A stretch of 41,274 nucleotides of DNA from Gemmatimonadota bacterium (GTDB lineage Bacteria > Gemmatimonadota > Gemmatimonadetes > Gemmatimonadales > GWC2-71-9): contig JBDTRF010000003.1 in the NCBI GenBank assembly GCA_039931815.1, positions 1-41,274 of the forward strand. Reading direction: 5' to 3'. The notes under the pieces are model-generated. The model did not search any database. It was not told the origin of the DNA and saw nothing but the letters and a program-made list of their open reading frames with translations. The first letter of the stretch is position 1, and each line of letters begins with the position of its first letter. The position numbers were made by a program, and so were the translations under genes. Positions 1 through 41,274 of the stretch are shown piece by piece.

Positions 1-904
1 GACAACTGACGGTCCACGCTCTTCGCCCTTCCGGGGCGAGAAGACGAACCCGGGGGTTGAGGATCGCCCACTCCTCGACCATCGTGAGCATCTCGTGGTG
101 ATGCTTCCATCGTGACTCAATGCCGCCGTTTGCGTCGATCCGGTCAAGCTGGGCACGCAGCGCAAACCAGTGCGGTATGGCCGGCGTTGTCGCCGGTTCA
201 TTCCGGGAAGAGGCGTCTGCCATTCGCGCCACGTCCAGATAGAGCCCGCGTCCTTTCAGTTTTCTGGACCGATCCAGAAATCGAGGGCTCGCGTTCCCCA
301 AGGCCAGGCCGGGAGGCAGGGCCAAGGCCTTTTCCGAGCCCGCAAAAACAAAATCCAGGCCCCAGGCATCGGTCTCCACCGGTGACCCGGCGAGTGAACC
401 GGTCGCATCGACCAGGAGGTGGATATCCTTTTTCGCTCGAACGACTGGCGTGAGATCCGCCAGCGGCGCCAGGGCGCCGGTGGAGATTTCCGCGTGAACC
501 AGCGCGACCGCGTCCACTTCCGGACCATCGAGGAACTGGGCCAGATGCTCTGGATCCAGGGAGCGACCCGGGTGGACCATCACCCGAACCACTTCCTTTC
601 CGCACGCCAGGGCAATCTGGGCGAACTGCTCCCCGGAAGCCCCCCCGATGATTACCAGCACCCGTTCCTCTACTCCGCACCGGATGGCCGCCTCCATGAG
701 ACCATCGGCAGATCCGGCGGAGACAAATACTTCACGGCTGGTTCGAAACAGGCTCTTGAGTGGAGCGCGAAGAGACTGGACCATTTCGTCCATCTCTGGT
801 CCCCGGGAGGAAACCAGGGGATGGGCCAGTGCTTCGAGAATATGCGGGTGAACCTCCGCCGCGTCAGGGGAAAAACGATGGCCGGCAGCTGAATCAGGGC
901 TCAT
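1..904 (-). CDS. Class V PLP-dependent aminotransferase (alanine-glyoxylate/serine-pyruvate aminotransferase-like), divergent; 3' end runs off the window
   Basis: Manual translation from ATG at 904-902 (ATGA overlap with the pncA stop) is open to position 1: MSPDSAAGHRFSPDAAEVHP...GSADGLMEAA...VHAEISTG...LVDATGS...GSEKALALPPG...PATTP. These match the fold-type I class V motifs HxETSTG, VDAxSS and GSQKAL. Absent from the ORF track because there is no stop in the window. Confidence 0.85.
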   Translation of the reverse strand, partial: MSPDSAAGHRFSPDAAEVHPHILEALAHPLVSSRGPEMDEMVQSLRAPLKSLFRTSREVFVSAGSADGLMEAAIRCGVEERVLVIIGGASGEQFAQIALACGKEVVRVMVHPGRSLDPEHLAQFLDGPEVDAVALVHAEISTGALAPLADLTPVVRAKKDIHLLVDATGSLAGSPVETDAWGLDFVFAGSEKALALPPGLALGNASPRFLDRSRKLKGRGLYLDVARMADASSRNEPATTPAIPHWFALRAQLDRIDANGGIESRWKHHHEMLTMVEEWAILNPRVRLLAPEGRRAWTVSC

Positions 905-1575
905 GAAGTCGCGAGCGAGGCCGACGTCGTAGGAGTCTCGAGCACGCCGCCTTCGAGGATTTCTTCGGAACGTACCAGCCGAATGCCCTCTTCCGCCCAT
1001 TCCTTGAGCAGATGTTCGGCCAGCGCGGGCCGGATCGCCCGGGAGGAGTCGGTCACGAAGTACAGGCGGGTATGGGGGCGAATTCGTGCCAGTCCTTCGA
1101 TGGCAAACCGGACGCAGACGTCCGTCGCCACGCCGTAGAGAACGATCGCCGCCGGATCGAGGGCCCGGACCACCGGGGCGACGTTGGGATTGGTGAAGAC
1201 ATCGAACCAGTGCTTCTGGAAAAGGATGTCTCCGTCGTGGGCGACGGCTTTTTCCCCGATCCCGGGAAGGTGATGATCCGGCTCGATCAGCAGGGGGTTT
1301 CGCAGAGCGGTCTCGGGGATCTTCTCCTGTCCCCGGGAGCCGCGCATGCAATGAGGAGGGAAGGTTTCGTTAAAGTCGGGCGTCTCACTCAACTCCCGAT
1401 GGCCAGCCTGATGGTCGTCAGCACTGGCCAGGATGCGGATATGGTTCCGGTGAGCAAACTCCGTCAGGCTCGCCAGCAGCGGAATAATCTGTTCACCGCC
1501 GGGAACATAGAGTTTGCCGTCCGGGTGGATAAAATCATTCTGCGTATCGACATCCCAGAAGAGCAGGCTGTTCAT
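901..1575 (-). CDS. pncA: Nicotinamidase / isochorismatase-family cysteine hydrolase
   Basis: DVDTQNDF, DDH, FPPHC, K (FQKH) and ATDVCV motifs (Asp-Lys-Cys triad plus metal ligands). Lies directly downstream of nicotinate phosphoribosyltransferase. Confidence 0.85.
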   Translation of the reverse strand: MNSLLFWDVDTQNDFIHPDGKLYVPGGEQIIPLLASLTEFAHRNHIRILASADDHQAGHRELSETPDFNETFPPHCMRGSRGQEKIPETALRNPLLIEPDHHLPGIGEKAVAHDGDILFQKHWFDVFTNPNVAPVVRALDPAAIVLYGVATDVCVRFAIEGLARIRPHTRLYFVTDSSRAIRPALAEHLLKEWAEEGIRLVRSEEILEGGVLETPTTSASLATS

Positions 1576-1728
1576 GGCACAGTCCAGGTCGGAGTCGCAC
1601 CGTCACGCCGGTGAACTCAGTGGATGGCACTGACATCACGGCGTAAACCAGGGAGGAGCGGAACTAAAGCTAATGGAACGATCGGAAAGCAACCGAAGTC
1701 GATCCCCACTTGAATCGCCGGACCATGC

Positions 1729-2784
1729 CTACGACACTTTCTCGAGCCGATGGTTTGGGTGATAGCCCCTCCCGGCCTTGGCGCAGGGTTTTCCCTCCAG
1801 CAGAACGACGTCCGCAGTGAAATCAAATCGACCCTGAAAGAGCGACGATCCGACGCCATAGGCATCGACCGGGACCTCCAGGGCTTCGAATTCGTGGATC
1901 TTGTCGACGGTGAACCCGCCGGAGACGATGATACGGACCGAAGCAAACCCAGCATCATCGAGCGCCGATCGAATATTGTGAATCAGCTGAGGACAGACCC
2001 CCGTGGGCTTGAACCGGCCCATCTGGGGAATCACGGAGCGATCGACCAGCATTTCGCTGGTGTCGATCCGGACACCGTAGAGGCGATCCCCCAGCGCTTG
2101 CGCGCACTCCAACGATGTACGAACGCAGTCGTTGTCGAAATCAACCAGGGTCACCAGGCGTACCTCGTCGGTGACGTGTTCGGCGAACTTCCGGCTCGCC
2201 AGGACGGTATCGCCACCATATGCGGCGATCAGGGCATGAGGCACGGTCCCAATCCCCGCACTTCCCCACCACGAAGCCTGCGCATCGGTCGACACTCCAA
2301 TCGCACCGGCAACATGGGCGGCATAGCCGTCACCGGTCTGCACCAGCCAGTGATCGTGCCGGGCGGGGAAGAACATGACCTCCTTCGGATGGGCGGCCTC
2401 AACCACTCGGCGGGTATTGGTTCCTACCCGAGTACGGCGCGCGAGGACGCCGAGGTACAGCGTTTCCAGGTGCGCAAAGGCGTCATAGGGGCCTTCGATC
2501 ATCATCACGGTCTCCCACGGTGCAACCTCGTCGCCGTCGTACAGGGCGCTCACTTCCATAGCGGGCCAATCATGGGAGCATTGTTTCAGGATCGCGATGG
2601 CCTCGTCCATTCCCCCGAGAAAAGCATGTGATTTCCCGAAGACCTGCATGGTAACCCTCGGCCGGTAGTCATCGGCGAGGAGGATCTCCCGCGCGCGCAC
2701 GAAATATTTATCCGAGTAATAGCCGGACCTCATCTTCTCGATGGGAAGGTTGAAGACGGAGGGATCGAGTCGCGGGCGTCGCAT
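1729..2784 (-). CDS. pncB: Nicotinate phosphoribosyltransferase (type II PRTase, short QAPRTase-like subgroup)
   Basis: YSDKYF, ETLYLG, GTVPHAL (phosphorylatable His), LVDFDND, GVRIDT, IIVSGG and YGVGS motifs. Start taken as the ATG at 2784 (MRRPRLDP); alternative start at 2829. Confidence 0.85.
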   Translation of the reverse strand: MRRPRLDPSVFNLPIEKMRSGYYSDKYFVRAREILLADDYRPRVTMQVFGKSHAFLGGMDEAIAILKQCSHDWPAMEVSALYDGDEVAPWETVMMIEGPYDAFAHLETLYLGVLARRTRVGTNTRRVVEAAHPKEVMFFPARHDHWLVQTGDGYAAHVAGAIGVSTDAQASWWGSAGIGTVPHALIAAYGGDTVLASRKFAEHVTDEVRLVTLVDFDNDCVRTSLECAQALGDRLYGVRIDTSEMLVDRSVIPQMGRFKPTGVCPQLIHNIRSALDDAGFASVRIIVSGGFTVDKIHEFEALEVPVDAYGVGSSLFQGRFDFTADVVLLEGKPCAKAGRGYHPNHRLEKVS

Positions 2785-3023
2785 GGATGAGTCAGGGATG
2801 GGGAGGAAGGTGCCTGAGAGGTTCAACATCAGAAAAGTTGGGTAGCCGATTCATTGCCTGCCCGTCCCGTCCTTTTCCCCTGCTGTGGTTTTTCACGCGC
2901 GGCAGCGGCCGATTCCGTAACCAGGAGCCTGCGTCTCAGGGTCTGAGGAGAATTTGAAAAGGTAGGATCGGGTTCCCGGGCTGACAAGCGGACGAGACGA
3001 CTGACCAGCGTGCGTGGGAGCCC

Positions 3024-3069
3024 TTGACACTTTTCCGGCGAGACGCAACATTGTCCACATTGTGAAACA
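3024..3069 (+). promoter_or_regulatory. Putative sigma70 promoter plus overlapping palindromic operator of the IclR gene
   Basis: TTGACA at 3024-3029, 17-nt spacer, weak -10 AACATT at 3047-3052. Imperfect palindrome TCCACA-T-TGTGAA at 3054-3066 overlaps the GTG at 3062. Confidence 0.5.
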
Positions 3070-3901
3070 CCATCCCACAAACGAAGGATCCCGGCCCACC
3101 GGTACGCAGGCGGTGGCCCGTGCGTTTTCCATTCTGGGCGCCTTTGGCGATGCGAACCCCGAATGGGGCCTGGCCGATCTGTCGCGCAGCCTGGGCCTCA
3201 CTCGGACCACCACGCTCCGCCTCCTGAGCGCGCTGGAGCGCGAGGGCATGGTATCGCGCTACGGCGTCGCGGGCGCCTATCGACTGGGACCTCGAGCGAT
3301 CGAGCTGGGCGCGCTGGCCCAGCGGTCCAACACGCTGCATGACGCCGCGCACGGTGAACTCGAGCTCCTGGCCCATGAAACCGGGGAGACGACGAGCCTG
3401 GAGGTGCTGGTTGGCAGCGACGTCCTCATCCTCGACGAGGTCCAGGGCCGGCACAAATTGAGTCCCGCTCCAGTTATTGGAGCCCGGTGGCCGGCCCACG
3501 CGGCTTCGACCGGGAAGGTGTTGCTCGCCGCGCGGCGCCGGGGAGAGGGCCTCATCCACGAGGAGGCACCGGCAGCCGCACCGCTCATTCGCCTGACACC
3601 GAGCACCATCACCTCGCGCGCGCGACTCAACGCCGAGCTGGACCGGGTTTCCGAGCAGGGATTCGCCATCGCGGTGGAAGAACTCGAAGACGGATATGTG
3701 GCGGTTGGTGCGCCCGTGCGGAACCACCAGGGGCACATCGTGGCGGCCATCAGTGTTGGCGGGCCTCTGCCCCGTTTTGGACCGGACCGTTTGAACGAGC
3801 TGGTGGGGCCTGTTCGGCAGTGCGCCGAGCGCATCTCCCGCCGCCTTGGAGCAGGCGGCGCGCCACGGCTGGTTTCCCGAAAGAATCTCGCCCGGGCCTG
3901 A
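3062..3901 (+). CDS. IclR-family transcriptional regulator
   Basis: N-terminal wHTH (QAVARAFSIL...GLTRTTTLRLLSALEREG...YRLG) and effector domain (AHAASTGKVLLA, TPSTIT, GFAIAVEELEDG, AAISVGGP). Start taken as GTG 3062; the ORF-track start at 3014 precedes the -35 element. Confidence 0.92.
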   Translation: MKHHPTNEGSRPTGTQAVARAFSILGAFGDANPEWGLADLSRSLGLTRTTTLRLLSALEREGMVSRYGVAGAYRLGPRAIELGALAQRSNTLHDAAHGELELLAHETGETTSLEVLVGSDVLILDEVQGRHKLSPAPVIGARWPAHAASTGKVLLAARRRGEGLIHEEAPAAAPLIRLTPSTITSRARLNAELDRVSEQGFAIAVEELEDGYVAVGAPVRNHQGHIVAAISVGGPLPRFGPDRLNELVGPVRQCAERISRRLGAGGAPRLVSRKNLARA

Positions 3902-3954
3902 GCCACGGCCGACGGCATTTTCCCCTGTTTTTTCCCGACCAGGATTCGATTCCA

Positions 3955-4851
3955 ATGAAGCGCTCGTGGTTTCTTCTCACCGGTTTGATGGTCCTGACGA
4001 GTTTCGATCCCGCGGTTCACGCTACCGCGGGGCCCTCACCCCGCGGGTACCTCTTCATCGTGGGCGGTGGAAGTCAACCCGACACCCTGGTGGCTCGGTT
4101 CATCGAACTCGCCGGGGGGAAGGGCCACGCGAGGATCGCGGTGGTCCCGATGGCGAGCGAGGAAGCCCAGGCAACGGGTGATGAGAAAGCGGAAGACCTG
4201 CATCAACGCGGGGTGGAAGCATTCGTCGTCAATCTCACTCGCGCCCAGGCGGAGACGGACTCGGCGGCCGCGCTGCTGGCTCACGCGACCGGTATCTGGT
4301 TTACCGGTGGCGACCAGATGCGGTTGACCCCGATTCTCCTGGGCACGCCCACACTGCGCGCGATCAGGGATCGGTATGCGGCGGGCGCGGTGATCGGCGG
4401 AACCTCCGCGGGTGCCGCCATCATGTCGGACTCGATGATCACCGGCAATCAGTATCGTGAACCTCCGGATACGAACGGTTACTACGGCGATGAGTATCCG
4501 GCGTTGGCCCGGCACATGACGGAGGTGGTCCCCGGGTTGGGGTTTCTTCATGGCGCGATCGTCGACCAGCACTTCATCACCCGCGAGCGGACGAACCGTC
4601 TGTTAAGCGCGGTCCTCGAGCGCCCGACGCTGCTCGGGGTCGGTATCGACGAAGGCACGGCGCTCGAGGTCGCACCGGATGGGATCTGGCACGTACTGGG
4701 CGCGAGCGCCGTCATGGTATACGACGCGCGCGGGATTCGCATCACCCGCTCGGGCTCCCCGGTGCTGGGGGCGGTCGATATCCGACTTCACGTTCTTCCC
4801 GCTGGCAGTCTCTACGATCCTCGCCGGCACCGGGCCTCGCTGCCCGAATGA
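3955..4851 (+). CDS. Exported cyanophycinase (peptidase family S51, CphB/CphE-like)
   Basis: Signal peptide MKRSWFLLTGLMVL...VHA from ATG 3955. Motifs LFIVGGG, FTGGDQ, GGTSAGA (catalytic Ser), VDQHFITRERTNRL (His plus Arg pocket) and GIDE (Glu). Confidence 0.9.
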   Translation: MKRSWFLLTGLMVLTSFDPAVHATAGPSPRGYLFIVGGGSQPDTLVARFIELAGGKGHARIAVVPMASEEAQATGDEKAEDLHQRGVEAFVVNLTRAQAETDSAAALLAHATGIWFTGGDQMRLTPILLGTPTLRAIRDRYAAGAVIGGTSAGAAIMSDSMITGNQYREPPDTNGYYGDEYPALARHMTEVVPGLGFLHGAIVDQHFITRERTNRLLSAVLERPTLLGVGIDEGTALEVAPDGIWHVLGASAVMVYDARGIRITRSGSPVLGAVDIRLHVLPAGSLYDPRRHRASLPE

Positions 4852-4918
4852 TCACGCGTACGAATACCGCACCCATTCACGCTCACCTAAGCGCGACTCT
4901 CGTCCCGGAGGAATCACG

Positions 4919-7900
4919 ATGACACGTTGGCGAAACATATGGATCGGCGCGATTGGACTGGGAATGACCATGCTCCTGGGCGGAGTTGCCGTCGCCCAGG
5001 CCCAGACCGCCACAGTGCGCGGCACCGTGTCGGATTCGGCTAACCTCCTGCCACTGGCCGGCGCAGAAGTCACCGTCGTGGGGACCGCGGCGCGGACGAG
5101 CGTTCGGGCCAATGGACAATACATCCTGTCCAACCTGACGCCGGGGAGCCTGACGATCCAGGTCCGGATGATCGGTTACCGGTCGGTCCGTCGTACGTTG
5201 ACGGTAGCCGATGGCGAGGAGTCGGTCGCCGATTTCACCTTGACGAGCCAGCCGATCAGCCTGGAAGATATCGTCGTGATCGGCTACGGGACGGCGCTCC
5301 GGAGCGAGCTCAGCACGGCGATCTCGTCGGTGAACTCCAAGGCGCTGGAAGGCATCACCGTCGCGAGTCCGGACGCCGCCCTCCAGGGCCGGGCACCGGG
5401 CGTCGAGATCACGGAAAACGCGGGAAATCCGGGCAACGGAATCACGGTTCGGATTCGCGGCACTTCGTCGCTCAGCGCGAGCAGTCAGCCGCTCTTCGTG
5501 ATCGACGGTGTTCCGATGATCTCGGAGGATATTTCTTCGCTGGACCTGGGCGGCCAGAGCATCACCGCGGTGACCGGCATCAGCCCCAGTGACATTGCGA
5601 GCATGGATATCCTGAAGGATGCCGCCGCCGCCGCGATTTATGGTTCGCGCGGGTCGAATGGCGTCATCATTATCACAACCAAGCGAGGCAGACCGGGCAA
5701 AGGGCAGCTGACTCTGGACAGCTATTTCGGAACCCAGGCCGCCTCCCGCCGGCTCGGCCTGCTCAATTCGACGCAGTATCTCCAGTTTTTTAATGAGTCG
5801 GCGGAAAACGACGGGTATGGCGCGGATTTTTATGGCGTGGTTGGCGTGGACGACCAGGTCAATACCGACTGGCAGAACGAAGTGCTCCGGCACGCGCCGA
5901 TTGGAAACACCGAGCTGGCCGTATCCGGTGGTGACGATCGGATGCAGTATCGAGTATCCGGCAACTGGTTTGATCAGACCGGCATCGTCATTGGCTCAGG
6001 ATACCGCCGACTTGGGGGCAGGGCCAACCTCGATTTCAACGCGGGGCAGCGCCTGAATTTCAGCACCTCGCTTTCCATCGCCGGGGAGCGCAATGACCGG
6101 ATCGAGAATGATGGAAGCGCGTCGGGCATCATCACCAACGCCGTGGGGAATGCTCCCCTGTACCCGGTTCGCCACGACGGTGATTTCACTGGCGTGGGCG
6201 GGAGTTTCCCCGATGGATTGCAGTACCCCAACAGCGTCGCGCTGGCGACACTCAACACCGCCCAGGCGCGAACCCTCCGTACCCTGGGCAATGTCGAATC
6301 CCGTTTCTCGGTTCGATCCAACCTGCTGCTGACGTCCCGCCTGGGCGTCGACCTGTACGACGTCCGCGAAAACCAGTTTGAGTCGCCCCGCGTTTCCGGC
6401 ACCTATCCCGCGAGTTCCGGCGGGGTGGCCAAAAGCGGATACTCTTCGTTCAACAAATATGTCCTCGACAATTTCCTCACCTTCAATCCGGGCCTGTCCT
6501 CCACCCAGTCGCTGACGGTGACGGCTGGCAATAGTCTCGAGTTGAATCGAAGCGAGTTCAATTTCATCCGGGGCGAAGGGTTGACCAATGACCGATTCAC
6601 CCAGGTCCACAACGCCACCAAGATCATCTCCGGTGACGCCTCGACCGGCCGAAGCAACCTGATATCGTTTTTCTCCCGGGCCAGCTACAGCCTCAAGAGC
6701 AAATACCTGGCGGCGGCAAGTCTTCGGGCCGATGGTTCCTCGAAGTTTGCCACCAACAACAAGTGGGGTGTGTTTCCCGCGATTTCCGCCGCCTGGGTGA
6801 TGAGCGAGGAATCATTTCTCTCGCGAAGCCGGTGGATGGACAATCTCAAGCTTCGCGCCAGTTTCGGCCTGACCGGCAACCAGTCGATCAGCGACTTCCC
6901 CTGGCAGGGTACCTTCGGCACGGCCAACTACGGAGACAGTGGAGGCACCGCTCCCACCCGCCTGGCCAACCCGGACCTCAAGTGGGAATCCACCTCGCAG
7001 TTCGACATTGGCATTGACGCCGACCTGTTTGGTGAACGGGTGAACCTGAGCGTGGATTATTACCGGAAGCACACCCAGGACCTGCTGCTCGAGCTGCCGA
7101 TCACGTCGACCGCAGGATTCTCCAGCATCATCAGCAATGCCGGGGCAATTCAGAACAACGGTATCGAGGTGGCTCTCACCACCATTAACAAGCAGAGTGA
7201 TCGGCCGGGCGGATTTCACTGGAGCACCACCTTCAACTTCGCCGCCAATCGGAACCGGGTGACCGACCTGGCCAACAACAGTCCCGTGACCGGAGGAATC
7301 CGGAGCATCAACCGGGTCGAAGTGGGCCAGCCCATCGGCGCCTTCTACACGCTCAAGTTCCTGGGCGTTGATCCCGACAGTGGAAACGCGATCTATGAGG
7401 ACGTGAACAACGATGGTGTCATCGACTCGGGCGACCGCCAGATCGTGGGAAGCCCGTTTCCCGACTTTACCGGCGGTTTCATCAATGATATGTCGGTGGG
7501 GCGTTTCAGCCTGTCCACGTTTTTTACCTTCAGCGTTGGAGCCGACGTCTTTAACGCCATGCGTATTTTCAGTGACGCCGGCGGCTGGTACACCGATAAC
7601 CAGTTCAGTAATGTGATGAACCGCTGGCAGAAACCGGGGGATGTCACGGACGTACCGCGCGCAAGCTATGATGGGACGTCAGGCGCGCGGGAGATCTCCA
7701 GTCGGTTTATCGAGGACGGCTCGTATCTCAGGCTCAAGGAAGTTTCCCTGGGCTATGAGCTCCCCGAGCGGCTCAGCGGCTGGCTGGGCATGTCCCGAGC
7801 CCACGTCTATGTGTCGGGGCGAAATCTCTTCACGATCACGGGATATACCGGCTACAGCCCTGAAGTGAACAGCAACGGCTCGAACAACAGGATCGAGCTG

Positions 7901-7966
7901 GGCACTGATTTTTACGCGTATCCCATTGCCCGCACCTTCACCTTCGGCATCCAGGCGGGGTGGTAA
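4919..7966 (+). CDS. susC: SusC/RagA-family TonB-dependent outer-membrane transporter
   Basis: GGAGG RBS before ATG 4919, signal peptide, and carboxypeptidase-regulatory-like N-terminal domain (VRGTV...LAGAEV...IGY). Plug motifs VVIGYG, IRIRG, PLFVIDG, ILKDAAAAAIYGSRGSNGVIIITTK. Barrel motifs NPDLKWE, EDGSYLRLK, C-terminal YP.ARTFTFGIQAGW. Confidence 0.95.
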   Translation: MTRWRNIWIGAIGLGMTMLLGGVAVAQAQTATVRGTVSDSANLLPLAGAEVTVVGTAARTSVRANGQYILSNLTPGSLTIQVRMIGYRSVRRTLTVADGEESVADFTLTSQPISLEDIVVIGYGTALRSELSTAISSVNSKALEGITVASPDAALQGRAPGVEITENAGNPGNGITVRIRGTSSLSASSQPLFVIDGVPMISEDISSLDLGGQSITAVTGISPSDIASMDILKDAAAAAIYGSRGSNGVIIITTKRGRPGKGQLTLDSYFGTQAASRRLGLLNSTQYLQFFNESAENDGYGADFYGVVGVDDQVNTDWQNEVLRHAPIGNTELAVSGGDDRMQYRVSGNWFDQTGIVIGSGYRRLGGRANLDFNAGQRLNFSTSLSIAGERNDRIENDGSASGIITNAVGNAPLYPVRHDGDFTGVGGSFPDGLQYPNSVALATLNTAQARTLRTLGNVESRFSVRSNLLLTSRLGVDLYDVRENQFESPRVSGTYPASSGGVAKSGYSSFNKYVLDNFLTFNPGLSSTQSLTVTAGNSLELNRSEFNFIRGEGLTNDRFTQVHNATKIISGDASTGRSNLISFFSRASYSLKSKYLAAASLRADGSSKFATNNKWGVFPAISAAWVMSEESFLSRSRWMDNLKLRASFGLTGNQSISDFPWQGTFGTANYGDSGGTAPTRLANPDLKWESTSQFDIGIDADLFGERVNLSVDYYRKHTQDLLLELPITSTAGFSSIISNAGAIQNNGIEVALTTINKQSDRPGGFHWSTTFNFAANRNRVTDLANNSPVTGGIRSINRVEVGQPIGAFYTLKFLGVDPDSGNAIYEDVNNDGVIDSGDRQIVGSPFPDFTGGFINDMSVGRFSLSTFFTFSVGADVFNAMRIFSDAGGWYTDNQFSNVMNRWQKPGDVTDVPRASYDGTSGAREISSRFIEDGSYLRLKEVSLGYELPERLSGWLGMSRAHVYVSGRNLFTITGYTGYSPEVNSNGSNNRIELGTDFYAYPIARTFTFGIQAGW

Positions 7967-8006
7967 CATGTCTCATATAACTCTTTCCGCCTCGAGGGGA
8001 CCAGCC

Positions 8007-9365
8007 ATGCTGACCCGCTTTGCCATGACGCTGGGCCTGGCCCTGGCGTTGAATGGATGTAACTCACTGCTCGATACCAACCCGATCGATGAGATCCCGG
8101 AATCCGAGGCGATCATATCGGCCTCAGGGGCGCGAGCGGCCCTGGCCGGCGCCTACAATTCGCTGCAAGGCGGGGGGTACTATTACGACGATTTCTACCT
8201 GCTCCAGGATCTCTCCGCCGACAACGCGATCCAGGCGGATGGGGCCACGTCCAACAGCTACGCCGATGCCGACGGGAACCAGCTTCGGGCCGACAACCCG
8301 GCGGTGAACGCCATCTGGTCATCGATCTATTCCGGCATCCACCGGACGAACGTGCTGCTGCGGGATGTGCCCGGCGTGCCCGATCTCAGCGCCGTCGATC
8401 GCGATCAGATTCTCGGCGAAGCGCATTTCCTGAGAGGCCTGCATTATTTCAACCTGGTGCGGCTGTTTGGCGGAGTCCCTCTCCGACTGGCGCCGGCAAC
8501 CAGCGTCGAGGAGGCGTCGGTCATCGCGCGGAGTACGGAAGCCGAAACCTACGCCCAGATCATCGATGATCTCCAGCAATCGGAGACCTTGATGACCAGC
8601 ACCGGCGTCACGACCCAGGGAACGCCGGGCGCCGCCAAGGCTCTGCTGGCTGAGGTCTACCTTTACCAGCAGGACTGGTCGAACGCCCTTGCCAAGTCAG
8701 ACGAAGTGATTGGACTGGGATATAGCCTGGCGCCAACCTTCGGGGACCTGTTTGACACTGAAGGCATTGATACGCCGGAAGACATCTTCAAAGTACTGTT
8801 CACCGATGTCCAGTATCAGCTGATGTATCTCTGGATCACCTGCTCGGGGAGCGAAGGAGGCGGGTGCGAGCTGGCCCCGTCCCAGGACATGATCGACGCC
8901 TATGCCGATCCGTTCGATGCCGTGAACACGGATGTCCGCCTTACCTGGTCCATCATGGGCACGACGGCACCGGACGCCTGGGGCATCAAGTATCCCACGA
9001 CCTTTGGCGCGGAAGACCTCCACGTCATTCGATTTGCCGAGGTGCTCCTGATCAAGGCGGAGGCATCGGCCGAGCTGAATGACCTGGCGACGGCGGTGGG
9101 ACTGGTTAACCAGATTCGGACCCGGGCGGGTATCGACACGCTGGTGCTGGGAACTGACATCACGACGCAACAGGAGGTGCTGGACCAGATCGATCACCAG
9201 CGGCGGCTCGAGCTGTTTGCCGAAGGCGATCGCTGGATGGACCTGGTCCGAACGGGTCGAGTGGCGACAGTGATGCCCACCGTTCCGGCCTACCAGTATC
9301 TCTATCCGATCCCACAGTCCGAGATCGACGTCGCTCCCAACCTGGTGCAGAACCCGGGGTACTAG
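8007..9365 (+). CDS. susD: SusD/RagB-family nutrient-binding outer-membrane lipoprotein
   Basis: GAGGGG RBS before ATG 8007 (alternative ATG 7968), lipobox LNG-C. Motifs GEAHFLRGLHYFNLVRLFGGVP, AAKALLAEVYL, IRFAEVLLIKAEA, RRLELFAEGDRWMDLVR and PIPQSEI...QNPGY. Immediately after susC. Confidence 0.95.
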   Translation: MLTRFAMTLGLALALNGCNSLLDTNPIDEIPESEAIISASGARAALAGAYNSLQGGGYYYDDFYLLQDLSADNAIQADGATSNSYADADGNQLRADNPAVNAIWSSIYSGIHRTNVLLRDVPGVPDLSAVDRDQILGEAHFLRGLHYFNLVRLFGGVPLRLAPATSVEEASVIARSTEAETYAQIIDDLQQSETLMTSTGVTTQGTPGAAKALLAEVYLYQQDWSNALAKSDEVIGLGYSLAPTFGDLFDTEGIDTPEDIFKVLFTDVQYQLMYLWITCSGSEGGGCELAPSQDMIDAYADPFDAVNTDVRLTWSIMGTTAPDAWGIKYPTTFGAEDLHVIRFAEVLLIKAEASAELNDLATAVGLVNQIRTRAGIDTLVLGTDITTQQEVLDQIDHQRRLELFAEGDRWMDLVRTGRVATVMPTVPAYQYLYPIPQSEIDVAPNLVQNPGY

Positions 9366-9417
9366 GCCGGATCTCGCTATGTGATTCCTGGTTGGTAAAT
9401 TCCGGTTCATGATTGAC

Positions 9418-9459
9418 GAAACGCCTCTCGGAGTCCCGAGAGGCGTTTCACTTTCGTTT
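9418..9459 (+). terminator. Probable intrinsic terminator / stabilising hairpin after susD
   Basis: Perfect 14-bp stem GAAACGCCTCTCGG-agtc-CCGAGAGGCGTTTC followed by ACTTTCGTTT (imperfect U tract). Confidence 0.7.
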
Positions 9460-9572
9460 GCCCGGCAACTCAGCGGGCCAGACGTTGAGTCAGACGTGTT
9501 GACACCGGGCCACTGCCCGCCTAAATCCCACGGAGAATTGCTCAAGCGGCCCCTCTCACCTGGAGAACCTTC

Positions 9573-10625
9573 GTGTCCGAGTCAATTTCCCGCCGCGGTT
9601 TTCTCGAGTCGACGGGCGCGGTCATGGCGGCGGCCGCCCTGCCCGGGACCATTGCTCCATCGAGAATCGACGCGCCCGCGGTCATCCTCCGTCCCCTGGC
9701 GAGCACCATCGCGATCTCGTCAGAAAATGGAATCCGGGGGGTGGCCAAGGCAGCCCAGCTCATGCTGGGCGGGACGGATACGCTGGATGCCGCCATCGAA
9801 GGCGTCAAGATCCAGGAGCTTGATCCGACGGATACGTCGGTCGGGTATGGCGGACTTCCCAACGCGGACGGCGTGGTTCAGCTCGACGCGTCGTGCGTCC
9901 ACGGCCCGACGAAACGGGCCGGGGCGGTCGCAGCGCTGGAGGGCATCAGGACGCCCAGCGAGGTGGCGAAGCTGGTGCTCAAGTACACCAACCATATTCT
10001 GCTGGTCGGCGAAGGGGCCAAACGATTTGCGTTGTCCTACGGGTTCAAGGAAGAGGACTTGCTGACGCCAGAATCTCGTCAGGCCTGGCTCGCCTGGCGT
10101 GCCAACCGGGGCAAGGAAGATGATTTTGTGGACGTCCCTGCCAGTGAGCAGATGGTCGTCGGCCGGCCGACGGGAACGATTAACATGAACGTGATCAACG
10201 CGAAGGGAGAAATCTCTTCCGTGACGACTACGGCCGGCCTGGCCTGGAAGATCCCGGGCCGGGCTGGCGACTCTCCCATTGTCGGGGCCGGACAGTACAC
10301 CGACAACGAGATCGGAGCGGCAGGTTCGACCGGACTGGGAGAGGCCAACATCATGGTGTGTGGCGGGTTCCTCACGGTCGAGCACATGCGACGGGGAATG
10401 AAGCCCACCGATGCCGCCATGGAGACGCTCAAGCGGGTCGTGGCCATGGCGCCACCCAGGTTGATCGACGAACAGGGTCATCCCCGGTTCAACATTCAGT
10501 TCTATGCGGTGAACAAGCGGGGGGAGTACGGTTCCGCCTCGCTCCTCCCTGGTCAGTATGCCGTGTATGACGGCAGCCAGGCAATCAAGAAGGACATGGC
10601 TTACATGTTTGAGAGACCGAAATGA
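9573..10625 (+). CDS. Tat-exported Ntn hydrolase of the asparaginase-2 family (glycosylasparaginase / isoaspartyl peptidase-like)
   Basis: GTG start after GGAG, twin-arginine SRRGFL. Motifs SVGYGGLPN.DG.VQLDAS, GAVAALE, LLVGEGA, PTG|TIN (autocleavage, nucleophile Thr codon 10176-10178), GLAWKIPGRAGDSP.VGAG and STGLGE. Confidence 0.9.
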   Translation: MSESISRRGFLESTGAVMAAAALPGTIAPSRIDAPAVILRPLASTIAISSENGIRGVAKAAQLMLGGTDTLDAAIEGVKIQELDPTDTSVGYGGLPNADGVVQLDASCVHGPTKRAGAVAALEGIRTPSEVAKLVLKYTNHILLVGEGAKRFALSYGFKEEDLLTPESRQAWLAWRANRGKEDDFVDVPASEQMVVGRPTGTINMNVINAKGEISSVTTTAGLAWKIPGRAGDSPIVGAGQYTDNEIGAAGSTGLGEANIMVCGGFLTVEHMRRGMKPTDAAMETLKRVVAMAPPRLIDEQGHPRFNIQFYAVNKRGEYGSASLLPGQYAVYDGSQAIKKDMAYMFERPK

Positions 10626-11785
10626 CGAATGATTTTCTCGCTGGAATACGAGGGCGGACGATCGTCCGCCACGCCCTGATCGTTGGAGCGCTCGTCCTGG
10701 GTTCAACCCGCCACGCGGCGGCACAACGCTGGGTCGATAGTCGCTATCCGTATCTCACCTCGAGTGCGAATGATTTTCCAATGCTGGCCGCGCGGTTTCA
10801 ATGGAGTCGCGGGGTTGATGATTATCTCTCGCCGCTGCCGTATTCCGGCAACCTGAGTCTTGACGGCGGTCTCAGCACCCGGGGGAGTTACTTCCTGACG
10901 GCCCAATTCCGGGCTCCCGGCCTCAAGGAAGGATGGCGGTTTGCCAGCGTGGCTTCCGTCGCGCGTGAATCGCGGTTCGGGTTCTTCGGCGTCGGCAATG
11001 ACACCCGGTTCGACGAGTCACTGGTGAACGACGCTCAACCGTATTTCTACCGGGTCAAGCGAGAGCGGTCACTGGTACAGGCGGAGATTACCCGCCGCCT
11101 GGTCGGCCACCTCCACGTATCGGGAGCCGCGGGGTTTGATCATACGAAGTTCAATCCGCTGCCGGGTCCCTCAATTTTCCGCGACTCCTTTCCCGACGAT
11201 CGGGAGGACAACGACGTCACGGGACGAATTTCCCTGATCTTCGATACCCGGGATAACGAATACAACACCACACGTGGCATCATGATCGAAACCGGAGCAA
11301 TGGCGGGAAGCGGCGGCGAAGGCTACAGCCGCTTCTACGGTTCGATTCGGGGGTTCGTCCCGATCCGCGACGGCGCCGTCGTGGCCGCCCGGCTCCTCGG
11401 CTCCGCAACCGGCGGCACGCCGCCGCTCCACGCGCGCTTCGAGCTGCCGATGTGGGAGAACACGCTCACGGTTTTCGGGGGCACCGATTCGCATCGGGCG
11501 TTCGACGATGGGCGGTTTGGCGGGGAGCATGTCCTCTTTGCAAACCTGGAGGTCAGGCACAACATCATCGACCTGGCAACCCTTGGCGCCATTTCCGCCG
11601 TTGGCTTCGTCGATGCCGGCCGGGTCTTCGAGGGTGAGAAGTTCCGCCTGACAACGGACAAGGTAAAAGTCGGCGCCGGAGCCGGGCTTGCCATCCGGCT
11701 GCTTCGCTCCACCATCTTTACGTTCAATCTCGCCAGGGGAGACGAGGGCTGGAATTTTACGATTAATAATGGATGGCTGTTCTAA
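10622..11785 (+). CDS. BamA/TamA (Omp85)-family outer-membrane beta-barrel lacking POTRA domains
   Basis: Signal peptide ending AAA-Q, alternating beta-strand pattern, FFGVGN, FDTRDN, FVDAGRV, GAGAGLAIR, C-terminal GWLF. At 387 aa there is no room for POTRA repeats. ATGA overlap with the upstream gene. Confidence 0.8.
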   Translation: MTNDFLAGIRGRTIVRHALIVGALVLGSTRHAAAQRWVDSRYPYLTSSANDFPMLAARFQWSRGVDDYLSPLPYSGNLSLDGGLSTRGSYFLTAQFRAPGLKEGWRFASVASVARESRFGFFGVGNDTRFDESLVNDAQPYFYRVKRERSLVQAEITRRLVGHLHVSGAAGFDHTKFNPLPGPSIFRDSFPDDREDNDVTGRISLIFDTRDNEYNTTRGIMIETGAMAGSGGEGYSRFYGSIRGFVPIRDGAVVAARLLGSATGGTPPLHARFELPMWENTLTVFGGTDSHRAFDDGRFGGEHVLFANLEVRHNIIDLATLGAISAVGFVDAGRVFEGEKFRLTTDKVKVGAGAGLAIRLLRSTIFTFNLARGDEGWNFTINNGWLF

Positions 11786-11880
11786 GCGGGGGGGAGCGGG
11801 GCACGGGGACGGTAAACACAGACTCAGTCGAACAGGGTTTCGGACGGCCCGACCGGGTTTGTGAGATCATCCAGCGACTG

Positions 11881-12423
11881 TTAACTCTGCCTCGCTTCTT
11901 CGAGGCCTTCCTTCCCCGCCACAATTGCCATGACTTCCCGTAGGGTTGTCTCGCCTCTGTCCCGTGCATACCACTTCCGTACCTGGGGATAGAGTTCTGC
12001 CTTCGGAATCGTCCCCTTGTTTGCCATGACCCATTCCTGCAACGCCTTTGGGCGTGGACCCCAGTACCCTAACTCCTCGTAATTTTCATCCAGCACGATG
12101 ACCACAGGAATTGATCGGGACCCGTTGGTCAGATAGCGGTCCATGACGTCGAGGTGTTCGTCGCGACGGATGATACGGAGCGAGATCTCCGGTGTCACAC
12201 TGGCCCAATGCGCCAGGAAGGGGATCGTGTTGGATGCGTCACCACACCAGTCCTCCGCGATCACCAGCAGATTGCGTTTTTTCCCCTTGGTCGCCCCGGC
12301 AGCCCATGCTGGGATCTGGGACAGGCGAAACAATCCTTCCCACAAGGCATGATGACTGCCGCTTACCGCGAGAAACTCGTCGAACTTCATTGCCTCGGAC
12401 CAGAGGCCGGCATAGTTCGCCAT
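11881..12423 (-). CDS. Thioredoxin-fold protein (Thioredoxin_9-like, WCGD motif)
   Basis: IAEDWCGDA, YLTNGSRSIP (cis-Pro loop), WGPRP. Start at ATG 12423 preceded by GGAG. Confidence 0.85.
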   Translation of the reverse strand: MANYAGLWSEAMKFDEFLAVSGSHHALWEGLFRLSQIPAWAAGATKGKKRNLLVIAEDWCGDASNTIPFLAHWASVTPEISLRIIRRDEHLDVMDRYLTNGSRSIPVVIVLDENYEELGYWGPRPKALQEWVMANKGTIPKAELYPQVRKWYARDRGETTLREVMAIVAGKEGLEEARQS

Positions 12424-12617
12424 TTTCAACTCCACCTGCTGAAGAAACGAAACGAAACGATCGAAACCACCTCCGACGTGATAGAGGATGACCCGCTGAA
12501 AGGCCTCCGAACCTTGAGCGTAGCCTCGATTAAACACAAGTGTCCGGCCGGTTGTTCCGAAATCCTTCCTTGAGGTCGCTGGTATTTTCCGGGCACGGTA
12601 GATAGTTACATTCAAGT

Positions 12618-13256
12618 ATGACCTCACCCGCCTCGCCGCCCTCACCTCCTTCTCCAGCGGCACCGGCCAAGCGCGACGGCGAAGCAACCCGTCAGCGACT
12701 TCATCGGGCCGGCCTCGACCTGTACACGACGGTCGGCTTTCGCGGGACCACGACGCCGATGATCGCCGAACGAGCTGGCGTCGCCGAGGGAACGATTTAC
12801 CGTCATTTCACCGGCAAGGAACACCTGCTCAACGAGATTTATCGTGGAGCCCAGCGGTGGGCCACTCGCCAGATTCGGGACATGGAGACAGAGAAGGCTC
12901 TTAAACCCGCCGATCGCCTGACGCGCTTCGCCCGGGCGCTTTCCGATGCCGCGGAGCGGGATCCCGCCGTCGTCCGGATGCTGTTTTACCCCGGCAACGA
13001 CCCCCATCTCGATGACAAGAGCCACGAATCGGCGCACGAGTTAAGCGAGGCATTGCAGCAGGTGATCGCCATGGGAAAATCCGATGGCATCGTGCGTCCG
13101 GGGCCGGCGGAGCTCTGGGCCTCGGTGTGGTATGCCCTGGTCGAGTTTGTCGCCATGCGAATATGCGCAAAGGAATGGACCGCGGACCATCCCCAGGTGT
13201 CCATGGCGCTCGAGGCGGCGTGGGATTCGATTGCAGCCAAGGGGGCGGAGGCCTGA
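12618..13256 (+). CDS. TetR/AcrR-family transcriptional regulator
   Basis: GFRGTTTPMIAERAGVAEGTIYRHFTGKEHL HTH signature; divergent from the thioredoxin-like gene. Confidence 0.92.
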   Translation: MTSPASPPSPPSPAAPAKRDGEATRQRLHRAGLDLYTTVGFRGTTTPMIAERAGVAEGTIYRHFTGKEHLLNEIYRGAQRWATRQIRDMETEKALKPADRLTRFARALSDAAERDPAVVRMLFYPGNDPHLDDKSHESAHELSEALQQVIAMGKSDGIVRPGPAELWASVWYALVEFVAMRICAKEWTADHPQVSMALEAAWDSIAAKGAEA

Positions 13257-13445
13257 TGGCAAAGTCATATCCTGCATCTGGTTATATCATGGATTCGGCA
13301 TTGGGACACCGGCCTTTCGACTGGCGTTTGTGAGAGTCGTGCAGAATAATTCCTCTTGATCGTCCTCCACTCACCGCCCTCACGGCATTCGAGCTGTTCT
13401 CCAGCTCTTTGCCTCCCCAGGAAACTGATTCGAAGCGAGTTCCCC

Positions 13446-13856
13446 ATGAAGAATCAAATCGTTTTGCTGCTGGCTGGTGTCCTTTCCGTCCAGGGTTGTG
13501 CCTCCGCCGCTGATACCCAGGCAGATGAGTTGGGAACGTACGTCAGGGCGGAGCCATCGGTATTGATCCTGTCACCCGGGCAGTCTTCACTCGCCACGAC
13601 TCGAGCCTTCAACCTCTCGACCAATGACCCAGCGGATGTCGCCTGGTCCATCGGTCATGTCGGGGCGGGGCTGACGGTGGCGGAAGACACGGCGTTCGGC
13701 CTGCTCTACCAGGGTGAGCGCCTGGCCCAACCGGCCAGATCCAATATCAGGCGGTATGTGGTCACTCTGACCGGGCCGGACAGCAGCTCCTTCGTGATTA
13801 GCGGAGATGCCAGTGTGGCCACGATCGTCGTCCGTCCAGCGGTTCCGGCCCCCTGA
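13446..13856 (+). CDS. Hypothetical lipoprotein (beta-rich, possibly Ig-like)
   Basis: MKNQIVLLLAGVLSVQG-C lipobox from ATG 13446; no family recognised. Confidence 0.6.
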   Translation: MKNQIVLLLAGVLSVQGCASAADTQADELGTYVRAEPSVLILSPGQSSLATTRAFNLSTNDPADVAWSIGHVGAGLTVAEDTAFGLLYQGERLAQPARSNIRRYVVTLTGPDSSSFVISGDASVATIVVRPAVPAP

Positions 13857-13871
13857 TTCCGGTGCTTTGAG

Positions 13872-14465
13872 CTGACTCCCGAACTCTCCCGGGGTGCGCC
13901 CGGCACAGCCACCCCGACGATCTGGACCATCGGTCATTCGACCCGGACGATAGATCAGTTTCAGGAAATCCTTGATCATCACGAGATCGAGGCTATCGCC
14001 GATGTGCGGCGCTTTCCCGGATCACGTCGTCACCCTCAGTTCGGCCAGGACGCACTCCGGGCCTCTCTCACAAAGGCCAATCGGTCCTACCTCTGGTTAC
14101 CTTCGCTTGGTGGTCGCCGAAACCCGTCACCAGATTCTCCCAATACCGGCTGGCGAAACGCATCATTTCGAGCCTATGCCGATCACACCTCGACCGAAGA
14201 ATTCGCCGAAGGATTGTTTGATCTGCTCACCATGGCGCGGGGCCTTCGGACGGCGATCATGTGCGCCGAGGCGGTGTGGTGGCATTGTCACCGGGGGATC
14301 ATCGCGGATGTGCTGTGCGTCAGTGGGGTTCTGGTGGGCCACATTACCGACAAGGGCCCCGCCACCATGCATCCTTACACTCAGCCGGCCCGCATCGTGG
14401 ATGGACGCTTGTCATACGAAGCCCGGGACACTGACCAGCTCAGCCTGACCACATTGGATCCTTGA
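13872..14465 (+). CDS. DUF488-family protein (start uncertain)
   Basis: In frame: IWTIGHSTR (13920), DVRRFPGSRR, LGGRR, FRAYADH, MCAEAVWWHCHR. No ATG/GTG/TTG upstream of the conserved N-terminus; CTG 13872 used provisionally. Confidence 0.8.
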   Translation: MTPELSRGAPGTATPTIWTIGHSTRTIDQFQEILDHHEIEAIADVRRFPGSRRHPQFGQDALRASLTKANRSYLWLPSLGGRRNPSPDSPNTGWRNASFRAYADHTSTEEFAEGLFDLLTMARGLRTAIMCAEAVWWHCHRGIIADVLCVSGVLVGHITDKGPATMHPYTQPARIVDGRLSYEARDTDQLSLTTLDP

Positions 14466-14510
14466 TGCACCGGATTTCGAGGGACAGGTGTCATTCAACA
14501 CAAGCCAGAC

Positions 14511-14864
14511 ATGATCGAGAGTGAGCGTGAGGAGGACGAATGGTCCTCAGCGCAGGCACCACGCGCGCGTTTCCGACACCCATGGCACTGGGGCAGGCTG
14601 GCCGGAGGCGGGTATATCCTGCTGGTGGCGATGGCTGCCGGCTACGTGACCTATCGCCTGGCGTTTGCGGGCCTGCGTTCGCCCTTTGTCGGAATCATCA
14701 TGATCATCCTGGGCTGGCCCTGGTCCCGTCCACTGGGAGAGCATTTCACGGCACACGGTCCCCTCGGTGTCGGGCTTGTCCTGGCGCTGTCGTATTCCCT
14801 GAACGCCGCGACATTGTACATCGTGGGAGTCGGTCTCCAGCGCCTGGTCCGGAGAGGTAGATAG
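14511..14864 (+). CDS. Hypothetical membrane protein (about 3 TM segments)
   Basis: Three hydrophobic segments; fills the gap between co-oriented genes. Confidence 0.55.
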   Translation: MIESEREEDEWSSAQAPRARFRHPWHWGRLAGGGYILLVAMAAGYVTYRLAFAGLRSPFVGIIMIILGWPWSRPLGEHFTAHGPLGVGLVLALSYSLNAATLYIVGVGLQRLVRRGR

Positions 14865-14905
14865 GTTTCGGCTAGCTGTATTGAATCACTTACTGAGGAG
14901 ACGCC

Positions 14906-15220
14906 ATGCCATTTGATCAATACCACGAACCACCCGCAGAGCTTCCCGAGAAGACCCGGACCTTCGCCCGGATGATGGCGTCCCTGATCGAGGAGGCCGA
15001 GGCGATCGGCTGGTATGAGCAACGCCTGGCTGTCGAAAAGGATCGCGAAGCGCGCGCTGTCATGACCAACGCCCAGCAGGAGGAGTTCAAGCACTTCGGA
15101 ATGGATCTCGAATTCATCCTGCGCAAGAAGCCCAAGTTTCGCACCGTGCTGAAAGCTATTCTTTTCAAGGAGGGTGATATCGTCGAACACGGCGAGGAAG
15201 CGGAAGAAGAGATCGACTAG
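14906..15220 (+). CDS. Encapsulated-ferritin (EncFtn)-like ferritin-superfamily protein
   Basis: GAGGAG RBS. HEP...SLIEEAEAIGWYEQR...EEFKH..M.LE.I.R...LF.EG.I parallels the EncFtn pattern HEP...EELEAVDWYDQR...EEKEH..M.LEW.RR...LFTEG.I. Confidence 0.8.
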   Translation: MPFDQYHEPPAELPEKTRTFARMMASLIEEAEAIGWYEQRLAVEKDREARAVMTNAQQEEFKHFGMDLEFILRKKPKFRTVLKAILFKEGDIVEHGEEAEEEID

Positions 15221-15401
15221 ATGCTTCGACCGGACCCGCCGAGTCAGTGCGAATGAAAAACGGGACCCATCGTCAAAGAGTGGTTTGGACCCGGAAAGGG
15301 GGCGAGTGGGTTAGATTAACCGGCGCGCCCTTCGGGCCCAGGCTCAGAGCCCGTTTTCAGGGGCCCCTTTGGGGCCCTTCGCTTTTACGAACAGGACCAG
15401 T

Positions 15402-16778
15402 GTGCCGTTCAGTGCCCTCAAGCTTCATCCCCTTCTCCTCAAGGGGCTTAAAGAGCTCGGCTTTGCCCGCCCAACCCCGATTCAAACCGACGCGATCCCG
15501 CCCGCCATGGAAGGTCGCGATGTCCTCGCCTGTGCGATGACCGGAAGCGGCAAGACGGCGGCTTTTCTTCTCCCGATCCTGCATCGCCTGATTGAGAAGC
15601 CGCGAGGAACAACCCGGGCGCTGGTGCTGACTCCAACCCGGGAGCTTGCCGCCCAGATCCTGGCTGATCTCAATGATCTCGCCATTCACACGCCGATCAC
15701 GGGCGCTGCCGTTTTTGGTGGCGTGGGGATGGGGCCACAGGAGCACGCGTTCAGAAGTGGCGCGGACGTGCTCATTGCAACACCGGGACGCCTGCTCGAC
15801 CATTTTCGCTCAAGCTACGCCAAGCTTTCAGGCCTGGAACACCTCGTCCTCGACGAAGCAGACCGGATGCTGGACATGGGATTTCTTCCGGACATCCGGA
15901 AAGTGCTGCGGCACATTCCGGCCAGGCGCCAGACGCTCTTCTTCAGCGCCACCATGCCCGGCCCGATCCTCACGCTCACCCGCGAGATGCTTCAGAACCC
16001 CGCCACGATCAATCTCCAGCGGCAGGCGGCGCCCGCCGTCGGAATCACCCAGGCCGTCTACCCGATTTCCCAGGATCTCAAGTCGGCGCTCTTCCTCGCG
16101 CTGCTCACCCGGGGCGACATGAAAGAAGCGCTGGTGTTCACCCGGACCAAGCACCGGGCGGATCGCCTGATGAAATACCTGGTCAAGAGCGGGATCAAGG
16201 CCGAGCGCATTCACGGGAATCGTTCCCAGCCGCAGCGGACCGAAGCACTGGCGGGATTCAAGAGCGGCAAATATCGAGTCCTGGTGGCGACCGACATTGC
16301 GGCACGCGGCATCGACATCGAAGCCCTGGGTCACGTGGTGAATTTTGACGTGCCCAAAGTGCCCGAAGATTACATTCACCGGGTCGGGCGCACGGCGCGG
16401 GCCGAGGCAGTGGGCGACGCGTTCACCTTCGTCGCGCCTGATGAAGAAGCGGATTTCAAGCGGATCGAGCGGGTCGTAGGCCGGCGACTCCCGAGAGTCA
16501 CGGTACCGGATTTCGACTACAAGGCAAAGGCGGAGGTCAAGCTCGAAGTGCCGCTGGCGGAACGCATCGCGGGAATCAAGGCGCGAAAGGCAGAGGACCG
16601 CCAGCGAGCCAAGATCAATGCCGAACGTCGCGCCGCGGCCGAATCTCGGGGCAACCAGCAACGCCGCCCGGACGGCCGGAAGGGCACCGATGCACGCCGG
16701 CCGGAAGGCGGACGAGGTGGTGAGGGTCGGCGAGGTCCAGGCGGGCGTCCCAGCGGGAGGGGCGGGAACTCGCGCTAG
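15402..16778 (+). CDS. DEAD-box RNA helicase (RhlE-like)
   Basis: Q motif (GFARPTPIQ), TGSGKT, PTRELA, TPGRL, DEAD, SAT, ARGID, HRVGRT, and an Arg/Gly-rich tail. Start taken as GTG 15402 after AGGA. Confidence 0.95.
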   Translation: MPFSALKLHPLLLKGLKELGFARPTPIQTDAIPPAMEGRDVLACAMTGSGKTAAFLLPILHRLIEKPRGTTRALVLTPTRELAAQILADLNDLAIHTPITGAAVFGGVGMGPQEHAFRSGADVLIATPGRLLDHFRSSYAKLSGLEHLVLDEADRMLDMGFLPDIRKVLRHIPARRQTLFFSATMPGPILTLTREMLQNPATINLQRQAAPAVGITQAVYPISQDLKSALFLALLTRGDMKEALVFTRTKHRADRLMKYLVKSGIKAERIHGNRSQPQRTEALAGFKSGKYRVLVATDIAARGIDIEALGHVVNFDVPKVPEDYIHRVGRTARAEAVGDAFTFVAPDEEADFKRIERVVGRRLPRVTVPDFDYKAKAEVKLEVPLAERIAGIKARKAEDRQRAKINAERRAAAESRGNQQRRPDGRKGTDARRPEGGRGGEGRRGPGGRPSGRGGNSR

Positions 16779-16865
16779 TGTAATCGAGTTCGCGATGGGC
16801 GTCTACAGGCGTCCCGCGTACGGCAAATGACCGCGAATATCGGTGAGAGAGGGACAATTTCTTAC

Positions 16866-16886
16866 GCGATAGGCGATAGGCGATAG
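16866..16886. repeat. Heptamer tandem repeat (GCGATAG)x3
   Basis: gcgatag gcgatag gcgatag read directly, ending 10 nt upstream of ATG 16897. Confidence 0.9.
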
Positions 16887-16896
16887 GCCCCAGAAT

Positions 16897-17370
16897 ATGC
16901 GAACTCCGCTCGTTTTCCTGTTCCTCATTGGCCTGGTTGGCTGTGCCAAGGACTCCACGGGCAGCAATACTCATGCATTTCCTGCATCCCGCGTAACCGG
17001 AACCTGGACGGTGGTGCTCGGTGACAGCTTTCCCTGTCCCGATTCTGTGCCAGAACGAACTTTCCTTGTGAATGTTTCCGGTAACGATGACGACATTCTT
17101 CCCGCCGGCTCGCTCTCGTTTGCCGATACCTGGACCTCGCCATCGGGCGTGAATGGTGTCGACTACGGGACCATCAACGTCGACACCAGGCTGGTCCTCA
17201 TCCACCTCGTCGCCCAGGACAGCCTCACTCGAGCGCTGGAACTCAAAGCCTTCATCGATGACACCCTTGGCTTGCACGGTCGCGCGGTGGATCCTTATGC
17301 CGGCTACTCCCCATTGCTGACGACTGCGGGGTGCGAGTTTGATCTGAGTGGGCGACGGACGAGTCCGTAG
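16897..17370 (+). CDS. Hypothetical lipoprotein
   Basis: MRTPLVFLFLIGLVG-C lipobox; beta-rich mature part with VTGTW and two further Cys. Confidence 0.7.
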   Translation: MRTPLVFLFLIGLVGCAKDSTGSNTHAFPASRVTGTWTVVLGDSFPCPDSVPERTFLVNVSGNDDDILPAGSLSFADTWTSPSGVNGVDYGTINVDTRLVLIHLVAQDSLTRALELKAFIDDTLGLHGRAVDPYAGYSPLLTTAGCEFDLSGRRTSP

Positions 17371-17439
17371 ACGGGGGGGGGTGCGAGAAGCTAGAAAGAG
17401 GAAGGGATGGAACAACGGCCCGGTCGTCCGGTCCGATGA

Positions 17440-17871
17440 TTATCTGGCGAACATCTGGCTCATGTCCTTGAAGCTCTTGAATTCGAGGGCGTTTCCCGCC
17501 GGGTCCAGGAAGAACATCGTAGCCTGCTCACCGACCTGCCCCTGAAATCGAATTCCCGGTTCAATGATGAAATGCACTCCGCGGCCTTTGAGCCGCTCGG
17601 CGAGTGCATTCCAGGCTTCCCATTCCAGCACTACCCCGAAATGCCGGACAGGAACGTCGTGGCCATCGACCTGGTTGGCCGCAGCCTTTCGGATTTCATC
17701 AGGGGCCAGGTGTGCCACGATCTGATGTCCATGGAAATCGAAATCGATCCACTGATCCGAACTGCGTCCCTCCCGACAGCCAAGCAGGTCGCCATAGAAG
17801 ACTCGAGCCCGGGCCAGGTCATCCACGGGGAACGCGAGGTGAAAGGGAGGAACGGACTTGTGCTCTGGCAT
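17440..17871 (-). CDS. VOC-family protein (glyoxalase/bleomycin resistance/dioxygenase)
   Basis: [50 protein letters not shown]; start ATG 17871. Confidence 0.9.
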
Positions 17872-17965
17872 GTGCACTGGCCCCTGAATTGGCTGGTGAC
17901 CGAGGTGTTCCGCAAACCTGCCGCTCCAATCTAACCGCTCTTCATCGACATCCAGCAGCCGATTT

Positions 17966-18412
17966 TCATGTAAGCTTGCGATTCCTGCCCGACACGTCTC
18001 GCGACCCTGTTGCCTCAGGCATTTCTTCACGAGCCGGCCTGAACATGAGATCAAACGCAAGAAAAAGCGTTCGGGAAAAAGGATAAAAAACAATCGGCAG
18101 CAAGACCATGAGCAGAGCACCGCCGTAGGTAAGCATGGTCCACGGCGGTGTCGGCCAGGTGAGCAGGACAATTCCCACGAATAACAGGGCGAAAAGCAGC
18201 TCGGCCACGACAATATTGAACATATACGCCCCGACGATGTAGCCTTGCTCCCCCCGTTCAAACACCAGCCCACACTGCGGACATTGGGTCATTTGCCGAA
18301 ACCACGAGGTGAAAATGCCCGGCCGACCGCAGTCAGGGCACCGCAGCAGCAACGCCCGTCCTATCAACCGCAAGGCCGGGCCGAAAGAGAAGGCACGATC
18401 ATTTCGCGACAT
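17966..18412 (-). CDS. DUF983-family membrane protein with N-terminal Zn ribbon
   Basis: RCPDCG..GIF..WF....[13 protein letters not shown] followed by two TM helices and [13 protein letters not shown]. Confidence 0.8.
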
Positions 18413-18481
18413 GGTGGGATGCTAACGGATCATGTTTCAAACAGGGAGTGACCGCCCTGCAACCACCGCTGTGGCGCGCGT

Positions 18482-18715
18482 ATGACGTCTTCCGGTGAGC
18501 GATGGGGACTCGCTGGATGGTGGCTGTCTACCTGGGCGATTCATGGCGATTCCACGCTGGAAGTACTCGCCACCGACGAGAATGGACGAGCGGCAGCCTG
18601 GGTCAGGCGGTACGGCGGCCCGTCGGGCACGGGCTTCGTACAACTGGGACGTTCCGATTGGCCCGCCGATGCCATCGCCCAGCTCGCCGCTGTCTCGGAG
18701 TACAGGCCCCATTGA
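18482..18715 (+). CDS. Hypothetical small protein
   Basis: 77-aa ORF with protein-like composition in an otherwise empty gap; no family recognised. Confidence 0.35.
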   Translation: MTSSGERWGLAGWWLSTWAIHGDSTLEVLATDENGRAAAWVRRYGGPSGTGFVQLGRSDWPADAIAQLAAVSEYRPH

Positions 18716-18857
18716 GCCTCCCGAAGGCCCGATCTCTCCAGTTGGCGAAAATCTTTCACCATCTGGACATCACGCCCGAAGCGCCGCTACCTTGAGCCAG
18801 CCGGTAAGTTGCATCGGCGACCTTCCTTTTGTTCACCGCCATTACCCACGGTCAACG

Positions 18858-19328
18858 ATGACGCTACCCCGGATCGTCGTGTTTGCCCTGGCCTTCCTGA
18901 CAATGACTTGCGATCGGCCGAAGCCGGGCACCCGGGACAACGCATCGCTGTACACCAGCCCGACGACGGGATTCTCCTTCACGCTGCCGGTGGCGTGGGC
19001 AGGCCATTACCGCGTCGAGCGACCCGACCCCGCCGGGAATCTGCCGCCGGCGATCGATGTCGTCGAGTTTGTGTATCCTCCGATCGACAGCACAATCGCA
19101 CCCCAGGTCGTCTTCCGGGTTGTCGTATTCACCAGGGAGCAATGGGACAAATTGAATGCCGAGGCGGGACCACCCTATGGGTGGGAGCTTGGCCAGAAGG
19201 AGGGAAAGGTATGGGTGGGTGGATTGCCCCAGTCCAACCCATTTGTTCCAGGAAGCGCAGACGCCGATCAGTTCGACCAGATGCAGATCAGCGAATCGCA
19301 GGTGTCCGCGGGATTTCACCTGCCATAG
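18858..19328 (+). CDS. Hypothetical lipoprotein
   Basis: MTLPRIVVFALAFLTMT-C from ATG 18858; YTSPTTGFSFTLP..W start resembles PsbP/DUF1795-like domains. Confidence 0.6.
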   Translation: MTLPRIVVFALAFLTMTCDRPKPGTRDNASLYTSPTTGFSFTLPVAWAGHYRVERPDPAGNLPPAIDVVEFVYPPIDSTIAPQVVFRVVVFTREQWDKLNAEAGPPYGWELGQKEGKVWVGGLPQSNPFVPGSADADQFDQMQISESQVSAGFHLP

Positions 19329-19365
19329 AAGGCTCATTCCTCGAGTCGGATGAGGAGGACACGCT

Positions 19366-19803
19366 ATGAGTGAAATGGCTTCATCAGAGTCGCCAGCGGT
19401 AGAGGGCCGCGAAGGCATATTTGTCATCCGCCAGAGTGGCAACTGCCGAGACTGGAATGGCATTCACTACAAAGCGGGCCTCTCGGCAAGAAACGTCCCG
19501 GCGCAGAAACTGTCCCTGAACGTCGCCACGATTCCACCGGGAGGTGTCGCATATGCGCATATCCACGTGGATTTTGAAGTCATGCTCTACATCATAGAGG
19601 GCCGTGTGCGTCATGAATATGGCGAGGGGTTGCGGCAAGCGGTGGAGAATGGCGCGGGGGATTTCATCTACATCGAACCCGGGGTACCTCATGAGGTCTT
19701 CAACATGAGTGACATCGACCCCGTCGTGGCCGTCGTGGCGCGATCGGACGCCAGCGAGTGGCAGAACATTATCTCCTACGATCGCACACGGGCGGGAAGT
19801 TGA
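19366..19803 (+). CDS. Cupin-domain protein
   Basis: GAGGAGG RBS; IPPGG...AHIH..FE..LYIIEG and GDFIYIEPGVPH cupin motifs. Confidence 0.88.
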   Translation: MSEMASSESPAVEGREGIFVIRQSGNCRDWNGIHYKAGLSARNVPAQKLSLNVATIPPGGVAYAHIHVDFEVMLYIIEGRVRHEYGEGLRQAVENGAGDFIYIEPGVPHEVFNMSDIDPVVAVVARSDASEWQNIISYDRTRAGS

Positions 19804-19841
19804 TGCTTCGAGTGTCGGGTAAGTCCAGGCAGGAAACCAAT

Positions 19842-19869
19842 AAAAAAAGGCGACCCGTGAGGATCGCCT
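19842..19869 (-). terminator. Intrinsic terminator of the DUF1328 gene
   Basis: On the minus strand: AGGCGATCC-tcac-GGGTCGCCT followed by TTTTTT. Confidence 0.75.
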
Positions 19870-19890
19870 CCTGCCTCGTGTCGCCTGGCC

Positions 19891-20067
19891 TCAGCTGGTG
19901 AGCTTCCGGCCCACGAAGATGCCCATCAACAGCATGACCAGAAAAATCGCCAGGGCAATGTAGAACAGGACTTTGGCAATCCCGGTCGCGGTCGCGGCGA
20001 TGCCACCGAACCCGAAGATCGCGGCGACCACGGCGACGATCAGAAAAATGAAAGCCCATTTCAGCAT
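19891..20067 (-). CDS. DUF1328 (UPF0391 / YtjA-like) small membrane protein, 58 aa
   Basis: Manual translation [58 protein letters not shown]; GGAG RBS; own terminator. Below the ORF-track length cutoff. Confidence 0.92.
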
Positions 20068-20239
20068 AGCATGGCTCCAGGTGAGAGTTCGGCTGCCCGC
20101 GGCTCAGCTGATTGCGACCGCACCACGATGATACAGCATGGGAACGGGTGACGAAGTGACTGCCCTCACCCCGAACAGTTGATCGGGATCTCTTCAACCT
20201 GACACCGGCCTGATCGGCCGAGACTGGAAGCTGAGGATC

Positions 20240-21361
20240 ATGAGATCACGCCTGTCATGGCGGCTCGCATTCGTGCTTGCCAGTTCGTCCTTCGCGCTGC
20301 CAGCCCTGGCACAGGTGGAAGCGCCGGTACGAGCCGCAAATCCGACAACGGCCGATCGTGCGGCCATCGCACGGGCCCGCCGCATCATTGCCGACACGAT
20401 GCGTTCCCTCGGCACGCCCGGCGCATCAATCTGCGTCATGCGCGATGGCCGGGTGATCTGGAGTGAGGGTTTCGGTTTTGCAGACCTGGAACAGCAGGTG
20501 CGGTCGACTCCCCGTTCGGTGTTTCGTATCGGCAGCGTGTCAAAGCCCCTGACCGCCGCCGCCCTGGGCCTTCTGGTCCAGGAGGGAAAGCTGGACCTCG
20601 ATGCGGAGGTGCAACGCTACGTCCCCAGCTTTCCCCGGAAGCCGTATCCGATCACCGTTCGTCAGCTGGCTGGCCACATCGCTGGAATTCGTCATTACAA
20701 GGAAGGCGAGTTCCAAATCCAGAAACACTACGACACCGTGCTCGAGGGCTTGAGCATTTTCAGCGAAGACTCCCTGCTCTTCGAACCGGGGACGAAGTAC
20801 TCCTACTCATCTTACGGATGGAATCTGCTGGCGGCCGTCATTGAGGGCGCGACGGGAGAGCCTTTCCTCGCGTATATGAGAAAAGCCGTGTTGCTACCCG
20901 CCGGCCTGACGCACACCCGGCCGGAATTCGCCGACAGCATCATTCCATTCAGAAGTCGATTCTACGTCTGGGCAGACAGCCAGCACATGATGGTCAACGC
21001 CCCATACGTGGACAACAGTTATAAATGGGCCGGCGGCGGATTCGTATCTACCGCGGAAGATCTTGCCCGTTTTGGCCAGGTCATGCTGGACGGCAAACTG
21101 CTGATGCCGGAAACGGTGAAGGCCATGTGGACCTCACAGCGGCTGCGCGATGGGACCGAGACCGGGTACGGTATCGGATGGGGAATCGTCACCGATTCAG
21201 GTGGCCGTCGACGGATAGGACATACCGGGGGCGCCATGGGGGGAACGGCGACGCTGCAGATTTATCCGGAACAGCATCTGGTGATCGCCATGCTGGTGAA
21301 CACTGATCGCACATTTATCGGGATCGCGCCGCGCCTGGCTGCCCTGTTCATCGACAGGTGA
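20240..21361 (+). CDS. Exported serine hydrolase, beta-lactamase class C / peptidase S12 family
   Basis: Signal peptide (ALA-Q); FRIGSVSK (SxxK), YSYSSYG (YxS), GHTG. Confidence 0.9.
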   Translation: MRSRLSWRLAFVLASSSFALPALAQVEAPVRAANPTTADRAAIARARRIIADTMRSLGTPGASICVMRDGRVIWSEGFGFADLEQQVRSTPRSVFRIGSVSKPLTAAALGLLVQEGKLDLDAEVQRYVPSFPRKPYPITVRQLAGHIAGIRHYKEGEFQIQKHYDTVLEGLSIFSEDSLLFEPGTKYSYSSYGWNLLAAVIEGATGEPFLAYMRKAVLLPAGLTHTRPEFADSIIPFRSRFYVWADSQHMMVNAPYVDNSYKWAGGGFVSTAEDLARFGQVMLDGKLLMPETVKAMWTSQRLRDGTETGYGIGWGIVTDSGGRRRIGHTGGAMGGTATLQIYPEQHLVIAMLVNTDRTFIGIAPRLAALFIDR

Positions 21362-21562
21362 CTCGGGCGTAGTTGGTTGCCTCATTGCCCGGCCAGGCCT
21401 GGCGGCGGCGGTTGTGTCGATGGCGGCAGGGATAGCGTCATTATCGGGGCAGGCCGGAGCAGCGCGGCCGTCGGATCAATCAGAACTATTAGATGCACCG
21501 ACCATCTCGATGAGGCTTGTCGGAAGCCCTCGGAATCCCTCTACTTCGCCAAGGACGTATTC

Positions 21563-22048
21563 ATGCGATTCTCCGCAATGGGCCTGATCGTAGGCGCCAC
21601 CTGCATCGCCGCACATTCGCTGCACGCTCAGCGCCCCGAAAGGCAGGCAAGCCTGGGCATTCATTTCGGAGCGGATGTTACCGACCAGCACACCCTCAAA
21701 CTTGTTGGTGGACAATTGGCGTTCAATTTCCCTTACGGACTTCGGGCCCAGGCGGCCGTAACATCCGTAATTGAAGAGCCGGGCACCTTTCTCCTCATGG
21801 CAGCCACGCTTCAATGGCACCTCTCCCGGGGCGTGGTCCGGCCCTTCATCGGTGGTGGAGTTTCGCTCACCTACCAGGATGTGGGTGCATTCGGACATAC
21901 CGATACCCGGGTGCTGGGCGAGGGCGGGCTGGAGGTTCCCCTCCGAAACCTTACACCGTTCGCGCAGGTGCGCCTGATCAACATGAACGGCACCACGACA
22001 CAGATTCTCGGTGGTTTCAAGATGGAGTTCGGACGCTATCCTTCGTGA
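21563..22048 (+). CDS. Hypothetical exported protein, probable small outer-membrane beta-barrel
   Basis: AAGGA RBS, signal peptide (LHA-Q), VRPFIGGGV motif and alternating strands ending GGFKMEF. Confidence 0.65.
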   Translation: MRFSAMGLIVGATCIAAHSLHAQRPERQASLGIHFGADVTDQHTLKLVGGQLAFNFPYGLRAQAAVTSVIEEPGTFLLMAATLQWHLSRGVVRPFIGGGVSLTYQDVGAFGHTDTRVLGEGGLEVPLRNLTPFAQVRLINMNGTTTQILGGFKMEFGRYPS

Positions 22049-22473
22049 TGGTCTTGCTCGGCTGGTGCATCGCGGTTGCGCTTCTCGCCATCGCGGCCCT
22101 TCATTTCTTCTGGGCCTGGGGCGGGCGCTGGGGTGGAGTGGCCGCGATTCCCCAACGGGACGGCGCCCCCCTCTTCACCCCTGGTCGCACCGTGACACTG
22201 TTCATGTCCCTGCTCTTTCTCCTGGCCGCCTGCATCCTGCTGATCCGTTCCGGCGCGGTTCCCTGGCCCTTCAGTTCTACTCCACCACGTCTGGTTCAGT
22301 GGGGAAGCTGGACTATCGCGGTCCTTTTCCTCCTTCGCGCGGCAGGCGATTTTCGCGACGTGGGTTTCTTCAAGCGGGTTCGAAATGGACGTTTCGCCTT
22401 GCTGGACGACCGACTCTATTCCCCCCTGGCCCTGGTGATCGCAATCGGGAGCGCATTCATCGCAAAGGGCTGA
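22045..22473 (+). CDS. DUF3995-family membrane protein
   Basis: LHFFWAWGG.WG, FLLRA.GDF..VGFFKR, FA.LD..LYSPL; GTGA/TGATG overlap with the upstream gene. Confidence 0.8.
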   Translation: MMVLLGWCIAVALLAIAALHFFWAWGGRWGGVAAIPQRDGAPLFTPGRTVTLFMSLLFLLAACILLIRSGAVPWPFSSTPPRLVQWGSWTIAVLFLLRAAGDFRDVGFFKRVRNGRFALLDDRLYSPLALVIAIGSAFIAKG

Positions 22474-22541
22474 AAGTCGTTTGCCGTTCCGATGGTGGCG
22501 AACATGCCTGCACCGACATCCAGACCCGGACTTGAGAGCTC

Positions 22542-22904
22542 ATGCCTCGACTGATTTCACAACCTACCGTGGTTACCGCGGCAGGCATGCCGCCCAAGAG
22601 AATCGAAGAGTATGCCGGCCGGGTGAATAGCGGCCATGAGGGAGTCAGCGTCGCGCGGATGATTTCACCCGCAGGGTGGCAGGAACCTGGACAGCGTCCT
22701 GAGTTCGAGGAAGTCACGGTCGTCTTGCGGGGCAAACTTCGAGTAGAGCAGGAAGGTGGGGTGCTGGATGTGTTGCCCGGCCAAGCCGTGATCACGGCAC
22801 CGGGTGAGTGGGTGCGTTACAGTACGCCAGATTCCGGCGGCGCCGAATATGTGGCGGTCTGCCTGCCAGCATTCTCGCCATCCACAGTCCATCGGGATGC
22901 CTAG
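22542..22904 (+). CDS. Small cupin-domain protein
   Basis: PK.IEEY.GRVN, SVARM.SP.GW.EPGQ.PEF.E, GEWVRYSTP, AEY.AVCLPAF.P..VHRD. Confidence 0.85.
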   Translation: MPRLISQPTVVTAAGMPPKRIEEYAGRVNSGHEGVSVARMISPAGWQEPGQRPEFEEVTVVLRGKLRVEQEGGVLDVLPGQAVITAPGEWVRYSTPDSGGAEYVAVCLPAFSPSTVHRDA

Positions 22905-22930
22905 CCCTGGAACCACGCCGAGAGGCGGAT

Positions 22931-23680
22931 ATGTCCTTCACCCACGATCATTTCTCATCGGTAGCGAATCAGTACGCCGACTTTCGACCACATTATCCGC
23001 CCGAACTCTTCGCCTGGCTCGCCACGCTGCCCGATCGTCGCAGTCTTGCATGGGATGTGGGCACTGGCAATGGCCAGGCGGCCGTTTCGCTTGCCCCGTA
23101 TTTCGAGCGAGTCATCGCCACGGACCCGAGTGCACTTCAGATCGCGGCGGCGACCACACATCCCCTGGTGGATTACCGGGTTGGAACCGGGGAGTCGAGT
23201 GGCCTGGCCTCCGCGAGCGTCGACATCGTTACCATCGCGCAGGCGCTCCACTGGTTTGACCTTGATGCATTTTTTGTCGAAGCGAAACGGGTGATGTCGG
23301 CCGGTGCTGTACTCGCGGCCTGGACGTATGGAATCATTCAGTGTGATGACCCGGAAATCGACCGGGTACTCCATGCCTTCTACATTGAACGAACAGGACC
23401 CTGGTGGCCACCAAATCGGCGATTGGTGGAAACCGGGTATCGCACGATTCCATTTCCATTTATCGGGGTTCTCGCACCTTCCTTCCGCATGCGCGCGGAG
23501 TGGCGCTTGTCTGATCTGCTGGGATACGTCGGCACCTGGTCGGCCGTCACTCGCATTCAGGAGGCCACCGGGCAGGACCCGGTGGCAGATCTGGCGGCGC
23601 TCCTCCGACCCGTCTGGCAGGGCGGGGCGCTGCGTCAGACGATCCGATGGCCATTGAGCATGAGAGTCGGTCGTCTCTAG
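22931..23680 (+). CDS. Class I SAM-dependent methyltransferase
   Basis: DHFS..A..YA.FRP.YP, AWDVGTGNGQ (motif I), ATDPS, AQALHWFD; GAGG RBS before ATG 22931. Confidence 0.9.
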   Translation: MSFTHDHFSSVANQYADFRPHYPPELFAWLATLPDRRSLAWDVGTGNGQAAVSLAPYFERVIATDPSALQIAAATTHPLVDYRVGTGESSGLASASVDIVTIAQALHWFDLDAFFVEAKRVMSAGAVLAAWTYGIIQCDDPEIDRVLHAFYIERTGPWWPPNRRLVETGYRTIPFPFIGVLAPSFRMRAEWRLSDLLGYVGTWSAVTRIQEATGQDPVADLAALLRPVWQGGALRQTIRWPLSMRVGRL

Positions 23681-24084
23681 AGGACTCTTTGTTCATGAAA
23701 GGCTGGGTTGACTCGGACCCTTCCGCGCGCAGGCGACCGGGATTCGGGCACATTGCCGTTTGTCTGCCGTCACCGCTCACTCCGATTTGACCCCTGTTAT
23801 CAGAACCCCGATCCATCCCATTGGCCCTGTCACCTTCCTGATCAGGCGCGATTGACCACGCTGGCCAACGACTTAGGGGCGCGCGTGGCGAAACCCGCCA
23901 TGTCGTCGCATAGCTGGTCAGTGGTGACCACGCCCCGAGGTCCGATGAAATCCCACGAATAGACCTTCGACTGTCAAGAAATGCGAAATGGTGGTTGGTG
24001 CGGCCTCGGTCACACGGCCCAGTCCCTGCTCTTCCATGCGCAGGTACTGCTCGCTGGTCAACCTCCATCACACGCAGGGGCGAA

Positions 24085-24843
24085 ATGACAAGTTCAGGGT
24101 TACGCATCGAGGTCCGTCGACGGTGGTTCGTAGGTCTGCTCGGAGTGATTCTCGGTTGCGCCGGGTCGCCCACGTCGGCCGGGGACGTCAGCAGCCTGAC
24201 GATTGTCGGAGCGGCATTTGCCCCTTGTGGTGGCTTCACCAACGCCGCGCGCGCGAATTGCGCGCCCAGGCCGGAGCACGGTCCGCCCGACTCGACCGTG
24301 GCCACTGGCGATCCGGCCTCGCTGACCATTGGCATGTACGCGCTGTACATCAGCCCGAATGATGACTGTTCCTCGCCGGTCCTGGTGGATGACTATGGCG
24401 CGACGGCATCAGACAAGGATCTCGTGGCGAACCCGGTACTCTTCACCGGGAATCCCGCTAACGGCTCGTACCGCTGTGTCATGCTCAAGATGTCCGATGT
24501 GATCCGGATGAAGCCACTGACGTCGTTCGGAACCTGCGTCGCGGGAACCGAGTACGCCGGTGACATTTACCGTGATGGACAAACCGGGTGGAAAGATGTC
24601 GACCTGAACCCGATTGTCGGTACCGGCACGGATTCCCTGCCCGCGGATGATCATGTGACGCTGTTCATGACCCGCGATACATCCGCCGTCATCGCGCGAG
24701 GCGTCAGCGGAAACCAGGCAATTACCCTGGGCAGCGACCTTGTTGTGCCGGGAACGACCACGTTCTTCTGGAATGGTCAGGGCTCGGTGGTAGATGAGGG
24801 CGGCCAGTGCGGGATCAATCCAGGGCGCCCCTCCTTTCAGTAG
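24085..24843 (+). CDS. Hypothetical Cys-rich lipoprotein
   Basis: AGGGG RBS; VRRRWFVGLLGVILG-C lipobox; six further Cys; followed by a terminator. Confidence 0.7.
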   Translation: MTSSGLRIEVRRRWFVGLLGVILGCAGSPTSAGDVSSLTIVGAAFAPCGGFTNAARANCAPRPEHGPPDSTVATGDPASLTIGMYALYISPNDDCSSPVLVDDYGATASDKDLVANPVLFTGNPANGSYRCVMLKMSDVIRMKPLTSFGTCVAGTEYAGDIYRDGQTGWKDVDLNPIVGTGTDSLPADDHVTLFMTRDTSAVIARGVSGNQAITLGSDLVVPGTTTFFWNGQGSVVDEGGQCGINPGRPSFQ

Positions 24844-24862
24844 GACTCGCAGGTCATGGACT

Positions 24863-24899
24863 CGTGGCCCCCGGCTTGCGCCGGGGGTCACGGTTTTTT
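24863..24899 (+). terminator. Intrinsic terminator
   Basis: 13-bp stem CGTGGCCCCCGGC-ttgc-GCCGGGGGTCACG (one G-U pair) then GTTTTTT. Confidence 0.8.
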
Positions 24900-24997
24900 C
24901 TGCCCCAGCCACCGTACCGGCCTGATCGCCAATAGCGTTATCATTGGCGCAGACCAAAACCGGGTCGCATCATTCTCCAGTCATCGGCAACACCTGA

Positions 24998-25570
24998 ATG
25001 GCCCATACCAGTCGCGTGGTGGTTCTCCTGGCCCTTCTCATCGCCTGCACCGGTGAGGGGAAGCCGGGAACACAGGTCAAGAACGACGCGGCAGCGTCAA
25101 CCCAGGCTTCACGAGATTCGATCGCCCGGCTTGCCGCCGGACCAGCTGTTCATCTGGAAGGAGCAAACCTCGACCTGGCCAGGGCCCGGGTTAACAACCT
25201 GGCGGCTGGAAATTCCATTGAAGACGTGCGTACGCAGCTTGGCTCTGCCGATGGCACCGAGGGACCACACCAGGAGCAGGGCGGCGCCACAACGCTGGTC
25301 TGGATCTTTCCGGGAATCCGGATCACCTTCAGCAACCGTCGAATTACGGGCATTACCTGCAGCGGAGCGCGGTGTATGACACCAGACTCCGTCCGAATCG
25401 GGGATTCAGCTTCCAGGGTTCAAGACACGTATGGCGCGGCAGGTGTCGCTCGACTCCCTGATGGATCGACGATTGCATATCCGTTCGGCAATGGCCATTC
25501 TTGCAGTCTCATGTTCTCATTCATGCAGGAGCGGGTGAGCGCGATCGCCTTGTCGTGCGGTGTCCGCTGA
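24998..25570 (+). CDS. Hypothetical lipoprotein with two SmpA/BLIP-like repeats
   Basis: VVVLLALLIA-C lipobox; repeats LAAGNSIEDVRTQLG and VRIGDSASRVQDTYG. Confidence 0.65.
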   Translation: MAHTSRVVVLLALLIACTGEGKPGTQVKNDAAASTQASRDSIARLAAGPAVHLEGANLDLARARVNNLAAGNSIEDVRTQLGSADGTEGPHQEQGGATTLVWIFPGIRITFSNRRITGITCSGARCMTPDSVRIGDSASRVQDTYGAAGVARLPDGSTIAYPFGNGHSCSLMFSFMQERVSAIALSCGVR

Positions 25571-25600
25571 CAGATCCTGGCTCCAGACCATGGGGAAATC

Positions 25601-25942
25601 ATGAACTCAGGGGAATTCTGCAGCGCCCTGTACGGCAGTCGCGCGACATCGTATCACATTGATCTTCTAAAGAACAAGGTGATGTTGTCGGTTGCACGGA
25701 CTGACGGAAAGGGCGCGATCGAGGTCGAATTCCACACCATCCGGATGCTGGGGTGGGCCTGTGATGAACCAACCATCCACGAGCAGCTTGATCTATCCGT
25801 CGTGGGGCTCGAGCGGGGAGATGACGGGGTCTGGAAGGTGTATTTCAATCCCTGGGATTCGGCCGAGCTCGAGTTTGAATGCGATCGCATTACCGCCGAC
25901 GGGGATGAAGTGATGTACACCGGCGATTGTTTTGAGGGCTAG
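25601..25942 (+). CDS. Hypothetical small acidic beta-rich protein
   Basis: GGGGA RBS, 113 aa, ends ELEFECDRI; operonic spacing with neighbours. Confidence 0.6.
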   Translation: MNSGEFCSALYGSRATSYHIDLLKNKVMLSVARTDGKGAIEVEFHTIRMLGWACDEPTIHEQLDLSVVGLERGDDGVWKVYFNPWDSAELEFECDRITADGDEVMYTGDCFEG

Positions 25943-26396
25943 GACCAGGGGAGCCGTGCTGCTGGCAGCCGGGGCACTAGCGTTCCTCTTTGGCCTCCGG
26001 GCGTTTGGCGCCAGCTTTGCCACCACCCGATGGCCATTCACACCCGGCAGGATTACCCGCTCCATGATTGTCGATTCGGCCTCGCCGCATTTCCAGTTCG
26101 AGTATCAATACATTCTTGGCGGTCACCTCCTGCACTCTCGACGGATTACGAACCCCGTTGGATTGCTTCCTGGCATCTGGCCTGAAAGGGCACCAGGTAT
26201 TGACGCAGCGGAATCACTGGCCGGGAAATATCCTGTGGGAAAAGAGCTTCCGGTTTTTTATGATCCCGGTGATGTGCGCGAGGCCGTACTGAAGGCGAGA
26301 CTCAACTGGTTCGCCCTGGTTCCTCTGGCGGCGGGGATGCTCCTCGTCGGAGCCGGGGTGAAGCTTCTCCGCCAGGACTGGTGGCCAGCGACGTAA
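25932..26396 (+). CDS. DUF3592-family membrane protein
   Basis: TM, WP.TPGRI..S, FEYQY...G, YPVG..LPVFYDP.D...AVL, TM. Confidence 0.8.
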   Translation: MRARTRGAVLLAAGALAFLFGLRAFGASFATTRWPFTPGRITRSMIVDSASPHFQFEYQYILGGHLLHSRRITNPVGLLPGIWPERAPGIDAAESLAGKYPVGKELPVFYDPGDVREAVLKARLNWFALVPLAAGMLLVGAGVKLLRQDWWPAT

Positions 26397-26440
26397 GAGT
26401 TCCCCTCGTCCGGCATCACGAATCGCATTAGAGATGTCCG

Positions 26441-27043
26441 ATGAATACACTCCGGAGACAGCTCATGCTGCGTCGACCACTCGCATTCGCGGCCCTGTGC
26501 GCCATGGCCTGCCACCCCGGCACCGGCGCCCGGGCTGATTCAACGAATATGGAGCCAATGACCACCGACTCGGGCGGTACCATCGACTCCGTGTACCGAT
26601 TCCTGAGCAATCCCAGCGTCCCTGGTGACAGCGTGACGGCAGTGCGATCACGCCTCCCTTACGACTCTATTTCACTGCGGCGCGAGCCCTGCTTCGGCAC
26701 CTGCCCGATTTACGAGGCGACGCTCTATCGGGATGGCCGAGCCCGGTATGTGGGCACGCGTTTCGTCGAGCGGGTGGGCACGTGGCGAGGCGAGGTCAGT
26801 GTCCAGGACTACGCCCGCCTCGCGTACCTCCTCGACAAGCTGGGGTTCATGGCGCTCCCGGATTCCTTCGCAGCGACCTATACGGATCAGCCCGGCGCCA
26901 CATTGACCGCCCATCGCAGCCCCGGTGGCACCAAGTCGGTGAGCGACTACGGATACGTCGGCCCGGTCGAGCTCTGGGCGCTGCGCGAGATCTTCGATGG
27001 CATCCTGGCCAGAGTAGCATGGGAGAAGACCAATAGTGAATAA
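26441..27043 (+). CDS. DUF6438-domain lipoprotein
   Basis: Lipobox-like AMA-C; ISLRREPCFGTCPIY...LYRDG...Y.G..FV...G, TDQP, KSVSDYG. Confidence 0.75.
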   Translation: MNTLRRQLMLRRPLAFAALCAMACHPGTGARADSTNMEPMTTDSGGTIDSVYRFLSNPSVPGDSVTAVRSRLPYDSISLRREPCFGTCPIYEATLYRDGRARYVGTRFVERVGTWRGEVSVQDYARLAYLLDKLGFMALPDSFAATYTDQPGATLTAHRSPGGTKSVSDYGYVGPVELWALREIFDGILARVAWEKTNSE

Positions 27044-27737
27044 GCAGACCCGGATCGCCCTGGTGGGTGACCACAACCCTGCGGTCATCGCGCACCAGGG
27101 TATCCAACGTTCGCTTGAGATGGCTGGTGCCGACATGCCGGACCTCGCCTGGGACTGGGTACACACGACGTCAATCGGCAACAATGCGGCGACGAGGCTG
27201 GCGGAGTATTCCGGAATCTGGGTCGTGCCCGCCAGTCCGTATACGAGTACCGACGGCGCGTTTGCCGCCATTCGACACGCTCGCGAAACCCCGGTTCCCT
27301 TTCTGGGGACCTGCGGTGGTTTTCAGCACGCGGTGCTCGAATATGTGCACAGCGTGCTCCTCCTGCCCCAGGCGGAGCATGGAGAGTCCGCTCCCGGTTC
27401 GCCCTTTCCACTGATTTCGCCCTTGACCTGCTCGCTGGTCGAAACGAAGGGTGGCGTGAAGGCGGTGGCGGACACGCGCTTCGCCGGGATCTACGGAGCT
27501 GCCTCAAGGGACGAGGGATATCACTGCAGCTTCGGCCTCAATCCGCAGTACGAAAACCTGTTCGGATCAGGCCCGCTTCGCATCGCGGCAAGAGACGAGA
27601 CTGGAGAAGTGAGAGCCATGGAGCTCGAGGGGCATCCGTTCTATATCATCACCCTTTTTCAGCCCGAGCGCAGCGCACTCCGCAGCCAGGTTCACCCCCT
27701 GATTCTCGCATTCCTTCATGCATCTGCCCACCCATGA
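27036..27737 (+). CDS. Stand-alone class I glutamine-amidotransferase-like protein related to the CTP synthase C-terminal domain
   Basis: IALVGD, GIWVVPASPY, PFLGTCGGFQH (nucleophile Cys), YHCSFGLN, HPFYIITLFQPE; no synthase domain. Confidence 0.85.
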   Translation: MNKQTRIALVGDHNPAVIAHQGIQRSLEMAGADMPDLAWDWVHTTSIGNNAATRLAEYSGIWVVPASPYTSTDGAFAAIRHARETPVPFLGTCGGFQHAVLEYVHSVLLLPQAEHGESAPGSPFPLISPLTCSLVETKGGVKAVADTRFAGIYGAASRDEGYHCSFGLNPQYENLFGSGPLRIAARDETGEVRAMELEGHPFYIITLFQPERSALRSQVHPLILAFLHASAHP

Positions 27738-28735
27738 CACTCAGCTTTCGAGATCATCCACCACCAGGCGCCATCGATAGACCCGCACCGGCCGCAGCAC
27801 GGGCGCGGTGGTTCACCCTGCTCTGCCTCATGCTGCTCCACCCCGTCGGCCTGGTCGCTCAGAATTCACCGGCTCATGAAAAGGCCGATCGTCGGCTTCA
27901 GCAACAGCTGGACGCCCTGGTGAAGGGGTTTCACGGCGACGCAGGCATCTATGTTCGCCACCTTCGGACTGGCCGCTCGGCCGCTATCCGGGAGAACGAG
28001 CTGTTCCCGACCGCGAGCATGATCAAGGTTCCCATCCTCATCGCGATGCATGATGCGATCAAACGGGGAGAGCTGGCGTTCAATCAACAGCTGCTCTATC
28101 GCGATTCCCTGCTCTACGAAGGCGATGACATCCTCGGCTCATTCAGGGATTCGACCGGTATCGCGCTCGGCCGGGTTCTGATGTTAATGATTACCATGAG
28201 CGACAACACCGCGGCACTCTGGAATCAGCGGATGGCAGGGAGCGGAACAGCGATCAACGACTGGCTGTCCTCTCACGGATTCGATTCGACCCGGGTCAAC
28301 TCCCGGACGCCGGGCCGGCAGGGGAACTGGCAGAACTACGGATGGGGACAGACCACGCCGCGAGAGATGGCCAACCTGCTGGTGATGATCCGGGAGAATC
28401 GAGCGGTGTCGCCAGCCGCCAGTGAGGAGATGTATCGAGCGCTTACGCATATCTACTGGAACGGTGAGGCGCTCTCCCAGTTGCCACCCTGGGTCCAGGC
28501 CGCATCCAAGCAGGGCGATGTGGATCAGTCACGATCTGAGGTCGTCCTGGTAAATGCACCATCGGGTGACTACGTGTTCTGCATCATTACCAGTCACCAG
28601 GTGGACGAGAGCTGGGAACATGACAACGAAGGCTGGGTACTCATCCGCCGACTGTCAGCGCTCCTGTGGAAATATTTCGAGCCGGAACATCCCTGGACGG
28701 CCGCGCCAGGGGCCGAAAGACTCAAGCCCCAGTAG
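27734..28735 (+). CDS. Class A beta-lactamase-fold serine hydrolase (Beta-lactamase2-like), exported
   Basis: FPTASMIK (SxxK), MITMSDN (SDN), TTPREM, ASKQG (KTG variant); hydrophobic signal-like segment; ATGA overlap. Confidence 0.85.
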   Translation: MTLSFRDHPPPGAIDRPAPAAARARWFTLLCLMLLHPVGLVAQNSPAHEKADRRLQQQLDALVKGFHGDAGIYVRHLRTGRSAAIRENELFPTASMIKVPILIAMHDAIKRGELAFNQQLLYRDSLLYEGDDILGSFRDSTGIALGRVLMLMITMSDNTAALWNQRMAGSGTAINDWLSSHGFDSTRVNSRTPGRQGNWQNYGWGQTTPREMANLLVMIRENRAVSPAASEEMYRALTHIYWNGEALSQLPPWVQAASKQGDVDQSRSEVVLVNAPSGDYVFCIITSHQVDESWEHDNEGWVLIRRLSALLWKYFEPEHPWTAAPGAERLKPQ

Positions 28736-28751
28736 ATCGAGCGCCCTGACC

Positions 28752-29603
28752 ATGTATCTCGTCTATGTGCTCCTGGTGAGTGGCATGTACGCGGCAGCAT
28801 TCTCGGTCGGCTCCCGCACCCTGCGGCGATGGCTCGGAAAATCACGGCGACCAGGAGTCCGCCCCGACATTCCCCAGCACTGGCACGCTCTGCTCGCGAG
28901 TCACGTTCCGCTTGCTCGGACACTGACCGGGATCCAACGGGTCCGCCTGCTCGAAAAAACCCAGGACCTGGTGGAGACACGACACTGGGAGGGGTGTGGC
29001 GGTCTTACCCTTTCCGAAGAGATCAAGGTTTCGATCGCGGCCCAGGCCTGTCTCCTGATCCTCGAGCGGGAAGGAGATCCCTATCCTGAGCTGGAGTCCA
29101 TCCTCGTCTATCCGGATACGTTTCGTCCTCGACACTTCAGCTGGACACCTTCCTCCGACCCTAATGAGCTGGATCCTGCATTGGGCGAATCCTGGAAGCA
29201 CGGTGTGGTTATCCTGGCCTGGGACAGCGTCCAGGCCGGTGCCATGAACCCCTTTGACGGTCAGAACGTGGTGCTCCACGAATTCGCCCACCAGCTCGAT
29301 AGCGCCGGTGGCGATCTCGATGGGATTCCGCTCCTCGGGGGGAAATCGGCTTACGCGGCGTGGACTGCCGTATTGGAAGCGGAGTTTTCCCGACTCCAGG
29401 AAGACGACGACCAGGCCAGACCCAGCGTGCTGGATCACTACGGTGCGACCAATCGCGCAGAATTTTTTGCCGTGGCAACCGAAGCGTTTTTTGAGAAGTC
29501 GCGACTGCTGCGGGATAAACACCCCGAACTCTATGCGCGGCTTCGCGGCTACTACCGGCAGGACCCGGCGGAGGCAGAGAGTGGCAGAAACGACGCACCC
29601 TGA
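28752..29603 (+). CDS. M90-family zinc metallopeptidase (MtfA/YeeI-like) with N-terminal TM
   Basis: IAAQACL, ILVYP, LGESW..G.VILAW, DGQNVVLHEFAHQLD (HEXXH), YGATNRAEFFAVATEAFFE. Confidence 0.9.
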   Translation: MYLVYVLLVSGMYAAAFSVGSRTLRRWLGKSRRPGVRPDIPQHWHALLASHVPLARTLTGIQRVRLLEKTQDLVETRHWEGCGGLTLSEEIKVSIAAQACLLILEREGDPYPELESILVYPDTFRPRHFSWTPSSDPNELDPALGESWKHGVVILAWDSVQAGAMNPFDGQNVVLHEFAHQLDSAGGDLDGIPLLGGKSAYAAWTAVLEAEFSRLQEDDDQARPSVLDHYGATNRAEFFAVATEAFFEKSRLLRDKHPELYARLRGYYRQDPAEAESGRNDAP

Positions 29604-29648
29604 CGCGAATTGCTTTTTTCTCCTCACCCGCCCATCTATTTTATCCCG

Positions 29649-30218
29649 ATGCAACCACCCTGGGCTCTCGATTCGTCCACCGTTATTCGACCGCTCGAGG
29701 CGGCCGACGCTTCCGCCATGTTTCGCCTGATCCAGGAAAACAGGAACCACCTCGATCGATGGCTTCGCTGGTCAGGTTCTCTTACTTCGCTGGAGAAGGT
29801 CGCCGAGTTCATCGACCGGTTCCAGGCCAGGAAGTCGGCCGGAGAGGGATACCACTGCGGGATCTGGGTGAATGAAAGACTGGCGGGCGGCCAGGTGTGC
29901 TGGTACATCAACCGCCACAATCAGAACTGCGAGATCGGCTATTGGCTCGGAGCGGAATTTGTCGGTCGAGGGCTGGCGACCAGGGCAACGATCACGGCAA
30001 TCGAATACCTCTTTGACGATGAGAAGCTCAACCGGATCGAGATGCAGTGCGGAGTTCAAAATACCAGGAGCCGGGCCGTGGCCGAACGGCTCGGGTTTCA
30101 CAACGAGGGCATTCGGCGTGAATCACACTGGATAACGAGCCGGTTCGTTGACCATGTTGTCTATGGTCTGCTGGTGGCGGAATGGAAGCGCGAATCACCT
30201 GAGGCCGGAGCCGACTGA
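29649..30218 (+). CDS. GNAT N-acetyltransferase, RimJ/RimL type
   Basis: NRNHLDRWLRW, EIGYWLG..FVGRGLAT, LNRIEM.C...NTRSRAVAERLGF..EG..R; start ATG 29649 (alternative 29610). Confidence 0.9.
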   Translation: MQPPWALDSSTVIRPLEAADASAMFRLIQENRNHLDRWLRWSGSLTSLEKVAEFIDRFQARKSAGEGYHCGIWVNERLAGGQVCWYINRHNQNCEIGYWLGAEFVGRGLATRATITAIEYLFDDEKLNRIEMQCGVQNTRSRAVAERLGFHNEGIRRESHWITSRFVDHVVYGLLVAEWKRESPEAGAD

Positions 30219-30299
30219 AACGCCGCCGACCGCAGGACTCTCCAGGGTTCTCCCGCAGACCAGAGTCCCGGTTCCCCCCAAATCTGACGGAGCGTCGCT

Positions 30300-30653
30300 G
30301 TGCCAGTTCTCCTTCGTACGACGGTACTGCTGATTCTTTCCAACCTGTTCATGACCTTTGCCTGGTACGGCCACCTCAGAAACCTTCACAACCGGCCCTG
30401 GTATATCGCGGCCCTGGTCAGCTGGGGCATCGCCCTGTTCGAGTACCTGCTGCAGGTACCGGCGAATCGCCTCGGATACACCGTGTACAACCTGGGGCAA
30501 CTCAAGATGCTTCAGGAGGTTATCACCCTGAGTGTCTTTGTGCCCTTTGCCGTCCTGTACATGCGCCAGCCGCTTCGGCTCGACTACCTCTGGGCCGGCC
30601 TCTGCCTTCTCGGCGCCGTCTACTTCATTTTCCGTCATCCCGCGGCAGCGTGA
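30300..30653 (+). CDS. DMT-superfamily small membrane protein (DUF486-like)
   Basis: SNLFMTFAWYGHL, SWGIALFEYLLQVPANR.G, QLKMLQEVITL.VFVPF. Confidence 0.9.
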   Translation: MPVLLRTTVLLILSNLFMTFAWYGHLRNLHNRPWYIAALVSWGIALFEYLLQVPANRLGYTVYNLGQLKMLQEVITLSVFVPFAVLYMRQPLRLDYLWAGLCLLGAVYFIFRHPAAA

Positions 30654-30746
30654 TCCGTTCCTGAGGCCTCAGATCACCAACATTGTCCCGTGATCTACCT
30701 AGATTAAAGCGCGTGTCGAGGGATACGCCTATTTCGCGGAGTCAGC

Positions 30747-31301
30747 ATGGAATCACAGGGGGAAACCGGGGCAAAAGCGACTGGCCTGCCGCCGGTCATC
30801 GAACGCAATATCAAGACCCTCATTGACCGGAGAGCGAGCGAATACCGGTCGGCTCGGCTTGACCATCGGATGGCGGCGGCCATTTCCCGGTTCCTTGGCA
30901 GCCTTAACTTTCTGTACGTCAACCTGCTCTTTTTCTTCACCTGGATTGCCATCAACGCGGGATGGATCAACGTCAGGATTCCCTTTGACCATTCGTTTGT
31001 CATCCTGGCCGGGGTGGTCAGCATAGAATCCCTCTTTCTGTCCACCTTTGTCCTGATCAGTCAGAACCGCCTGGCGGCGATGTCCGAGAAACGCGCGGAC
31101 CTGGACCTCCAGATGAGCCTGCTCTCGGAACACGAGATCACGCAGCTGATCAACCTGGTAACCCAGATCGCGGAACGCATGAACATCGCCGACGCCAGGA
31201 ACCCCGAACTTACCGACCTGGCACAGCACGTCGCACCGGAACAGGTGATGGACCACATGGAAGCGCATGAAGTGGCCGAAATGAACCGGATGGGATTATG
31301 A
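30747..31301 (+). CDS. DUF1003-family membrane protein
   Basis: A..ISRFLGS..F, WI.IN, PFD..F, SIES.FLSTFVLISQNR, ADLDLQ.SLL.EHE.T. Confidence 0.85.
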   Translation: MESQGETGAKATGLPPVIERNIKTLIDRRASEYRSARLDHRMAAAISRFLGSLNFLYVNLLFFFTWIAINAGWINVRIPFDHSFVILAGVVSIESLFLSTFVLISQNRLAAMSEKRADLDLQMSLLSEHEITQLINLVTQIAERMNIADARNPELTDLAQHVAPEQVMDHMEAHEVAEMNRMGL

Positions 31302-32323
31302 GGGGCATCACGCTCCTGTTTGCCATATGCCTGGCCCCGGCCGCGCCGCTCCTGGGCCAGGGCCCGGAAACGGGTAACGCCAGGAGCACCGTCGCTTCAC
31401 CGCAGGTCCTCGAAGGATTTCTACCCGCGACCGATGGCGCCCGGCTTTTCTTTCGAGTGGTCGGGTCAGGCGGCGACACTATCGTCGTGATCCATGGAGG
31501 CCCGGCCTCGGGCCTCAAAGAGGCGCTTGATCTCGAACCGCTGGCCGCCCGGAATCATACGCTCATCTTTTATGACCAGCGTGGAGCCGGGATGTCCGAG
31601 TTGGTTGCGGTACCGTCGCGCCTGGGTCTTCCATCTCACGTGGAAGATCTCGAGGCGGTGCGGCGCCGATTCAAGCTTAATCGCCTCACTCTCATTACCA
31701 TCTCCTGGGGTTCGGCGATCGCGCTGCACTATGCCATTGCCCATCCAGGTGCCGTTGAACGCGTGGCGATGCTCAACCCCTTTCCGCCAACCGGAAAGGA
31801 ATACGTCCGGCGCTTCGCTCATCTCGATTCCCTGCGGGATCAATCGACCAGGGCGCGACTGCGGGCCATCGACAGCCTGTGGCCCCTGGCGGCGGATTCT
31901 CAGCTTGCGGCCTTATGTCGGGAAAGCGCATTGACCGCGAGTCGGGCATACAATCTCCCGGGCGTCACCCCTGGGACTCCCCGGGGGGACCCCTGCGATT
32001 ATCCTCCCGAGGTCCTTCGGTTTCGCCGGACGGCGCGAATCGCGGCGATGCGCGGGCTGGGGGCGGAGTATGACTTTGCCGATGCGCTGTCGAGGGTTTC
32101 CCGGCCAATACTGGTTGTCGAAGGCGCTGAATCGAGGCTTGGCCTCGACCCGGCGAAGACATGGGCCAGCAAGGCACAGGACGCGAGACTCCTCCTCATT
32201 GCCCGCTCGGGACATCGCACCTGGCTCGATCGCCCGGAAGCATTGTTTACGGCCCTGGATGAGTTCGTTCAAGGTCACTGGCCGAGTGGCGCTGTTGAAG
32301 TCCCTGATCAAGACCCGCGCTGA
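31298..32323 (+). CDS. Exported alpha/beta-fold hydrolase (proline iminopeptidase-like)
   Basis: Signal peptide, HGGP oxyanion loop, YDQRGAG.S, nucleophile elbow TISWG, C-terminal SGH; ATGA overlap. Confidence 0.85.
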   Translation: MRGITLLFAICLAPAAPLLGQGPETGNARSTVASPQVLEGFLPATDGARLFFRVVGSGGDTIVVIHGGPASGLKEALDLEPLAARNHTLIFYDQRGAGMSELVAVPSRLGLPSHVEDLEAVRRRFKLNRLTLITISWGSAIALHYAIAHPGAVERVAMLNPFPPTGKEYVRRFAHLDSLRDQSTRARLRAIDSLWPLAADSQLAALCRESALTASRAYNLPGVTPGTPRGDPCDYPPEVLRFRRTARIAAMRGLGAEYDFADALSRVSRPILVVEGAESRLGLDPAKTWASKAQDARLLLIARSGHRTWLDRPEALFTALDEFVQGHWPSGAVEVPDQDPR

Positions 32324-32545
32324 AAACGGTTTCGTGAAACCGCCCCGCGCGAGCGCGGCATTTCCAGGAATGGCTTTCCCGGCAAATCGCTGTTTCGTGT
32401 GGGACCTGGCAATTCTCCCTTCACTCTTTAGATCATTCGAGTTTTTTCAAGCAGCAACTCAATGCTTGAGAACTTTCACCGGTTACGCGGGGTTCCGAGG
32501 TTGTGACGACACGACTTCGAAGCCGGTTCATCCAGGAAGGACCTG

Positions 32546-33004
32546 ATGTCGGGACGACTCGAAGCCATCTGGATCAAACGGTCTCACGCCGGCAAAATGG
32601 ATCCGGTTGTCTCTGCTACCCTGGTCGCCGGAAAGGGCATTGTCGGTAATGCGGACCAGGGGCGCCGAAGACAAGTGACCCTTATCGAGCGTGAGATCTG
32701 GGAACGGATGATGAAGGAGGTTCATTCCGACGCGGCGCCATCAGTGCGTCGGGCCAACCTGATGGTAAGCGGAATTTCGCTGGCAGGAAAACGAGGCAGC
32801 GTGATCAGAATCGGGGCATGTCGAATTCGGATCCAGGGAGAGACCAAGCCGTGCAACCTCATGGAGGAAAGCGTTCCCGGCCTTCAAACGGCCATGTTTC
32901 CCGACTGGCGTGGGGGAGCGTTCGGGGAAGTGCTCGATGATGGTGACATCGCAGCGGGTGACCTGGTAGACTGGGCCGCGGAGATGGAACAGAGGCAGGC
33001 GTGA
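32546..33004 (+). CDS. MOSC-domain protein
   Basis: G.GIVGN, RQVTLI, RRANL.VSGI, GETKPC..M, GG.FG.VL..G.I..GD; AAGGA RBS. Confidence 0.9.
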   Translation: MSGRLEAIWIKRSHAGKMDPVVSATLVAGKGIVGNADQGRRRQVTLIEREIWERMMKEVHSDAAPSVRRANLMVSGISLAGKRGSVIRIGACRIRIQGETKPCNLMEESVPGLQTAMFPDWRGGAFGEVLDDGDIAAGDLVDWAAEMEQRQA

Positions 33005-33024
33005 CGCCGAGACTCGAAACGAGA

Positions 33025-33052
33025 AAACGCCATCGGTGAACCGATGGCGTTT
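33025..33052. terminator. Bidirectional terminator-like hairpin between convergent MOSC and msrB genes
   Basis: Perfect 12-bp stem AAACGCCATCGG-tgaa-CCGATGGCGTTT. Confidence 0.7.
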
Positions 33053-33076
33053 GTCTATCAGACCCTATCGGGGTTT

Positions 33077-33640
33077 CTAGTGGCTCGCCGCAGCCTTCTT
33101 GAAGAGCGATGCAAACTGTCCGTACCCCTCTGCATCGAGTCGTTCCGCCGGAATGAAGCGAAGGGCCGCCGAGTTGATACAGTAACGGAGGCCTGTCGGC
33201 GCAGGGCCATCGTCAAAGAGATGACCGAGATGCGAGTCCGCATGCCTGGACCGGATCTCGTTTCTTACCATGAACAGCGATCGATCCGTTTTGGTCTTCA
33301 GATTCCGCGCCTCGAGCGGCCGGGTAAAGCTGGGCCAGCCCGTGCCTGAATCGAACTTATCGGTCGAGCTGAAAAGCGGCTCTCCCGATACCACGTCCAC
33401 ATAGATGCCCGCTCGATGATTGTCCCAGAATTCATTCTGAAAAGGAGTTTCCGTCACGTCCTGCTGGGTGACGGCAAACTGAGCGGGCGTGAGCTTCTGC
33501 TTGAGAACATCAGGTGATGGCTTGTGAAAGGACTCCGGGTGCCACCCTGCTGACGTCGCCATGGTCTGCGCACCCGCTGCGGTCGCAACAGCGGCAAGGG
33601 TGAGGAGAACCAACGGGACTGCCTGCAAAGATCGTTTCAT
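33077..33640 (-). CDS. msrB: Peptide-methionine (R)-S-oxide reductase, exported
   Basis: Signal peptide (AGA-Q); [49 protein letters not shown]; no Zn CxxC pairs. Confidence 0.95.
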
Positions 33641-33679
33641 ATTCGTCTGCCTTTTTTTCTTGCGGCCGTGTTCGTCAGG

Positions 33680-34333
33680 TCAGTTGGTGGAATGGTACGC
33701 GAGTTTCCCCCATACAGCATCCAGCTTCGCATCGCGACCACATCCGATCCGATAGGAGCCATACCCAACCGGGTTCCGGCGCGCGTAGTCCTGGTGATAC
33801 GCCTCCGCGGGATAAAACGGGGTTTCCCGGAGTACCTGAGTCGCGATGGGATGATCCAGCGCTTTGGACTGCTCTATCGCTGTCTTCGAGGCCAGGATCG
33901 CCTGATGCTGGGCCTCATCCTGGTAAAAGATGGCGGTGCGATACTGAGTACCGAAATCGCAGAACTGTCCATTCGGCGAGGTCGGATCGATGTCGTGCCA
34001 GAAGGCGTCGAGCAACCTGGCGTACGTGACTTTCGCCGGGTCATACACCACCTTGACCGCCTCCATGTGACCGGTTCTACCAGAAGATACTTCTTCGTAG
34101 CTCGGGTTCTTTACATTCCCGCCGGTAAACCCTGAGGTCGCGGACACGACGCCATCCATCTCATCAAACAGTTTCTCAATGGACCAGAAACAGCCGCCGG
34201 CAAACACCGCTGTCGCTGTCGGCCCGGTAACAACAGGAATTGGGCGCGGGCCGCGATCCAACGCCCGGTTGCCCAGAAACAGCAGGCCTCCCAATGCAAA
34301 GAGTCCGATCAAAGCCGGTGGTTTGAACGACAC
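33680..34333 (-). CDS. msrA: Peptide-methionine (S)-S-oxide reductase, exported or membrane-anchored
   Basis: FAGGCFW, SGFTGG, YEEV..G.TGH.EAV, GQFCD.G.QYR, AE.YHQDY. GTG start at 34333 with AAGGAG RBS and a hydrophobic N-terminus. Confidence 0.95.
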   Translation of the reverse strand: MSFKPPALIGLFALGGLLFLGNRALDRGPRPIPVVTGPTATAVFAGGCFWSIEKLFDEMDGVVSATSGFTGGNVKNPSYEEVSSGRTGHMEAVKVVYDPAKVTYARLLDAFWHDIDPTSPNGQFCDFGTQYRTAIFYQDEAQHQAILASKTAIEQSKALDHPIATQVLRETPFYPAEAYHQDYARRNPVGYGSYRIGCGRDAKLDAVWGKLAYHSTN

Positions 34334-34368
34334 AGTTGAGCTCCTTCGGGGGTATTCGAGTGGCTGCA

Positions 34369-34383
34369 ATTATATCATATAAT
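34369..34383 (-). promoter_or_regulatory. Extended -10 promoter (TGaTATAAT) of msrA embedded in a perfect 7-1-7 palindrome
   Basis: ATTATAT-C-ATATAAT, read on the minus strand as ATTATATGATATAAT; 35 nt upstream of the msrA GTG. Confidence 0.6.
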
Positions 34384-34779
34384 ACGCTTGAGGGGTCGTC
34401 CTGGTTCTCTGCCACAGGGTCAGAAGTTGGTCCGGACCTTTCAAATCGTTGCGGAACGGGACGATTGCTCCCGGGAACGGGGCAAGCCTGAGACGGAACT
34501 CAATATCTTTCTTAGAGTTACCATAGCCAATCGGTCGTGATACCTTGGCCAGGACCATCCCCGCACTCCTGCCGGGATCCTGGCCTTCTAAGCATGGCAA
34601 TCGCAATACAGTGCGATTTTCTCTCGACCGATGACCCGGAAGGCAGGCTGGCATAAACCCCGGCCTTGAAACAGAATTCAACCTGCACTCGAGAGTCACC
34701 GGAGATGCTTCGGGCATTCCGCATGTTTATGAGAGAGATGAGTTGTGGTCGAACCCCTAAAACCCTGAGGAACTGGCTC

Positions 34780-35496
34780 ATGCTGCGTACCCTCTGTGCC
34801 CTCGCTGTCCTGATCGTACCAGTCTGCTCCGCCCAGGAGCCTGCACCTCGTCCAGTCGAATTGACGGGTGAGGTTGGATTCGTGAATACGGCGGGCAACA
34901 CCGACCTCACCACCCTCAACGCGGGTGAAAAGATCAAGTATACGATGACCAGGGTGACGTTGAACCAGTTTTTTGCGCTGGTCTATGGCGAGACTGATGG
35001 GCAGACGACAACCAGTCTATGGCGGACGGGGGTTCGGGCGGACTATGCGTTATCCACGCGCCTGGCGGTTTTTGGCTCCGGAGCCTTTGATCGGAATCGG
35101 TTCGCCGGCATTCAGCGGCGGTTTGAAGAGGGGGCGGGACTCGGCTTCAAAGCAATTGCCAGTGAGCGCGATAAGCTCGAATTCGAAGGGGGAATCGCCA
35201 TAACCCAGCAGCGCTCAACCCTGGGTGTGGACGATGACTTTACGGCCGCGCGGACGGCCGCGATGTTTCAGCACAACTTCAAGCCAACCGCGTACTTCCT
35301 GCAGACCATCGAAGTCTTGCCCAACCTCGAGACGAGTGAGGACCTGCGGATCAATACCGAAACGGCATTGGTAGCCCCCCTCTCAAAGCGGTTCGCGGTC
35401 AAACTCTCGTATGTGATCCGCTACGACAAGCTTCCGGAACCCGGGTTCAAGAAGACCGACCGTCTCTTTACCTCCGGACTTCAGGTGACACTGTAA
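34780..35496 (+). CDS. DUF481 (YdiY-like) outer-membrane beta-barrel protein
   Basis: GAGGA RBS, signal peptide (CSA-Q), G..ELG...TAGNT, DRNRFAG...R...GAGLG, C-terminal K.D...TSGLQVTL. Confidence 0.85.
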   Translation: MLRTLCALAVLIVPVCSAQEPAPRPVELTGEVGFVNTAGNTDLTTLNAGEKIKYTMTRVTLNQFFALVYGETDGQTTTSLWRTGVRADYALSTRLAVFGSGAFDRNRFAGIQRRFEEGAGLGFKAIASERDKLEFEGGIAITQQRSTLGVDDDFTAARTAAMFQHNFKPTAYFLQTIEVLPNLETSEDLRINTETALVAPLSKRFAVKLSYVIRYDKLPEPGFKKTDRLFTSGLQVTL

Positions 35497-35506
35497 ACGG
35501 CGGTTG

Positions 35507-35630
35507 CTGACAAGGGACAAGTGACAGGTAAGGGTAAAGGTGACCAGTTGACCACGGGCCGCTGGGAAGCAAAGCTCTCATCGTGATTGCCTGCCATGCC
35601 CCTCTCACTTGTCACTGGTCATTCTTTACC
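35507..35630. repeat. Degenerate heptamer repeats (GTGACAA-like) arranged as an inverted pair
   Basis: Left arm CTGACAA GGGACAA GTGACAG...GGTAAAG GTGACCA GTTGACCA; right arm TCTCAC TTGTCAC TGGTCAT TCTTTACC (reverse complement GGTAAAGA ATGACCA GTGACAA GTGAGA). Confidence 0.65.
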
Positions 35631-35671
35631 TCCACGGATCATCTGCAATCTTTCACCGTTTACCTGGCAGA

Positions 35672-36547
35672 TTACTCACCTGAAATTGTATAGTCTACCA
35701 GGACGCCGTTGACGAATCGGGCGCTCGTACGCTGGCCGGATTTGGCGTACGTGCGGGTCATGATCTTGAGAGAACAATCCTCCGACTCTGACGCGGTACC
35801 GGCCGGACCCAGGAGATGCTCGACTTCGTCGAGGGTCATGCCTTTTCGAATAGTCGTCGCGCCCGCTGCTGCCGAGGCGACCGCCGCCGGAGCGTTGCCG
35901 GAGAATTCCACGTACCGACTCAGTGACTGGCGTAGCCCCTCTGGTGAAAGCATCTCGGGGGGAACACCCCCGCGAAACCGGATATTGAACCTGCTTCCGC
36001 CTTCCACCCGTCTTCCCCGCAAATTGGCCTCTCTCACCTCTTCCGCTTGAGCTGCATCGGATGAAGCCCGGGAGTTCTCCCGCTCCCTCGCCGACTTGAG
36101 TTCATCAAGGTCGCGCTGCATCCGACGCTTCTGTCCGGTGCTGCTCGAGCGGCTGATCGAATCACGCAGTGCCTTTTCCCGGTTGGTTTCCCCCTGCTGG
36201 GTGGGAGACGAAGAAGAATTGCCCATGTCGTCGCCAAAGGTGCCGTACCCACCCCCGCCCAGCTGAAACTCGATGAGATCCGCCTTCACTTTGATCTTGG
36301 TGACCATGACAGCATCGCCATTCCTGAGCGCGGTGCCATACTTCTTGAGCTTCTGTGCCACGTCGGGGAAATCCACGGGCATGTCTCCGCCGGGATAGAC
36401 ATTTACTCCCTGGCTCGTTCCGGGCATATCGATCCTGACAACGACCGTCTGACCCTCGAAGGCGCGGCGAAGCGCGGTTTCGTTCTGACCGTGCAGCGGA
36501 ACCAGTGGCAACCCGAGCACGAGAAGCGCTCCCCAGGCGAGGCGCAT
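35672..36547 (-). CDS. Hypothetical exported protein (central coiled coil, C-terminal SmpA/BamE-like repeat)
   Basis: AAGGA RBS, signal peptide (LHG-Q), QLGGGGYGTFGD, charged helical middle, IRKGMTLDEVEHLLGP...ARFVNGVLV. Confidence 0.75.
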   Translation of the reverse strand: MRLAWGALLVLGLPLVPLHGQNETALRRAFEGQTVVVRIDMPGTSQGVNVYPGGDMPVDFPDVAQKLKKYGTALRNGDAVMVTKIKVKADLIEFQLGGGGYGTFGDDMGNSSSSPTQQGETNREKALRDSISRSSSTGQKRRMQRDLDELKSARERENSRASSDAAQAEEVREANLRGRRVEGGSRFNIRFRGGVPPEMLSPEGLRQSLSRYVEFSGNAPAAVASAAAGATTIRKGMTLDEVEHLLGPAGTASESEDCSLKIMTRTYAKSGQRTSARFVNGVLVDYTISGE

Positions 36548-36608
36548 AAATGAGAGTCCTTGAAAAGGGTGTGTTGCGTGAACTGCTCGAGCAGCAATGC
36601 TGCTCGAA

Positions 36609-37004
36609 TCAGGGGCGTGCCGCTTCTCGGTCGATCGTCAGGCGTATCGCCTGGTTTCCCGGTGCCAGTACCCTGATTTCGTACTCGGCGTTGGCGTGTG
36701 GCCGAATCTCGTACACCGCAGGATGATCAGCGCTCTTGCCCAGTTGATCCAGGCGCACCGACTTGACACCGCTCTGGATCGGGTGGATCTCCAGATGAAC
36801 CCGGTCCCCGGTCACCGAGGCACGATAGGTTACTCCCGCTTCCAACCGGACCCGAACGAACTCTCGACTGGGACTCTGAAATGTATGGTCGAGCAATCGC
36901 TCGACCGCAGAATCGCCGACGGCGCGGGTGGTATCCACCTGGGCCGACACTCCCCCGGCGGGGGCCATTAAAGCAAGCGAGAGCAAGAGGTTATGGATTC
37001 GCAT
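36609..37004 (-). CDS. Hypothetical exported protein
   Basis: Signal peptide (VSA-Q); beta-rich, with VRLEAGVTYR reminiscent of PPC-like domains. Confidence 0.65.
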   Translation of the reverse strand: MRIHNLLLSLALMAPAGGVSAQVDTTRAVGDSAVERLLDHTFQSPSREFVRVRLEAGVTYRASVTGDRVHLEIHPIQSGVKSVRLDQLGKSADHPAVYEIRPHANAEYEIRVLAPGNQAIRLTIDREAARP

Positions 37005-37136
37005 CTAGCAAACTAACAGAAAGCAGGTAAAAGTAATAGAAAGAAACTCAATGAATCTGCAGGAGGGGCCGGAGCGACTTTGTTCAATCCATGCGTGTCG
37101 CCGGGCCAGAAACCCACCAGGTCAAACGGTTAGGTT

Positions 37137-37586
37137 GTGACAATGTCACTCCAACGGATTCAGAAACTCGCCTGGTTGCTGGATAATTCCATTCCAATTC
37201 CCGGTACCAGGATACGGATTGGCCTGGACCCCATTATCGGCCTGATTCCGGGGATTGGGGATGTCGCAGGGGGGGTCTTTTCCGCCTATATCGTCATCGA
37301 AGCGGCCCGCCTGGGTGCCAGCAACAATACACTCTTTCGAATGTGCTGGAACGTGCTGATTGAAGTCGTCTTTGGAACGATACCCGTACTGGGAGACATC
37401 TTCGATGCCGGCTGGAAGGGGAACGCGAAGAATATCTCGCTTCTTGAGCGCCACCTTGGCGATCGAACCCTGGCCCGCCAGCGCGATCGGGGCTTTATCG
37501 TCGTCCTGGCATCGGGACTCCTCCTCGTGCTCGTCGCTGCCCTGAGTACATCCTTCCTGGTTCTACGCTGGCTTTTCAGGCTTTGA
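37137..37586 (+). CDS. DUF4112-family membrane protein
   Basis: LAWLLD..IPIPGT.IRIGLDPIIGLIPGIGD, RM..NV, G.IP.LGD.FD..WK.N.KN..LL. Confidence 0.9.
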   Translation: MTMSLQRIQKLAWLLDNSIPIPGTRIRIGLDPIIGLIPGIGDVAGGVFSAYIVIEAARLGASNNTLFRMCWNVLIEVVFGTIPVLGDIFDAGWKGNAKNISLLERHLGDRTLARQRDRGFIVVLASGLLLVLVAALSTSFLVLRWLFRL

Positions 37587-37710
37587 AGTCTTCCGGCCGA
37601 TTCAAATCGGCCATCGCCAGTCGGCGTCGTTTTTTGGGGATTTTCCTCTTTTGGACTCACCGCGTGACTACCCCCTTGCTTAAGGGTGTTCTCCCCCCTA
37701 TAAAACAGGG

Positions 37711-39540
37711 GTGATCCCCCAAGAACGCGCATGTCCGACCTGCAAGACTCCCTTGCCTGGCGAGGCCTTGTACTGCACCTCGTGTGGCCTGGCCACGCCC
37801 ACTGCCGCCGTGGATACCGAAGGGCGGATTGAGTTTGCCGAGCTTCCCGATGCCGAGGTTGAAAGCCGGGCACGGCTCCAACTGGCGCTGGGAGATGGGT
37901 TTGAGGTAAGGGAACTGTTGGGTCGGGGCGGATTTGGCCTGGTTTTCACCGCTTTCGATCGGCGACTCAAGCGAGACCTGGCGGTGAAGGTCCTCCGGCT
38001 CGAGCTGGCGCTTTCCGGGACATTTATGGACCGGTTCGAGCGGGAAGCCATGACCGCCGCCCAGCTTCGCCATCCCAATATCGTTCCCATTTACGCTATA
38101 GGTGAGAAGGACGGGCTGGCGTACATCGTCATGCCACTGATCCGTGGTGAAACACTCCAGAAATTGCTGGAACGGGACGGCCCTCTTCCCATCGCAGAGA
38201 CCTGCCGCATCCTCACGGATGCCGCGAGCGCCCTGGCCGCAGCCCACGCGGTCGGGCTGATTCACCGGGACATCAAGCCGGACAATATCATGCTGGAGGG
38301 TGCCGATCGCCGGGTGCTCCTCATGGACTTCGGCATCGCGAAGATGGTCCGAACGTCCGATGCCAACCTGACCGGCACCGGGGTCCTGATCGGAACGCCG
38401 CTCTACATGAGTCCCGAGCAGGGGAGCGGCGATCGCGACATGGACCAGCGATCGGATATCTACTCGTTCGGTGTCGTCGCCTATCACATGGTGACCGGGA
38501 AGCCTCCGTTTGCCGGTTCGAGCGGCGCAGACCTGATTCGGCAGCACGTCCTTACTCCCGCTACCGACGTGCGCGTCATGCGCCCATCGGTTCCTCCTGC
38601 TCTGGCCCGCGCGGTGATGCGATGTCTCAGCAAGGATCGGGAACGACGGTGGCAATCGGCGGAGGATCTCCGGGTCGCTCTTCAGGCTGCATCCAGAGCC
38701 CAGGAATCCGGCATCGCTCAGAAGTCACTGTTCAGTATCGGCCGTGGAATCACGCGGATGCTCAAGCCGCTGGCGGTGGCGCTCGCGATTGCCATTCCGG
38801 TGGCACTCGTCGTCCTGCTTCGGAAACCTACTCCGGCCCTGCCCGTCGCCGTTGCGCCACTGGCGCCATCGGTTCCAGATCCGGTGGACAGCCTGTTGCT
38901 GGCTGCCCGGGGAGCAGCCACGTATTCGCGACAGCGTGCGGTGACTGCCGGCGCGCAGCCAGAGCAGCTCAGGGCGGGGGACTCAGTCATGGCGCGGGCG
39001 GACTCACTCGCAGGATTCGGACGGAAGGCGGAGGCGGCGGTCCTGCTGACGACGGCCGCTGGCCTGTGGGAGAAATCCGAGCGACCGATTCGCTCAGCCG
39101 CCCCGGTAACGGGCACAGGCAGAGGGCCGGGCCCAGTCCCGGCAGGAACATCCACGCGATCCTCTCCCGGTACACCATCGGCCAGCGGGGGTCAGCCGGC
39201 GCTGACCGATTCGGTCGCGGTTGCGAACTACTATGGGGAGCTTACCCGCGCCATCGCATCTCGCCAGCTTGGCGAGGTAAGACGTCTCCTCCCCAATCTC
39301 TCGTCGGGCGATGAACGGACGTGGCGCAACCTGTTTGAAGACAAAGATGTGGACGGGATTGACGTCAGCTACACGGTCATCACCGTCACTCGGCGCGACG
39401 CGACCGCCTATGCCCGCATCCGGCTGGTTCAACAGGTCAGCAAGAAAGGACGGACCCAGGAGAAGTCGAAGACCATGAACACGACCCTGACCCTGGGACC
39501 GCAAGGGTGGAGAGAGATACGGACAGAGCAGGTGAATTGA
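37711..39540 (+). CDS. Hanks-type Ser/Thr protein kinase with N-terminal Zn ribbon, one TM and a periplasmic C-terminal domain
   Basis: CPTC...CTSC; GRGGFG, AVK, HRDIKPDN, DFG, GTPLYMSPEQ, SDIYSFG; TM (LAVALAIAIPVALVVLL); Pro-rich linker; NTF2-like end. Confidence 0.92.
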   Translation: MIPQERACPTCKTPLPGEALYCTSCGLATPTAAVDTEGRIEFAELPDAEVESRARLQLALGDGFEVRELLGRGGFGLVFTAFDRRLKRDLAVKVLRLELALSGTFMDRFEREAMTAAQLRHPNIVPIYAIGEKDGLAYIVMPLIRGETLQKLLERDGPLPIAETCRILTDAASALAAAHAVGLIHRDIKPDNIMLEGADRRVLLMDFGIAKMVRTSDANLTGTGVLIGTPLYMSPEQGSGDRDMDQRSDIYSFGVVAYHMVTGKPPFAGSSGADLIRQHVLTPATDVRVMRPSVPPALARAVMRCLSKDRERRWQSAEDLRVALQAASRAQESGIAQKSLFSIGRGITRMLKPLAVALAIAIPVALVVLLRKPTPALPVAVAPLAPSVPDPVDSLLLAARGAATYSRQRAVTAGAQPEQLRAGDSVMARADSLAGFGRKAEAAVLLTTAAGLWEKSERPIRSAAPVTGTGRGPGPVPAGTSTRSSPGTPSASGGQPALTDSVAVANYYGELTRAIASRQLGEVRRLLPNLSSGDERTWRNLFEDKDVDGIDVSYTVITVTRRDATAYARIRLVQQVSKKGRTQEKSKTMNTTLTLGPQGWREIRTEQVN

Positions 39541-39655
39541 CCGGAACGACGATGGGCGTGGTTGTGAAGACCGAAGGGGTGGTTCAAAGTTGCTTGTGGC
39601 CGGTCATGCATCCATCTTTCTCCACCTGATTTCCCTCTACGAAAAGAATCGCTCC

Positions 39656-40126
39656 ATGAAAGCCTTCAAGCGCTGGACCAGCTGGACTGCACTCGCCGCG
39701 ATAGTTGCCGTGACCAGCGCCTATGTCAGCGAAAGCCACGGAACGTCAACGGCAGCAGCTCCTATCGAAATCACCGTCTACAAGAGTCCCACCTGTGGAT
39801 GCTGCGCCAAATGGATTGAGCATCTCACCGCCAGCGGGTTCAAGGTGACCACCCGGAACATGGACAACGTCGACCCGGTCAAGGATCAGAATCATGTGCC
39901 GGCGACGTTACGCTCCTGTCACACGGCAGTGGTCAATGGATACGTGATTGAAGGCCACGTTCCCGCTGCGGATATTCAGCGAATGCTCCGGGAGCACCCG
40001 AAAATTGTCGGGCTTTCCGTTCCCGGAATGGTTACCGGGTCACCGGGCATGGAAGGGGCTCATGCCGAGGCATACGACGTGGTAGCCTTCGGGGATGGAA
40101 AGACGTCTGTGTTCGCGAAGCACTAG
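39656..40126 (+). CDS. DUF411-family (CopG-like) periplasmic metal-binding protein
   Basis: Signal peptide from ATG 39656; YKSPTCGCC..W..HL, SCHTA...GY.IEGHVP, GLSVPGM..GSPGME. Confidence 0.9.
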   Translation: MKAFKRWTSWTALAAIVAVTSAYVSESHGTSTAAAPIEITVYKSPTCGCCAKWIEHLTASGFKVTTRNMDNVDPVKDQNHVPATLRSCHTAVVNGYVIEGHVPAADIQRMLREHPKIVGLSVPGMVTGSPGMEGAHAEAYDVVAFGDGKTSVFAKH

Positions 40127-40215
40127 CGGAAATCAGCAGGCGAAAAGCGGCGAGACTCTTCACGTGGGAAATGACGTTCTCGGGTTTCGGCATTGGCATA
40201 TCCGGATGAGGGCGC

Positions 40216-40506
40216 ATGACCATCCACGTCCCGGTCGGGCGACCCGAGCGGATCGCGATGGAGACGCGACGCGCGGAGGCGATTGAAGAAGGCTATCGCG
40301 CGCATCGACGGTTTCTGTTCCGGATCGGCCTTATCTACTGCGGCTGGCTGGCCATCGGCTGCTTCCTGATGATGGCGAGCTTCCACGTCGCGACCTACAA
40401 GTACGCCAGCCTGCTCTATGAAATGAGTTTCCTGATTGGCTATGGCGGGATGTTCTTTACGGCAGTCTTTGCCTACGTGCGGGGGCGTGAACGGGGCGAC
40501 TGGTAG
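40216..40506 (+). CDS. Hypothetical small membrane protein (2 TM)
   Basis: GAGG RBS, two hydrophobic segments, ends RGRERGDW. Confidence 0.6.
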   Translation: MTIHVPVGRPERIAMETRRAEAIEEGYRAHRRFLFRIGLIYCGWLAIGCFLMMASFHVATYKYASLLYEMSFLIGYGGMFFTAVFAYVRGRERGDW

Positions 40507-40527
40507 ATCAGATCGCCGATGCCGGAT

Positions 40528-41274
40528 TCACTCTGACGGTTGACGCTCCGGCACGCCGGGAAACTGCGTGGCCTGCCTTGGGTGAGCCGGCATCTCCGCC
40601 CACCGAATCTCCCTGGTAACTCCGCCGCCGAGCGGTCTCACGCTCACCACGTCGCCGATCCAGAACCCGACAGAATCGTCGCCCCACCGAAAAGCATCGC
40701 GTCCCTCGGCCGTGAGCGGTTGAGACCCTCCCGAATCTGCCGGGACACACAATCCCCTTCCATCCGGACAAGTGGTCACTTTCGCCCGTCGATCATCGCC
40801 AAGCCGGACTTCCAGAGCGGAATCGGCAGCGGCCGATGATTCGAGAACGACCGGCTTGATGCCTGGCTTGGAAGGCGGCGCCGGGGTGAAGAAATCTCCC
40901 CTCGTGGTCCGGATGAAGAGCGTTCGCCCATCCGGGGCCCAGCCCAGCTGGCGAGGAAACGCCGAGTCCGCCAGTGATGGCAGCTCCCGCTCCGCCCCAC
41001 TCAGCAGGTTCATGATCCACACGCGGAAGGAGACAGAGTCTTCCCGCGTTCCGCCGCGGATGAAGGCAAGCATGGCACCATCGGGGGAAAGGGCCGGGGA
41101 TGATTCATGGGCTCGACTGTACGTGATCCGGTACACCGGGCCACCGCTGGCCGAGCCCGCGTAGAGGTCGCCCTGTCCGGCTTCACCGTCCGCCTCGAAG
41201 ACGACGTAGGATTCCTCACCGACACCGATGTGATTCTTGATCGGGCTCATGGACATCTTGCAGCCCATCAGGAA
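40528..41274 (-). CDS. Lipoprotein with PD40/TolB-like beta-propeller repeats; 5' end lies beyond the window
   Basis: Frame is open at the window edge (F-L-M-G-C, lipobox-like); ESSPALSPDG.MLAF and WAPDGRTLF repeats. Confidence 0.75.
   Translation of the reverse strand, partial: FLMGCKMSMSPIKNHIGVGEESYVVFEADGEAGQGDLYAGSASGGPVYRITYSRAHESSPALSPDGAMLAFIRGGTREDSVSFRVWIMNLLSGAERELPSLADSAFPRQLGWAPDGRTLFIRTTRGDFFTPAPPSKPGIKPVVLESSAAADSALEVRLGDDRRAKVTTCPDGRGLCVPADSGGSQPLTAEGRDAFRWGDDSVGFWIGDVVSVRPLGGGVTREIRWAEMPAHPRQATQFPGVPERQPSE

Follow-up and report, generated by a model that had tools for sequence, protein, structure and literature searches.

The stretch of DNA analysed here (the window, 41,274 nucleotides of a contig from a Gemmatimonadota soil bacterium) carries six co-oriented plus-strand open reading frames in the region 3062-11785, which raises the question of whether they form one locus for the use of cyanophycin, as a sequence-only reading had proposed, or belong to different systems. 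ORF calls together with Pfam and NCBIfam assignments found all six genes named in that reading, namely those for an IclR regulator, an S51 cyanophycinase, SusC, SusD, an Asparaginase_2 Ntn hydrolase (Asn2) and an Omp85 barrel. These genes split into two units, both on the + strand. Unit A (~3024-9449) starts with a conserved promoter-like element, continues with IclR, the exported S51, SusC and the SusD lipoprotein, and is closed by a strong terminator-like hairpin, and unit B (9499-11785) comprises the predicted Tat-exported Ntn hydrolase and the Omp85 barrel. We propose, with reasonable rather than high confidence, that unit A, a self-contained operon of ~6.4 kb running from its promoter through IclR, exported cyanophycinase, SusC and SusD to its terminator, represents the Gemmatimonadales form of a cyanophycin utilization locus; its four genes probably scavenge exogenous cyanophycin.

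The S51 gene (3955..4851, +) encodes a 298-residue protein that matches PF03575 at 79.5 bits and the cyanophycinase equivalog model TIGR02069 at 187.8 bits (189.8 bits in the genome search), above the cut-off of 126.6, whereas the PepE model gave only 27.6 bits. Its N-terminus, MKRSWFLLTGLMVLTSFDPAVHA, reads by eye as a signal peptide of the SPase-I type, without a lipobox Cys; many S51 homologues do carry a lipobox. The protein aligns with all three solved cyanophycinases, with 132.3 bits to 7uqv and 112.4 bits to 3en0, and has about 12 residues more than both solved enzymes in the segment that links the nucleophilic Ser to the His. Its Ser151 (in GTSAGA), His206 and Glu233 (in GIDE) align with positions 152, 194 and 221 of the 3en0_A chain, which bears a 20-residue tag, and correspond to S132, H174 and E201 of the CphB Ser-His-Glu triad. 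Additionally, Q121, D204, Q205, R210, R212 and R215 correspond to CphB pocket residues Q101, D172, Q173, R178, R180 and R183; none of the nine CphB residues aligned in pocket and triad is substituted. Law et al. in 2009 are said to have assigned the roles of the pocket residues other than H174 and R178. His174 and Arg178 themselves bind beta-(Asp-Arg)2, according to the available part of PMC12661447. By sequence, we consider the protein a bona fide cyanophycinase-type enzyme, with hydrolysis of cyanophycin to beta-Asp-Arg as its predicted reaction. The S51 family covers several specificities, those of PepE, MccG and cyanophycinase (PMC9239234, in its available part), and the operon might on that ground handle another aspartyl or isoaspartyl peptide, or oligopeptides in general as RagAB does, with the S51 protein a mere look-alike of cyanophycinases; the score above the equivalog cut-off, the low PepE score and the nine of nine residues kept argue against this.

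The gene for the SusC/RagA-type TonB-dependent transporter (4919..7966, +) scores 772.3 bits with TIGR04056 (cut-off 368.25) and 62.8 bits with TIGR04057 (cut-off 46.2), and Pfam detects in its product an N-terminal CarboxypepD_reg domain and a plug, with no STN signalling domain. Directly downstream of this signature gene lies that of a SusD/RagB-family lipoprotein (8007..9365, +, start approximate; PF07980 121.4 bits, PF14322 89.4 bits), whose signal peptide ends in a lipobox-like LNGC, and the two constitute a SusC/SusD pair. The closest solved SusC is 8aa4 (468.8 bits, versus 279.1 bits for RagA) and the closest solved SusD is 9sje_B (155.5 bits), both from the dextran utilisome of B. thetaiotaomicron, so that by sequence the pair is nearer to a glycan transporter than to the one solved peptide transporter. 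Together with the closeness of the Ntn hydrolase of unit B to the Flavobacterium glycosylasparaginase, this could be read as a glycan or glycopeptide locus, in which SusCD would import N-glycopeptides and the glycosylasparaginase-type enzyme would remove GlcNAc-Asn. We regard such a function as highly improbable: very few SusC structures have been solved and the nearest one therefore says little on the substrate, it is S51 and not the Ntn hydrolase with which SusCD is conserved, and the hydrolase appears to have no Trp at the position equivalent to Trp11 (see below). Moreover, a Pfam scan of the neighbours, which covered the window up to about 25 kb and left several ORFs without a match, detected no glycoside hydrolase, sulfatase or lyase domains, as the sequence-only reading had stated, and no esterase domain was seen there or in the operon itself. 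It assigned the neighbours to a quinolinate phosphoribosyltransferase, an aminotransferase, a thioredoxin-like protein, TetR, a DEAD helicase, a glyoxalase, a beta-lactamase-family protein and a methyltransferase. Over the operon and the scanned neighbours, the locus is thus not a polysaccharide utilization locus, wherein susC/susD cluster with CAZymes; the sole enzyme of the operon is a peptidase.

Unit A is framed by predicted control elements. A promoter-like element, TTGACA-N17-AACATT (3024..3052, +), stands 9 nt upstream of the likely GTG start of IclR, so the leader would be very short or absent. The IclR ORF (3014-3901) is open from 3014, and its likely start is the conserved GTGAAAC at 3062; the IclR-family regulator so delimited (3062..3901, +) matches PF09339 at 54 bits and PF01614 at 121.8 bits, and among NCBIfam models gives sub-threshold matches only (PcaR, BhcR, KdgR). 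The promoter-like pattern is present in 25 of the 32 related loci with an adjacent IclR, versus 3 of 640 random 150-nt segments, a count that is descriptive since the pattern was composed post hoc, after the sequences had been seen. At the other end, 3′ of SusD and before Asn2, lies a hairpin (9418..9449, +) with a 14-bp stem, a 4-nt loop and a T-rich tail, which has a folding energy of -35 kcal/mol (z -5.72) and was equalled in stability by none of 200 shuffles. Hairpins of -20 kcal/mol or below were found within 150 nt 3′ of SusD in 34/39 relatives, versus 7/39 control segments inside SusC. This terminator-like hairpin would close the IclR-S51-SusC-SusD unit.

The four-gene operon is common to dozens of related species. 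The order S51-SusC-SusD, with SusC immediately 3′ of S51, is kept in 40 of the 42 assessable Gemmatimonad-labelled loci; SusCD is absent from the other two (L048, L058) and was not seen either in L045 and L052, which have shorter flanks. IclR lies directly 5′ of S51 in 32/48 assessable loci of the same label. The flanking neighbours on both sides vary from locus to locus, and therefore the four genes behave as one module. Because the source assembly (3.65 Mb, 79.75% complete) holds only two full-length SusC-family genes above cut-off and one S51 at cyanophycinase level, and because the order recurs in nearly all assessable loci, the adjacency of S51 and SusC is beyond chance. The proposed dedication of a SusC/SusD pair to a cyanophycinase-type S51 enzyme is supported. 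As a point against, SusC homologues at 43-48% identity mostly do not adjoin an S51 gene. In other phyla, Pfam placed a TonB-dependent transporter near S51 in 18/30 loci, exemplified by SusC-SusD-lipoprotein-M20-S51-DcuC in Bacteroidales and SusC-SusD-IaaA-S51-DcuC in Gillisia. The insertion between Ser and His is shared by exported, transporter-linked S51s of both phyla and is absent from a cphA-linked CphB-type enzyme found within the same order.

The neighbourhoods also bear on whether the cargo is some other peptide. Peptidases of the S9, M14, M20 and M28 families flank the module in different relatives, the second SusCD pair of the assembly has a DAO oxidoreductase on one side and S9 peptidases on the other, and RagA proteins are among the PDB matches of SusC. 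However, these peptidases are found past the terminator-like hairpin and change from one locus to the next, and, given also the cyanophycinase-level S51, we judge a general or different peptide substrate to be quite unlikely.

Unit B starts after the hairpin with its own promoter-like motif, TTGACA-N17-TAAATC (9499..9527, +), upstream of Asn2; in L094, whose Asn2 orthologue does not adjoin SusD, that gene is preceded by the same motif, and L010 has TTGACA-N17-TATTTC. Asn2 (9573..10625, +; PF01112 184.3 bits) carries a twin-arginine motif, SRRGFL, with a Pfam TAT_signal score of 21.8 bits, just below the cut-off of 22.7. Its best solved match is the Flavobacterium glycosylasparaginase 1p4k at 198.7 bits, versus about 98-105 bits for the isoaspartyl peptidases in the PDB; the beta-aspartyl-peptidase model NF007589 gave 107.8 bits (cut-off 567), and no curated glycosylasparaginase model of NCBIfam matched. 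On these scores we rejected an IaaA/EcAIII-type isoaspartyl peptidase, the type suggested earlier, and classify Asn2 as glycosylasparaginase-type. Its T202, T219/T220 and G222 correspond to T152, T169/T170 and G172 of EmAGA, and its R230, D233 and G254 to EmAGA R180, D183 and G204; the roles in EmAGA of the Thr nucleophile, of the Asp-binding Arg180, Asp183 and Gly204 and of Trp11 have been described (PMC13204146). By ungapped extension beyond the reported alignment, the equivalent of Trp11 would be Ser50, with no Trp in residues 40-56. The Omp85-family outer-membrane barrel (10622..11785, +; PF01103 51.4 bits) shares its first 4 nt with the stop-codon end of Asn2, scores 113.3 bits with NF047779, under the cut-off of 200, and has no detected POTRA domain.

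Could the six genes nevertheless be a single cyanophycin locus, with Asn2 as its dedicated beta-Asp-Arg dipeptidase, both catabolic steps extracytoplasmic and Omp85 an accessory? In the window as well as in L010 they lie side by side in one orientation. The 79.75% complete assembly yielded no Asparaginase_2 gene other than Asn2, and neither IadA above cut-off nor AstE_AspA (CphZ-like) was found in it. Export of Asn2 would match the site where the exported S51 releases its product, and its Asp-binding and nucleophile residues are intact. The apparent lack of a Trp near the Trp11 position, whose W11A replacement leaves 3% activity in EmAGA (PMC13204146), and the low beta-aspartyl dipeptidase activity reported for glycosylasparaginases (PMC10206079, in its available part) also agree with such a role. 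Several observations, however, make the single locus unlikely. Asn2 and Omp85 follow SusD in only one of 36 assessable relatives (L010) and are absent from the other 35 loci, whereas Omp85 is syntenic with Asn2 in L010, L094 and L095; in two relatives the order Asn2-Omp85-(Trx)-TetR, which is that of the right-flank genes of the window, occurs away from S51/SusCD, with Asn2 orthologues of 71% and 61% identity. The strong hairpin and the separate promoter-like motif lie between SusD and Asn2, and where an Asn2 gene does adjoin S51, as in Gillisia and in a Verrucomicrobia MAG, it is of the IaaA/EcAIII type. The conservation looked for in the whole cluster therefore holds for S51-SusC-SusD and fails for Asn2 and Omp85. 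We infer that Asn2-Omp85 is an independent and older unit of the right flank, predicted to be separately transcribed. Asn2 is not recruited into the conserved system, though it may supply the beta-Asp-Arg dipeptidase step in this lineage. Since it stands outside the conserved unit and is not IaaA-type, catabolism with both steps outside the cytoplasm, as the sequence-only reading had it, is possible but not a feature of that system.

As for the source of the polymer, no cphA above cut-off was found in the source assembly (79.75% complete), just as none is seen in the window. In the order as a whole, 40/151 sampled genomes have cphA above cut-off, adjoining a second cyanophycinase, and cyanophycin would therefore be made within this order, providing a local source of substrate. 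Furthermore, cphA is also present in 5 of the 11 sampled genomes with S51 beside a close SusC, so that a scavenger without synthetase is no rule.

Based on these findings, we propose the following mechanism for the four-gene operon, all steps of which are drawn from family membership and gene context. First, the SusD lipoprotein would bind cyanophycin freed from lysed producers, and SusC, energised by TonB, would take in soluble (beta-Asp-Arg)n fragments or dipeptides. The exported S51, which would be soluble here and so periplasmic or secreted, but is lipid-anchored in many relatives, would trim the polymer to beta-Asp-Arg, and IclR could switch expression of the operon with a breakdown product as signal. 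Unlike the Bacteroidota loci, the operon has neither a dipeptidase nor an inner-membrane transporter, and so lacks genes for the last cleavage, which yields Asp and Arg from beta-Asp-Arg, and for uptake across the inner membrane. A further consideration counts against the proposed cargo: in the available part of PMC10206079, cyanophycinase is described as an exo-enzyme whose product is a dipeptide of roughly 290 Da, and a dipeptide of this size might not need a SusCD pair.

The idea of a cyanophycin-scavenging locus is not new, as it has already been published for Bacteroidetes, and a report of 2012 already paired a TonB-dependent transporter with a cyanophycinase. For Salinivirga cyanobacteriivorans L21-Spi-D4, Ben Hania et al. 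(2017, Environ Microbiol 19:1134) reportedly described a transport complex homologous to Bacteroidetes PULs. The literature searched gave no characterised SusCD cyanophycin importer, in line with the earlier impression of novelty, which does not extend to the genomic prediction (PMC10206079 and PMC3400609, in their available parts). In the first of these, the Bacteroidetes cyanophycin utilization locus consists of one or more cyanophycinases, an isoaspartyl dipeptidase and a transporter, and is given for Salinivirga cyanobacteriivorans L21-Spi-D4. The operon reported here has the clustered cyanophycinase and transporter, S51 then SusC-SusD, but no IadA or IaaA between promoter and terminator. 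Like the Salinivirga locus, as far as the available account describes it, the operon clusters an exported cyanophycinase with an outer-membrane transporter, for external cyanophycin. It differs from that locus in occurring in Gemmatimonadota as a minimal operon of four genes, one of them for an IclR regulator, in having a single soluble S51 without a T9SS-tailed or lipid-anchored copy, and in lacking the DcuC-type carrier, M20, IadA, IaaA and accessory surface lipoproteins; the Bacteroidales loci that we fetched have the M20- and DcuC-containing order given above. In Citromicrobium sp. JLT1363, a TonB-dependent transporter adjoins a cyanophycinase and cyanophycin was likewise predicted as its substrate from gene context, but this alphaproteobacterial transporter is a classical one without a SusD partner, and the account, in its available part, gives no analysis of conservation (Tang et al., 2012, PMC3400609).

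At the protein level, the S51 enzyme belongs to the fold family of the extracellular CphE and the intracellular CphB and CphI (solved structures 3en0, 7uqv and 7uqw) and, in the comparison with the solved structures, keeps their Ser-His-Glu triad and Arg-rich pocket; it has the signal peptide to be expected of an exported protein, and it differs from the solved enzymes in the longer segment between Ser and His. Asn2 has in common with the Flavobacterium/Elizabethkingia glycosylasparaginases (1p4k, 9gaf, 2gaw) the nucleophilic Thr together with the Arg, Asp and Gly that bind Asp, but has a predicted Tat signal, a Gly-Thr scissile pair, as in EcAIII, instead of Asp-Thr, apparently no Trp near Trp11, and translational coupling to an Omp85 barrel. 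Finally, RagAB of Porphyromonas gingivalis (PDB 6sli and others) is a SusCD-type oligopeptide importer and thus an earlier example of a SusC/SusD pair with peptides and not glycans as cargo, although the SusC reported here is closer to 8aa4 than to RagA, and its proposed cargo would be a beta-linked, branched peptide.

The window carries, within 3014-11785 on the + strand, six co-oriented genes of the families named by an earlier sequence-only reading, as open reading frames, Pfam and NCBIfam bear out. They encode an IclR regulator (ORF 3014-3901, likely start 3062; PF09339, PF01614), a cyanophycinase-type S51 peptidase with a signal peptide (3955-4851; TIGR02069 cyanophycinase equivalog, 187.8 vs 126.6 bits), SusC (4919-7966; TIGR04056, 772.3 bits), a SusD lipoprotein (about 8007-9365; PF07980, PF14322), an Asparaginase_2 Ntn hydrolase, here Asn2, with the twin-arginine motif SRRGFL (9573-10625; PF01112), and an Omp85-family barrel (10622-11785; PF01103). 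The flanking genes are of housekeeping type and unrelated to the locus by Pfam, and those scanned include no glycan-degrading enzyme, in agreement with that reading. The stretch is present in three DNA runs of one study, labelled rhizosphere metagenome, with no RNA run among them.

The first four genes recur as a unit. Relatives of the S51 protein numbered 172 at one genome per species, and the best 80 of the 172 were fetched, 50 of the 80 being Gemmatimonad-labelled and none of the 80 coming from a cultured Gemmatimonadales strain, with tblastn-confirmed matches making up the other 92; the window's six genes were tallied by tblastn coverage, and other gene clusters (c3, c4, c5) were counted from greedy ORF calls, which are sometimes antisense in high-GC loci (c7, c9). 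Among these best 80 of 172, 42 Gemmatimonad-labelled loci have 4.4 kb or more of downstream sequence, and in 40 of these 42 (all but L048 and L058) S51 is directly followed by SusC and SusD; no such pair is seen either in L045 and L052, whose flanks are shorter. IclR lies directly upstream of S51 in 32/48 Gemmatimonad-labelled loci. The genes beyond these four differ between loci, with a tRNA synthetase, a DAO oxidoreductase, amine oxidases, AnmK or an ABC exporter upstream and M14, S9, M20 or M28 peptidases, DUF4230 or PEBP downstream. Therefore, IclR-S51-SusC-SusD behave as one mobile module, present in 40 or more Gemmatimonad-labelled genomes at species level. Some of the neighbours are themselves recurrent: flavin amine oxidase genes lie between IclR and S51 in two loci (L013, 5247-8751; L014, 5409-7217), and DAO-family oxidoreductase genes lie by the module in L009 (7864-9180), L024, L040, L049 and L057, divergent from IclR in several. 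These oxidases and oxidoreductases may be connected with the breakdown of arginine or amino acids.

Both ends of the module are marked. At its start, TTGACA-N17-AACATT stands 9 nt ahead of the conserved start GTGAAAC (3024-3068 in the window), and this promoter-like pattern, written after the sequences were seen, matches 25/32 loci vs 3/640 random segments; the -10-like AACATT lying 9 nt from the IclR GTG suggests a leaderless or near-leaderless mRNA. At its end, a strong hairpin follows SusD in 34/39 loci vs 7/39 control segments, and that of the window (9418-9449) folds at -35 kcal/mol (z -5.72), with 0/200 shuffles folding as well. A consistent IclR operator was looked for across the loci and no site was definable; GTTTCA/TGAAAC-like repeats surround the start codon in some of them (L026, L031-L033) and could be the operator.

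The S51 enzyme resembles the three solved cyanophycinases (7uqv, 132.3 bits; 3en0, 112.4 bits; 7uqw, 110.9 bits). Aligned to 3en0, the cyanophycinase CphB (a chain with a 20-residue tag), its S151, H206 and E233 correspond to CphB S132, H174 and E201, and its Q121, D204, Q205, R210, R212 and R215 to CphB Q101, D172, Q173, R178, R180 and R183. Law et al. reportedly described in 2009 the roles of the remaining aligned CphB residues, beyond His174 and Arg178. These two bind beta-(Asp-Arg)2 according to an excerpt of PMC12661447, and cyanophycinase is described as exo-acting and dipeptide-releasing. About 12 extra residues lie between Ser and His in the window's S51, and the same insertion occurs in one relative's SusC-linked S51 and in three Bacteroidota exported S51s, and is missing from the cphA-linked enzyme of the same order (G153), a comparison that covers this one enzyme linked to a cyanophycin synthetase gene and two solved enzymes, two mis-framed sequences from G131 being left out. 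As cphA-linked and SusC-linked enzymes could not be told apart by TIGR02069 score, typing by score was dropped. A lipobox Cys, and with it a predicted lipid anchor, occurs in many S51 homologues (L013, L014, L026, L034, L036, L037, L041, L043, L044, L046-L048, L076, L077, L082, L088 and others); the window's S51 has none, and its clade has a plain signal peptide, so one and the same operon apparently comes in two versions, one with an anchored and one with a soluble enzyme. Signal cleavage of the window's S51 is predicted at a VHA site.

For the transport pair, the closest solved SusC/SusD in a ranking of PDB entries is the Bacteroides thetaiotaomicron dextran pair, not RagAB, which is mild evidence against a peptide cargo, given the small number of SusC structures. 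No CAZyme lies beside either SusCD pair of the window's genome among the genes scanned. The only other full pair (L103; G000:C72, 2790-13553) has a DAO-family FAD oxidoreductase before it and, after it on the opposite strand, an S9 peptidase and a protein with a PD40/DPPIV_N beta-propeller.

Taking the observed gene content, conservation, unit boundaries and conserved residues as the starting point, we propose that the four-gene operon probably, with a modest balance in favour, serves cyanophycin scavenging. SusD would bind cyanophycin-derived material and SusC would import it, the exported S51 would trim it to beta-Asp-Arg, and IclR would sense a breakdown product.

The sequence-only reading had placed all six genes in one cyanophycin locus, and here it is supported for the four-gene operon, which is conserved and has a cyanophycinase-type S51, and not for Asn2-Omp85 (9499-11785), which form a unit of their own. 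Only 1/36 assessable loci (L010) has Asn2 and Omp85 after SusD, and in the five relatives' genomes searched, Asn2 orthologues of 71% and 61% identity lie away from the S51 locus, followed by Omp85, a thioredoxin-like gene and TetR in one (L094) and by Omp85 and TetR in the other (L095); these following genes are the window's own right-flank genes. Moreover, the 207 nt that separate SusD from Asn2 contain the hairpin followed by TTGACA-N17-TAAATC (9499-9527), an element that also precedes Asn2 in L094, with TTGACA-N17-TATTTC in its place in L010 and a TTGTCG...TATAAT variant in L095. A generic sigma-70 scan of the + strand found neither this promoter-like element nor the one before IclR; both were recognised on visual inspection and when loci were compared. 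The four-gene module landed beside an older Asn2-Omp85 block in the window's lineage, and co-orientation alone had made two unrelated neighbours seem pathway members; we hold this separation with higher confidence than the cyanophycin-scavenging reading. The pair itself, kept in at least three genomes (window 9573-11785; L094 6283-8492, - strand; L095 7889-10068), is translationally coupled by a 4-nt overlap of Omp85 with the preceding stop, and its barrel is POTRA-less. To our knowledge, no role has been described for a pair of a Tat-exported glycosylasparaginase-type Ntn hydrolase and an Omp85 barrel.

The enzyme type of Asn2 bears on the second catabolic step, the splitting of beta-Asp-Arg. 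Asn2 is closest to the Flavobacterium/Elizabethkingia glycosylasparaginase (198.7 bits; isoaspartyl peptidases about 98-105 bits), and it scores 107.8 bits on the beta-aspartyl-peptidase equivalog model, far below the cut-off of 567. Its nucleophile Thr202 and its Asp-binding residues are conserved in the alignment to glycosylasparaginase, for which residue roles are given in part of PMC13204146, and an ungapped extension of that alignment would place no Trp near the Trp11 position. Asn2 genes do directly adjoin S51 in one MAG each of Gillisia and Verrucomicrobia, and these are of the EcAIII/IaaA isoaspartyl peptidase type (2zak, 244.5 and 270.2 bits). In the 79.75%-complete assembly of the window's genome, Asn2 is the only Asparaginase_2 gene found, and neither an IadA over cut-off nor a CphZ-like (AstE_AspA) gene was found; glycosylasparaginases are reported, in an extract of PMC10206079, with low beta-aspartyl dipeptidase activity. 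Asn2 is thus an unproven and unlinked candidate for this step. A joint reading would have SusCD importing cyanophycin-derived beta-peptides, IclR sensing a breakdown product, and the Trp11-less glycosylasparaginase-type periplasmic Ntn hydrolase co-opted in this lineage as a beta-Asp-Arg hydrolase, with cyanophycin dismantled wholly in the periplasm and entering as free Asp and Arg, and we consider it unlikely. If true, it would give SusCD systems their first cargo outside glycans and ordinary alpha-peptides.

Outside the Gemmatimonad-labelled loci, a TonB-dependent transporter lies beside S51 in 18/30 loci by Pfam (among the best 80 of 172). The order is SusC-SusD-surface lipoprotein(s)-M20-S51-DcuC in Bacteroidales and SusC-SusD-IaaA-S51-DcuC in Gillisia, and in Ignavibacteria M20-S51-DcuC is accompanied by a TonB receptor and by another S51, which is T9SS-tailed. 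The M20-family peptidase, of about 365 aa, is directly upstream of S51 in 11 Ignavibacteria/Bacteroidota loci (L061, L069, L071, L072, L074, L075, L076, L077, L081, L082, L084), 9 of which have a DcuC-family carrier directly downstream of S51. The Bacteroidota isoaspartyl dipeptidase is called still undiscovered in an excerpt of Sharon et al. (2023), and the M20 protein is an obvious candidate for it. In L074 (11024-13654) and seven other members of cluster c13, in S51 loci of Ignavibacteria, Bacteroidetes and Chitinophagaceae, the TonB-dependent receptor is followed by a 640-880-aa protein that matches nothing in Pfam and might stand in for SusD.

Within 151 sampled genomes of the window's order, Gemmatimonadales, a cyanophycinase passes the cut-off in 63 and cphA in 40, and therefore the order holds cyanophycin producers as well as scavengers. 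In the rows compared, cphA adjoins a cyanophycinase gene (e.g., G153:C95:10178-15698), often with a shorter cphA2-like gene beside it (about 340-380 bits to the C-terminal half). S51 adjoins a close SusC homologue in 11/151 genomes, the window's included, and the two lie on different contigs in four more; cphA occurs in 5 of those 11, and none was found in the window's own incomplete assembly. With makers and a partly overlapping set of genomes carrying the uptake module, these counts suggest that nitrogen is recycled among members of a soil order. Cyanophycin is increasingly viewed, in parts of PMC9974463 and PMC10206079, as a nitrogen and carbon store widespread well beyond cyanobacteria.

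As the sequence-only reading had supposed, no biochemical characterisation of a SusCD cyanophycin importer was found in a literature search that covered few subscription journals, and that search, with most such journals outside it, found no report joining SusC/SusD and cyanophycin in Gemmatimonadota and no paper giving experimental proof of outer-membrane passage of cyanophycin in Gram-negative scavengers. Because the module is small, cleanly delimited and recurrent, it offers a manageable system in which to test whether SusCD carries a polymer other than a glycan. A SusC/SusD-like transport complex reportedly belongs to the locus of Ben Hania et al. from 2017. That work is credited, in an excerpt of PMC10206079, with a 'cyanophycin utilization locus' of cyanophycinases, a dipeptidase and a transporter, and a TonB-dependent transporter beside cyanophycinase was reported in 2012 (PMC3400609, in part). 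Both predictions being in print, the window's module is therefore a variant of a known locus type, and what is new here is its minimal, IclR-controlled, four-gene form, widespread in soil Gemmatimonadales.
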